Below are positions 1 to 40,764 of a stretch of DNA of 40,764 nt, in pieces (position 1 is the first letter of the stretch; each line of letters opens with the position of its first letter). Below the pieces are notes generated by a model, which was given only the letters and a program-made list of their open reading frames with translations, ran no database searches and had not been told where the DNA came from. The position numbers were made by a program, and so were the translations under genes. The stretch is from Candidatus Nanoarchaeia archaeon (lineage in GTDB: Bacteria > Patescibacteriota > Microgenomatia > Woykebacterales > RBG-16-39-9b), in the NCBI GenBank assembly GCA_036382695.1, contig DASVHF010000072.1, forward strand, positions 1-40,764, written 5' to 3'.

Positions 1-137
1 TTCCATTGAAAATGCTCTAATACTTCAGCAGCTTCAAGGGTCAGCGAAAGTGCAAGATCTTTCGGATTGTGAAACTGCTTCCAGTCTCGCGCATCCCGAA
101 ATTTTACGATTAACTTTTGTAATTCTTTTATTTCCAT
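1..137 (-). CDS. MazG-like nucleoside-triphosphate pyrophosphohydrolase; only the N-terminal 45 codons are present because the gene runs off the left edge
   Basis: Too short for the ORF track. My reverse-strand translation from the ATG at 137 is MEIKELQKLIVKFRDARDWKQFHNPKDLALSLTLEAAEVLEHFQW. The RDW.QFH.PK.LA..L..EA.E.LE.FQW pattern is typical of all-alpha MazG/dCTPase-type NTP pyrophosphatases. Confidence 0.55.
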   Translation of the reverse strand, partial: MEIKELQKLIVKFRDARDWKQFHNPKDLALSLTLEAAEVLEHFQW

Positions 138-147
138 AAGCAAGAGG

Positions 148-176
148 ATTTTAGCTCTTTGGGGGCATGGCTGCAA
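148..176 (-). promoter_or_regulatory. Sigma70-like promoter for the MazG-like gene
   Basis: Minus strand reads TTGCAG (171-176), a 17-nt spacer, then TAAAAT (148-153). The ATG at 137 is only 10 nt downstream and has no SD, so the 5' UTR is very short or absent. Confidence 0.4.
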
Positions 177-188
177 CTTTTTTGCAGT

Positions 189-551
189 TTAGGATTTAGC
201 CCATTTAATAACTTCTGTTAAGTCTTCCGACGATTTGGGGAAGAAAACTGGGATTTTATTTTGTTTAGCCCACTCTACTTCTTCTCTCGCTCCACTAGAA
301 TTTTCCCATCCGGGAATAGCCAGCACCGCACTACAAACCTTCTGTAAAATTTCCATGCCTATTTTTTTATAAAAACTTTCTGGGGCTTTAGCTTTTACCT
401 CAAAATGTTCCGTGTGATTGTGTGAACAAAAGAAAGGGATTTGTGCGTTTGCCAATGCAATCTGGTATTTTTCAGCATTTCTGATATTTTGCTCAATTCT
501 TTCTTTATCTCCACCGCTAAAATACGGTCCGGCAATAAAAACAATTTTCAT
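189..551 (-). CDS. Nucleoside 2-deoxyribosyltransferase-like fold protein (DUF1937/DUF4406 type)
   Basis: 120 aa. MKIVFIAGPY at the N-terminus, FFCSHNH in the middle, and C..VLAIPGWENSSGAREEVEWAKQNKIPVF near the C-terminus fit the Rossmann-like pattern of this clan. No SD precedes the ATG. Confidence 0.5.
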   Translation of the reverse strand: MKIVFIAGPYFSGGDKERIEQNIRNAEKYQIALANAQIPFFCSHNHTEHFEVKAKAPESFYKKIGMEILQKVCSAVLAIPGWENSSGAREEVEWAKQNKIPVFFPKSSEDLTEVIKWAKS

Positions 552-611
552 ATGATAATAATTTATCGCTTTATTAATCAGGCTGCAATGGTTCGATCTT
601 ACTCACCATAA

Positions 612-628
612 TCCAAAAAATCCCACCG
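612..628. repeat. Left arm of a 16-17-nt inverted repeat (tccaaaaaatcccaccg)
   Basis: Its reverse complement, cggtgggattttttgga, matches 1233-1248 (cggtgggatttttgga) except for one extra T. Confidence 0.7.
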
Positions 629-938
629 TAACAATCAGGCAGGATTTCGCCTTTATTTTAGCACATTAATCAGTTAATTGCTAGAAAAGCTGGGAACATA
701 AATTAGAAACAAGCAAGAGGATTTTAACATTCTTTGAATGTTGCGTCCAACAGACTAAGCACGCTCCGTAACCCCGATCTTGATCGGTGGTACTCTCGCA
801 TGCTGCGACCATTTCCTCCGATTCAATCGGAGTTCATGGGCTAAACGCTTTATCAGGTAGGCTTCAAGTTTTAATCAGTATTTTGTATCTTGTATTTTGG
901 AGCTAGAAAGCGAGTAGGTGGGGAAATTTTATTTCTTC

Positions 939-1130
939 TCACTTCACAAGAGGTATGCTATCTCTTTCGGGTCGCTGAGCAAACATTTTTCTATTGCGTG
1001 CTAGTGAATCATTTATTGCTTCGTTCACCCAAGAAGAAAAGCTTTGCTCTGATAGTAAGAGGTTAGCTCTTAATTTAAGATAGTTTTCTTTGTTTACCAT
1101 CACTGATATTTTGTAATTTTTATTTTCCAT
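939..1130 (-). CDS. Small ribbon-helix-helix (CopG/Arc-like) DNA-binding protein
   Basis: The ORF track gives 939..1184. I prefer the internal ATG at 1130 (MENKNYKISVMVNKENYLKLRANLLLSEQSFSSWVNEAINDSL) because a promoter sits directly upstream. A short beta-strand (KISVMV) followed by two helices is the RHH pattern. Confidence 0.4.
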   Translation of the reverse strand: MENKNYKISVMVNKENYLKLRANLLLSEQSFSSWVNEAINDSLARNRKMFAQRPERDSIPLVK

Positions 1131-1136
1131 ATTTCC

Positions 1137-1165
1137 ATAATACCATAAATATATAAATATGTCAA
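1137..1165 (-). promoter_or_regulatory. Sigma70-like promoter giving an apparently leaderless RHH mRNA
   Basis: Minus strand reads TTGACA (1160-1165), a 17-nt spacer, then TATTAT (1137-1142). Only 6 nt (ggaaat) then separate it from the ATG at 1130. Confidence 0.5.
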
Positions 1166-1232
1166 TATGGTATTGTAGCATCAAAGTTGGGGAGACTAGA
1201 GTATATCCTATCTACTTCGCTTATTTGCTTTT

Positions 1233-1248
1233 CGGTGGGATTTTTGGA
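1233..1248. repeat. Right arm of the inverted repeat paired with 612-628
   Basis: cggtgggatttttgga. See the partner feature at 612-628. Confidence 0.7.
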
Positions 1249-1387
1249 AAAACTTTTTACTCGCATTTCTAGTATTGAATGCATTAAAGTTTTTCCTTAC
1301 TGCCTGCGGCGGAATTGATTTCATTAATTGATTATACCATCTTATCCAATCAGTAAATAAGTTCCAACACAGTAAAAAGGAGGTTGA

Positions 1388-1699
1388 TTAGAGGTTTTTG
1401 GTTACGTAGTTTTGGAAAATGGTGCTGTACATAAGGGCATCTTCAGCTAATTTTTTCTTGTCTTTCTGAGAAAGAGTCTGCGGCAGGGTATTTATTATTT
1501 TCGCCAGGTACAGCGGAGGCTTTGAAATTTCTTCTTTTCTTTTTAAGGCTTCTTGAACAAAACGCTGGGCTGTTTTTTCTGAACCATTGTAAAAGCCTAG
1601 TGCTACCCTTTTTAGATCCATCGCGAGAGATGAAATTGCAATTTTGTCTCTCTTTTCAATTTCTTTTTTTGTAAATGGGGACCCCTTGGTTATAATCAT
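1388..1699 (-). CDS. Hypothetical helical protein (103 aa)
   Basis: Clean ORF with a Lys/Glu-rich, helix-like composition. I recognise no family motif. Confidence 0.4.
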   Translation of the reverse strand: MIITKGSPFTKKEIEKRDKIAISSLAMDLKRVALGFYNGSEKTAQRFVQEALKRKEEISKPPLYLAKIINTLPQTLSQKDKKKLAEDALMYSTIFQNYVTKNL

Positions 1700-1817
1700 C
1701 GAGTATCGATTTTATATCTTTGCCTCTGCTGCTGCAAGCTTCAACTGGTATTATGTATCTTCAAGATACAAATTTTTGGTAATATCGTAAACTGGCTCTT
1801 ATAAAAACCCATAGCAT

Positions 1818-1846
1818 TTGCTTTATTTCTCCGGGTGTGCTATACT
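1818..1846 (+). promoter_or_regulatory. Extended -10 promoter for the DEAD-box helicase gene
   Basis: TTGCTT (1818-1823), a 17-nt spacer, then TGcTATACT with the -10 at 1841-1846. This implies a ~160-nt 5' UTR containing a 9-bp hairpin, ctttgaaat/atttcaaag, at 1930-1958. Confidence 0.45.
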
Positions 1847-2015
1847 GCCTTTCAGTTGAATTAGATTTTGAGCTATACAAACACTTATTTTCTTTTTATT
1901 TTCTGCAATTAGCAGCTAAAGAAGTGGGTCTTTGAAATTAGCTCCTAAGATTTCAAAGTGCTTGCCAAGGCTGCATGTACGAACCTATCTTAGTTTTTCT
2001 CTTTCAATTAACCGT

Positions 2016-3263
2016 ATGAGTAAATTCCGAAGAAGTGCCAGTTTTGGCGGTCGTAGCCATTTTGGCAAAAGAAAATTTAATAAATTAGGCAATGGTGGCA
2101 GCTATAGCTACCCGAAAAGTTTTTCCAATGCGAAAAGATTGTCTGGGGCAACTAGAAGCCAGCTGGGTGATGATATAGGTATTTTTATCAAAAAGGCGGG
2201 AGAAAACTCTTTTGTTGAAGACTACGCCACAAAATACAGATTTGCAGATTTTGATCTCGCTCCCGATTTACAAACAAACATCGCCAAAATAGGTTACAGA
2301 GAACCTACTCCTATTCAAGATCAGGCTATAAAGCCAATACTTGAAGGTAGGGATCTGATCGGACTGGCCAACACTGGTACCGGTAAAACTGCGGCGTTTT
2401 TGATCCCTCTAATAAATAAAATATGTAGAGATAGAAATCAACGGGTACTAATCGTTACCCCAACTAGAGAACTGGCTGGACAAATAAACGAGGAGCTCCA
2501 TGTTTTATCTCAAGGTATGCATGTATATTCTTCTCTAGTGATCGGCGGGGCGAATATTCACCGGCAAATTGGGGATATTCGGCGCCGACCAAGCGTAGTC
2601 ATCGGTACACCGGGAAGACTGAAAGATCTTATTGAAAGACGCGTCCTTCATCTAGCCGACTTTCGTAATTTCGTACTAGATGAGGTAGATCATATGGTAG
2701 ATATTGGTTTTATCCACGATGTTAAATACTTTATTTCGCTTCTTCCCAAGGAGCGTCAATCACTCTTTTTTTCGGCCACTATTCCAGCTAATGTGCACGA
2801 GGTGCTACAAGATTTTGTTACCAACCCGGTGACTGTATCGGTGAAACAACAAAATACCCCCGAAAATATTGACCAGGATGTCGTAAAGGTGAACGGGGGG
2901 AACAAAGTGGACAAACTGCACGATCTCTTAAATCAAGAGGGTTTCAACAAGGTGCTAATTTTTGGCCGTACCAAACACGGAGTTGAAAAGCTGGATCGTC
3001 TGCTAACCACTCGAGGTTTTAAGGTAGGCTCTATCCACGGAAATAGAAGGCAATCTCAAAGACAAAGAATACTAAAAAGCTTCAAGACGGATGAGATCCG
3101 CATACTTTTGGCTACTGACGTGGCTAGCAGAGGGCTGGATATTGATAATGTTTCTCACGTGATCAACTATGACTTGCCCCAAACTTATGATGATTACGTC
3201 CATCGAATTGGCCGTACAGGCCGGTTGAATAAACGCGGGACTGCTCTAACCTTTGTTGAGTAA
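2016..3263 (+). CDS. DEAD-box ATP-dependent RNA helicase with a basic RG/K-rich N-terminal tail
   Basis: Motifs seen: Q motif PTPIQ, motif I ANTGTGKTAAF, Ia PTRELA, II VLDEVDHM (DEVD variant), III SAT, V ATDVASRGLD, VI HRIGRTGR. The track start at 1932 is a TTG inside the 5' hairpin, so I prefer the ATG at 2016 (MSKFRRSASFGG...). Confidence 0.9.
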   Translation: MSKFRRSASFGGRSHFGKRKFNKLGNGGSYSYPKSFSNAKRLSGATRSQLGDDIGIFIKKAGENSFVEDYATKYRFADFDLAPDLQTNIAKIGYREPTPIQDQAIKPILEGRDLIGLANTGTGKTAAFLIPLINKICRDRNQRVLIVTPTRELAGQINEELHVLSQGMHVYSSLVIGGANIHRQIGDIRRRPSVVIGTPGRLKDLIERRVLHLADFRNFVLDEVDHMVDIGFIHDVKYFISLLPKERQSLFFSATIPANVHEVLQDFVTNPVTVSVKQQNTPENIDQDVVKVNGGNKVDKLHDLLNQEGFNKVLIFGRTKHGVEKLDRLLTTRGFKVGSIHGNRRQSQRQRILKSFKTDEIRILLATDVASRGLDIDNVSHVINYDLPQTYDDYVHRIGRTGRLNKRGTALTFVE

Positions 3264-3314
3264 TACTTGCTCTAATCTCCTTGCTTATTTAAATTTTGGG
3301 AGTATACTAAAGGG

Positions 3315-3506
3315 GTGACTGAAAACGTAAGTGACTTCATTTCTTTTCATAATGCCCACATTTTGGATTTGGAATTGACCGCAAGTTACAAAACAATCTC
3401 TACGTTTGCCGCTAAGAGAAAGATAGCCCTTGAGGATTTGTCGATTGAAAAACACCGTCTTCCTTTCATCAACTGGATCACTAGCCTAAATAGTTCCCAA
3501 GTCTAA
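3315..3506 (+). CDS. Hypothetical small protein (63 aa, GTG start)
   Basis: It is the only ORF in this gap and has no recognisable motif. It may not be real. Confidence 0.2.
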   Translation: MTENVSDFISFHNAHILDLELTASYKTISTFAAKRKIALEDLSIEKHRLPFINWITSLNSSQV

Positions 3507-3606
3507 GTTTACTAGACGAATTTTAACTTTTTCCCTCTTTTGCAAATATTGATATTGAAGCTAAAAAGCGAGTATAGTTAACTTAAGATGGGTTTGCTAT
3601 AGTGAA

Positions 3607-3885
3607 TTGTCTATGGATTGGAAAATATTTGGCTCGACTTTTCTTTTAATTTTTCTGGCCGAACTGGGTGACAAAACTCAACTAGCAGTTCTTGCCCTTT
3701 CTGCAAAGGAAAAAACGCCTCTAACAATTTTCGTCTCAGCCATCTTTGGCTTTGCGCTAGCGACAGTTATTGCAATAATCATCGGTACAATCGGCGCAAA
3801 ATATGTACCAGTGGAAATAGTCCAAAAGATTGCTGCCGTTGCTTTCATCATAATAGGTGTTTTGATCTTCTTCGGAAAAATTTAG
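3607..3885 (+). CDS. UPF0016 (GDT1/TMEM165) family single-repeat membrane protein, a putative cation (Mn2+/Ca2+) transporter half
   Basis: Carries the signature ELGDKTQLAVLALS (E-x-G-D-K-T) and three hydrophobic segments. The start is TTG at 3607 or ATG at 3613. Confidence 0.75.
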   Translation: MSMDWKIFGSTFLLIFLAELGDKTQLAVLALSAKEKTPLTIFVSAIFGFALATVIAIIIGTIGAKYVPVEIVQKIAAVAFIIIGVLIFFGKI

Positions 3886-4862
3886 CCAAAATTTATTTCA
3901 AGACGTTTTTCTTTTCCTTGCCAGCTGGTTTTGGTGCCAAGACCGGCACAAAGCTGACTCATTTTCTGAACAATCTCCTCCGCTTCTCCATCATCCGCCA
4001 GTCTTACCTGAAAATCTCTGATGACTGTAGGGTACATTTTTATCCGACCAATTCGATCGTCAACCGTTTCCAGTACAAAGATAAAAGACTGATCGTTTTT
4101 CTCAATTTCGTCAACAGCATAGTCATCAATAAAATCGCCCGTGCAATAAATTATTGGCTTACCTTTGTAAATTTCAATCCCACGAAAGACGTGTCCGGAA
4201 TGGCCAAAAATCACATCAGCACCAGCGTCGATTAAAGCTCGCGCAAAAGGTGGGTGTTCTTTTGGCGAGGCATAACCCCAATTCGGTCCCCAATGAGCAG
4301 AGATGATTAAGAGATCGGCTTCCTCTTTTGCTTTTTTGATACTCCCAAAAAGCTTCTTTGCCCGTTGATCTTTCAAATCAATCGGAACAAAATAGACTCC
4401 GGCCTGGTCCTTCCTTGCCTCCCAAGTCGGTTCATTATCGGTAAAGGAGGTTAGGCCGATTTTCTTCCCACCAACTTTTGTAACAGCGGTGGATGAAGCT
4501 TTCCGTAAATTGACACCAGCACCAGCATAGCCAATTTTCTCGCTTTTTAAGATCTTCAACATCTCAAACATTGCCTCATACTCATAATCCAAAGTGTGAT
4601 TATTGGCCAAAGACACAGCGTCAATAGAGGCCACCTTTAAACTTTCAATGTTCTTTGCATCTGTCCGAAAATGGAAAACTTTTGGCGTAGCGTCCCAAGG
4701 ACGGCCGCGGTCAGAGATAACGCATTCTAAATTGATCAGGCGAAAATCGCAGTCGTGGAAAAGGGACAAGGTATCTCCCCAAGGATAATCTGCCGGTTTT
4801 TGCCTCAAAACCTCGTTGACGGTTCTTCCCAGCATCACATCACCAACTAAAAGAATTTTCAT
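3882..4862 (-). CDS. CapA/PGA_cap family metallophosphoesterase-like protein
   Basis: MKILLVGDVMLGR at the N-terminus, plus NLE....., LANNH, SAHWG and GHSGH motifs, match the CapA (poly-gamma-glutamate synthesis) metallophosphatase fold. Confidence 0.75.
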   Translation of the reverse strand: MKILLVGDVMLGRTVNEVLRQKPADYPWGDTLSLFHDCDFRLINLECVISDRGRPWDATPKVFHFRTDAKNIESLKVASIDAVSLANNHTLDYEYEAMFEMLKILKSEKIGYAGAGVNLRKASSTAVTKVGGKKIGLTSFTDNEPTWEARKDQAGVYFVPIDLKDQRAKKLFGSIKKAKEEADLLIISAHWGPNWGYASPKEHPPFARALIDAGADVIFGHSGHVFRGIEIYKGKPIIYCTGDFIDDYAVDEIEKNDQSFIFVLETVDDRIGRIKMYPTVIRDFQVRLADDGEAEEIVQKMSQLCAGLGTKTSWQGKEKRLEINFG

Positions 4863-4892
4863 ATCGATAAATTGATAGGGAGATTAGGGTCA

Positions 4893-6017
4893 TTATTCCT
4901 TAGAATTTCTTGCGCGCTGAAGCCTCTCCCTAGCAATCTTTAGAGCTGCCTGCCTAGGGGTAATCTTCTCGGCTTTTGATTTCCCTAAAACAGTCCCCAC
5001 GTTTCTTTCAATTTTTCTTTCTACCAGTTTAAACATCTGCTTTGGATTATAACCTCTGTATTCTGCGTAAGAAGAGATCACTCCCCCGGCATTAGCAACG
5101 ATATCAGGAACAACCAAAACTCCTTTTTTATAAAGTGTGACTTCTGCATCAGGTCTAACTGCCAAATTAGCCGCCTCAACGATTAGCTTTGCTTTTACTT
5201 TATTTACATTTTCGGCGTTAACCGCATCGTGGAAAGCAGCTGGGATTAAAATATCAACGTCAAGGGCAGTGATATCCTCGCTAGAAAGTTTTTCTCCATC
5301 AGGATTATCCGATACGCTTCCCTTTTTCTTTTTAATATCAAAGATTTTTCGAACTTCTAGCCCTTTTGGGTTATAAGTCGTGCCTCCACTATCAGAAATC
5401 GCTACAATCTTTGCTTTTTCCTTCGCCAGAAGGCTGGTAACAAAACTGCCGACATTACCAGATCCGGCGATTGCTACGCTCATCTCCTCAATATTCTGAC
5501 CTAAAAACCCTAGTGCTGCTAAAACCGCTTGAACTACACCAAAACCTGTTGAACCAAATTCATGTGGCAGTCCGCACTCCTCACCAGGTTTTATACACAT
5601 ATCGGCCGGTTTACCGGTCGCAGATTTTAAAGAACCGTTGGCCCTTACGAATTCAGCTATCTCCCGCCCGCCAGTACCGACATCTGGTCCGGCTATATAA
5701 AGAGATGGGCATAATAACTTTATGGCCCTGGAAAAAGAACGGATTAATTCAAACTTCTGCGCGAGACTTATGTTTTTCACGTCGGCTATAATACCAGATT
5801 TCCCTCCACCGAACGGTAGCTCTGCCAGTGCATTTTTGTAAGTCATTACCCTCGCTAAGTGGAATATTTCCTCAAGTGTTACACCTGGCGTCATTCGCAA
5901 ACCGCCTTTTGCTACCCCCAACCAAGTGTTATCGATTACTAAAAACCCGCGCATTTTGGTTTCTTGATCGTAAATTTCAATTAATTTTTCTGGACCAAGG
6001 TGGTCGTGTTTAATCAT
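4893..6017 (-). CDS. gdh: Glu/Leu/Phe/Val dehydrogenase family enzyme (short glutamate dehydrogenase type)
   Basis: Catalytic-Lys box PFGGGKSGI, a GPDVGT motif and the dinucleotide fold IAGSGNVG. 374 aa. Confidence 0.85.
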   Translation of the reverse strand: MIKHDHLGPEKLIEIYDQETKMRGFLVIDNTWLGVAKGGLRMTPGVTLEEIFHLARVMTYKNALAELPFGGGKSGIIADVKNISLAQKFELIRSFSRAIKLLCPSLYIAGPDVGTGGREIAEFVRANGSLKSATGKPADMCIKPGEECGLPHEFGSTGFGVVQAVLAALGFLGQNIEEMSVAIAGSGNVGSFVTSLLAKEKAKIVAISDSGGTTYNPKGLEVRKIFDIKKKKGSVSDNPDGEKLSSEDITALDVDILIPAAFHDAVNAENVNKVKAKLIVEAANLAVRPDAEVTLYKKGVLVVPDIVANAGGVISSYAEYRGYNPKQMFKLVERKIERNVGTVLGKSKAEKITPRQAALKIARERLQRARNSKE

Positions 6018-6078
6018 AGAAGAAGTAATTTATATTATCCTCATCGAGAAAATTTCGCAAGTGGTGAGGCTCCCAGGT

Positions 6079-6099
6079 AAAAAACCGCCTGCCTGGCGG
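6079..6099 (-). terminator. Intrinsic terminator (CCGCC-aggca-GGCGG followed by U6) on the minus strand
   Basis: Plus strand reads aaaaaa (6079-6084), ccgcc (6085-6089), tgcct, ggcgg (6095-6099). The U-tract exists only in the minus-sense RNA. Confidence 0.6.
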
Positions 6100-6190
6100 C
6101 AGACAGGCCGGGGTGAGTTGCCGGTTACACCGCTTAAATTCAGTGTTACCAGCAACTTATTCTCCCCGGCAAAAGAAGGTGAAAAATTAC
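6079..6190 (-). ncRNA. Candidate ~110-nt small RNA or cis-acting leader, made of a long imperfect hairpin plus a terminator
   Basis: A promoter lies at 6197-6225. The hairpin at 6107-6170 has a gccgggg/ccccggc clamp plus a 15-position inner stem with one mismatch and one G-U in the minus sense. The terminator is at 6079-6099. Confidence 0.35.
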
Positions 6191-6196
6191 CGAATA

Positions 6197-6225
6197 TTTA
6201 TACACTATAGTAATTAAATTGTCAA
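6197..6225 (-). promoter_or_regulatory. Sigma70-like promoter driving the hairpin/terminator unit upstream of gdh
   Basis: Minus strand reads TTGACA (6220-6225), a 17-nt spacer, then TATAAA (6197-6202). Confidence 0.5.
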
Positions 6226-6260
6226 GTCCCAAGGTGAAGTTCATTGGCTAGTGTGAAATA

Positions 6261-6290
6261 TTGACAATTACTTAGCTTTGCCGCTAAAAT
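6261..6290 (+). promoter_or_regulatory. Sigma70-like promoter for the RRM protein gene
   Basis: TTGACA (6261-6266), an 18-nt spacer, then TAAAAT (6285-6290). This gives a ~125-nt 5' UTR before the ATG at 6424. It is divergent from the 6197-6225 promoter. Confidence 0.5.
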
Positions 6291-6423
6291 CATAGTGTTA
6301 GTATTATTAAAAACCTTCTTTCTTCTTATTCGCTCGACCCGCGTTCGTTTTCCCAAAATTCGAAGCAGTCTGAATAAGTAAGCAAGTGCAGACTCCGTAA
6401 GACGGGGTAGAAAGGAAAAACTT

Positions 6424-6705
6424 ATGGCTAAAAAGTTATTTGTTGGCGGTTTGCCTTTTGAAACCTCCGATGAAGAGCTCGAGAAAATCTTCTCTGAGGT
6501 TGGCAAGGTAGAGTCTGCTACCGTTATAACTGACCGAATGACCGGAAGATCTCGCGGTTTTGGCTTTGTGGAAATGTCAGCTGACGATGAAGCGGCTAAA
6601 GCCATTGAAACACTAAATGGCAAAGAAATTGGCGGCCGAAACATTGTAGTTGCGGAAGCAAGACCACGCGAAGAGCGCGAGCCCGGAGATAAACCAAAAG
6701 AGTAA
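6424..6705 (+). CDS. RRM-type (RNP-1/RNP-2) glycine-poor RNA-binding protein
   Basis: RNP-2 is KLFVGGL and RNP-1 is RGFGFVEM. 93 aa with an SD-like aaaggaaaaa upstream. Confidence 0.9.
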   Translation: MAKKLFVGGLPFETSDEELEKIFSEVGKVESATVITDRMTGRSRGFGFVEMSADDEAAKAIETLNGKEIGGRNIVVAEARPREEREPGDKPKE

Positions 6706-6894
6706 TTTAACCTGTCGATTACTTTAAATCAAGGATTCACTGTTTTAAAAAGTTGGTTAGGATCATCCCCGCTAGATGCGTTAGCTTTTTATCCACTCAA
6801 TAAAAGTCTCCACAGGGGAACCTATTCTCCAAACGTGGAGAATAAGTTATTGCGGCAATTTGGCTAGCCAAAGCAAAAATAAGAGAGCTGCATA

Positions 6895-7203
6895 TTATAA
6901 GTTACTGGGTACCCACAGATAATTCGTGAGGTTAACTTTCTCCCTAATCATCTCCACACCCTCGGCTTGTAACCTTTTAATCTGCTCTTGTTTTCCGCAA
7001 AAAGCAAAGTTTGCAGCAGGCTCTCCTTTGCTATTTACAACTCGGTGACAGGGAATCTTTTTTTGACATGGGTTTTTATGTAGTAGATTTCCAACTACCC
7101 TTGGGCTTTTAATTCCAGAAAGCTTAGCTAATTTTCCATAGGTTGTAACTTTTCCTTTCGGTATCTGTGAAACAATTTGGTAAAGTCTGGTTGTTTTTTC
7201 CAC
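6895..7203 (-). CDS. ogt: Methylated-DNA--protein-cysteine methyltransferase, DNA-binding/active-site domain only
   Basis: Active-site IPCHRVV (PCHR), plus the TYG.LA helix-turn-helix. At 102 aa it has no N-terminal domain. Confidence 0.8.
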   Translation of the reverse strand: MEKTTRLYQIVSQIPKGKVTTYGKLAKLSGIKSPRVVGNLLHKNPCQKKIPCHRVVNSKGEPAANFAFCGKQEQIKRLQAEGVEMIREKVNLTNYLWVPSNL

Positions 7204-7256
7204 AAGGCCATTATAAATTGCACTTTTTCTCCTGTATAGGTTACAATTAACCTCTT

Positions 7257-7919
7257 ATGGGACCAATTCGTCTCTCACCGTCTACTTTAAATCTTTTTGC
7301 GGAATGCTCTCGGTGTTTTTGGTTACATATCAACAAGGGCATCCACCGACCAGCAGGACCATTTCCTTCTCTTCCAGGAGGCATGGATCACGTGCTCAAA
7401 TCTTATTACGACAAGTATCGACTTGTTGGAAAACTCCCACCAGAACTAAATGGGAAGATCGAAGGTAAGCTTTATCCGGATCTAGTTAAAATGAACAAAT
7501 GGCGCAACTGGCGAACCGGGCTGGAATATTTTGATAAAAAACGCAACGCGAAGCTTGTGGGCGCTTTGGACGATTTACTTCTGATTGGTAACAAATACGC
7601 ACCACTTGACTATAAAACTCGGGGTGGCGTTGTCAAGGAAAATTCGCACACCTATTACCAATTACAGCTTGATCTTTACTCGCTACTTTTAAAAGAAAAC
7701 GGCCTTCCACCAGCAGATTTTGGTTACCTAGTTTTTTATTCGCCGAATAAAGTGGAAAGTGGCGGATTAACCCATTTTACCGTAGAGCCGGTCAAAGTTG
7801 AAACAAATGCCGAGGCTGGGCGAACTGTTCTTGAAAAGGCGATTGACCTTCTAAAAAGAGGAACTCCACCTCACCATTCTTCTTGCGAATACGGCCTTTG
7901 GCAGAATGTAGATTTCTAG
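7257..7919 (+). CDS. PD-(D/E)XK (Cas4/RecB-like) nuclease family protein
   Basis: GALDDLLL and PLDYKT (D...D-x-K) motifs, YQLQLDLY (a QxxxY-like motif), and Cys residues near both termini (CSRC, SSCEYG). Confidence 0.55.
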   Translation: MGPIRLSPSTLNLFAECSRCFWLHINKGIHRPAGPFPSLPGGMDHVLKSYYDKYRLVGKLPPELNGKIEGKLYPDLVKMNKWRNWRTGLEYFDKKRNAKLVGALDDLLLIGNKYAPLDYKTRGGVVKENSHTYYQLQLDLYSLLLKENGLPPADFGYLVFYSPNKVESGGLTHFTVEPVKVETNAEAGRTVLEKAIDLLKRGTPPHHSSCEYGLWQNVDF

Positions 7920-8167
7920 GAAAGATTAACAAAGAGCAGCACAAATATTACCAGGCTCGCGAGAATAAAATACCCACTCAATAATAACTTTACATTTTCC
8001 TTCAGCTGACGGTAAACCAAAAGTTTGCCGGTTTCACCGCTTTCTTCATAAAATGGCGGAAAATAAAATTTCCAGAAAGTAGGTTCCTCGAAGCCTTCTG
8101 CGGTCAAAAGCAGTAGACCAAATATAAACAAAAGCAGGGCCATTAGAGTAAACAGTAACTCGGTCAT
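7916..8167 (-). CDS. Hypothetical two-TM membrane protein (83 aa)
   Basis: Hydrophobic N- and C-terminal segments. It overlaps the neighbouring stop by 4 nt. Confidence 0.4.
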   Translation of the reverse strand: MTELLFTLMALLLFIFGLLLLTAEGFEEPTFWKFYFPPFYEESGETGKLLVYRQLKENVKLLLSGYFILASLVIFVLLFVNLS

Positions 8168-8173
8168 CTAAGG

Positions 8174-8617
8174 TTATCTCCCCTTAGAGTAATTGCCCAC
8201 CAATTCTGCTTGAGCAACTATGTGACCATCCATTGCTTTTTCTACGTCTTCTTTTCCTGCGCTGTAAGGTAACTCTAAAATAATATCCAAAGCGTAAAGT
8301 TTAAAAAAGTAGCGGTGGGTTCCGCTCGGTGGACATGGCCCTCCGTACCCCACCTCGCCAAAATCGGTTACTCCTTGTGTGGTCCCGTCTGGAACCTTAC
8401 CTTCGCCAATTTCACTGGTTTCTGGATTTATATTCCAGATAGTCCAATGGACAAAAACCCTTCCCGGAGCATCCGGGTCGTCACAGATTAAAACCAGACT
8501 TTTTGCTTGGGTGGGCACATCAGAAAACTGCAGCGGGGGGCTAAAGTTACTTCCGTCACAAGTATATTTTGAGGGAATCGACGCGTTGTTAGCAAAAACC
8601 GGGCTCGTAATCTTCAT
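8174..8617 (-). CDS. YbhB/YbcL family Raf-kinase-inhibitor-like (PEBP) protein
   Basis: CDDPDAP, HW..WNI, GY.GPCPP.G.HRY.F.LYALD motifs. Confidence 0.85.
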   Translation of the reverse strand: MKITSPVFANNASIPSKYTCDGSNFSPPLQFSDVPTQAKSLVLICDDPDAPGRVFVHWTIWNINPETSEIGEGKVPDGTTQGVTDFGEVGYGGPCPPSGTHRYFFKLYALDIILELPYSAGKEDVEKAMDGHIVAQAELVGNYSKGR

Positions 8618-8624
8618 TAGTTAC

Positions 8625-8647
8625 ATTATATCTCGCTAGAGAAACAA
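8625..8647. repeat. Copy 1 of a 23-nt promoter-proximal motif (attatatctcgcTagagaaacaa), within a 10-bp palindrome at 8627-8636/8650-8659
   Basis: Matches 24852-24874 at 22 of 23 positions. The minus-sense TATAAT (8625-8630) lies 7 nt from the ATG at 8617. Confidence 0.65.
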
Positions 8648-8734
8648 ACGCGAGATATAATCTTGCGATTATAAATGGTATTTCAAATTTATAAAAATTT
8701 GCTTTTAAGCCGCGGCAAATGATAAAAATAAAAT

Positions 8735-9034
8735 ATGGCCCAGGTAAATGTTTACTTGCACTCTGGTGATCCGCAGGCCAACCCGATTGAGTTACGTGTG
8801 GATGTAATAGGCGAGGACAACACGAAAACTTCTCATTTAGTAACAGTCTCTCAAGAACTTTACCAAAGATTAACTGGCGGTATAAAAAGCGCTGAGGAAT
8901 TGGTGAAGGCTTCGTTTGAATTTCTCTTAGAGCGGGAACCAAAAGAATCAATTTTGCAAAGTTTTGATCTATCCCAGATACAAAAATATTTCCCCGAATA
9001 CGAAACTATAATTTCTTCCCAATTTTTCAAGTAG
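8735..9034 (+). CDS. Hypothetical protein (99 aa)
   Basis: Protein-like composition. I prefer it over the overlapping minus-strand ORF 8589..8951, which is Cys/Arg/Phe-rich. Confidence 0.45.
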   Translation: MAQVNVYLHSGDPQANPIELRVDVIGEDNTKTSHLVTVSQELYQRLTGGIKSAEELVKASFEFLLEREPKESILQSFDLSQIQKYFPEYETIISSQFFK

Positions 9035-9911
9035 GTTTTTGGCCAGGTGGTTTAATAGGAATTTCGGCAGTTGTCTTTCTTTTGTTCCCAACGAAAAATG
9101 AAACTATAAAAAGTAGAAGAGAAACCAGCAGGGAGGAGCCATACATTATCAACAGGGTCTTGAGAAAATTTGTGGAAACAAGTGAGATCAGGCCCTTAAT
9201 GGAATCGCCTAGCTGCGCGAATTCGGGGCCTTTGAACTGATCCGTTACCAATCCAGTTATAACTGCAAATAGAAACGCTAGTGCTAAAGTAGTGGGTAAT
9301 CCTAAAATGGCTGGTACAAAAAGGGCTAAGGAGAGCTTGCGCAATTTTGATTTCCAACTTTCCGCCAACCAAAAGATCAGAAGCAGGAGGAGGCCACTGG
9401 CGGCCGCTAGGACCAACGGTGCTGCCAGGGTTATCTGGAAAACTTTTCTTACCCGCAGCTGCTCAGCAGTGGGTTTAAGTTTTATTGGCTCGGACAAAGG
9501 CTTCCTGATCTCTTGTGGTAAAGGGTAGTTTTTTTCTTTAGCGAAGACCTCTATTTTTTCATTTAAATCTGAAAGGTTGATGCTAGGCGTAGCCTCCGTC
9601 TTACCGGTCAGCCAAGCGAAAGTAGCATCAATTACTGGCTCTGTTTTCTTCTGAAGATAGTTGGCTGTAATTTCTTTAGCTAAAAACCCCTCAAAGGCCT
9701 TTTGAACCTCTTCAGGCGGTGGAGCCTCTTCCTGCGGTAGTTTAATTAAAGTGGGAGCTGACTTGGAAACTGCTTCATAAATTTTGCTCTTCACCAACTG
9801 CTCTTTAATGTAGCCTGGATTTAAAACCGTGTTTATTGAATAAGCGAAAATCGCCAGAGGAAAGATTAGGAAAAAGAGGAAAAATGAAATGAATGTCAGA
9901 AACCCGCGCAT
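9027..9911 (-). CDS. Hypothetical polytopic membrane protein, possibly the last gene of the SipW/TasA-like operon
   Basis: An N-terminal TM, a soluble ~150-aa segment, then four C-terminal TM segments. It lies 41 nt downstream of the RTX protein gene. Confidence 0.55.
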   Translation of the reverse strand: MRGFLTFISFFLFFLIFPLAIFAYSINTVLNPGYIKEQLVKSKIYEAVSKSAPTLIKLPQEEAPPPEEVQKAFEGFLAKEITANYLQKKTEPVIDATFAWLTGKTEATPSINLSDLNEKIEVFAKEKNYPLPQEIRKPLSEPIKLKPTAEQLRVRKVFQITLAAPLVLAAASGLLLLLIFWLAESWKSKLRKLSLALFVPAILGLPTTLALAFLFAVITGLVTDQFKGPEFAQLGDSIKGLISLVSTNFLKTLLIMYGSSLLVSLLLFIVSFFVGNKRKTTAEIPIKPPGQKPT

Positions 9912-9952
9912 TAAGAGTATTATCTAACAGCCAATCACTTGTTTGCAACTTT

Positions 9953-10942
9953 TTATGGCGGCTCGCAAGTCTGCACACTCTCCCCGTTTATACACGTATC
10001 AATCCCTTCGCCGCCTTTTAGTGCATCTACCCCGTCTCCACCATCTAAGTAATCATTGCCGGCGTGGCCCTTCAGGGAATCGCTACCAGCTCCACCAGAA
10101 AGCACGTCGTTCCCATCGTTTCCTTTTAGGCTATCAGCGCCTGGCCCTCCTATAAGAGTATCATTCCCTTTTCCACCGTGAAGAGAATCATCACCCTCCC
10201 CGCCAATCAGGACGTCATCGCCATCCTCACCTTTCAATGCATCATTGCCGCTTCCACCTACCAAGCAATCGTCGCCTCCACGACCTTTAATTGAATCATC
10301 GCCTTCTAGCCCAAATATAAGATCGTTCCCTGCTGTACCTTTTAGACTATCTTTTCCAGAAGTCCCGTAGATTGGTTCACCGGCAAAATCAATATGTGAA
10401 CATTCTGCCGGCACCTCCCCGACAATACCAATTATTATGTCGAAAATTACCTGCTTGCCCTGGAACTCGTTGCCAGCTTCTGGATCAAAGATCACTGTAA
10501 AAATGTAAGTGGTATCTTCTCCCGCTCCCAGTATAGAAAGTGGAATCCCATCTGGCTCACTTTCAGCAAAAAAATCAGAAAGATGCTTTGGGCCAGTCGC
10601 GCTTGCGCCGCCATAAAGATCGGTGCCGTCTTCGCTAATCACGAAGGTCAAAACTTGCGAAATATTCCCGGTTTCACTTTGATTTACTCCTTTCACCAAT
10701 ATTTCTCTCGCGACAGAACCGCCGTTTGTAACGACCGCCTCGCGATCCTCGGTTTCACCCGGCAACATATTATTAATTACAAATATTGGATCACCTTCCG
10801 GCACACCAAAATCAACTGTCAAATCACCGATCGCGCGCACCATCGATGGCCTGTTGTTTTGATAAATATTGATTACGGCAATAATCACCACTACGGCTAA
10901 AATGTAGACAAATATTCTTCTAAAAATTTCCTTCTTTTTCAT
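9953..10942 (-). CDS. Exported protein with an N-terminal signal anchor, a beta-rich domain and 14 RTX (hemolysin-type Ca2+-binding) nonapeptide repeats
   Basis: The TM segment is [17 protein letters not shown]. The central domain has NMLPGE...VVTNGGS, as in TasA/camelysin-type sandwiches. The C-terminal half reads [27 protein letters not shown] ... GGEGIDTCI in strict 9-aa register. Confidence 0.8.
9989..10366 (-). repeat. 14 tandem RTX nonapeptide units (GGxGxDxUx) encoded within the CDS
   Basis: Counted by hand at aa ~193-318 of the 329-aa protein. Confidence 0.8.
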
Positions 10943-10952
10943 TTTATTAAAA

Positions 10953-11567
10953 TCACTCCGCAGCTGAACTAAGTGCTTCTACGGCATCCAAATCGAATCC
11001 TAATGTCGGGTATGGATCACCCGCTGCTACTAAGTCAGTTAGTTTTACATATTTAACCTCAGCTAAACCAGTGCTTTCAATGTTCAAATCCACATTGGCA
11101 GTATCGGGAAAATCTCCAAGTGAATACCAAGTCGTTCCGTCTTGACTGACCTCAATCGTTGCTGTAGCAGGAAAAAGATCATCATAAACATGGATTCGGA
11201 TATCCGGATTCGTATCCCCTGTCGGAACAGCTTTATTGTCAACAAATTTTAGAGTAATGCTTGAATTATCGGAAATTTGAATAAAGTTGGTGGCCGGTGG
11301 GCTGTCTGGCGCCTCAGTCACCAAGGGTTCCGCCACGTTAGGATCTGAAGACAAATCTCCCGCGTCACAGCAGTGACCAAAAGTGCCCGTTACATCTACT
11401 ACTTCATCAACATACGGGTCAGGAAATTCTTCCGAGACCGAAAGTGTATTCCCTGCACTCGTTTCCGTATCAGAGAAAAATGGGGTGGTGGTGATAGTTT
11501 TTACGCCGACAACTATCAACGCTAAAATGAAAATAAAAGCACCAAGTTTTAAGACCGAGGATTTCAT
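10953..11567 (-). CDS. Exported protein with a SipW-dependent-type signal peptide
   Basis: The N-terminal TM is followed by [19 protein letters not shown]. The C-terminal beta-rich domain contains [16 protein letters not shown]...VKYVKLTD...[10 protein letters not shown]. The start overlaps the peptidase stop by 4 nt. Confidence 0.7.
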
Positions 11568-12130
11568 ATTACTGCTTGTTTCCTCCGCGAAAGAATTTTT
11601 TTAGTTTCGCTGATAATTGCCAGAATCTCACTGTAAATAATCAAGGTGATTGGAACAACAACCAGGAAAATGTAACCAAGCTGGGTTTTGGCAAAAGAAA
11701 CTGCATGCCCCACGTACGGAACTGTCAGAACCACCTTACCTAGAATCTGTCCCTCAGAAACCTTCGCCTGATCGGGCGTCCTATTTGCATCACCTTTGGT
11801 TTGGTAAGTAAATTGTCCGCTGCTTCCTTCGACTCCCACCACTCTATGAGTAATCGGATTATCCCCGGAAAGATACGTAACGATATCGCCTTTATTGAAC
11901 ATCGCTGAGGGTAATGGCGAAGCAACTTTCTTTATCTGACTTGTTGGTTGAACCAATAGTACCGACCCGATTTCAATACTTGGCTTCATCGAACCAGATT
12001 GGACGACAAAAAGTTGATAAGTCCCGGCCTTTCCAAAAACGGATAAGGCGACAGCGGCTCCAAAGACTATAATAGCCGCAATAAACAATGCATAAAATGT
12101 AGTACAAGCAATTTTTAATATTTTTTTCAT
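11564..12130 (-). CDS. Signal peptidase I, ER/archaeal (S26B, SipW-like) type
   Basis: An N-terminal TM, the Ser box VVQSGSMKPSIEIGS, the His box NPITHRVVG, GDANRTPD, and a C-terminal TM (YIFLVVVPITLIIYSEILAII). Confidence 0.8.
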   Translation of the reverse strand: MKKILKIACTTFYALFIAAIIVFGAAVALSVFGKAGTYQLFVVQSGSMKPSIEIGSVLLVQPTSQIKKVASPLPSAMFNKGDIVTYLSGDNPITHRVVGVEGSSGQFTYQTKGDANRTPDQAKVSEGQILGKVVLTVPYVGHAVSFAKTQLGYIFLVVVPITLIIYSEILAIISETKKILSRRKQAVI

Positions 12131-12166
12131 GGCAGTATCTGCACCTTTCTACTTAATGGCCTGGCG

Positions 12167-12186
12167 GGTGCGGGAGCAGCCGCACC
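12167..12186 (-). promoter_or_regulatory. GC-rich 7-bp hairpin (ggtgcgg-gagcag-ccgcacc) between the TasA-like gene and the peptidase gene
   Basis: Perfect stem with no U-tract. It is the only strong structure in the 91-nt intergenic gap. Confidence 0.45.
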
Positions 12187-12221
12187 TCACCAACCATTTC
12201 TCTCAGAACGAACTCCAACTA

Positions 12222-13262
12222 TTATGGCGCGTTCGTGTCGTCGTACTTAATCAAGTTGTACTCGAACAAGTACTTACTCTGGTCCCAATTAATCATCCTC
12301 GTCCCATTGTGGTGACCGGACAGAACCAACCAAATTTTTGCACCGGTTGGGTAGTTGTTATCGCTGGGATGTGGCAAATCGTAACCCAGATTTACATTCC
12401 CAGAAATAGTTAGATCCCCGTTGGAATCGGATGTGCCAGAACCAAGTACTGTACTTGGACTCCCGGGCAATGGCCCTTGCGGCCAAGGATCAGGGGCATA
12501 CACCAACTTGTAGTCGGTGCTTGGCTGTAGCCCATGAGCTTTAAGCGTACTACTGAAGTCAAAGGTTGGACCATCACCAGCCCACTTTAGTACACCCCAT
12601 TTTCCATCGCCAATGATTGGATTCCAACTCCCATCCTTGTTCTCCAGTAAAAGCGTAGTGCTGGTTGGACCTGGTGCTCCACCGGTTGTTTGTTCAGCGT
12701 AAATCTCGATAGAGAAGGTCAGCTTGTCACTTTGGGCCCAGTTGCCAGTATCGGCTCTCATGTGATAGCTTTGAGTAACTGTCATTGGCTGACCAGGATT
12801 TAGAGTACCGAGGTAAACGTAAGCGGATTCGATGTCGTCAAGCGTTATACCGTCGTCTGGGTCAATCACAGTTGTCTCGCCTACTGTCATATCGTACTCG
12901 ATTACCGTATCAATGTCGTTCTTGGGGACACCACCATTGTAAGTAGTGTACCAATCTTGCTCTGGCTCAGTAACTCCGTTCTCTTCGGTATCCACATCCT
13001 TGATGTGCTTCCAAATTCTGGCTGGATTGCTACCAACATTTGTTATGGTGAATGTTTTATATTCCACATTCGATGGCTTCATATCCGATATCGCGAAGTT
13101 ACCAGTCCAGGGATTATTATCGTCAACAGAGATATCAATGGTCCCAGCGGTAATGGTGTTTCCACTACTGGTTTCGGTGTCGGAGAAGTAAGCACGGGTG
13201 ACAGCAAAGCCGACTACTGCCACTATAGCAATAGTCAACATACTAACTAATATTCTCTTCAT
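12222..13262 (-). CDS. TasA/camelysin-like exported protein with a SipW-dependent-type signal peptide; candidate major subunit
   Basis: MKRILVSMLTIAIVAVVGFAVTRAYFSDTETSSGNTITAGTIDISV, followed by FAISDMKPS....FTITNVGSNPA. A strong SD, GGGAGG (13272-13277), lies 9 nt upstream of the ATG. Confidence 0.7.
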   Translation of the reverse strand: MKRILVSMLTIAIVAVVGFAVTRAYFSDTETSSGNTITAGTIDISVDDNNPWTGNFAISDMKPSNVEYKTFTITNVGSNPARIWKHIKDVDTEENGVTEPEQDWYTTYNGGVPKNDIDTVIEYDMTVGETTVIDPDDGITLDDIESAYVYLGTLNPGQPMTVTQSYHMRADTGNWAQSDKLTFSIEIYAEQTTGGAPGPTSTTLLLENKDGSWNPIIGDGKWGVLKWAGDGPTFDFSSTLKAHGLQPSTDYKLVYAPDPWPQGPLPGSPSTVLGSGTSDSNGDLTISGNVNLGYDLPHPSDNNYPTGAKIWLVLSGHHNGTRMINWDQSKYLFEYNLIKYDDTNAP

Positions 13263-13345
13263 TATTTTTCACCTCCCTTCAAGATAAGTTATAAGTATTA
13301 AGTAATAAGTATTAAGTTCAATAACTCGTTTCCGCTTCAACCTTC

Positions 13346-13372
13346 ATCCTTCATACTTCAGACTTTATACTT
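13346..13372. repeat. Direct repeat copy 1 (atccttcatacttcagactttatactt), ending 2 nt from the stop codon of the four-helix-bundle gene
   Basis: Identical at 26 of 27 positions to 13735-13761. Confidence 0.85.
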
Positions 13373-13374
13373 AA

Positions 13375-13743
13375 TTACGTGTTTTTGAGTTTTTTGATTG
13401 AAGCTGTGAGTATTTTTGCGATCTCTTCAGACTCCCCAATCAAATGTTTCATCCTATTTTTCGTTCGTACGTCGCTGCTTTCGGCTATTAACCTCAACCA
13501 GTAGATCGTTTCTCTAGCTTCCTTCTTGGCAATATTAGTGCTGTTTGTAAACTCCGCTTTTGTGTCAGAACCCAATGCTTCTTCAAGATTTGCACCGATC
13601 GATGTCCCAGATCTTAAAACTTGATTGATTAAAACCCTATTAACATCACTTCTTGGTAACTGCTTACAAAATTGTATTATTCTTAGCCCAAATTTAAATG
13701 TTCGTTCTCTTATATCTTCCGGTTTCCCACCTTTATCCTTCAT
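13375..13743 (-). CDS. Four-helix-bundle protein (the family historically mislabelled '23S rRNA intervening sequence protein')
   Basis: ERTFKFGLRIIQFCKQLP, LINQVLRSGTSIGANLEEA, and F....NIAKKEARETIYWLRLI are the characteristic helices of this family. Confidence 0.8.
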   Translation of the reverse strand: MKDKGGKPEDIRERTFKFGLRIIQFCKQLPRSDVNRVLINQVLRSGTSIGANLEEALGSDTKAEFTNSTNIAKKEARETIYWLRLIAESSDVRTKNRMKHLIGESEEIAKILTASIKKLKNT

Positions 13744-13761
13744 ACTTCAGACTTAATACTT
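13735..13761. repeat. Direct repeat copy 2 (atccttcatacttcagacttaatactt), overlapping the start codon of the four-helix-bundle gene
   Basis: See copy 1. The start codon (13741-13743) lies inside the repeat. Confidence 0.85.
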
Positions 13762-13800
13762 CGTCCTTACTCTTATAGACTTGCTGCCAACAAAAAGGTT

Positions 13801-13834
13801 ACAAACAAAAAGCTGTGCCAAAGTCAGCACAGCT
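13801..13834 (-). terminator. Intrinsic terminator downstream of rpoC
   Basis: Minus sense reads AGCUGUGC-ugacuuug-GCACAGCU (8-bp stem, 13811-13834) followed by UUUUUGUUUGU (13801-13810). Confidence 0.65.
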
Positions 13835-14058
13835 ACTATTCCTCTAGGTTGGGGCAATAAGCAGAACCATAATATTTATCCAATTTTTTCTGGGCAGATA
13901 GAAACTCGCGGGGCAGAAGAATACTCTTACACTTTAAGCATTTTGGTTTCAACTGTCAAGATAGAAAGGAGGTTTTTTTGGAAAGATTTCTAAATTTAGA
14001 ATTTACTCTAAGGTATGTGGGTGGCAGGGAGAGATGACAGAGAGTCTCCTTGTCAATT

Positions 14059-17000
14059 CTACTCTACCATCTGTTGTTCAGGTAGGATGATTGGTTCTTC
14101 AACGGTAGGTTTTTTCACTTCCACTTCTTCTGCAGCAACTACTTCGGTTTCTTCCGTAGTTTTTCTTACACCCCTACTATCAAGGCGCGCCCGCGGGCCA
14201 GTTGGAATCAACCGACCAATGATAACATTTTCTTTTAGTCCCCGCAAATAATCTATCTTACCGGAAGTTGCTGCATCAGTCAGAACAGAGGTGGTCTCTT
14301 GGAAACTAGCTGCTGATAAAACGCTCTCTGTGTAGAGAGCCGCTCTGGTAATTCCGAGGATAACCACGCTAGCTGTGGCTGGCTCCCCGCCCTCGGCCAA
14401 AACTTTTGCATTTTCCTCGGCAAACTTTACCTTGTCAATTAATTCGCCAGGCAGGAGACTGGTGTCACCAGAAGCCTGCACCCTCACTTTTTCACTCATC
14501 TTACGCACGATAGTTTCAAAATGTTTATCGTTAATTGGCGCTCCTTGAGATTCGTAGACTCTCTGCAGCTCAGAAATAATATATTGCTGGACTGCTCTTA
14601 AACCTTTAGCCTCCAGCAAGCTTCTCAGATCAAAGTGTCCGCTAGTTAGTGCCGCACCAGTCTCAACCATATCACCAGTTTTTACTAAAAGTTCGCTAGC
14701 GGCGGGGATTACGTACTCTTTTTCTACTTTAGTTTTTTTATCAAAAGCAACCACCCGCACTTTTGTTTGCTCGCCTTCTTCTACGATCTGGACCCTACCT
14801 GGAATTTCCGCCATCACAGCTGGAGTCTTGGGTGTCCTGGCCTCAAAAATTTCGTCTACCCGTGGCAAACCCTGGGTAATATCCAACCCGACAATACCTC
14901 CGAGATGGAAAGTTCTCATTGTCAGTTGTGTACCAGGCTCGCCAATTGACTGGGCTGCAATCACCCCCACTGGTGTCCCAATTTTCACTCCCTCTTTTAC
15001 TGCTAAGTCAAGGCCGTAACAAGCCTGACAAACCCCATATTTTGTTTCACAAGTCAAGGGTGACCGCACTAAAATCTCTTTTACCTTAGCTAGCGCAATT
15101 TTTTCAGCCGTTGCCCCAGTTATTCTTTCACCTGCTTTTGCTAAGACTGCTCCTTTTTCATTTTTAATATTCTTAGCTGCAACTCTACCTACAATTATTG
15201 CTGACCATGTTGTAGTCCGGTCTTTATCTTCTGAAATTATAATCCCTTCTTCTGTACTACAATCCTCCTCACGTACTAAAACATCATGGGCGACATCTAC
15301 CAACCTCCTAGTCAGATAGCCAGCGTCTGCAGTCTTTAGGGCTTTATCTACTAAACCTTTCCTAGCCCCACGAGTGGAGGTGAAGTATTCGTAAACTTCC
15401 AACCCCTCTCTGAAGTTGCTTTTGCTTGGAAGTTCTACTATCCTACCAAGAGGATCGGCTACTAAACCTCGCATACCGGCAAGTTGTTTAAGTTGATCTC
15501 TGCTACCACGGGCTTCTGATTCTTGCATTATTTTCAAAGAGTTATCCTCACTCATACTATCCAGAGTAAGTTGATCTATTTTTGCTGTCAGGGCTGACCA
15601 TATCTCTTCGGATAAACGCACTTTCTCAACTTCGGTAATAAGACCACGACGAAAGTTTTTTTCAATCTGCTCCACCTTAACTTCTGCTTGATCTATCAAT
15701 TTTTGCTTCTCAGGGATTATCTGAGCATCAGTAATAGACATTGAAATTCCCGAATTTGTGGCGTAAGAAAAGCCAAGATCTTTTAGAGAATCGATCAGTT
15801 GTACTGTTCTTTCTTTCCCGAAACGATTTTGACATTCAATTAAAATACTTTTTATGTCTGAACCTCTCACTACCTTATTGGCAAATCTCATCTCTTCCGG
15901 CAAGGCTTGGTTGAAAAAGATCCGGCCTACACTAGTCTCAATAATTTTATTTTTCCATTGGATCTTAATTATTTCTCGCAGACTCACACGTCCAAGGTGA
16001 TACGCTCCGATCGCTCCATCTTCGTCGAAAAATTTCTCAGCAGGGCCTTCTTCTAACCTAGTAAGGCAATACAGGCCTAAGAAGACGTCCCGGTTTGGCG
16101 TCATGATCGGTTCTCCATCAGCTGGCCGAAGAAGATTGTTGGTCGCCATCATTATTGAGATAGACTCATCTTGAGAGGTTTTGGCTAAAGGAACATGTAT
16201 TGCCATCTGGTCTCCATCGAAATCTGCCCCATAACCGGCACAGACTGAAGGGTGAATACCAATCGCATTTCCTTCGGTCAAAACCGGATAAAAAGCCTGT
16301 ATACCAAGTCTATGAAGGGTTGGAGCCCTGTTTAAGAGGATTGGATGGCCCTTGGTAATTGATTCCAAAATGTCCCAAACCTCGGTGCCACGCCGCTCAA
16401 AAACGTGTTTTGCACTTTTTACATTTGGCGCATAACCCTGATAAATCAACTCTCGTAATACATAAGGTTTAAACAGCTCTAGTGCCATCTCTTTGGGAAC
16501 CAGACATTCGTTTAATTTCACATTCGGGGCAACCACAATCACACTCCGCCCTGAATAGTCCACTCTTTTCCCTAGAAGGTTCTGGCGGAACCGTCCTTGC
16601 TTACCCTTTAGCATATCGGAAAGTGAACGAAGTACCTGCATCCCTGCCCTGGTTGGTGCAGGCCGCTGTGCCGAATCTATTAGAGCATCTACAGCTTCCT
16701 GCAGCATTCTTTTCTCATTACGTAAGATTATCTCTGGCGCACCCAAATCTGTAAGTCTTTTCAACCGGTTGTTACGATTGATCACTCTTCGGTAGAGATC
16801 GTTAAGATCGCTTGTTGCAAACCTTCCACCAGAAAGTTGAACCATTGGCCGCAGATCCGGGGGGATAACTGGTAGAACACCAAGAATCAGAGAAGTAGTT
16901 GCGACACCTGATTGTCTAAACCCTTCCACGACACGCAACCTTTTGGTAGCCTTAATCTGTTTTTGGCCTGTAGAATTCTGAACATCGACTCGCAGTTGCC

Positions 17001-17841
17001 CTGAAAGTTTATTAAGATCCAGTTCCTTCAAAACCTCCAATATTGCCTCAGCACCCATTCCAACCTTCAAAAAACCTATCGCGTCGTAACTTGCTAGTTT
17101 TTGATACTCATCTTCTGCGATAACAGAGAGCTTCTTGATCAACTTTACCTTTTCGCTCGCTGCTTTCTGCAATTCTCGCAGACTGGAAAGTTCAACCCTT
17201 TCTTCCTCCGCAAGATTTGTCCGCCTTGCCTTCGCCTTTAGCCGCAGTTCTTCAACTATTAACTCTTTCTGTTCTCTGTTTTTGATGTCAAGTTTTTTTA
17301 TTTCGTCTTTAAGAGCCAGGTCAATTTCCCCTAAGCGCTTTTTGTAACTGCTTTTCAGTTCTTCAATCTGCTTTTTAAATGACACTTCAATTTGGGCCAG
17401 AGATTTTTTCCTCTCTTCTTCATCTACACTAACCACTAAATAATTCGCAAAGTAAACAACCGCTTCCAAATAACGTGGTGTAATATCAAGTAGTTGTGAT
17501 AGTTTTGAAGGAGTGCCTTTAAAAAACCAGACGTGAGCCACCGGAGCGGCTAATTTAATATGGCCCATACGTTCTCTTCTTACTTTTGATTGAGTAACCT
17601 CGACTCCACATTTGTCACAAATTACACCGCGATAGCGAATTCTTTTATACTTACCGCAGTAGCATTCCCAATCTTTGGTCGGTCCAAAGATTTTCTCGTC
17701 GAATAAACCGTCTTTCTCTGGTCTGAAAGTTCGGTAGTTAATAGTTTCCGGTTTGGTAACTTCACCGTAAGACCAAGACAGTGTGTCGTCTGGGGATGCC
17801 AATACTATTCTCAATGCTTCAAAATCACGGATTTCATTCAT
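14059..17841 (-). CDS. rpoC: DNA-directed RNA polymerase subunit beta'
   Basis: Zn-finger CYCGKYKRIRYRGVICDKCGVEV, catalytic GADFDGDQM (NADFDGDQM-type), and trigger-loop/bridge-helix regions. 1260 aa. Confidence 0.98.
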   Translation of the reverse strand: MNEIRDFEALRIVLASPDDTLSWSYGEVTKPETINYRTFRPEKDGLFDEKIFGPTKDWECYCGKYKRIRYRGVICDKCGVEVTQSKVRRERMGHIKLAAPVAHVWFFKGTPSKLSQLLDITPRYLEAVVYFANYLVVSVDEEERKKSLAQIEVSFKKQIEELKSSYKKRLGEIDLALKDEIKKLDIKNREQKELIVEELRLKAKARRTNLAEEERVELSSLRELQKAASEKVKLIKKLSVIAEDEYQKLASYDAIGFLKVGMGAEAILEVLKELDLNKLSGQLRVDVQNSTGQKQIKATKRLRVVEGFRQSGVATTSLILGVLPVIPPDLRPMVQLSGGRFATSDLNDLYRRVINRNNRLKRLTDLGAPEIILRNEKRMLQEAVDALIDSAQRPAPTRAGMQVLRSLSDMLKGKQGRFRQNLLGKRVDYSGRSVIVVAPNVKLNECLVPKEMALELFKPYVLRELIYQGYAPNVKSAKHVFERRGTEVWDILESITKGHPILLNRAPTLHRLGIQAFYPVLTEGNAIGIHPSVCAGYGADFDGDQMAIHVPLAKTSQDESISIMMATNNLLRPADGEPIMTPNRDVFLGLYCLTRLEEGPAEKFFDEDGAIGAYHLGRVSLREIIKIQWKNKIIETSVGRIFFNQALPEEMRFANKVVRGSDIKSILIECQNRFGKERTVQLIDSLKDLGFSYATNSGISMSITDAQIIPEKQKLIDQAEVKVEQIEKNFRRGLITEVEKVRLSEEIWSALTAKIDQLTLDSMSEDNSLKIMQESEARGSRDQLKQLAGMRGLVADPLGRIVELPSKSNFREGLEVYEYFTSTRGARKGLVDKALKTADAGYLTRRLVDVAHDVLVREEDCSTEEGIIISEDKDRTTTWSAIIVGRVAAKNIKNEKGAVLAKAGERITGATAEKIALAKVKEILVRSPLTCETKYGVCQACYGLDLAVKEGVKIGTPVGVIAAQSIGEPGTQLTMRTFHLGGIVGLDITQGLPRVDEIFEARTPKTPAVMAEIPGRVQIVEEGEQTKVRVVAFDKKTKVEKEYVIPAASELLVKTGDMVETGAALTSGHFDLRSLLEAKGLRAVQQYIISELQRVYESQGAPINDKHFETIVRKMSEKVRVQASGDTSLLPGELIDKVKFAEENAKVLAEGGEPATASVVILGITRAALYTESVLSAASFQETTSVLTDAATSGKIDYLRGLKENVIIGRLIPTGPRARLDSRGVRKTTEETEVVAAEEVEVKKPTVEEPIILPEQQMVE

Positions 17842-17845
17842 ATAT

Positions 17846-20800
17846 CTAGTCTGCCTTCGCCTCTACACCTACCTTTTCTTTCAGATGCCGGACTTCAAAT
17901 CCCTCGGCACTCTCTTCGCCTTTAATCACTGTTTCCTCGCCGCTAGTTTCAGCTAAGTCTTTTGCCTCTTCTTCGATTTTTTCTTCGTCGGTAGCTTCCC
18001 TTTCGCCTACCTCTTTTTCCTCCTCCACCTTAGCTCCTAAAAGTTCAACTTTTAGTCCAAGGCCATTCAATTCTTTAACCAAGACCTTAAATGACTCTGG
18101 CACCGTGGATTCTGGAATATCAATTCCTTTTACAATCGCTTCGAACGCTTTTGCTCTACCAACCACGTCATCACTTTTAATGGTTAGCATTTCTTGAAGC
18201 GTGTGTGCAGCTCCATAAGCTTCGAGTGCCCAGACTTCCATTTCACCCAGCCTCTGACCTCCCATCTGAGCCTTACCTCCAAGAGGCTGTTGGGTGACTA
18301 ATGAGTAAGGTCCTGTACTTCTCGCATGCACCTTCTCGTCAACCATATGGACTAGTTTCATGATGTACCCGCTCCCTACTGTCACAGGACTTTTAAAGGC
18401 TTCGCCACTTTTACCATCATACAAAATCACTTTTCCACTCGCTGGTAAACCTGCTTTCTGCAATTCTTTAAAAAAATCTTCCTCTTTGAAGCCGCCGAAA
18501 GACGGTACGGCTGCTTTGTATTTTAGTTTTGTCGCGGCCCAGCCAAGATGGGTTTCTAAGAGCTGGCCAAGATTCATTCGGGAAATGACTGAAAGCGGTG
18601 AGATAATAATATCAATTGGTGTCCCATCTGCTAAGTAAGGCATATCTTCTACTGGTACAACTTTGCTAATTACACCTTTATTACCGTGACGACCTGCTAA
18701 TTTATCACCGACTGCAATCTTACGAGTTTGCGCTACTTTCACCTTTATAAGCCGGATCACCCCAGGCTCAAGCTCGTCTCCGCTTTCTTTGGAGAGAATT
18801 TGGACACCAACCACAGTTCCCCGCTCGCCATGGGGTATGCGTAGAGAAGTATCCCGCACTTCTCGTGCTTTTTCACCAAAAATTGCGCGAAGTAACCTTT
18901 CCTCTGCGGTCAGTTCTGTCTCACCCTTTGGCGTAATTTTACCCACTAAAATATCGTTTGGTCCCACCTCTGCTCCAATATAGACGATTCCTTCCTCGTC
19001 CAAATTGGCCAGGGCTTCTTCGCCAACATTAGGAATGTCCCTAGTTGTCTCCTCTGAACCCAGTTTAGTTTCATTCACTGAAATTTCATATTCCTCAATA
19101 TGAATTGAAGTTAGCGTATCGTCTCTAACCAATCTTTCAGAAATTACAATCGCGTCTTCATATCCATAACCTTCCCAACTCATGTAAGCAATTAAAAGGT
19201 TTTGGCCCAGGGAAAGTTCTCCGCCTTCAGTCGTAGGCCCATCAACTAAAAGCTCTCCTTTTTTAACCTTCTGACCGACTGAAACCAGGGGTCTCTGCGA
19301 GTAGCAGGTGTTTTGGTTGGATTTCTCAAACTTAATTAATGGAAATCTATACTCACCTTTATCTTTACCGCGAATTATAACCTCGTTAGCGTCTACAAAT
19401 TCAACCTTCCCATCTATTGGGTTTTTAATAATTCGGCCAATGTTTTCGGCTACCGGCTCCTCCATACCTGTACCTACTATCGGAGCGGTGGGGCGCACGA
19501 GAGGAACTGCTTGGTTTTGCATATTTGACCCCATCAGAGCCCGATTTGCTTCGTCATGAGCTAAAAATGGAATAAGTGAGGAGCTTGCACCTAACATCTG
19601 CCATGGCGCCAAGTCTATATAATCAACTAGCGAGGATGGCCCGCTGATAAATGAACCTTTATGTCGCAGGGGCACTCTCTTATCTAACATATAGCCGTTT
19701 TTATCAACAGAGACTGTTGCGTGCGTAATGTAATATTCCTCTTCGTCATCAGCCATCAGCCACACTATTTCATTGGTGACTTTTGCTCTTGAATCTTTTT
19801 TAACGACCCTTCGGTAGGGGGTTTCCAAAAAACCATACTCATTGATTCGTGACATTAGGGAAAGGTGGGTAATCAAGCCGATATTTGGGCCTTCTGGAGA
19901 TTTGATTGGGTCTATCCGTCCGTACTGAGAATTATTTATATCGTGGACTGAAAAGCTGGCTCGCTCCCTAGTCAATCCCCCAGGACCCATCACCGACAGT
20001 CGCCTCAAATGTTCTAGCTCCGATAATGAGTTTATTTGATCCATGAATTGAGAAAGTTGACTACCAGCAAAAAATTCGTTGAGCCGAGCAACTATCGGCC
20101 GGGCGTTTATTAGAGCAACTGGTGTCACCGCTGTCAGATCAGCAGAAAGACTCATCCGCTCTTTCACCACTCGTTCCATCTGTAACAAACCAATACGCAA
20201 CGTGTTTTGTACCAACTCTCCAACTGCCCTCACTCTCCTATTACCCAAATGGTCGATATCATCGGGCGCGCCTTCACCGTTATTAAGTCTAATTAGAAGT
20301 TTTAGCGCTGCTATTATATCTTCTGGTGAAAGTATCCAGTGGTCTGGGTCGTTGGCGATTTGTAAACCAAGCCGCTTATTTAGTTTATAACGCCCCACTT
20401 TACCCAAAGAGTAACGCCGGCTGTTGAAAAAAAGATTCTCTAAAAGCGCTTTTGCGTTTTCCACTATAGGTGGGTCACCTGGCCGCATCTTTCTGTAGAT
20501 CTCCAAAAATGCTTCTTCCGCCGAATCTGCTGGATCTTTACCCAGGGTAACTTCTACAAATGGGTGGTCTAGATTGGTATCTATTTCAAGAAAAAGGTTT
20601 TTGATTTTTTCAGTTCCGCCATACCCGATTGTACGTAAAAAAGTAGTCGCCGGAATTCTCCGCTTCCGGTCAATCCTAACTGATATTAAATCGTTTTTGG
20701 CGGTTTCAAATTCTAGCCAACTACCTCTAGTAGGCCGAAGCTCCGCCCGGAATAGCCTTCTCCCAGTGGCAGGATCAACCTCTGCTGTGTAGAAAATCCC

Positions 20801-21199
20801 CGGACTTCTAGTAAGCTGGGTAACAACAACCCGCTCAACACCGTTTATAATAAACGTACCGGAATCGGTCATCAATGGCAGATCACCCAGAAACACTTCT
20901 TGTTCCAAATTTTCTCCGCTTTGTTTATTTAAAAGCCGGCTTTTCACCTTCAGGGGAGCAGCAAAGGTACCACCTTTTTCGAGGGCAAGTCTAGGGGTAT
21001 ATTTTGGTTCACCAAAAGAATGCTCAATAAAATAAAGCGCAAAATTTTTTCCGGTGAAGTCTTCGATTGGTGAGATTTCAGCGAGAAGCTCTTTTACGCC
21101 ATCGTTCAAAAGCCACTCGTAAGAGGCTTTTTGTGGTTCTATTAAATTTATAATCGGAAAGTGTCTCCCTGCTGCTCCAAAAACCTTACGGTTAGCCAT
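17846..21199 (-). CDS. rpoB: DNA-directed RNA polymerase subunit beta
   Basis: Full-length collinear beta-subunit motifs, including FMDQ.N.LSE..H.RRLS, GRHGNKGV and GGQRLGEMEVWALEAYGAA. The C-terminus is an acidic Glu-rich tail. 1117 aa. Confidence 0.98.
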   Translation of the reverse strand: MANRKVFGAAGRHFPIINLIEPQKASYEWLLNDGVKELLAEISPIEDFTGKNFALYFIEHSFGEPKYTPRLALEKGGTFAAPLKVKSRLLNKQSGENLEQEVFLGDLPLMTDSGTFIINGVERVVVTQLTRSPGIFYTAEVDPATGRRLFRAELRPTRGSWLEFETAKNDLISVRIDRKRRIPATTFLRTIGYGGTEKIKNLFLEIDTNLDHPFVEVTLGKDPADSAEEAFLEIYRKMRPGDPPIVENAKALLENLFFNSRRYSLGKVGRYKLNKRLGLQIANDPDHWILSPEDIIAALKLLIRLNNGEGAPDDIDHLGNRRVRAVGELVQNTLRIGLLQMERVVKERMSLSADLTAVTPVALINARPIVARLNEFFAGSQLSQFMDQINSLSELEHLRRLSVMGPGGLTRERASFSVHDINNSQYGRIDPIKSPEGPNIGLITHLSLMSRINEYGFLETPYRRVVKKDSRAKVTNEIVWLMADDEEEYYITHATVSVDKNGYMLDKRVPLRHKGSFISGPSSLVDYIDLAPWQMLGASSSLIPFLAHDEANRALMGSNMQNQAVPLVRPTAPIVGTGMEEPVAENIGRIIKNPIDGKVEFVDANEVIIRGKDKGEYRFPLIKFEKSNQNTCYSQRPLVSVGQKVKKGELLVDGPTTEGGELSLGQNLLIAYMSWEGYGYEDAIVISERLVRDDTLTSIHIEEYEISVNETKLGSEETTRDIPNVGEEALANLDEEGIVYIGAEVGPNDILVGKITPKGETELTAEERLLRAIFGEKAREVRDTSLRIPHGERGTVVGVQILSKESGDELEPGVIRLIKVKVAQTRKIAVGDKLAGRHGNKGVISKVVPVEDMPYLADGTPIDIIISPLSVISRMNLGQLLETHLGWAATKLKYKAAVPSFGGFKEEDFFKELQKAGLPASGKVILYDGKSGEAFKSPVTVGSGYIMKLVHMVDEKVHARSTGPYSLVTQQPLGGKAQMGGQRLGEMEVWALEAYGAAHTLQEMLTIKSDDVVGRAKAFEAIVKGIDIPESTVPESFKVLVKELNGLGLKVELLGAKVEEEKEVGEREATDEEKIEEEAKDLAETSGEETVIKGEESAEGFEVRHLKEKVGVEAKAD

Positions 21200-21257
21200 C
21201 GAAACCCTTGTGTTGGATGATTCCTGTTACTAAATTAAGAACTGGCAGCTTATTTGT

Positions 21258-21293
21258 ACACAAACAAATAGACGTACGCACATTGTACGTCTA
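21258..21293 (-). terminator. Terminator/attenuator-like hairpin in the rpoB leader
   Basis: Minus sense reads UAGACGUAC-aaugugc-GUACGUCUA (9-bp stem, 21269-21293) followed by UUUGUUUGUGU. Confidence 0.45.
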
Positions 21294-21316
21294 AATAAAT
21301 ATTTGATTACACACTA

Positions 21317-21345
21317 AAAATAACGTGTTGTTTGTCTTTTGTCAA
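21317..21345 (-). promoter_or_regulatory. Sigma70-like promoter upstream of rpoB
   Basis: Minus strand reads TTGACA (21340-21345), a 17-nt spacer, then TATTTT (21317-21322). Confidence 0.45.
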
Positions 21346-21361
21346 GAGGCTCCTTAGAAAC

Positions 21362-22357
21362 TTATAAATATTTCGCTATATTTTGTTGGTGCTCCTCAAA
21401 AGTTTTTGCATAATGAACTTTTCCGCTTTTATCATGAAGATAGAAATAATACGGGGACTGGGTTGGTTCAAGTACGGCTTCTATAGAAGCAAGGCCAGGG
21501 CTGCAGATTGGTCCTGGCGGTAAGCCAATGTTTTTTCTCGTATTGTAGGGATTATCGATATTTATATCTTCCTCAGTCAGATTTTTCCGCCACCAAGTTT
21601 TTTCTTCTTTAGAATAACCCAAAGCGTATTGGGTAGTAGCATCAGCTGCAACCGCCATCCCTTCCCGCCACCTCTTAATCAAGATACCAGCAATCATCGG
21701 TCTTTCTTCATCGGTTTTTGTTTCTCTTTCAATAATTGAAGCGAGGATGAGTACCTCTTTTTCTGAGAAGTTTTTGGCTGAAGTTTCTTTTTTCAAATTT
21801 TCTTCAAATTTTTTTTCAAAGTTGTCTTTAAAAATTGTAAGTATTTTTTCGCTGTCTGCGCTTACAGGAATCAAATAGGTATCAGGAAAAAGTTGGCCTT
21901 CAACTGCTCTATTGAGGAACTCCTTTTTATCAATCCTGAAATTCTCAGCTAGAATTTCCGCTACCTGCTCTTTTCTTAATCCTTCAACAAAAGTCGCCCA
22001 TTTATCTAGTCGTCCAGTAGTCAACGAAAGTGCCATTTCTTTCACTGATTGATTTGGAAAGAGTTTGAAGCTGCCCGCCTGAATTTTTTTATCTAGACCA
22101 CTTAACTTCAAATGAACTCTGAAGATAAACGAGCTCCTGATGAGATTTTCCTCCTGCAAACGTTGTGAAAACGATGAAGTACCCTCACCTTTTTTAATGA
22201 CAAATATTTTTTCTTTACCTACACTACCAACAGGGTCCAGAGCCCAATTCACCCAGGCGGTAACTGAGACTAACGGAACGGTGGTGACAATAAAAAGTGT
22301 AACTGAAAACTTAAACAATGCACCAAATGGTTGTTTAACTACCCAGGTTGATTGCAT
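21362..22357 (-). CDS. mltG: Endolytic murein transglycosylase MltG (YceG-like)
   Basis: N-terminal TM, a LysM-like segment, LASIIERE (catalytic Glu box), YNTR...GLPPGPI..PG. Confidence 0.85.
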   Translation of the reverse strand: MQSTWVVKQPFGALFKFSVTLFIVTTVPLVSVTAWVNWALDPVGSVGKEKIFVIKKGEGTSSFSQRLQEENLIRSSFIFRVHLKLSGLDKKIQAGSFKLFPNQSVKEMALSLTTGRLDKWATFVEGLRKEQVAEILAENFRIDKKEFLNRAVEGQLFPDTYLIPVSADSEKILTIFKDNFEKKFEENLKKETSAKNFSEKEVLILASIIERETKTDEERPMIAGILIKRWREGMAVAADATTQYALGYSKEEKTWWRKNLTEEDINIDNPYNTRKNIGLPPGPICSPGLASIEAVLEPTQSPYYFYLHDKSGKVHYAKTFEEHQQNIAKYL

Positions 22358-22358
22358 A

Positions 22359-23867
22359 TTACTCTTCTTGAATTAATTCGATTTTTATCCTACTTTTTAA
22401 AAAAGGCATGAAACCGGCGATTCGGAAAAAGGACGGTGATATTTTAATTTCGAAACCAGATATACTATTTAACGATTTCAGATACCTATCTGTAGTTGAG
22501 AAGTCTTTTCCCGCAATTCTTTTTTTGGTCTCCTCAATATCAATTTCTGGGACCAAACTCGCTTTTATTTTCCCAAGGATTTCGAGATTATCCCCGTCCT
22601 TTTCTAAAATTTCAGCCTCGACAGTAGAAGTTCCTCGGTCTATTTTAAAATCGTCTGGTACACTGTCTGCGATCGATTCGATCAATAAATCCTTTAGATC
22701 TTCTTCTGAAAAAGCCTTTGCGGTAAATTCTACCTGCAAGCTCAAACGAAATTCGCTAGCTTCTTCTCCAACGTTTTTACTATAAACCTCGTTTAAAATT
22801 TCAGGCTCCAGACCGCCTTCTGGTACTACTAAATCTTGGTTTTCTTTTTCCAGCTCTTCCCTCGCTTTCCTCGCTAATTTCGCGAGTAATTTTTCTTTTG
22901 CCTTTTTCTGGTCGCTAGCCGAAATTATTGTCAGATTCCTACTGCTTCCACCAGTGAAATTTGTCTCACTTTTGGCAAAAACCAAGTTGACGTTAGCGCT
23001 ACCTACTCTAAATACTGTCCCTGCCGCCAAATTACCAGATGTACCAATTACCTTGGCAGTAACATCTACTCCAGTCGAAGGGCAATCAGCTTCACACCCT
23101 GCTGGGGCAGCTGAAATTGTAGCTGATTTATCCAGTGAAAATGTCACTTTTGAACCTGACACTGGAGTAATAGTGGTACCTTTGAAAAAGGTCTTGGCGC
23201 TAGCGGTATCACGGTTGACAATCTTCACTCTACCTTTAGCTAGTGTTCCCACCGTTTTTGTCCCTGTCGCTTTTGCTTCTAACACATCCTCTTGGGTAGT
23301 TTTCAACGTTTTTAAGGGAATTGCGCCTTGGTCGGTATCTGCCTCTTCAATGCTTGCACCTGCCACCAAGCTTAGTTCCGCCTCTTTGAATTGGGCTTTT
23401 GTGATCAGTTTCACGTGAGCTCTTGGCACAAACCAAAGTAGACCCAACCCAGCAATAATTATAAAAGCCAAAAACCCAGCTATGAGATAGAGTCTCCTTC
23501 GCCCTTTGAGAAACGCCGGGCTTGGTAATTTAGGAAACGGAAATCTGCGTTTCTTTTCTTCAGGCAAGCCAATCGGCTTCGCGGTTGGTTCTTGACCGGC
23601 TACATCCTTCCCTTCGACGAAACCTAAATTTTCATCTTTTTCTTTTTTGGCTACTACCTCTAAAGGCTTCTTTTCGAAATCACCTTTGATTACAACTTTC
23701 TTACCTAAACTTTTTGCTTGAAGATTTATTACTTCCAGATTAGCTGGAAGTTTCAAAATATCGCTTCCAGGAAAAACAAATATCTCAAGCTCCTTATCAG
23801 TCTCGGAAGCTATCGCTTTCAGGGCGTCAGCAAGTTTATCATTTTCATCAAATTCAAGTCTTTTCAT
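22359..23867 (-). CDS. Hypothetical single-pass membrane protein (502 aa) with a large beta-rich extracytoplasmic domain
   Basis: One TM (LYLIAGFLAFIIIAGLGLLWFV) at about aa 125-147. It overlaps the FtsA-like gene by 4 nt and lies 1 nt from mltG. I could not assign a family. Confidence 0.6.
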   Translation of the reverse strand: MKRLEFDENDKLADALKAIASETDKELEIFVFPGSDILKLPANLEVINLQAKSLGKKVVIKGDFEKKPLEVVAKKEKDENLGFVEGKDVAGQEPTAKPIGLPEEKKRRFPFPKLPSPAFLKGRRRLYLIAGFLAFIIIAGLGLLWFVPRAHVKLITKAQFKEAELSLVAGASIEEADTDQGAIPLKTLKTTQEDVLEAKATGTKTVGTLAKGRVKIVNRDTASAKTFFKGTTITPVSGSKVTFSLDKSATISAAPAGCEADCPSTGVDVTAKVIGTSGNLAAGTVFRVGSANVNLVFAKSETNFTGGSSRNLTIISASDQKKAKEKLLAKLARKAREELEKENQDLVVPEGGLEPEILNEVYSKNVGEEASEFRLSLQVEFTAKAFSEEDLKDLLIESIADSVPDDFKIDRGTSTVEAEILEKDGDNLEILGKIKASLVPEIDIEETKKRIAGKDFSTTDRYLKSLNSISGFEIKISPSFFRIAGFMPFLKSRIKIELIQEE

Positions 23868-24823
23868 TCATACTCCTCCTGCCGGCTCAGAGCAAAAATA
23901 CCGATGTCTGAGGGTGAAAAATTTTGAATGTTCTGGGCAATTTCTACCCTGGGATCTAACTGGAAGCCCAACTGCGCCTTCCAAGGAAATTCTACGAGAA
24001 TTTCGTTTATCTTCTCCAAATTTATCTGATCGTGATCAGCAAAAAGCCAAATTAGATCTGGTGGTTTTTCTTTCTCAAATTTTTTTATAGCTGCTTGCCA
24101 AGCGATAGGTAGAAGTTTTGGTTCACTAGCTCCAAGACCGACAGGTAAAATCTCGGAGACATGGCCATCATTCATAACAGTAAGCTCGCTTCTATCTGCC
24201 CCGACACGAAAAATTAGAACATCTTTCAAATTTTTATCCAATAAAATTTTAGCGGCGGTAAAAGATGTGGGAATAATTTTTTCGATTTTTACATCAATTT
24301 CATTCATAAGACGGTGAAGCAATTCCAGCTCAGAAGCATCTTTAAAGGCGGCAAAACATGAGAGCTGGATTTTTTCACCCTTCAATCCTAACGGATTGCT
24401 GACGCGGACCCCATCAATATCTGCACCGGCTATAGTCGAAAAAAAGACTTTCTTTTCCTCTGTATCTAAATCCTTGACAATTTGATGCAGCGCGTCTTCT
24501 GTTTCTTCTAAGGTAATAGGTTTTTTTGGATTGGGCCGAGCATACCTAGCGATGGTGGTGATAGTTCCTAAAGAGCCGCCTGAGATACCTAAAACCCCAG
24601 TTGTAGGGAAATCCGGAGCAATAGCTGCTAGAGAGTCCAAAGCTTCAAGAACTGTATCAAATACCTCCTCCCCCAATGAATATTTTTTTTTACCTACGCC
24701 AACAAGCTTAATCTGCGGACCTTCTTTTTGAAAGATTGCACATGCGATTTTTTCTAGGCCAATTTCAACAACTAGAAAATCCTTTCGTTTTGGTTTTCGG
24801 CCGAAAAATTTAAAGTTGGGCAT
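23864..24823 (-). CDS. Divergent FtsA/PilM-like actin-fold protein with degenerate nucleotide-binding motifs
   Basis: LVVEIGLEKIACAIF stands in for DIGT.K, IDGVRVSNPLGLKGEKIQL resembles the FtsA P.Gm.G..L segment, and LIFRVGADRSELTV stands in for DiGgG.T. Confidence 0.45.
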   Translation of the reverse strand: MPNFKFFGRKPKRKDFLVVEIGLEKIACAIFQKEGPQIKLVGVGKKKYSLGEEVFDTVLEALDSLAAIAPDFPTTGVLGISGGSLGTITTIARYARPNPKKPITLEETEDALHQIVKDLDTEEKKVFFSTIAGADIDGVRVSNPLGLKGEKIQLSCFAAFKDASELELLHRLMNEIDVKIEKIIPTSFTAAKILLDKNLKDVLIFRVGADRSELTVMNDGHVSEILPVGLGASEPKLLPIAWQAAIKKFEKEKPPDLIWLFADHDQINLEKINEILVEFPWKAQLGFQLDPRVEIAQNIQNFSPSDIGIFALSRQEEYE

Positions 24824-24851
24824 TGTAAAAAACGAAATTCCTACTAACTAT

Positions 24852-24874
24852 ATTATATCTCGCCAGAGAAACAA
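24852..24874. repeat. Copy 2 of the 23-nt promoter-proximal motif (attatatctcgcCagagaaacaa)
   Basis: Matches 8625-8647 at 22 of 23 positions. The minus-sense TATAAT is at 24852-24857, 28 nt upstream of the FtsA-like start. Confidence 0.65.
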
Positions 24875-24886
24875 TCGGCGAAATGT

Positions 24887-24909
24887 AATAGATCGCTTCG
24901 CGCTCTGCG
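24887..24909. repeat. Inverted copy of the CGCAGA..GC..AGCGATCTATT dispersed repeat
   Basis: Minus sense reads cgcagagcgcgaagcgatctatt. Compare the plus-sense copies at 28499-28522 and 37394-37417. Confidence 0.55.
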
Positions 24910-24938
24910 TTGCTGTACTTCTACGAAGACGATTATAC

Positions 24939-26834
24939 CTAATTATTAAGAATTGCTCTGATACGACGCTGTCCTGCCCCCAGTGCCTCTTCTTTAATAA
25001 TTTTGAATTTTCCTACCTGGGCTGTGTGTTCAACATGCGGCCCACCGCAAAACTCTTTAGAATAATTATCAATGGAATAAACCGATACCCTTTCGCCATA
25101 CTTTTCCTCAAACAAACCGATGGCGCCAGCCTTTTTACCTTCCTCCACGCTCATTATTTCTTTTTTCACCGGTAAATCTTCTTTGGTTTTTTGGTTAACA
25201 ACTTCCTCAACTCTTTTTATTTGCTCCTTAGTTAACTTTTCCCCGTAAGAAAAATCGAAGCGAATCCGCTCTGGAGTAATATTACTCCCTGTTTGATAGA
25301 CTTGGTTTCCCAGCTCGTCACGAAGAGCCTGATGAAGTAGGTGGGTCGCCGTATGACCACGAATCGTAACTTCTGTATGGTCAGCTAGACCACCGGCAAA
25401 TCTCTTTTCTTCTTTTTGTTTTGATGCTTGCCTATGTAAAGCAGTCATTGCATTAAATGTAGCTTCAGCTTCTTCTTTATTAAAATCTCCTTTGAGTATC
25501 GCATCGGCGGTTCCAAAAGTTTCTTCTTGTGGAATACCACGAGTAAATTTCAAGTCAGCTGAAACTGTTCCTATTGCCGCTGATGGGGTTGGACTTGACA
25601 TCGTAATCTCATGTTGTTGTTTTAAATCTTCCCATCTTACGGGTGATCCAGAGACGTTAGATGCTTTACTTTCAATAGTACCTCGAGGATCAGCTTGAGC
25701 CTTGCTAATCTCTTCCTGTTCTAATTTTTTTGTCACTGGGGAGTGTACCCTTGACAAATACTTTTTCTCTTCTTGAGAAATCTTATTATTTATAAGATCT
25801 TTTTTCTTTAACAACTCTGGGTACTCATCTTTATAGAAATTAATATAAGAATCTGTTATCCATGATGCAAAACTTCCTTCTATACCAATCTTCCTTGCTG
25901 AAGTAATAGATCTAGTTATTAATCTCACCAGAACAGAACCACGATCATTCGCGCTTATGGGCTCAACTCCATCCGCAATTAAGAATGTTGCCGCTCTCAG
26001 ATGATCTGCTATTATCCTCGCGTCTTTAAGGTTAAATTCTTCTGTTGCTTTATTCTTAATGCGCTTCATTGCTTCCTGAAAAAGCTCAGTATCGTAGACG
26101 TTATCTTTCCCTTGCAAAACGGCAGTAGTTCTCTCAATTCCCATACCGGTATCAACATTTTTTTGTTTCAGGGGAACGTAGGTACCATCTGCAGTTTTGT
26201 TAAATTCCATGAAAACATCATTCCAAATTTCCGCATATTTACCGCAAGTTTCGCCGGGGTGGCATTTCTCTCCATGCTCAACCCTACCAGTATCATAAAA
26301 CATTTCGGTATCTGGTCCACACGGACCCGCTTGGCCTACCGGCCCCCACCAATTATCTTTTTTCCCGAGCCTAAAAATTCGATTTTCAGCGATTCCCAAA
26401 TCTTTCCAAATTTGGATAGTCTCTTCATCTTCTCCTACCCCGGGAATTTCTGGATCACTACCAAAAACCGTCACGTAAATTCTTTTTGGATCTAACTTCA
26501 ACTCTTGAGTGAGAAATTCAAATGACCACTCTATTGCTTCTTTCTTCCAATAATCTCCAAGCGACCAGTTACCGAGCATCTCAAAAAAAGTATTGTGCCA
26601 GGGATCTCCGACATCATCAATGTCGTCCGTCCGCATACTTTTCTGTACGTTAGCCAACCTTCTCCCAGCTGGATGAGGCTCACCTAGCAGATGTGGGACG
26701 AGAGGGTGCATACCGGCAGTTGTGAAGAGAACTGTTGGGTCGTGTTCGGGAATCAAAGAAGCGCTTGGTATAATCGCATGTCCTTTTTTCTCAAAAAATT
26801 CTAGGTATTTTTTCCTAAGTTCCTTTGCTGTCAT
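24939..26834 (-). CDS. alaS: Alanine--tRNA ligase, minimal form (631 aa, no C-Ala domain)
   Basis: N-terminal MTAKELRKKYLEFFEKKGH...LFTTAGM; editing-site HTATHLLH and CGGPHV. The protein ends right after the editing core. Confidence 0.9.
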   Translation of the reverse strand: MTAKELRKKYLEFFEKKGHAIIPSASLIPEHDPTVLFTTAGMHPLVPHLLGEPHPAGRRLANVQKSMRTDDIDDVGDPWHNTFFEMLGNWSLGDYWKKEAIEWSFEFLTQELKLDPKRIYVTVFGSDPEIPGVGEDEETIQIWKDLGIAENRIFRLGKKDNWWGPVGQAGPCGPDTEMFYDTGRVEHGEKCHPGETCGKYAEIWNDVFMEFNKTADGTYVPLKQKNVDTGMGIERTTAVLQGKDNVYDTELFQEAMKRIKNKATEEFNLKDARIIADHLRAATFLIADGVEPISANDRGSVLVRLITRSITSARKIGIEGSFASWITDSYINFYKDEYPELLKKKDLINNKISQEEKKYLSRVHSPVTKKLEQEEISKAQADPRGTIESKASNVSGSPVRWEDLKQQHEITMSSPTPSAAIGTVSADLKFTRGIPQEETFGTADAILKGDFNKEEAEATFNAMTALHRQASKQKEEKRFAGGLADHTEVTIRGHTATHLLHQALRDELGNQVYQTGSNITPERIRFDFSYGEKLTKEQIKRVEEVVNQKTKEDLPVKKEIMSVEEGKKAGAIGLFEEKYGERVSVYSIDNYSKEFCGGPHVEHTAQVGKFKIIKEEALGAGQRRIRAILNN

Positions 26835-26915
26835 AAACCTCCATTATACGTACTAACTAGCCATTTTTCAATTCAAACGCTACTACAAGAACTGCAGGGC
26901 AAATGGGGAAATAGT

Positions 26916-27200
26916 CTACTTGGGTTTCTTCTGGAAAAATCTGCGGGGCTCTCCTGAAGCAGTGGCTTTCGCTTTTTGTTCCGGATCGGATGTTTCTAAG
27001 TCTTCAATGTCGTAATCTTCTATACCCAGCTCTCCGGCTAGAGCAGCGTCGATTTTTTTTCGAGCGGTTTTTACAAGTTCTTTTCCACCTTCACTGTTGA
27101 GAAACCAAACCAATCCCACACCAAGCAGTAGGCCAAAGAAAAGGCCTTTATAAAAATGGCTTTCGTGTTCATTACTGGGATGATGATTGAGTTTCTCCAT
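26916..27200 (-). CDS. YtxH-like small membrane-associated protein
   Basis: GLFFGLLLGVGLVWFLNSEGGKELVK resembles the YtxH hydrophobic-helix-plus-GK pattern. It overlaps the upstream gene by 29 nt. Confidence 0.45.
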   Translation of the reverse strand: MEKLNHHPSNEHESHFYKGLFFGLLLGVGLVWFLNSEGGKELVKTARKKIDAALAGELGIEDYDIEDLETSDPEQKAKATASGEPRRFFQKKPK

Positions 27201-27468
27201 GAGACGGTTCCTTTTTTTCTTTTCGGAAGTTTTGCACTACTTCCAGTGCCTCTTTCACTAAACCCAATACTCCAAACAAAGAGCTTGCTGGACGGGCAAT
27301 TTTTTCATCAAGAATTTCTATGATGGAGTCTACGTGATCTAAAATGTTGTTGAAACGACGGAGAGTAATCCTAGCCTCATGCAAAACTAGAATTAGATAG
27401 ATACCAACAGCTATCAACACTATTGCTACCAAGATAATAATTATCAAGAAAAAAGTTGTAGTGTCCAT
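27172..27468 (-). CDS. DUF948-like (YtxG-type) membrane-anchored coiled-coil protein
   Basis: N-terminal TM followed by an EARITLRRFNNILDHVDSII helix. Confidence 0.45.
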   Translation of the reverse strand: MDTTTFFLIIIILVAIVLIAVGIYLILVLHEARITLRRFNNILDHVDSIIEILDEKIARPASSLFGVLGLVKEALEVVQNFRKEKKEPSHGETQSSSQ

Positions 27469-27551
27469 GGCAGCTCGCCTTTCTTAGGCAGGCACAGAAT
27501 ATCAGGTATTGAGCTGTTTGGCAAGAGAGTTTTTATGTCCTTACAGCCCTC

Positions 27552-28454
27552 CTAATCGTTGTGAGTAAACTCCCTCTCAACCCTTTCGCCTTCTTTACCT
27601 AAGACAAATTCTTTATCCCCAATTTTTACTAAAGTTGCTCCGGCATTCTCAGTAACTATTTTTATTCTTTCTCTTCCTTCAAAATTTTTACTACTACCAA
27701 CAAGCATCAATCCTTGAAAAACGGTCTTTCCATCGACAGCAACTTCCAAAAAGACCGATTTTGTGGGGACTTTTAGCTGAAGGTGGAGCACGTTTTTCTT
27801 TTCACTGGCACCAGCAATTGGTTTTTTTGGAGGCTCAACAATGATCGTCCTTGTCTTAGTATTGATTTTGCCAAAACGGTTGGCGCTAGTTATTGTCAAC
27901 TTATTTACGCCCTCTTTTAAGCTGACGGCCACCGAAAAGCTACCTCCGGGAGAGATTTGCACTTTTTCACCGTTAATTTTTAAAATGGCATCGCTCCAGG
28001 TTTTACCGACTACATTTACTTCAAGTGAAGAAATTTTTATATTGTCAGCAGGTTCTTGAATTTCAAGACGTGGAGCTGCGGTAAAAGAGCGGTATTGGAA
28101 AAAAAGGTATAAAACAACGGCAGCTACTAAACCCGCGATCAAAACAACAGTTACTGAAGCTGGCGTGAAGCGAAATCTAGGCTGTAGTTTATCGAGCCGT
28201 TTGACTACTGTCGTTTCTTTCCTCTCATCATACTCACGCCGGAAAAAAGCAAGAATCTTCCTCTGCTCAAGACCTAAATAAGCCACGTAGTTTTTAAGAA
28301 GGCCTTTGGTGTAAGTAGGGGATAATGTGTCCCAATTACCCTCTTCAAGTAGCTGCAAAATTTTTTTACGGATTTTGGTTTCTCTCTCTACTTGATCTAG
28401 GGTAAGTTTTTTCTTATTTCTGGATTCAATTAAAATCTCACCTACTGTCCTCAT
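27552..28454 (-). CDS. rodZ: RodZ-like helix-turn-helix cytoskeleton-associated protein
   Basis: An N-terminal HTH (VGEILIESRNKKKLTLDQVERETKIRKKILQLLEEGNW), a central TM, and a C-terminal beta domain resembling DUF4115. Confidence 0.65.
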   Translation of the reverse strand: MRTVGEILIESRNKKKLTLDQVERETKIRKKILQLLEEGNWDTLSPTYTKGLLKNYVAYLGLEQRKILAFFRREYDERKETTVVKRLDKLQPRFRFTPASVTVVLIAGLVAAVVLYLFFQYRSFTAAPRLEIQEPADNIKISSLEVNVVGKTWSDAILKINGEKVQISPGGSFSVAVSLKEGVNKLTITSANRFGKINTKTRTIIVEPPKKPIAGASEKKNVLHLQLKVPTKSVFLEVAVDGKTVFQGLMLVGSSKNFEGRERIKIVTENAGATLVKIGDKEFVLGKEGERVEREFTHND

Positions 28455-28495
28455 AGCAAATTATTCGTATCTATCAGGATTTAGCCCACAAAAGT

Positions 28496-28518
28496 GGTCG
28501 CAGAGCGCTTCAGCGATC
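28496..28518 (-). terminator. Hairpin of the dispersed repeat family immediately after the ftsK stop
   Basis: ggtcgc...gcgatc 6-bp stem. Minus sense is followed by ACUUUUGUGGG. Confidence 0.4.
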
Positions 28519-28523
28519 TATTT

Positions 28524-30614
28524 TTATTCGGACTCATTGGGATTACTTTCTCCTAAAATTCTTGCTGGGTCTTTTACCAAAACATCCCTTGGCTTACTAC
28601 CTTCAGCTGCACCAACAACTCCAGCGGTTTCTAGTTGGTCGATTAACCTTGCTGCTCGCGCGTACCCAATCCGCAACCGTCTTTGCAGTAAGGAAGCGCT
28701 CGCCCGATCATATTGGGTAATTACTTTGACGGCTTCCTCAAATAATTCATCCTCCCCATCGGTCCTACCCGCCATTCGGGTTACCGGCATGGCAGTTATC
28801 TCCTCGGTGTACTGAGGTTCGACACCTGATTTCTTTAGAAATTCGATAAGTTTATTAATCTCTGGCTCCGAAACAAACGCGCCTTGTATTCTCCGTGGCT
28901 TAGAAGCATCTGGAGGAACATAAAGCATATCCCCTCTACCAAGAAGTTTTTCAGCTCCTACTTGATCTATAATCACACGGGAATCCACTTGACTAGTTAC
29001 GTTGAAAGTCATCCGACAAGGAATGTTTGCTTTGATCAAACCAGTTATTACGTCAACACTCGGCCTTTGAGTAGCCAAAACCATGTGAATTCCAACAGCC
29101 CGAGACATTTGGGCAAGCCGTGTAATAGCATCCTCCACCTCAACTGGAGCAAAAAGCATAATATCGGCTAGTTCGTCAATGATGATGACGATATAAGGAA
29201 GGGCTTGAAAACCACTAATCTCATTATACATGTCTATATTCCTCGCGCCGACCTCGGCAAAAAGTTTGTAGCGCTTATTCATTTCCGAAATAGCCCAACG
29301 CAAGGCTGAGATCACTTTTTCAGCATCGTTTATCACTTCAGTTAGAAGGTGGGGGGTACCCTTCCAATTCGATAGCTCGACAATTTTGGGATCGACCAAA
29401 ATTAATTTAACTTCACTAGGTGTAGCCCGGAAAAGGAGAGTTGCAATAAAAGAGTTTATCGCCACACTTTTACCAGAACCTGTACTACCAGCCATTAAAA
29501 TATGGGGCATTCTCCCCAAATCATCGATCACCGGTTGGCCAGAAACATCTAGCCCAAGCGCCAAACCCAATTTCGATTTTGCCTTTTGTATCCCCTGCGA
29601 AGCAAGAATCGATTTGAGGGGTACTATTTCAGGAGTAATATTTGGCACCTCAATTCCCACAAGTGATTTCCCAGGAATCGGTGCCTCGATCCTTACTGTT
29701 CCGGTCGAAGCAGCTAGCGCAAGGGCTATATCGTTGGCAAGTGAGGTGATCTTGGTTAGTTTCGTTCCCAACGCTATTTCCAATGCATATTGGGTCACCG
29801 CTGGTCCCATGTTTACTTCTACCACTTTCGCCTGAATACCAAAAGATTCGAGAGTTTGCTCAATGGTAGCAGCATTTTGTTTTACATCACCACGAGCAGC
29901 TTTAGCTCCAATGCTATCAGTCAATATCTCCAGCGGCGGGTATTCCCACGCTTGATCTCCGGGCAAATTAGTTACCGGCTCGCTTGGTATAGCAGTAAGG
30001 GTTTCTTCTTTTTGAGCCCCCTTCTCACCTTCCATCCCCCTTGTGGCAAATAATGGTTCCTGTTTTTCTTTTTCCTTTTCTTCTCCACTTCTAGACCAAT
30101 GGTTCTTCAAATATGCAGATGCCGCCGATAAGAAACGTCCCGAAAACTCAAATGTAGCCTCCAAAGATGTATTAAAAAAGATCACAATTGAGACGAGAAT
30201 GAGTACAAGCAGGACAAAAATTGCCCCTGGTGTTGAAAGCAGACTAGAGAGCATATCGGCAATGAATCTACCGACGACGCCACCACGAGCCGAGGAGAAA
30301 ATTGCGCTAAGTGTTAGGGTCGAAAGTAAGAATATGTAAAAACCAGCTGTCGTGTTCGCGTTAATCAAAGTTGGACGTACTCTTAAAAGAAACAAGCCTG
30401 TAATAGCGAAGGCTATGATTAGTAATGGGCTTATAAAACCAAAAAGTTTAGATATTTGTTCGTAAATTAATTTAACTGGCTCAGAAACTCCAAGAAGAGA
30501 AAGTAGCAAAATCCCCGCTGCTAAGATAAAACTAAGACCAATAAGTGAACCAAAGCTTTTTCTTTTAAGACGAACCTTAAAAAAGTACTTTAGGTAATTT
30601 CTTCTCCTGGGCAT
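28524..30614 (-). CDS. ftsK: DNA translocase FtsK/SpoIIIE
   Basis: Four N-terminal TM segments, Walker A GSTGSGKS, Walker B IVIIIDELAD, and a C-terminal gamma winged-helix (ASASLLQRRLRIGYARAARLIDQLE). Confidence 0.93.
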   Translation of the reverse strand: MPRRRNYLKYFFKVRLKRKSFGSLIGLSFILAAGILLLSLLGVSEPVKLIYEQISKLFGFISPLLIIAFAITGLFLLRVRPTLINANTTAGFYIFLLSTLTLSAIFSSARGGVVGRFIADMLSSLLSTPGAIFVLLVLILVSIVIFFNTSLEATFEFSGRFLSAASAYLKNHWSRSGEEKEKEKQEPLFATRGMEGEKGAQKEETLTAIPSEPVTNLPGDQAWEYPPLEILTDSIGAKAARGDVKQNAATIEQTLESFGIQAKVVEVNMGPAVTQYALEIALGTKLTKITSLANDIALALAASTGTVRIEAPIPGKSLVGIEVPNITPEIVPLKSILASQGIQKAKSKLGLALGLDVSGQPVIDDLGRMPHILMAGSTGSGKSVAINSFIATLLFRATPSEVKLILVDPKIVELSNWKGTPHLLTEVINDAEKVISALRWAISEMNKRYKLFAEVGARNIDMYNEISGFQALPYIVIIIDELADIMLFAPVEVEDAITRLAQMSRAVGIHMVLATQRPSVDVITGLIKANIPCRMTFNVTSQVDSRVIIDQVGAEKLLGRGDMLYVPPDASKPRRIQGAFVSEPEINKLIEFLKKSGVEPQYTEEITAMPVTRMAGRTDGEDELFEEAVKVITQYDRASASLLQRRLRIGYARAARLIDQLETAGVVGAAEGSKPRDVLVKDPARILGESNPNESE

Positions 30615-30678
30615 GGTGAAATCATTATACGCTCAATTACTCTAGGTTTCAAGCTAGGTTTAACTCACTAGTGATTAG

Positions 30679-31578
30679 TTAAAAATAAATAAAGTACAGG
30701 CCAATCCCCATCAGCAAAATTGCTGTTAGTTTAATGCCCAATACACCTTTTCCAAGCTCCTCTTTAAGTATCTTTGGAAACCATATCGAAAGAAAAACCG
30801 CAAATATAAGTGTGAATAGACTTTGAAACCCCCTCATAACACTAACCAAACTAACCGGCCCAGTGGCTATCGCCCAAAGACCGCTAAGCGATGCTATGTT
30901 AACGAGGACCACAGCCGATACTAATAACATCCAACCTATCGATTTAAGGCTTGAAAGACTTTTAATGAATCTATTTCTACTTTTGGCAAGGACCGCAACA
31001 ATCACCAGAGTTGGAAGAAATTCACCAAAACCAAGGTACACTGTTAAATCCCAAAAAGAATATTTGGTGTATAAAGATTTCAACGCCACTGCCTGAACCG
31101 CATAAATTAGGCTGGAAAAAATCATCCACCAAAAGGCTTCTCTTAACCGCAGTATTTTTTCTACTTTCTGAATAGAAATTAGAAAACCGCCAAGTAGGAT
31201 CAACAAAAAGGCCGCGTAGTACTTCGGCGTCAATGTTTCCCCCAAAAACAAAAAAGACAGTAGCAAGACAAGTGGTGGGGTGAATTGAAACAGCGGAATC
31301 ACTCTCGAGACCTCTTCCTTTGAAATAGCCTGAAAGAAAGCAAAAACTGCTGGCAACTGAATCGCACCGGCAAGCATTACTAATACGACAGGGGCCGGTC
31401 CTATCCATCTCAGACCATTAAATATGATGATAAGAATTGCAAGAATTAAAGCAAAGACACCGGTGAGTAAGGATAAAACAAAAGAATCAGGGAGATACTT
31501 TTCCCTTAAAAGCTTATCAATTATGTTATCGGCGCTCCACGCAGCTCGAGCTAGAAGTGAAAAGAAAACCCAATCCAT
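30679..31578 (-). CDS. EamA/DMT family transporter
   Basis: About 10 predicted hydrophobic helices in two halves. 299 aa. Confidence 0.7.
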   Translation of the reverse strand: MDWVFFSLLARAAWSADNIIDKLLREKYLPDSFVLSLLTGVFALILAILIIIFNGLRWIGPAPVVLVMLAGAIQLPAVFAFFQAISKEEVSRVIPLFQFTPPLVLLLSFLFLGETLTPKYYAAFLLILLGGFLISIQKVEKILRLREAFWWMIFSSLIYAVQAVALKSLYTKYSFWDLTVYLGFGEFLPTLVIVAVLAKSRNRFIKSLSSLKSIGWMLLVSAVVLVNIASLSGLWAIATGPVSLVSVMRGFQSLFTLIFAVFLSIWFPKILKEELGKGVLGIKLTAILLMGIGLYFIYF

Positions 31579-31608
31579 ATCGGGGAAATTATATCAGGTC
31601 GGTGAATT

Positions 31609-33297
31609 TTAGACATCAACAATCACGGGAAGTACCATGGGGCGGCGGGCGATTTTTTTGAAGAGGAAACGCTCGAGATCTTCTGTAATTTTTTCTTTGA
31701 CCATCAACCAATTTTTTACTTTACCATTTTTTCTCAAAGTCTTTTTGACAACTTCTTGAGATTCCCGAATAAGATCTGCGCTTTCTTTCATATAAACGAA
31801 GCCGCGTGAGATAATTCCTGGCTCGCCAACCAATTTATTTGTTTTCTTATGGACAGTAATAATTGCTACCACAATTCCTTCTTCAGCAAGGACTTTACGG
31901 TCACGCAAAACAATACTACCGACATCACCAACGCCAATTCCATCAACAAAAACGTTTGTCGTTTCAACCGCTCCAACCACACGGGCACCGCTATGGTCAA
32001 ACTCAACAATCTCACCCTCGTCAATGATAAAGGTTTCCTGAGGAGGTGCTCCCACAGTTTGGGCAAGCTGGGCGAATTGCCTCATCTGACGGTGCATCGA
32101 TGAAATCGGTACTAAATATTTAGGACGGGTGAGAGTAAGCATCATAAGAAGTTCGCTCTGAGCTGCGTGACCAGAAACATGAAAATCGCTTGTGATATCC
32201 GAGTACTTAACTACGGCGCCGAGTCGTGAAAGATCGTCAATCATCTCATAAACTGCATCTTGATTTCCCGGAATAGGATCAGCCGAAAATATGATGTAGT
32301 CCCCTTTTTCAATTGAAATATATTTATGGTCACCAGAAGCAATCCGTGACAAAGCACTACCGGGCTGGCCTTGGCTGCCGGCTACAACCAAGGTGATATT
32401 TTTATCAGGTATGGTATGGACCTTCCCCGCTTTAACCAAAATGTCGGAAGGAATTTTTAAATAACCCAACTCGACTGCTACTTGCACATTTTGCTCCATA
32501 CTCCGACCAATAATTGCCACTTTTCGGTTGTGTCTGAAACTTGAATCAATCGCTTGCTGAATCCTAGAAACATTAGAGGCAAATGTGGTGATAATCACCC
32601 TCCCCGACGCCTCTCTCATCGTTTCATCAAACCTGCCTCCAATGGTGCTTTCGGAAAGTGTCATACCTGGTTTTTCGCTTCTCAAACAATCACTCATCAA
32701 AGCCAAAACTCCACGTTTTCCGTATTCTGTCAAGCACGTAACATCGGTAGTTCGTCCATCAAGCGGTTTAGGATCAAATTTATAGTCGCCAGTATGAATC
32801 GTAGTACCAACGGGACTAGTAATCGCGTAGCCAACTGAATCTGGAATTGAATGGCTAACCCTAAATGGTTCTACCAAAAAAGCGCCTAGTTGGTATTTTT
32901 TCCTTGGTTGAATCTCCACAAAGTCGGCCTGGGACAGCTTACCAGCTTCTTTTAGACGAACCTTAATTAGACCAATGGTAAGTTTAGTAGCATAAATAGG
33001 CGCGGAAATTTTATCAATGATGTAAGGCAACGCCCCAATATGATCCTCGTGGCCATGAGTAATCAAAAACCCGCGGATTTTTTGGCGCTTATCGGTAAGA
33101 TACGAAATATCTGGGATAACCATATCTACCCCGTAGAGCATTTCGGAAGGAAAACCCATACCGCAATCGACTAAAATAATATCGTTGCCATACTCATACA
33201 CAAACATATTTTTAGTAACTTGGCCGTTTCCGCCAAGGGGGATGAATCTAAGTTTACCCCCACCTCGATTTTTTGACTTTCGAAATTTTCGGCTCAT
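31609..33297 (-). CDS. rnj: Ribonuclease J
   Basis: Metallo-beta-lactamase motif ITHGHEDHIG, the beta-CASP region and a C-terminal domain. I trimmed the track ORF (to 33354) back to the ATG at 33297 (MSRKFRKSKNRGGGKLRFIPLGG), which removes the overlap with udg. Confidence 0.9.
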   Translation of the reverse strand: MSRKFRKSKNRGGGKLRFIPLGGNGQVTKNMFVYEYGNDIILVDCGMGFPSEMLYGVDMVIPDISYLTDKRQKIRGFLITHGHEDHIGALPYIIDKISAPIYATKLTIGLIKVRLKEAGKLSQADFVEIQPRKKYQLGAFLVEPFRVSHSIPDSVGYAITSPVGTTIHTGDYKFDPKPLDGRTTDVTCLTEYGKRGVLALMSDCLRSEKPGMTLSESTIGGRFDETMREASGRVIITTFASNVSRIQQAIDSSFRHNRKVAIIGRSMEQNVQVAVELGYLKIPSDILVKAGKVHTIPDKNITLVVAGSQGQPGSALSRIASGDHKYISIEKGDYIIFSADPIPGNQDAVYEMIDDLSRLGAVVKYSDITSDFHVSGHAAQSELLMMLTLTRPKYLVPISSMHRQMRQFAQLAQTVGAPPQETFIIDEGEIVEFDHSGARVVGAVETTNVFVDGIGVGDVGSIVLRDRKVLAEEGIVVAIITVHKKTNKLVGEPGIISRGFVYMKESADLIRESQEVVKKTLRKNGKVKNWLMVKEKITEDLERFLFKKIARRPMVLPVIVDV

Positions 33298-33298
33298 G

Positions 33299-33916
33299 TT
33301 AAAAAAGGCTCCCCTGCCCACTTTCCCCAAGAGATTGGGCGGTTTGACCTGCAAGTTGCGGTTTTTGCATCAACCGCTTATTTTTTAAAAAATCATCCTC
33401 TAGCTCTGCTGCTAATTTGCTACTGCGTAACGCAGCTGCTGGGTGGTACATAGGTATCACAACTACATTTTGAATTTGAAAAGGCTCACCATGAATCTCA
33501 GAGATTTTTTTCTGTGGTAGATAACGGTTCAAACTCCATTTGCCTAGTGTCACAATTATTTTCGGAGAAATAATCGATAGCTGCGCGTCTAACCAACCGT
33601 TGCAGGCTACAACTTCATTTGGTGCCGGATCACGATTTTGCGGCGGTCGATGCTTCACTACATTAGTAATAAAAACTTCTTCCCGCTTTAAACCAACCTT
33701 AGAAAGCAGTAGATCAAGGTATTTTCCAGCATTTCCCACGAACGGCAACCCCTTTGCATCTTCATGAAACCCAGGTGCTTCACCAATGAAAACTATCTCC
33801 GCAGTAGGCGATCCTTCTCCAGGAACAGCGTGGTTTGCGGACTTATAAAGGTCGCAGCGTGTACATTTTTCAACCTGCGCAGCGAGTTCTAGTAGCTTTT
33901 CCTTTTTCTCCATCAA
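33299..33916 (-). CDS. udg: Uracil-DNA glycosylase, family 4
   Basis: CTRC near the N-terminus, GEAPGFHED, GLPFVGNAG, and HPAAALR. Confidence 0.85.
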   Translation of the reverse strand: MMEKKEKLLELAAQVEKCTRCDLYKSANHAVPGEGSPTAEIVFIGEAPGFHEDAKGLPFVGNAGKYLDLLLSKVGLKREEVFITNVVKHRPPQNRDPAPNEVVACNGWLDAQLSIISPKIIVTLGKWSLNRYLPQKKISEIHGEPFQIQNVVVIPMYHPAAALRSSKLAAELEDDFLKNKRLMQKPQLAGQTAQSLGESGQGSLF

Positions 33917-33917
33917 G

Positions 33918-36002
33918 CTATTTAATAAACTTGTGAGTTAAGTTTACTCTGCCTTGTTGATCGATGTCTAATACCTTGACTTTCAGTTTTTGCCCAATTT
34001 TCACTTCCTTATTGATATCGTTTACCCTGTACGGAGCGAGTTGGGAAATATGCACCATTCCTTCTTTTCCTGGAAGGATCTCAACAAAGGCGCCAAAATT
34101 CAGTATTCTTTTGACTTCGCCGACATACTCCTCTCCTGGTTCGACTTCATGCGTAAGACCTTGAATCAAGCCAACTGCTTTTTTTAAACCCTCTTCGGTG
34201 GTGCTAGTTACACTCACTGTCCCATCGTCATCGATGTCAACTGCGGCACCAGTTTCATTAATGATTCTATTAATTGTTTTTCCGCCGCTGCCGATTACCT
34301 CACCAATTTTTTTAGGTGGTATCTGAATCACTTGAACTTTTGGCGCGTATTTAGAAATTTCTGCACGAGCTTTCGGCAAAGCTTGCAGCATTTTCTCCAA
34401 CACGAATTCTCTTGCTCTACTGGATTGCTCAAGAGTCTCGGAAACCACTTTTTCACTTAGGCCATCAACCTTAACATCGAGTTGGATCGCGGTGACTCCT
34501 TTCTGACTACCAGCGATTTTGAAATCCATATCACCGTAAAAATCTTCCAAGGCTTGGATATCAGTCAAAATTTTAGATTTATCTCCTTCTGTCACCAAAC
34601 CCATCGCTACTCCGGAAACTGGAGCAGAAATTGGCACACCGGCATCCATCAAAGCTAGGCTTGAACCGCAAGTTGCGGCCATTGAAGTCGAACCAGATGA
34701 GGAAAGTACCTCTGAGACAAGCCGAATAGTATAAGGAAACTTATCCTCACTAGGAGTAACACACCCCAAGGCTTTCTCTGCCAAAGCACCATGGCCAATT
34801 TCCCGCCTACTAGGTGGCCCCACCCGGCCAACCTCGCCAGTAGAAAAGGGTGGAAATTCGTAATGGTGCATGAATCGCTTTGTCGCTTCTCCCTCCATGC
34901 CTTCAATCAACTGCTCAAGTGACGTTGATCCCAAAGTAGCTACAGTCAAAACCTGAGTATCTCCTCTTTTAAAAAGGGCTGAACCGTGGGTGCGTGGAAG
35001 GACCCCAACCTCAATTTCAAGTTCTCGCACATCAGTGAGTCCTCGACCATCCGGTCTATGTTCTTTGTCTACAATTTGTTCTCGAACAAACTGCTTTACT
35101 GTAGCATCAAATATCTTGCTAATTTCGGTTTTAGCTAACTTTCCCTCAAATTCTTTATGCAAAACCTCCTTCATTTCCTCGGCCAGATTTTCTTGAGCGT
35201 TTTTTCCTGGATCAAAGAGATCCTTCTCGAAATTCTTTTTTGTATAATCAGTGATCTGCGCTTTCAATTCTTTCGGGACTTTCTCACCCTCGTATTCTTG
35301 TTTTTCCACCCTTACTTCTTTTTGTAAAGAATCGAATAATTCAAAAACCGCCTTTGCTTGATCCCGAGCATAGTCAATCGCTCTTAAAACCACATCTTCT
35401 GGGATTTCCTTGAAGGCTCCTTCGATCATAACTACTTTTTCTCGGTTGAATGAGACGGTAAGTGAGATATCGGAAAATGGCTCATCACTTTTAGTTGGGT
35501 TTAGTATGAATTCTCCGTCACGATAACCCACTCTTACCCCAACTACGGGACCATTCCAGGGTATAGGAGAGGTAATAAGAGCAGCGCTGGTAGCAAGAAG
35601 CGAAACTATGTCTGGATCATTTTCTTGATCGTAAGATAAAATGGTGATAATAACTTGCACTTCATTAAAATAATCTTTAGGGAAGAGCGGCCGAATAGAT
35701 CGGTCTATCAAACGTCCGTTTAAAATTGCCTCCTCCGTCGGCCTACCCTCCCGTTTAATAAAGCGGGATGTTGAGATTCGTCCGGAGGCATATAGTCTTT
35801 CTTCATAATCCACCGACAGCGGAAAATAGTCTATGTCTTCTCGCGGCGCGGCTGAAACAACGGTAGCAAGCACCATTGTATCACCAAGCCGGCTAAGAAT
35901 AGCACTGTCAGCTTGCGTAGCAAGCTTTCCATATTGAAACGATAGGGTTCTGCCACCCCAATTTATTTCTTTCTGGATAATTTTATTGTTTTCTTTAGCC
36001 AT
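33918..36002 (-). CDS. pnp: Polyribonucleotide nucleotidyltransferase (PNPase)
   Basis: Two RNase PH domains, a KH domain (IGEVIGSGGKTIN) and an S1 domain (GEVKRILNFGAFVEI). I prefer the ATG at 36002 (MAKENNKIIQ) over the TTG-extended track start at 36050. Confidence 0.95.
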   Translation of the reverse strand: MAKENNKIIQKEINWGGRTLSFQYGKLATQADSAILSRLGDTMVLATVVSAAPREDIDYFPLSVDYEERLYASGRISTSRFIKREGRPTEEAILNGRLIDRSIRPLFPKDYFNEVQVIITILSYDQENDPDIVSLLATSAALITSPIPWNGPVVGVRVGYRDGEFILNPTKSDEPFSDISLTVSFNREKVVMIEGAFKEIPEDVVLRAIDYARDQAKAVFELFDSLQKEVRVEKQEYEGEKVPKELKAQITDYTKKNFEKDLFDPGKNAQENLAEEMKEVLHKEFEGKLAKTEISKIFDATVKQFVREQIVDKEHRPDGRGLTDVRELEIEVGVLPRTHGSALFKRGDTQVLTVATLGSTSLEQLIEGMEGEATKRFMHHYEFPPFSTGEVGRVGPPSRREIGHGALAEKALGCVTPSEDKFPYTIRLVSEVLSSSGSTSMAATCGSSLALMDAGVPISAPVSGVAMGLVTEGDKSKILTDIQALEDFYGDMDFKIAGSQKGVTAIQLDVKVDGLSEKVVSETLEQSSRAREFVLEKMLQALPKARAEISKYAPKVQVIQIPPKKIGEVIGSGGKTINRIINETGAAVDIDDDGTVSVTSTTEEGLKKAVGLIQGLTHEVEPGEEYVGEVKRILNFGAFVEILPGKEGMVHISQLAPYRVNDINKEVKIGQKLKVKVLDIDQQGRVNLTHKFIK

Positions 36003-36175
36003 GAAGATTTTTAGACTAAGGGAGGAGATACGGGGAGCTGTGACCTGCAACCAATGACCAACTCGTATGGAGATTGACTTTGCGGATCACCGTTCCCCTA
36101 TCAACTTGCTCCTTAGCTCGGACGGAACATTACCAGTCTAACAATTTTATTAAAAGTGTGCAAGAAGGTAGATAA

Positions 36176-36445
36176 TTATTTACTCAACCCCAACTTCTGT
36201 ACTATAGCCTTGTATCTTTCAGGTTCTTTTCTTGTCAAGTACATTAAAATTCTTCTTCTTTTATTGAGCATTTGCAACAAGCCTCTGCGAGAGTGGGCAT
36301 CTTGTTTGTGCCCCTTTAAGTGTTCAGTCAGCCGTTTAATCCTTTCAGACAGCAGCGCAATCTGCACCTCAGGACTTCCTGTGTCACCTTCATGCTGCGC
36401 AAAGCCTTTTAAGATTTTTTCCTTTTCATCTTTCTCAAGTGCCAT
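36176..36445 (-). CDS. rpsO: 30S ribosomal protein S15
   Basis: [38 protein letters not shown]. 89 aa. Confidence 0.95.
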
Positions 36446-36498
36446 AACAACTCATCTTCAGTATAACAAAATACGAATCTATCATTCAATTTTGCTAG

Positions 36499-37302
36499 TT
36501 AAGAAGCCTGCCTGTCCAATCGGAAAATTTTTGGCGAAAGCCATTCTTTAGGAGCATGAGGGTCTGCAAGATATCCTTGACGCTCTTGCTTCCTAAGCAC
36601 ACCTTTCTTAATCCTAGCACAAAATGCTGCTGCTTCGAATGTGGTTGGATCGGCTACAGAATTAAAGTCATCGGTAGCAGCACGCATACCGGCCAATAAA
36701 TAATCGATAGCGGCTACTGGCGGGCTAAGTTGGCTTTTTTCGACTAATTTAGCCACCTGGGCGCAGATACTATCAGCAAATTCGTTGACAAAATTTAATT
36801 TACCATAGAGCTGGTTGTCGGTACTTTTGTCTATGTTTATAATTTCCTTTTTTTCTAGAGATTCTCTTTCGTCCTGTTCAAGTTCTGTCAAAGACGCCAG
36901 ACCCAAAGTAATTATTAAATCTGTCTCGTACCCCCGGAAGGAGATTTTTATCTCATCTTCGCTAATTGCTTTGTTTCTTGGACTTATAATGAAATTAAAA
37001 TTTTCTCCCTCTAGATCATAGCTTACTTTTTCGATTCCATTCTTATGCCAATTGAAGGAAACTACAAGCTTTCTTAAGTCGACTCTGTCCTTTATTTTAA
37101 CGGGAGATGGGTCAAAATTTTCTGGCAAGTCTCCTTTTGCTACAACTTGAACATTTTTACCTAAAGCCCTCAAGATATTCTCCAAAAATAAAGCTGCTGC
37201 TAAAGTATCCACCTCTAGATTTTTGCCCGTCAGTATTAAGATATTCTTTGCTTGATTTATTAAATTTGCAAAGAAGCTAGAATTTTCTGCCTGTATTTGC
37301 AT
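36499..37302 (-). CDS. DHH-phosphoesterase-like (NrnA-like) protein with degenerate catalytic motifs
   Basis: NILILTGKNLEVDTLAAALFL aligns to the DHH motif I/II region (normally ..H..PDGDA.GS..) but lacks the His/Asp residues. At 267 aa it is shorter than NrnA. Confidence 0.45.
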   Translation of the reverse strand: MQIQAENSSFFANLINQAKNILILTGKNLEVDTLAAALFLENILRALGKNVQVVAKGDLPENFDPSPVKIKDRVDLRKLVVSFNWHKNGIEKVSYDLEGENFNFIISPRNKAISEDEIKISFRGYETDLIITLGLASLTELEQDERESLEKKEIINIDKSTDNQLYGKLNFVNEFADSICAQVAKLVEKSQLSPPVAAIDYLLAGMRAATDDFNSVADPTTFEAAAFCARIKKGVLRKQERQGYLADPHAPKEWLSPKIFRLDRQAS

Positions 37303-37390
37303 AAGTCATCCTTAGACCTTTCTTAGCAAGATCGCAGGACGCGAGAGTACCCAAATCATTGAACCTCAAGCGAAATCTAGTCCATGAAAT

Positions 37391-37413
37391 GGTCGCAGAT
37401 TGCTTTAGCGATC
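37391..37413 (-). terminator. Hairpin of the dispersed repeat family overlapping the infB stop codon
   Basis: ggtcgc (37391-37396) pairs with gcgatc (37408-37413). Minus sense is followed by AUUUCAUGG. Confidence 0.4.
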
Positions 37414-38915
37414 TATTTGGTTACAGAGCGTCCTATAGCAACCATTATATCACCTTTTGTAAAGGAGACATTTTTTTCTAGCACCACACCAAATTCTTCG
37501 CCTTCAGTTGCTTCATTGATATCACTTTCTCGATGCTTCATAGAAGTTATTTTGCTTCGCCCAATTTCCTTTTCATTCCTTTTTATGATAATGGTGTCTT
37601 CTTTATTTACCTTACCAGCTTCTATCTTACAACCAGCCGCTTTACCATCTCTTATTTGAAAGGTCTTAACAACCACAGCCTCGCCATAAACCACCTCTTC
37701 TTTTTTCTGTTCCAACGCCGTCAGGCCTTCTCGTAGCTCGTCTAAAAGTTCGTAAATTAGATTATAGACGCGAATTAGAACCTTTTCCTCGGCAGCTAAC
37801 CTTTCTACACTCTTGCTGATTAAGACATTAAAACCAATTATTAATGACCGTGTTGCCGCAGCTAACAGTACGTCACTCTCGCTTATATCTCCTGTACTCG
37901 AATGGTAAATTTTTACTTTTTTATCTTCTGCTTTTAAACTTTCCAGAGAGTTTGTAATTGCCTCTAAGGACCCAACTACATCAGTCTTGATAATCAACCG
38001 AATCTCACCTTCATCTGTTATGCCGATTTTCTGCTCGAAGGCTACCTTCTCGGCTTTTTCCACCGTTCTTATCTTGGACTCCGAGGTAATTTTAGTTAGT
38101 TCTCCAATCTTCGGTACTGAAGTAAAGCCAAGAACTTCAACTGGGGTCGAAGGATAAGCTTCCTTCAGGCCTTTACCGTCCGCGTCTGTTAGAATCTTTA
38201 CTTTACCTATTGCACTGTCGGTGTAGAGTGCATCACCCACGTGTAATATCCCTTCCTTTACTAAAATTGTCGCCAACGGTCCTTTAAATTTATCAAGTTT
38301 TGCTTCAATTACCACACCACTAAAAGGTTTATCTTGATTAGCTTTCAACTCTTGCATATCGGCTAAAAGGAGGGTCATTTCCAAAAGATCAACAGTACCC
38401 TCTCCAGTTTTTGCGGAAACTGGTACTACCACTACATCACCACCGTAATCCTCAACCAAAACATCATTCTCCGAAAGTTGTTTTTTGACCTTTTCAATAT
38501 TTGTACCTGGAATATCAATTTTATTAGCAGCGACTATAAATGGAATATTTGCAGCTTTGATGTGGGCGATGCTCTCTTTCGTCTGAGGCATAACTCCATC
38601 ATCTACAGCGATTACCAAAACGGCCAGATCAGATACTTGACCACCACGGGCGCGCATAGCCGAGAAGGCTTCGTGGCCCGGCGTATCAATAAAGGTAATT
38701 TTCCTTCCATTGTGTTCTATCTGATAGGCGCCTATATGTTGAGTAATAGCACCGAATTCGCGTTCGGCTACGTGGCTTTTGCGAATGTAATCAAGTAGAG
38801 TGGTTTTTCCATGGTCCACGTGACCAAGAATAGCCACCACGGGCGGTCGGGTAGTACCTCTTGCCAAGGTAGGGGTGGGTCTTTGCTTAATCGTTGAGTT
38901 TCTATTTTTCGCCAT
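37413..38915 (-). CDS. infB: Translation initiation factor IF-2, minimal form starting just before the G domain
   Basis: G1 GHVDHGKTTLLD, G3 DTPGHEAF, G4 NKID. At 500 aa it lacks the long N-terminal region of most bacterial IF-2. Confidence 0.95.
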   Translation of the reverse strand: MAKNRNSTIKQRPTPTLARGTTRPPVVAILGHVDHGKTTLLDYIRKSHVAEREFGAITQHIGAYQIEHNGRKITFIDTPGHEAFSAMRARGGQVSDLAVLVIAVDDGVMPQTKESIAHIKAANIPFIVAANKIDIPGTNIEKVKKQLSENDVLVEDYGGDVVVVPVSAKTGEGTVDLLEMTLLLADMQELKANQDKPFSGVVIEAKLDKFKGPLATILVKEGILHVGDALYTDSAIGKVKILTDADGKGLKEAYPSTPVEVLGFTSVPKIGELTKITSESKIRTVEKAEKVAFEQKIGITDEGEIRLIIKTDVVGSLEAITNSLESLKAEDKKVKIYHSSTGDISESDVLLAAATRSLIIGFNVLISKSVERLAAEEKVLIRVYNLIYELLDELREGLTALEQKKEEVVYGEAVVVKTFQIRDGKAAGCKIEAGKVNKEDTIIIKRNEKEIGRSKITSMKHRESDINEATEGEEFGVVLEKNVSFTKGDIMVAIGRSVTK

Positions 38916-38973
38916 AAATTAAATCTTTTGTTTTTTTGGCACTTTTTAAAAAACATCTTCCAAAGGCCGTTTC

Positions 38974-40059
38974 TCATTCCTTGCTTTTAGCTTTTTTGGT
39001 CTTTTTCTTTGTTTGTTTGCCGACAACTGTTTTTTTGGCCCCGAGTTTCTTTTCCGCTTTTGGTTTTTCAGCAGCTTCTTTACCCTCTTGTTTTTCTTTT
39101 AACTTTTGGCTTATCTCGAGTTTTTCTGCTCCCTTAATGTCAATTCTCCAGCCAGTTAATTTTGCTGCTAGTCGGACGTTTTGGCCATCCTTTCCTATCG
39201 CCAATGAGAGTTGGTCGTCAGGCACCTCTACATACGCAGTCTTTTCTTTTTCATCAGTGCGTACTTTATCTACTTTTGCTGGGGAAAGGGCAGCCGCCAC
39301 AAATTTAGCTGGCTCGTCGCTATAAGCAATAACATCTATCTTCTCCTTTCCAAGTTCAACAATTACTGCCTGCACCCTAACTCCTTTTTGTCCTACACAG
39401 CTTCCAACCGGATCTACTCCTGGTTGTCGAGAAGCCACTGCTACCTTACTTCGGTTGCCAGCTTCTCGGGCAATACCTTTAATCTCAACTATCCCGGAAC
39501 CGATTTCTGGCACTTCCAGCTTGAAAAGTCCTTCAACCAATCCTTTGTGTGCCCGGGAAACTACGATTTCTTGCCCACGATGGCCTTCACGAATACCAAT
39601 GATGTAAAATTTTAGCCGTTGGTTAAGCCGATATTCTTCACCAGCCATTTTCTCAGTTGCTGGCATGATACTCTCTGTCTTACCTAGATCTATGACAATG
39701 TTTGCACCTTCGATCCGCTGGATCATGCCGTTGACTATAGTACCAACTCTTTTCTCAAATTCAGAAAATATGGCACTTTTTTCAACTTCACGGATTCTTT
39801 GTAAGAGAACTTGCTTTGCTGTTTGGGCAGCAATACGACCAAATCCTGGTGGCGTTACATCTTTTTTATCTTTAAAAATTTTGGCTACTCCTGTATCTGG
39901 CTCGATCTCAACTTCAATATCCTCGGTTTCTCCACCGTAATCTTTTTTGTAGGCGGATTTTATTGCATCCTTGATGATCCCCAAGACATCATCGGGTTCT
40001 ACTCCACGTTCAGCCGCGGCCTGATTGAGAGCAGCTGCAAATTCTGTTCTTAATGCCAA
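38974..40059 (-). CDS. nusA: Transcription termination/antitermination factor NusA with a Lys-rich C-terminal tail and no AR1/AR2 repeats
   Basis: An S1 domain ([21 protein letters not shown]), KH1/KH2 ([24 protein letters not shown]), a TTG start at 40059, and the SD AAGGAGG at 40066-40072. Confidence 0.93.
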
Positions 40060-40077
40060 ATTAGCCTCCTTAAACCT

Positions 40078-40103
40078 AAAAAGTGGGATTTTAAGCCCAC
40101 TTT
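40078..40103 (-). terminator. Terminator-like hairpin in the nusA leader
   Basis: Minus sense reads AAAGUGGG-cuuaaaau-CCCACUUU followed by UUAGGUUUA. It lies between the promoter (40132-40160) and the SD. Confidence 0.4.
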
Positions 40104-40131
40104 AAACTACTAATCCAAATTTAATACTCCA

Positions 40132-40160
40132 ATAATAAACTATCATTTATTTTAGGTCAA
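40132..40160 (-). promoter_or_regulatory. Sigma70-like promoter for nusA-infB
   Basis: Minus strand reads TTGACC (40155-40160), a 17-nt spacer, then TATTAT (40132-40137). Confidence 0.5.
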
Positions 40161-40652
40161 GGTTTATTGAAAATATCGCGACCAGCAAATGTATATTGAC
40201 AAGCAAGCGAGAAAGTGGTTTAGTGTAGGTAAAGAAGCAAACGAGAGTACGATCCAACCCTGTTCACTCACCCGAACAGGACTAACATATGGTGGGTGCG
40301 GCATCTGGCTATTATGGGTATCCCTCCCACCCTGGGCGTAGTCAGACGTTGGTATACCCACCACCAGCACTCAATAATTTGATCCAGCTTTGTTGATCTG
40401 GGTCACCAACTGGCTGCAACAGCCGAAACTCTTGGCCGGTTGGTTAAACTTCGAGGGAGACAGTAACCGCATGCTGCCTCTCTAGCGCTCTTGGGTCTCA
40501 TCGCCGCACCCCCTGCGAGTAAGATGAAAGGAGGTAAGGTCACGGGCACACGTTGCTTCGACCCTCCCTCTGGACTCGAGAGCGCATGCCAACAGATGGG
40601 CACAATTGTGAGGGAATTTGATAATTCTCCGCAGTTGTGCCCCTTCTTCTTT
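40161..40652. ncRNA. Unassigned GC-rich, ORF-poor, helix-dense region; candidate structured RNA of unknown class and unresolved strand
   Basis: Hand count gives 32/60 and 36/60 G+C in lines 40441-40500 and 40501-40560, against visibly AT-richer flanks. Multiple nested complementary segments are present (details in findings). The only ORFs are two Cys/Pro/Arg-rich 66-68-aa frames. Confidence 0.35.
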
Positions 40653-40763
40653 TCAGCCCTCCAATTCTCTCAGTGCCTCTTTCTGCCTAGTAGAGAGGTG
40701 TTTGGGCGTAACTACTCTGACCCGCACGTATTGATCGCCGCGGGAAGAATCATGTTTGACTCC
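40653..40763 (-). CDS. C-terminal 36 codons of a DnaJ/CbpA-type co-chaperone (gene enters from the right edge)
   Basis: Too short for the ORF track. My translation is GVKHDSSRGDQYVRVRVVTPKHLSTRQKEALRELEG*. The GD.YV.V.V..P..L...QKE.L.EL pattern is the usual DnaJ C-terminal end. Confidence 0.55.
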   Translation of the reverse strand, partial: GVKHDSSRGDQYVRVRVVTPKHLSTRQKEALRELEG

Positions 40764-40764
40764 C

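Follow-up and report, generated by a model that had tools for sequence, protein, structure and literature searches.

A signal peptidase gene block of a CPR bacterium that probably encodes a TasA-type donor-strand-exchange surface fibre

Introduction

Four co-directional genes, one of them for a signal peptidase and the others for exported proteins, lie together in the stretch of 40,764 nucleotides analysed here (the window), which comes from a CPR bacterium. Do they encode a surface fibre together with the enzyme that processes it? A first-pass annotation had read them in this way, and overall that interpretation is supported. We consider it probable that the cluster specifies a TasA-type surface fibre assembled by donor-strand exchange (DSE) and equipped with its own processing enzyme, with P3 as starter or tip, P1 as shaft and P4 as acceptor-only cap or anchor. 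Part of this is already known, as NCBI lists P1 under the name 'TasA family protein' and published work has mentioned TasA homologs of Patescibacteria; the system is therefore a variant of the TasA kind.

Results

The block is conserved across CPR lineages

When the ORFs were re-read from the sequence, all four were found at the minus-strand positions given by the first-pass annotation (Table 1), in the order shaft - peptidase - P3 - P4, and the 4-nt overlap reported between the P3 start and the peptidase stop was present as ATGA. The motifs that had been quoted were likewise all found in the translations (SGSMKPS, ITHRVVG, GDANRTPD, AYFSDTETSSGNTITAG and a second, 16-letter peptide). A survey of relatives' loci revealed that the block, described as self-contained, is kept as a unit in many CPR genomes while its flanks differ. 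The peptidase gene was adjacent in 62 of the 79 loci surveyed, a P4-type gene was present in 32 of the 37 loci having enough downstream sequence, and the order shaft - peptidase - donor-only - acceptor-only was kept across divergent CPR lineages. Peptidase and P3-type substrate are joined in a single fusion protein in at least 12 loci other than that of the window.

Table 1. Features of the block and its surroundings, in window coordinates.
Feature	Coordinates	Strand	Basis
P1, 346-aa two-domain TasA-family subunit, proposed major (shaft)	12222..13262	-	ORF, HMMs, AF2/Foldseek
Shine-Dalgarno GGGAGGTG of the P1 gene	13270..13277	-	sequence read, motif search, duplex scoring
P1 predicted signal peptide, aa 1-24	13191..13262	-	AF2 helix 2-22; family consensus GxTxA-YFSDTETS
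P1 putative donor strand YFSDTETSSGNTIT, aa 25-38	13149..13190	-	alignment with TasA 28-38
P1 TasA-like jelly-roll, aa ~39-197	12672..13148	-	5of1 profile; Foldseek
P1 extra C-terminal all-beta domain, aa ~198-346	12225..12671	-	AF2 + DSSP
GC-rich hairpin in the 91-nt P1-peptidase gap	12156..12197	-	RNA folding
P2, 188-aa archaeal/ER-type (S26B) signal peptidase I	11564..12130	-	TIGR02228, PDB relatives
P3, 204-aa protein with lectin-like head; proposed starter/tip, TapA/AbpB analog	10953..11567	-	ORF, signal+donor HMM, AF2
P3 donor-strand-like peptide, aa 30-44 (15 letters)	11436..11480	-	HMM match, conservation
P3 CBM32 / F5-8 type C (discoidin)-like domain, aa ~52-204	10956..11414	-	Foldseek vs PDB
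P4, 329-aa TasA-like protein with C-terminal RTX; proposed cap/terminator	9953..10942	-	ORF, PF00353, hhalign
P4 predicted signal peptide, aa 1-37, ...MVRA|IGDL, ordinary AxA type	10832..10942	-	sequence, relatives
P4 TasA-like domain without donor strand, aa 38-~176	10415..10831	-	hhalign to P1 family
P4 RTX beta-roll repeats and C-x8-C-E-P-P end	9956..10375	-	PF00353
P5, 294-aa multi-TM protein, immediately downstream; module membership doubtful	9027..9911	-

P2 is an archaeal-type signal peptidase

The archaeal/ER-type assignment proposed for P2 was confirmed by a TIGR02228 score of 93.5 bits (cut-off 51.85). A bacterial LepB-type enzyme could be rejected, as P2 scored 35.9 with TIGR02227, below the cut-off of 47, and 12 vs 277 with PRK10861 (LepB). 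The protein has a TM segment at its N- and C-terminus and boxes with Ser47, His95 and Asp114/Asp120; among solved structures human SEC11C and SEC11A come closest to it, and SGSM, xxHRV and GDxN..D were aligned with theirs. Judged by its sequence, P2 is an enzyme that uses Ser/His(/Asp) and not a Ser/Lys dyad. The likeness to B. subtilis SipW that had been pointed out holds for layout and genomic context but does not extend to strict orthology, since P2 reached 108.5 bits with the SipW equivalog NF046067, under the cut-off of 190.

P1 is a TasA-family protein with an additional domain

P1 passed both the camelysin/TasA model PF12389 (Peptidase_M73; 35.0 bits, gathering threshold 22.5), the match being confined to aa 8-78, and the SipW-cognate signal model TIGR04088 (33.1 bits, cut-off 19). 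PF12389 was present in 108 of 120 P1 homologs among the matches listed. A 91-homolog P1 profile aligned with TasA 5of1 over aa 31-213, the whole domain, with weak significance (E 0.01). The TasA-like fold that had been predicted was recovered for P1: with its AF2 monomer model (pLDDT 86.3), the best PDB match in Foldseek was 8aur_A, the TasA fibre (E 1e-4, prob 1.0), and 5of1_B came next (E 3e-3, prob 1.0), the target-normalised TM scores to these two entries being moderate (0.48-0.53). The C-terminal domain, which contains only strands by DSSP, was modelled with a pLDDT mostly above 90 and is retained in most related loci surveyed; sequence searches of Pfam and PDB gave no match for it. The Shine-Dalgarno of P1 lies 9 nt upstream of the ATG and is the strongest, as the first reading of the locus had it, with a duplex of -12.9 kcal/mol to a generic anti-SD placing it at the top of 31 ORFs scored.

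Cleavage of P1 is predicted at ...AVTRA|YFSD, by likeness to TasA, whose mature form begins at residue 28. The P1 sequence YFSDTETSSGN was aligned onto TasA residues 28-38, which have been identified by experiment as a donor strand and which the N-terminus of TapA resembles (PMC9674648). On this alignment FSDTETS, previously taken for a signal-peptide motif, is better read as a donor strand of the mature protein. In the AF2 monomer the donor-equivalent residues 23-38 are disordered, with a pLDDT below 50 for aa 25-38.

Donor-like peptide and TasA-like domain are divided between P3 and P4

The near-identity of the peptides of P1 and P3 was analysed with an HMM (signal+donor) built on residues 1-38 of 90 P1 homologs, without the window protein. 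Run on the 148 window ORFs, it singled out P1 (E 1.2e-23) and P3 (E 4.5e-8, aa 18-43) alone; the next ORF had an E of 0.87, and the resemblance is thus not due to chance. The view that three exported proteins look cognate to the peptidase consequently stands for P1 and P3 but not for the RTX protein P4, in which this HMM found no cognate peptide. The match between P1 and P3 donor peptides was 10.7 of 18 within loci vs 10.1 between loci, a marginal difference confounded by phylogeny.

P3 had also been expected to show a TasA-like fold, and this was not borne out. The AF2 model of P3 (pLDDT 85.7; lower, 58-71, in the donor-like peptide) matched in the PDB, by Foldseek, the CBM32 of AlyQ (7d29 and 7d2a, E ~2e-4, prob 1.0, TMt 0.59-0.63), followed by many CBM32, CBM6 and F5/8-C domains. 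It shares with P1 only the N-terminal signal and an 11-letter peptide, and was therefore rejected as a TasA-like subunit. Nor is it a member of the TapA family, given its CBM32/discoidin-like fold and the lack of any match in Pfam and NCBIfam; TIGR04088 did not report it either. P3 can be called an analog of TapA only. At the N-terminus of P3-type proteins, F30, F31, S32, D33, S37 and N40 are invariant over three distinct body types; among relatives the heads are swapped (164-aa type, LTD-type, RTX) and the N-terminal peptide is constant. In this lineage the residue expected at -1 in P3 is a Pro (TTTP|FFSD), uncommon in sites cut by type I signal peptidases.

P4 presents the opposite combination. 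Its TasA-like domain was detected by hhalign against the P1 family with a probability of 91.9%, rising to 96.4% (E 1.2e-9) with 30 sequences. At E<=1e-3 the family of this domain comprises 905 cluster representatives; among the matches listed, the domain mostly begins close to the N-terminus. With the signal+donor HMM, the donor peptide was found neither in P4 nor in any of the 49 proteins related to it through the N-terminal domain. These relatives have classical AxA sites directly followed by the first core strand, and cleavage of P4 itself probably takes place at MVRA|IGDL. The RTX repeats noted earlier in this third exported protein were found with PF00353 at 104.4 bits (vs 23) in four matched stretches. 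In other loci, 12 of 12 distinct RTX-type P4 relatives end in a conserved Cys...Cys-Glu, mostly C-E-L, and a TM segment was seen neither in these 12 nor in the tail of the window P4. In 32 of 33 non-RTX relatives, a hydrophobic 19-mer is present at the end, mostly followed by a K/R-rich tail. The window P4 being without a membrane anchor, the anchoring role proposed for its relatives is not directly transferable to it. No exporter gene for RTX type I secretion was found within the block; P4 has an N-terminal signal peptide. The weak profile match of the P4 family to FctB (3klq), a streptococcal pilus-anchor pilin, was too marginal (E 0.012 over 49 residues) for homology to be proposed.

The complementarity of P3 and P4 bears on whether the genes encode a fibre at all. 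They could instead encode unrelated exoproteins that are exported and processed by one dedicated route and form no fibre: P1 would be a surface protein or protease like camelysin, P3 a lectin and P4 a calcium-binding RTX protein. In favour of this, the family PF12389 is formally one of peptidases (camelysin, M73), its match to P1 is limited to ~70 N-terminal residues, and P3 and P4 have functional domains of their own, CBM32-like and RTX respectively; however, the peptide of P1 and P3 is the counterpart of the TasA donor strand rather than a hydrophobic signal, and a TasA-like domain devoid of the donor peptide (0 of 49 relatives carry it) is a complementarity unexpected for unrelated cargo. 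As the gene order is moreover kept across divergent CPR lineages, we regard this explanation as unlikely.

Discussion

A model for assembly of the proposed fibre

In the DSE fibre that we favour, P2 would cut P1 and P3 just ahead of the conserved (Y/F)FSDTETSxGN. This cleavage of neighbouring TasA-type precursors is predicted from gene adjacency (62/79 loci) and from the fusions (>=12 loci). The requirement for SipW is explained by a Phe at position P2' of the cleavage site (PMC10269814), and a LepB-type enzyme would be poor at the P1/P3 site because of the aromatic residue at P2'. The peptide so freed would become the N-terminal donor strand of mature P1 and insert into the jelly-roll of the next P1; such P1-to-P1 insertion, expected from the homology of P1, would build a shaft of two-domain subunits. 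P3, a donor peptide on a CBM32-like head without TasA fold, could therefore only donate. It may nucleate the fibre or cap its acceptor end, as proposed for TapA and AbpB, and would probably be a glycan-binding tip or attachment point. P4, a TasA-like domain without donor peptide, could therefore only accept, and it would cap the end at which the fibre grows. P4-type proteins of most CPR relatives, having a C-terminal transmembrane anchor, would hold the fibre on the cell, an anchor whose place is taken by RTX repeats in this lineage.

The polarity might also be reversed, with P4 as a membrane assembly platform or placeholder that transiently holds the free donor strand of the growing fibre, in a chaperone- or usher-like manner, and P3 fixing the fibre to glycans of the cell's own envelope instead of being a distal adhesin. 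Non-RTX P4-type proteins are indeed anchored in the membrane, where new subunits emerge, the CBM32-like domain could bind self glycans, and TapA of Bacillus has been described as cell-wall associated (PMC9674648). However, the window P4 has no anchor and does not suit a membrane platform in this lineage. The data otherwise agree with either polarity; we think this arrangement improbable. That the two-domain P1 makes a two-dimensional, S-layer-like lattice and not a linear fibre seems very improbable: the conserved extra beta-sandwich could make lateral contacts and the strong ribosome-binding site would be expected of an abundant envelope protein, but the solved TasA (PMC9674648) and archaeal AbpA (PMC9245690) are both linear DSE filaments, and donor-only and acceptor-only partners better suit the two ends of a linear polymer.

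Comparison with known systems

The block resembles B. subtilis tapA-sipW-tasA in that a dedicated archaeal-type signal peptidase gene lies between substrate genes. P1, like TasA, has a jelly-roll with a donor peptide right after the putative cleavage site (FNDIKSK in TasA, FSDTETS in P1), and P3, like TapA, which is thought to nucleate the fibre, is a minor protein sharing only an N-terminal peptide with the shaft. As had been stated, the subunit set nevertheless differs from the Bacillus layout. The order is shaft - peptidase - starter - cap, P1 has an extra C-terminal beta-sandwich of ~150 aa, and the head of P3 is CBM32-like, in contrast to the macroglobulin-like core reported for TapA (PMC9245690). 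The fourth protein, acceptor-only and TasA-like with RTX or TM anchor, has no counterpart that we could find in the Bacillus literature searched.

[quoted passage not shown] A jelly-roll subunit, here P1 as the proposed shaft, and a neighbouring proposed starter, here P3, are common to both systems. The ABP operon is without a dedicated signal peptidase, whereas the block of CPR bacteria, to which the present host belongs, has a conserved one that in some loci forms a single protein with a substrate. With P3/P1/P4, the tip-shaft-terminator logic can also be compared to other pili. Chaperone-usher and sortase-assembled pili have distinct tip, shaft and terminator or anchor subunits, and the former polymerise by donor-strand exchange. 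The analogy is functional only: the block contains no usher, periplasmic chaperone or sortase gene, the subunit fold is another one, and export would rely on Sec and a SipW-type peptidase. TasA has been compared with Gram-negative DSE pili (PMC9674648).

Cultivated CPR bacteria are all obligate episymbionts (PMC12206443). In the literature searched, studies of CPR attachment concern type IV pili. If our reading is true, a widely conserved TasA-type fibre operon would be a second testable candidate for attachment to hosts or surfaces, with specific predictions arising from the lectin-type starter and the anchored or RTX-bearing end-cap. The TasA/ABP assembly model would be widened by the fusions of peptidase and substrate and by the donor-only/acceptor-only pair, which suggest explicit initiation and termination components, undescribed for Bacillus. 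As a broader and distinctly more tentative possibility, CPR/Patescibacteria may own a complete and self-contained DSE pilus, independent of chaperone, usher and sortase. Its donor-only tip would have interchangeable adhesin heads (CBM32, LTD, RTX, others) and would sometimes be made in fusion with the peptidase. The shaft would be TasA-like with two domains, and the acceptor-only terminator would anchor the fibre by a C-terminal TM helix or, in this lineage, by RTX repeats. Next to type IV pili, such a pilus might be a second organelle with which these episymbionts attach to hosts or surfaces.

Surroundings of the block

P5 gave no match among the family models searched, and its homologs are next to the block only in the close relatives L001, L002 and L004. 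A promoter scan upstream of P1 did not find a sigma-70-like promoter. The hairpin between the P1 and peptidase genes has no U-tail and was not called by a terminator scan; folding of the 106-nt region gave an MFE of -36.1 kcal/mol (z = -2.0), and the structure might conceivably act as an attenuator or stabiliser.

Organization of the locus

The four co-directional minus-strand genes of the first-pass annotation, described there as a SipW/TasA-type surface-fibre operon, were recovered with identical coordinates, and all the motifs quoted for them were found in the encoded proteins. The P3 reading frame shares 4 nt with the stop codon of P2, while gaps of 91 nt and 10 nt separate P1 from P2 and P3 from P4, respectively. 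The Shine-Dalgarno sequence GGGAGGTG, located 9 nt 5' of the P1 start codon, formed the top SD:anti-SD duplex among 31 scored ORFs of the window, as had been claimed. A promoter and terminator scan of positions 8900-14100 detected sites no more numerous than in shuffled sequence, with none upstream of P1, and the window gave no match to Rfam families and no tRNA call. The hairpin of the P1-P2 gap showed only a modest excess stability over shuffled sequences (z -2.0). Taking the P1 gene as highly translated, the hairpin could adjust how much P1 is made relative to the products of the downstream genes.

Features of the P1-P4 block and of its neighbourhood
Feature	Position	Strand	Description
rpoC, rpoB	14059-21199	-	upstream of P1
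23S rRNA intervening sequence protein	13375-13743	-	four-helix bundle (PF05635, TIGR02436); adjoins P1 upstream
P1	13262-12222	-	ORF, 346 aa; TasA-type, proposed shaft subunit
Hairpin	12156-12197	-	GC-rich, without U-tail; P1-P2 gap
P2	12130-11564	-	ORF, 188 aa; signal peptidase
P3	11567-10953	-	ORF, 204 aa; donor-peptide protein
P4	10942-9953	-	ORF, 329 aa; RTX-bearing protein
C-terminal Cys motif of P4	9956-9990
P5	9027-9911	-	294-aa multi-TM protein, no known family; directly after the block
PEBP-family protein	8174-8617	-	PF01161 in L001, L002 and L004 homologs

On the strand of P1, rpoB and rpoC are followed by the four-helix-bundle gene, which occupies the identical position in the related loci L001 and L002; L003 has a copy roughly 1.7 kb upstream of its block. 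The arrangement block, P5, PEBP gene is shared only with the closest relatives. We considered P5 as a fifth component and left it out of the core because its homologs are confined to close relatives.

A TasA-type subunit and the adjacent peptidase

The two HMM comparisons proposed earlier for P1 both exceeded their cut-offs: PF12389 (camelysin/TasA) scored 35 bits (cut-off 22.5) over a span of only aa 8-78, and TIGR04088 (SipW-dependent-type signal) 33.1 bits (cut-off 19). The best solved sequence for a profile of 91 P1 homologs was B. subtilis TasA (5of1, aa 31-213), with a weak E-value of 0.01. The AlphaFold monomer model (pLDDT 86.3, pTM 0.78) retrieved the TasA fibre as top PDB match (8aur_A, E 1e-4, probability 1.0), then the TasA monomer (5of1_B), with moderate TM-scores. 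The structural comparison thus also pointed to TasA, and the reading of the cluster as a TasA-type module is well supported. Unlike Bacillus TasA, P1 carries an additional, well predicted domain (aa ~198-346), whose modelled fold class is all-beta; it had no Pfam match, and a PDB sequence search with it gave only noise.

P2 passed the archaeal-type signal peptidase I model (TIGR02228, 93.5 bits, cut-off 51.85) and remained below the cut-off of the bacterial-type model (35.9 against 47). Its closest solved relatives were human SEC11C and SEC11A, with the SGSM, HRV and GDxN..D boxes aligned. By these sequence criteria P2 is a Ser/His S26B enzyme. The earlier view of an archaeal/ER-type, SipW-like peptidase therefore stands for enzyme type, layout and context, but not as strict SipW orthology, since P2 scored 108.5 bits against the 190 demanded by the Bacillus SipW equivalog model. 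An aromatic residue at the P2' position of the cleavage site is reported to make TasA a poor LepB substrate and SipW-dependent (PMC10269814). P1 has such a residue at its predicted site (A|YF), which provides a rationale for a dedicated peptidase.

P3 and P4 are complementary

Residues 28-38 of the TasA precursor (AFNDIKSKDAT) open the mature protein and act in the fibre as the donor strand completing the jelly-roll of the next subunit. For TapA, which has an N-terminus resembling that of TasA, a role as source of the first strand has been proposed (PMC9674648). Profile alignment placed P1 YFSDTETSSGN onto these residues, and the equivalent segment was disordered in the monomer model (pLDDT below 50). 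The peptide common to P1 and P3 is better read, by analogy, as corresponding to the TasA donor strand than as a portion of the signal peptide. A signal-plus-donor HMM, built on the N-terminal 38 residues of 90 P1 homologs (window P1 omitted) and run without filters on 148 window ORFs, picked out P1 (E 1e-23) and P3 (E 4.5e-8) alone; no other ORF scored better than E 0.87. In related loci it matched 175 ORFs, with no match among 49 P4-type ORFs. P3 therefore has the donor peptide but not the TasA fold, and P4 has a TasA-like fold but not the donor peptide. Of the three exported proteins first described as cognate-looking, P1 and P3 fit this description, but P4 does not. Co-variation of the P1 and P3 peptides within loci was a tiny effect (10.71 against 10.09 identical residues of 18; 8 of 10,000 permutations reached the observed value). 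It is confounded by relatedness, some of the proteins taken as P3 may instead be a second shaft subunit, and it was discounted as evidence.

P3 had no Pfam or NCBIfam match, and a standard TIGR04088 scan did not report it even at E<=10. Its model (pLDDT 85.7) consists of a signal helix, a low-confidence stretch over the donor-like peptide and a compact domain, for which the best PDB matches were CBM32 / F5-8 type C carbohydrate-binding modules (7d29 and 7d2a, E about 2e-4, probability 1.0, TMt about 0.6). The predicted cleavage site of P3 is atypical in the lineage of the window. Proteins at the P3 position in relatives retain the N-terminal peptide and exchange the body, which may be CBM32-like (as in the window), of a 164-aa type, RTX, or part of proteins of about 745 aa, one of which, from L006, has LTD and LamG domains. 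The RTX case is L004 (8738-9352), where a SipW-type signal and donor peptide are joined directly to RTX repeats and no separate RTX gene is found; this looks like deletion or recombination between genes 3 and 4.

In P4, RTX repeats (PF00353, 104 bits) were found as four stretches of the C-terminal half, while the N-terminal half had no family match. Profile-profile comparison related the latter to the TasA-like domain of the P1 family with a probability of 91.9% using 4 sequences, and of 96.4% (E 1.2e-9) using 30. P4-type proteins begin with ordinary AxA signal peptides followed immediately by the first core strand, and an N-terminal TM anchor was therefore rejected. In 32 of 33 non-RTX members a hydrophobic C-terminal 19-mer, mostly followed by a K/R-rich tail, indicates a putative C-terminal membrane anchor; those scanned had an FN3-like domain (PF16656) in mid-protein. 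No hydrophobic C-terminal segment was present in the 12 distinct RTX-type members of related loci, which end in a conserved Cys...Cys-Glu, most as C-x7-8-C-E-L. In the window the protein ends as C-x8-C-E-P-P. Such an end may form a terminal knob closed by a disulfide, or serve in sorting; besides the window, it was located in L003, L005, L008, L019, L059, L070, L073, L076, L079 and L081.

The P4 N-domain family comprised 905 cluster representatives at E<=1e-3, and in most of the matches listed the domain begins close to the protein N-terminus. Against the PDB, its profile gave marginal matches only, the best being FctB (E 0.012). Over 49 residues, profile positions 108-156 aligned with the streptococcal pilus base/anchor pilins FctB (3klq, 8k6t; E 0.012-0.015), a suggestive match that would fit the proposed anchor role, yet is too weak to interpret. 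In P0165, a giant protein of 4976 aa, 25 separate stretches match the same 27 residues of the P4 N-domain (aa 134-160); it may consist of repeats of this strand motif.

Conservation of the block and peptidase-substrate fusions

The block recurs with the flanks of the window on an 846-kb contig of a 79%-identical relative (L001). L003, from a Woykebacteria genome, and L005 carry it between other flanks, as expected for the conserved unit proposed at first. A scan for P1 relatives in one genome per GTDB species gave 476 loci. The best 80 were mostly from CPR (Woykebacteria, Parcubacteria, Nealsonbacteria, Moranbacteria, WWE3, CPR3 and Campbellbacteria), with a few from Chloroflexota or archaea, according to the labels as deposited. 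Among these 80, a P1-type ORF was found in 79 and an adjacent peptidase in 62. Where at least 5.5 kb were available downstream, 32 of 37 surveyed loci had a P4-type gene, with RTX in 6 of the 32.

In at least 12 loci (L016, L019, L040, L059, L068, L070, L071, L073, L076/L077, L079, L081/L082), as well as in protein P0151, the peptidase is fused in frame to a P3-type substrate. The order is peptidase, additional TM segment, donor-type peptide (consensus FFSDxExSxGN) and an extracellular body that varies, being LTD-like or of the 164-aa type. These fusions match the P2/P3 overlap of the window, and suggest that the peptidase could process its presumed substrate in cis.

A proposed assembly mechanism

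We infer that P2 would cut P1 and P3 ahead of the FSDTETS peptide, at the predicted sites, and that P1 would polymerise by donor-strand exchange. P3, able to donate a strand and unable to accept one, would start the chain or cap its acceptor end, carrying the lectin head, while P4, able to accept and unable to donate, would end it. The P4-type protein of most CPR relatives would additionally tether the fibre to the membrane; in the lineage of the window an RTX beta-roll would replace this anchor. Either end of the chain may be the distal one, and the fibre may have a role in host attachment. That P4 is instead an assembly platform and P3 a self-anchor seems unlikely to us. We hold it equally improbable that the products are unrelated exoproteins with a common processing route, a reading which accounts less well for the donor-only/acceptor-only complementarity and the conserved order. 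A two-dimensional P1 lattice likewise fits these two features less well, and is very improbable.

Relation to previous descriptions and source of the sequence

NCBI names P1 a TasA family protein, P2 signal peptidase I, P3 hypothetical and P4 a calcium-binding protein. Wang et al. 2022 mentioned PF12389 homologs in Patescibacteria in a one-line survey remark and proposed AbpB and TapA as first-strand donors (PMC9245690). This remark was the only relevant item in our literature search on TasA, SipW, camelysin or donor strands in CPR, Patescibacteria or Saccharibacteria, which gave no description of how the operon is built in CPR, of a TasA-like cap or anchor that only accepts a strand, or of fusions between peptidase and substrate. 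Given the existing names and remark, and since no paper on the architecture was found, we consider the four-part P1-P4 arrangement testable and moderately novel.

Taxon labels of MAGs are unreliable, and the genome evidence for the source organism is the 40-kb window. The NCBI label 'Candidatus Nanoarchaeia archaeon' (HEX74566xx) looks wrong, or the bin contaminated, because rpoC and rpoB encode bacterial-type single-chain beta' (1260 aa) and beta (1117 aa) subunits and the closest named relatives of the window are CPR Woykebacteria.

Follow-up and report, generated by a model that had tools for sequence, protein, structure and literature searches.

A conserved, structured RNA locus between dnaJ and nusA in Woykebacteria, with a 3' module related to a motif of high-G+C Chloroflexota-like bacteria

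The interval that separates dnaJ from nusA in a genome of Woykebacteria, members of the candidate phyla radiation (CPR), very probably contains a separate gene for a folded RNA of about 420 nt. The locus itself is real, conserved, strand-specific and structured, and we are highly confident that positions 40231-40652, on the plus strand of the window (the whole stretch of 40,764 nt that was analysed), correspond to a genuine structured RNA gene. Our best explanation as a whole, to which we assign a probability of roughly 0.5, is that of an independently transcribed non-coding RNA (ncRNA) of an undescribed family, which would exert an antisense action in trans. The RNA is composite: its 3' module (40449-40585) belongs to a wider unannotated motif of high-G+C Chloroflexota-like bacteria. 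To our knowledge, apart from rRNA, tRNA, RNase P RNA and tmRNA, very few ncRNAs have been recognized in CPR bacteria, and RNA regulation in their reduced genomes is essentially unexplored. The Woykebacteria locus provides a well-delimited, covariation-supported new RNA gene, and leads to a previously unannotated motif, abundant in Chloroflexota-like bacteria of soil and sediment, with a concrete candidate target class.

An initial annotation of this region had proposed a large structured RNA of unknown class between a dnaJ-type stop and a divergent nusA promoter, and both landmarks were recovered, the stop at 40653-40655 and the promoter (TTGACC-17-TATTAT, 40160..40132) as a conserved element listed by a promoter scan. 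The proposal is supported, and the three outcomes that it had named as refutations, namely assignment to a known family, homologous regions lacking conservation or covariation, and a frameshifted rimP or other pseudogene, do not apply: no Rfam family was assigned at gathering thresholds or at E<=10, homologous regions were found and they covary, and Pfam searches of the ORFs recovered neither a pseudogene nor a coding signal. In agreement with it, positions 40161-40652 hold no credible ORF (only frames of 68, 66 and 50 aa, none with a Pfam match), G+C content rises to 51% in this interval and to 56.7% at 40441-40560 vs 42.3% in the whole window, and rimP is absent between dnaJ and nusA, both here and at every related locus.

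The RNA gene is encoded on the plus strand, opposite to nusA and dnaJ, and has its own conserved promoter and terminator (Table 1); dnaJ is convergent with it, no gene lies downstream of the RNA in the window, and its neighbours are the translation and transcription factor genes nusA, infB, rpsO and pnp. The promoter block ATATATTGACAAGCAAGCnAGAAAGTGnTTTAGT is nearly invariant in the window and in L001, L003, L004, L075, L130, L131 and L135 (related Woykebacteria loci), being better conserved than the RNA body, and this conservation points to a promoter function of 40196-40224. A simple scan did not list this element because its -10 hexamer fits the consensus poorly, and it likewise missed the terminator hairpin at 40598-40642, whose stem and loop exceed the limits of that scan. 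Equivalent terminator hairpins with different stem sequences are present in L130, L135, L001 and L075, and the tail is T-rich on the plus strand only. The transcript would start near 40231 and end at 40652. The region 40231-40652 was recovered with 100% and 99.8% identity in two independent assemblies (L127 and L126, respectively).

Table 1. Coordinates of the RNA gene, its predicted parts and the neighbouring promoter.
Feature	Position	Strand	Basis or detail
nusA promoter, divergent, outside the RNA (context)	40132..40160	-	TTGACC-17-TATTAT; 10/12 consensus positions; conserved
Putative RNA gene promoter	40196..40224	+	-35 TTGACA 40196-40201; 14-nt spacer; TGg 40216-40218; -10 TTTAGT 40219-40224
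Predicted transcript, ~420 nt, non-coding	40231..40652	+	Fold z; bracketing promoter and terminator
P1, AAAGAAG with CUUCUUU (40646-40652, terminator tail)	40231..40237	+	MFE and centroid folds
P2 hairpin, CCUGUUC-loop-GAACAGG	40259..40280	+	Predicted fold
Domain B, 74-nt rod: base stem, middle stem, apical hairpin	40290..40363	+	Covariance model R2 and covariation
Domain B apical loop UAUCCCUCCCAC, C-rich	40319..40330	+	Contains CCUCC, anti-Shine-Dalgarno core
Single-stranded CCAGCACU, directly 3' of Domain B	40364..40371	+	Conservation; unpaired probability 0.72
Variable hairpin GAUCCAG...CUGGGUC	40381..40404	+	Predicted fold
Helix C, CCAACUGGC with GCCGGUUGG, loop UGCAACAGCCGAAACUCUUG	40406..40443	+	Covariation
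Hairpin 1, loop UAACCGCAUG with CCGCA motif	40453..40482	+	Model R1; stem changes
Hairpin 2, outer stem GCGCUCUUGGGUC / GACUCGAGAGCGC	40485..40585	+	Covariation; G.U asymmetry
Near-invariant 19-mer GUCUCAUCGCCGCACCCCC, apical part of hairpin 2	40495..40513	+	Exact metagenome matches
Lineage-specific insertion in hairpin 2	40520..40572	+	Sub-hairpin GGAGG 40530-40534 with CCUCC 40563-40567
Intrinsic terminator	40598..40652	+	20-bp hairpin 40598-40642, then CUUCUUCUUU

The plus strand folds to -171.6 kcal/mol (z = -5.64, with 0/100 shuffles as good), vs z = -0.90 for the minus strand, an excess on the plus strand that is beyond chance. The high helix density described in the initial annotation was borne out, as all seven complementary pairs that it listed exist and appear in the plus-strand minimum free energy (MFE) fold. 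Three of them lie exactly where they had been placed, namely cctgttc/gaacagg at 40259-40280, ggagg..ggtc (40530-40541) with gacc-ctcc (40560-40567), and gcgctct (40485-40491) with agagcgc (40579-40585), and the positions of the others required adjustment: ccaac.ggc is indeed at 40406-40414, with its partner gcc.gttgg shifted by one to 40435-40443; the gggcacaa/ttgtgccc pairing corresponds to the terminator stem at 40598-40642; ggtgggt is at 40291-40297 instead of 40301-40307, and acccacc, off by one, at 40356-40362; finally, aaagaag was correctly placed at 40231-40237, and cttcttt lies at 40646-40652, not at 40639-40645. Regarding the proposed architecture of closed ends plus internal helices, the predicted fold is a series of hairpins carrying C-rich loops and not a single compact, ornate structure, and the end helix P1 is tentatively suggested by one compensatory change between the window and L130 (AAGAAG/CUUCUU vs AAGAGG/CCUCUU).

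From 5' to 3', the predicted layout of the ncRNA comprises P2, Domain B, the variable hairpin, helix C, hairpin 1, hairpin 2 and the intrinsic terminator. P2 is found in L130, L075 and L003 (where its stem is extended) and is absent in L001 and L135. The apical loop of Domain B has the consensus YAYCCCYCCCR in six lineages, and displays a mean unpaired probability of 0.58 in the window ensemble; the adjacent CCAGCACU is conserved in the window, L130, L075, L001 and L003, occurs as variants in L135 and L004, and is also present in L131, L138 and L139. The variable-hairpin region differs in length and sequence between lineages, with about 100 extra nt in L003 and L135. The motif CCGCA is repeated in the loops of hairpins 1 and 2, and, within the 19-mer, only the CCCCC pentaloop is unpaired in the window ensemble (1.0), the other 14 nt having an unpaired probability of about 0.03. 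The insertion in hairpin 2 is shared by the window and L135, both with GAAAGGAGG...CCUCC, and is absent in L130, L075, L001, L003 and all high-G+C copies.

In the alignments, compensatory changes support the predicted Domain B, helix C, hairpin 1 and hairpin 2. A covariance model of Domain B (R2) matched window positions 40285-40375 with E = 6.7e-27, and five other Woykebacteria lineages with E-values of 1e-14 to 1e-27; in the six sequences, 88% of the cells are paired, both sides have changed in 7 of the 19 pairs, and the covariation score was 0.40, vs 0.24 after shuffling (0/500 as high) and at most 0.11 in slid controls. Helix C is paired in 60/60 cells, and 7 of its 10 pairs vary while all remain paired, many of them as G.U. 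A further model (R1) describes the CCGCA-loop hairpin 1 followed by hairpin 2, with a GCGCUYU..GGGUC/GACUC..RGAGCGC stem around the 19-mer; it was built from 31 sequences, that of the window included, and matches window positions 40449-40585 over the full model length with 56.8 bits (E = 6.3e-10), as well as the copies in the five other Woykebacteria lineages. Among these 31 sequences, 8/8 stem pairs of hairpin 1 have changed on both sides, and the outer stem of hairpin 2 is 97.9% paired, its basal pairs switching between A-U and G-C. Taken together, the 22 pairs of this module hold 65 double-changed cells vs 22.7 +/- 4.9 in shuffled alignments (0/500 reaching that number), and pairing amounts to 95.1% on the motif strand, with 101 G.U cells, vs 82.6% on the opposite strand.

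The same RNA occupies the same place and orientation in five other Woykebacteria lineages (L130, L075, L001, L135 and L003); the window and L130 copies are 82% identical, and their helices are intact. At the loci identified by synteny and not by the sequence pattern, the 19-mer carries one change in L003 and two in L135. In L004 and L131 the same promoter precedes a different RNA body, and no RNA is found at the dnaJ-nusA locus of L132, L134, L136, L137 and L140; since the RNA is missing or its body is swapped in several Woykebacteria, it is dispensable or replaceable. R2 gave no significant match in L131, L138 and L139, and only E ~0.6-0.95 at the syntenic site of L004, and the 5' half of the RNA (the Domain B side) is confined to one Woykebacteria subclade. 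A putative inverted copy of hairpin 2 in L131 and L004 (GGGGGACCGAUGAGAC), seen by eye, was discarded, with R1 silent on both strands at E<=1. Further Woykebacteria sequences carrying the RNA are the 846-kb contig Ga0214473_10000001 and JBBDPN010000002.1, and Ga0315289_10000016 is among those that lack it.

Searches for known families were negative. The 4227 models of Rfam 15 gave no match in the window at gathering thresholds, and at E<=10 only chance-level hits in 40000-40764, of at most 16 bits vs thresholds of 61-100 bits; in L001-L004 they returned tRNAs only, and L003 together with 26 motif-bearing loci gave no family match. Accordingly, RNase P RNA, tmRNA, 6S, SRP, OLE, GOLLD, ROOL, HEARO, raiA, 6C, RsaE, the rimP leader and lysM-TM7 were rejected as candidates for lack of an Rfam match, and ARAGORN found no tmRNA in the window, L001-L004 or L075, and no tRNA in the window. 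We also set aside the possibility that Domain B is a minihelix resembling tRNA and ending in NCCA, since its register is ambiguous and it lacks a T-arm.

The 19-mer in its exact form was found in at least 120 metagenome contigs, an invariance that is partly imposed by the search pattern, and in no viral contig. Motif contigs (more than 75) have 60-70% G+C, and the lineage that carries them, Chloroflexota/Dehalococcoidia-like as judged by citrate synthase neighbours, is probably Dehalococcoidia. R1 matched 76 of 100 high-G+C loci, all in the motif orientation, and R2 matched none of them; in these copies the loop of hairpin 2 spans 9-12 nt (CGCACCCCC). Across 67 high-G+C loci, 25 sigma-70-like and 12 ECF-like promoter motifs were counted in the motif orientation, vs 0 and 0 on the opposite strand, and T-rich tails likewise occur in the motif orientation only. 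For many copies, the nearest 400 nt contain no gene on the same strand, and these copies would therefore be stand-alone small RNAs. The ECF-type promoter-like motif preceding some copies reads GTAAC-N16-CGT, other copies lie between a response regulator and a histidine kinase, and contig L113 holds two copies. A REP/MITE-like mobile palindrome was rejected on the grounds of the one-orientation promoters and T-tails, of stems that covary instead of keeping a fixed sequence, and of the lack of viral contigs with the 19-mer.

The hairpin 1 + 2 module has about 60% G+C vs about 42% in the genome, and its arrival by horizontal transfer, at a locus that already encoded an RNA, is probable, with vertical inheritance as the less likely alternative. 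The occurrence of one regulatory RNA module in two phyla, regarded as sister groups in some phylogenies, could stem from either transfer or ancient descent. The loop and 3' strand of helix C align weakly with the sigma-70 promoter of high-G+C small RNA genes; helix C as an internal ECF or sigma-70 promoter (TGCAAC/TGTAAC...CGGTTGG) was nevertheless rejected, its spacer being too long and the helix being 100% paired and covarying. A literature search for a 15-mer string retrieved no paper, and a keyword search nothing relevant.

In the high-G+C lineage, the reverse complement of the 19-mer matches, over exactly 19 nt, the Shine-Dalgarno (SD) site and AUG of nine giant secreted-protein ORFs. These diverged ORFs range in length from 275 to over 2100 aa, their N-termini resemble signal peptides, and each has its start AUG inside the 19-mer reverse complement and an SD of GGGGGUG 5 nt upstream of the AUG; Pfam detected no domain in three of the proteins. 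The duplex of the loop with such an initiation site reaches -51.7 kcal/mol. This link concerns 9 ORFs among about 120 contigs, and the complementarity is between contigs. The 3' end or helix 45 of 16S rRNA was rejected as the main partner of the 19-mer: against a generic 16S 3' sequence, only 8 bp could be formed by hand (GCCGCACC with GGUGCGGC), and the 19-nt initiation-region match is far better. Within Woykebacteria, a search that allowed up to 5 mismatches returned no site complementary to the 19-mer, either in the 40.8-kb window or across some 200 kb of related loci. The strongest duplex involving a translation initiation region (-25.7 kcal/mol) falls inside a Glu/Leu-dehydrogenase-type ORF and is not credible.

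In our best reading, the RNA would be a multi-hairpin regulator whose C-rich loops pair with ribosome-binding sites. As predicted from sequence, it possesses what is expected of a C-rich anti-SD small RNA, namely its own promoter, a Rho-independent terminator and lack of coding capacity. It would act in trans as an antisense regulator, with C-rich loops imitating the anti-SD and the loop of hairpin 2 also imitating a CAU facing the start codon; in this way the loops would bind ribosome-binding sites that are rich in G and read GGGGGUGCGGCG-AUG-AGAC, the candidate target initiation region being GGGGGUGCGGCGAUGAGAC, and such pairing would block translation initiation. We put forward this antisense mechanism at ribosome-binding sites tentatively, rating it slightly below an even chance, and we infer the action in trans, the translational repression and the presence of targets in Woykebacteria. 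Should the antisense model be true, it would provide a handle on the control of the largest surface proteins in uncultured Dehalococcoidia-like bacteria, as well as a hint of what a CPR bacterium does with the same seed.

Among the alternatives, an RNA that binds or sequesters a protein, or scaffolds a ribonucleoprotein, is unlikely but has several points in its favor. The loops CCGCA, CGCACCCCC, CCCUCCC and CCAGCACU would be bound by a protein (a KH-type poly-C binder, or a ribosomal or translation factor), titrated or carried as by CsrB or 6S; short motifs do recur in several loops, as CCGCA in hairpins 1 and 2, a conserved protein partner would explain why a loop is near-exact across two distant phyla, no target was found in the Woykebacteria DNA searched, and the gene sits amid nusA, infB, rpsO and pnp. 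However, this leaves unexplained the exact reverse complement on the SD and AUG of nine giant ORFs, none of the neighbouring genes recurs as a candidate partner, and several Woykebacteria do not have the RNA. We consider it rather more improbable that the 19-mer is a double-stranded DNA operator for a transcription factor, placed in either orientation just downstream of promoters and thereby defining a regulon, or hairpin 2 a leader attenuator, with the window copy as a passenger or relic of horizontal transfer that has little function itself. The 19-mer does occur in either orientation, and in every case promoter-like motifs lie a short distance upstream of it; some high-G+C loci have a gene within 50-100 nt downstream (purE, galK, winged-helix regulators, citrate synthase, ABC transporter), winged-helix and OmpR-type regulators are frequent neighbours, and the G+C content of the module is donor-like. 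Conversely, the stem pairs covary, with 15% of the cells being G.U and hence valid on one strand only, T-rich tails are also confined to one strand, many copies have no downstream gene, and the element is kept with intact helices in six diverged Woykebacteria lineages; in the window it lies 265 nt inside the RNA gene with no gene downstream, dnaJ being convergent, and therefore it is not a leader there.

That the RNA forms the 5' part of a tRNA operon, as its leader or as a spacer removed by processing, and serves in precursor processing or stability, with the tRNAs lost in the window and L130, appears quite improbable. Same-strand tRNA genes do lie downstream in the same intergenic region of L001, L131, L004, L138 and L139, and L075 keeps a tRNA 3' half, but the RNAs of L001 and L131 have a terminator hairpin of their own at the 3' end, with the tRNAs placed behind a distinct TTGACA-N17-TAAAAT-type promoter, and the RNA persists at 82% identity in the window and L130, neither of which has a tRNA. 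A strongly diverged housekeeping RNA (RNase P RNA, tmRNA, 6S, SRP) or a member of a known ornate class (OLE, GOLLD, ROOL, HEARO, raiA) is hardly tenable: a length of about 420 nt, a strong conserved promoter and nearby tRNA genes would suit rnpB or ssrA, and CPR RNAs are often aberrant, but no Rfam match was obtained at E<=10 in the window, L003 and six motif loci, ARAGORN detected no tmRNA, and in close relatives the RNA is missing or replaced by an unrelated body, as would not be expected of an essential RNA. RNase P RNA requires the P4 pseudoknot GGAAAGUCC/ACAGAA, a P1-P4 core and a P10-P12 specificity domain; cmscan was negative, no P4-type GGAAAGUCC...ACAGAA pair could be read, and the sole GAAAGG (40526-40534) sits in the lineage-specific insertion that 4 of the 6 lineages do not have. 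Similarly, a tmRNA would need to combine a tag reading frame with a tRNA-like domain (acceptor stem, T-arm and 3' CCA), and neither a T-arm plus CCA end nor a tag ORF was readable. Finally, a coding origin, whether a small protein or a pseudogene (a degraded rimP, for instance), is effectively refuted: the 68-, 66- and 50-aa ORFs exist, and the reverse strand of the 19-mer resembles an SD followed by AUG, but Pfam gave nothing at E<=1 for these ORFs, frames are broken in the closest relatives (the MRP... frame meets a stop after 6 codons in L130), the AUG-start peptides differ wholly between copies (MRPKSARE.., MRLEER-stop, MRPESAE.., MRLSERH-stop), conservation tracks base pairs and not codons, and rimP is absent from the locus in all Woykebacteria examined.

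Viewed as a multi-hairpin antisense regulator, the RNA may be likened to RNAIII of Staphylococcus aureus (514 nt), which is also long, forms its own transcript and consists of a chain of hairpins with several C-rich, anti-SD-like apical loops. In RNAIII, such loops base-pair with the SD and start region of mRNAs encoding surface and secreted proteins, which prevents initiation. Unlike RNAIII, a Firmicutes RNA with an embedded peptide gene (hld) and a quorum-sensing context, the present RNA displays neither of these and no sequence or covariance-model similarity; it occurs in CPR and Chloroflexota, and its putative 19-nt seed would span SD, spacer and AUG. By analogy, RsaE/RoxS of Bacillota and 6C RNA of Actinomycetota (RF01066) also combine conserved C-runs in loops, targeting G-rich ribosome-binding sites, with a terminator hairpin that is part of the functional RNA. 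In contrast to these, the conserved loop here is different and much longer, Rfam models are silent, the family has many copies per genome (two on L113), and the motif is embedded in a 420-nt RNA in Woykebacteria. With their ECF-type promoter-like motifs or two-component setting, one common seed and giant secreted-protein sites, the high-G+C copies invite comparison with the sigma-E-dependent envelope small RNAs MicA, RybB and MicL and with the multi-copy Qrr1-5, which share a seed, and, by analogy only, their logic would fit a small RNA that is the output of an envelope-stress or two-component system; there is no homology to those RNAs, and such a regulatory context is absent around the window copy. 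With the large ornate RNAs OLE, GOLLD, ROOL, HEARO and raiA the RNA shares a length above 400 nt, a high G+C content for its genome, many helices and proximity to tRNA genes in some relatives, but it has no covariance-model match to them, is a string of independent hairpins, modular and variable among close relatives, instead of a single conserved fold with multiple junctions, and has a narrow distribution.

Many members of the candidate phyla radiation live attached to host cells. It is conceivable, but highly improbable in our judgement, that a Woykebacteria lineage acquired the seed module from a small RNA regulon of Dehalococcoidia-like Chloroflexota and placed it on an abundant structured RNA of its own, which would act on, or mimic the regulation of, giant surface-protein genes of the host. 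The donor-like G+C content of the module (~60% vs 42%) and its presence in one Woykebacteria subclade only are compatible with such mimicry. Furthermore, Woykebacteria and motif-bearing high-G+C contigs share the soil and sediment metagenome samples Ga0214473, SDBT01/SDBV01 and Ga0247727, a co-occurrence that speaks weakly for this scenario.

Only three ORFs, of 68, 66 and 50 aa, occur in the gap between the dnaJ-type gene and nusA, and none had a Pfam match at E≤1, consistent with the initial annotation, which saw no credible ORF there; a coding sequence is effectively excluded as an explanation. The G+C content of the gap is 49-58% per 200-nt window, with flanks of ~35-45%, and reaches 51% in 40161-40652 and 56.7% in 40441-40560, the figure for the whole window being 42.3%. 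The + strand of 40225-40655 folds at -171.6 kcal/mol (z = -5.64; none of 100 dinucleotide shuffles equally stable), and the minus strand of the same segment yields z = -0.90. All seven helices previously read by eye were recovered in the + strand fold, three of them at coordinates shifted by 1-10 nt. Regarding known families, cmscan with all 4227 Rfam 15 families found no match in the whole window at gathering thresholds, and at E≤10 only four chance-level matches (≤16 bits) in 40000-40764, so that no family was assigned to the region; ARAGORN detected neither tRNA nor tmRNA in the window, and in related loci both tools detected tRNAs only. The ~420-nt RNA represents a new family, and a diverged housekeeping RNA is, like a coding sequence, effectively excluded.

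The promoter-like block of the RNA is almost invariant across 8 related loci, its conservation exceeding that of the RNA body, and equivalents of the terminator hairpin are found in relatives with other stem sequences (GGGCAC.., GGACGC.., GGCGC.., GGGCGC..). From the positions of these two elements we infer both ends of a predicted RNA of about 420 nt (~40231-40652), apparently transcribed from its own + strand gene, separate from nusA and dnaJ. Across Woykebacteria lineages, the block comprising the nusA and RNA promoters (40132-40224) shows higher conservation than the RNA placed under its control.

Coordinates of the features in the window and in loci or contigs collected for comparison (L numbers)
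Feature	Location	Strand	Remarks
dnaJ-type gene	stop codon 40653-40655	-	C-terminus ...LRELEG*
nusA	38974-40059	-	from ORF listing
nusA promoter	40160..40132	-	TTGACC-17-TATTAT; divergent from RNA promoter
nusA leader hairpin	40080-40103	-	terminator-like, AAAGUGGGCUUAAAAUCCCACUUU then UUUAGG
RNA promoter-like block	40196-40224	+	TTGACA (40196-40201), 14 nt, TGg, TTTAGT (40219-40224)
P1	40231-40237 with 40646-40652	+	one compensatory change relative to L130
P2	40259-40280	+	
Domain B	40290-40363	+	rod; apical C-rich loop UAUCCCUCCCAC
Single-stranded CCAGCACU	40364-40371	+	
Variable hairpin	40381-40404	+	
Helix C	40406-40443	+	
Hairpin 1	40453-40482	+	CCGCA within loop
Hairpin 2	40485-40585	+	GUCUCAUCGCCGCACCCCC at 40495-40513
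Terminator	40598-40642	+	20-bp hairpin, then CUUCUUCUUU; adjoins dnaJ stop
267-aa ORF	36499-37302	-	infB-rpsO interval
tRNA-bearing gaps	L001 1174-1558; L131 about 1700-2150; L004 9306-9380; L138 and L139 intergenic	RNA strand	
Giant-ORF loci	L016, L021, L031, L045, L065, L069, L070, L095, L110		19-nt SD plus AUG block mirrors small RNA loop

Covariation was evaluated helix by helix. In Domain B (6 sequences), 88.2% of cells are paired and changes on both sides were seen in 7 of 19 pairs, with a covariation score of 0.40 against 0.24 ± 0.04 for shuffles (0/500) and at most 0.11 when partners were slid; in helix C, all 60 cells are paired and 7 of 10 pairs vary, none being broken. The module formed by hairpins 1 and 2 (31 distinct sequences) displayed 65 cells changed on both sides versus 22.7 ± 4.9 when shuffled (0/500), and a score of 0.383 versus 0.226 (slid, ≤0.107). 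As 101 of its 672 cells are G.U pairs, the module helices are 95.1% paired on the + strand versus 82.6% on the opposite strand, an asymmetry which independently fixes the predicted transcribed strand. Hairpin 2 of the window carries a lineage-specific inserted GGAGG/CCUCC sub-hairpin, otherwise found only in L135, and in the predicted ensemble only CCCCC is open within the 19-mer. The original observation is confirmed, and its interpretation as a large structured RNA outside the known classes is supported.

The window NusA shares 79-88% identity with NusA of Candidatus Woykebacteria MAGs (Microgenomates/Patescibacteria, CPR), in which the order dnaK-dnaJ-[gap]-nusA-infB-(267 aa)-rpsO-pnp recurs; rimP, already noticed as missing at this position, was never present in these dnaJ-nusA neighbourhoods among the loci compared. 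The same RNA lies in the gap, on the strand opposite nusA, in six lineages: the window (also represented by L126 and L127), L130, L075 (also L128 and L129), L001, L135 and L003. Identity among them is 72-86% within blocks, large indels also occur, and the RNA region is 100% and 99.8% identical in two independent assemblies (L127 and L126, respectively). L004 and L131 keep the promoter, and behind it lie an RNA body that our models did not recognise, a terminator, and tRNA genes preceded by a second promoter; the gap starts with tRNAs in L138 and L139, and no RNA was found at the locus in L132, L134, L136, L137 and L140. Present in six lineages and missing or replaced in others, the RNA is conserved inside one Woykebacteria subclade and not universal. 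In L001, L131, L004, L138 and L139 the gap holds 1-4 tRNA genes, which lie on the RNA strand and have a promoter of their own, each tRNA being followed by a recurring AGAGAUCAAC spacer; one L001 tRNA has a 4-base anticodon (cgca) according to ARAGORN, and in L075 just the 3' half of a tRNA is left (..GAUUCAACCUUGGGUCGGGAGCCA). The divergent promoter block is retained in L004 and L131 despite their different RNA body.

A scan for exact matches to GTCTCAYCGCCGCACCCCC among metagenome contigs retrieved at least 120 of them, and the matches listed have a G+C content of 58-70%, all save L075. We refer to this high-G+C lineage as Dehalococcoidia-like because the best named relatives of a citrate synthase gene beside one motif copy, the single locus on which the label is based, belong to Dehalococcoidia/Chloroflexota (76-82% identity). 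In ~100 of the listed contigs a hairpin of 47-62 nt, AGCGCUYUCGG-GUCUCAUCGCCGCACCCCC-GCGAGC-N5-9-GACUCGRGAGCGCU, has the near-invariant 19-mer as its apical portion; we read this hairpin as containing a short inner helix, in which (C)AUCG(C) is paired to a variable 3' partner, with CGCACCCCC looped out. A covariance model of hairpins 1 and 2 (R1), built jointly from Woykebacteria and high-G+C copies, matched the window at 40449-40585 (56.8 bits, E = 6e-10), five other Woykebacteria copies and 76 of 100 high-G+C loci (26-102 bits). Rfam gave no match on motif-bearing loci even at E≤5, and a literature search found the 15-mer string in none of the publications it covered. The Domain B model (R2) was not found in the high-G+C loci; the window RNA is therefore a composite, its 5' half specific to Woykebacteria and its 3' module shared. 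The G+C content of this module (57-64%), its restriction to one subclade within Woykebacteria, and a weak alignment running from it into the promoter of high-G+C small RNA genes together favour the view that an entire small RNA gene was acquired through horizontal transfer; shared descent from an ancestor of CPR and Chloroflexota is less likely. We had not expected the RNA to be linked to a Chloroflexota-like small RNA motif that is abundant and undescribed. Type 3 high-G+C copies (L093, L120, L107 and L113) have a first-hairpin loop, GGGACCCCCUCCCGCCC, resembling the Woykebacteria Domain B apex (window 40319-40330; GGGCAUCCCCCUCCCGCCC in L003), and the Domain B model did not match these four. 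Three nusA-locus Woykebacteria contigs (L130, L075, L140) and motif-bearing high-G+C contigs share their metagenomes of origin (Ga0214473, SDBT01/SDBV01, Ga0247727), which may be trivial for soil/sediment.

In the high-G+C lineage, promoter-like motifs precede the copies in the motif orientation only: a sigma-70-like motif in 25 of 67 distinct copies and an ECF-like GTAAC-N15-19-CGT in 12, with none of either on the other strand. Likewise, within the 9 nt that follow the stem, 51/67 copies have at least five T, versus 2/67 on the other strand. In type 1 copies, a promoter is followed by hairpin 1 and then by hairpin 2, which serves as terminator; these copies are flanked on one side by an OmpR-type response regulator or a secreted protein and on the other by a GAF histidine kinase. 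Many further copies lack any gene on the same strand within 400 nt, and two copies occur on one contig. We describe the motif as a candidate multi-copy family of stand-alone small RNAs with one common loop. The regulator/secreted protein - two-hairpin small RNA - kinase synteny recurs in L010, L011, L024, L028, L033, L122 and others, the kinase (~480 aa) being preceded by TGTAAC-N16-CGTCAT, an ECF-sigma-like promoter motif.

Furthermore, nine other contigs contain the reverse complement, GGGGGUGCGGCG-AUG-AGAC, as a strong Shine-Dalgarno sequence (GGGGGUG), a 5-nt spacer and a start codon. R1 had no match at these loci; therefore, they are not small RNA genes. The ORFs begun there (275 to >2100 aa) are mutually diverged, with signal-peptide-like N-termini (MRRLxIG...), some bearing partial extra GGGGGUGCGGC copies in their 5' regions, and the three proteins searched against Pfam showed no domain. 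With a computed loop-to-site duplex of -51.7 kcal/mol, the simplest account would be antisense control of giant-gene translation initiation by the small RNA family.

Because of the module homology and of a second C-rich loop in Domain B, which contains CCUCC, we propose that the ~420-nt RNA is a multi-hairpin regulatory RNA whose C-rich loops would base-pair with ribosome-binding sites rich in G. This mechanism is plausible but unproven, and testable; no complementary site was found in the window or in ~200 kb of Woykebacteria DNA. Such pairing resembles in principle that of RNAIII, RsaE and 6C, although the RNA falls outside all three families. Among other explanations, a protein-binding RNA is unlikely, yet the best placed; a DNA operator or cis attenuator, under which the window copy would be a passenger, is somewhat less probable, and a tRNA-operon leader is improbable.

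Some additional features of the locus were observed. The nusA leader hairpin, the sole terminator-like site reported by the scan, lies just upstream of the nusA ribosome-binding site (SD ~40068-40074), is kept in nearly every Woykebacteria locus, and may be a NusA-dependent autoregulatory attenuator. Between this hairpin and the nusA start, L130 (2890-3000) and, at equivalent positions, L131 and L135 hold ~115 nt of extra conserved sequence. This segment includes an AAGGAG of its own and possibly an ORF of 21 codons, and the window lacks it. The window infB is short (500 aa), and the 267-aa ORF occupies a place where rbfA or truB often sit, with no Pfam match or a weak or faint DHH match in relatives. 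Small PIN-domain (toxin-like) genes are located just upstream of dnaJ in L126 (1146-1809), the source contig of the window, and in L132 (448-822).
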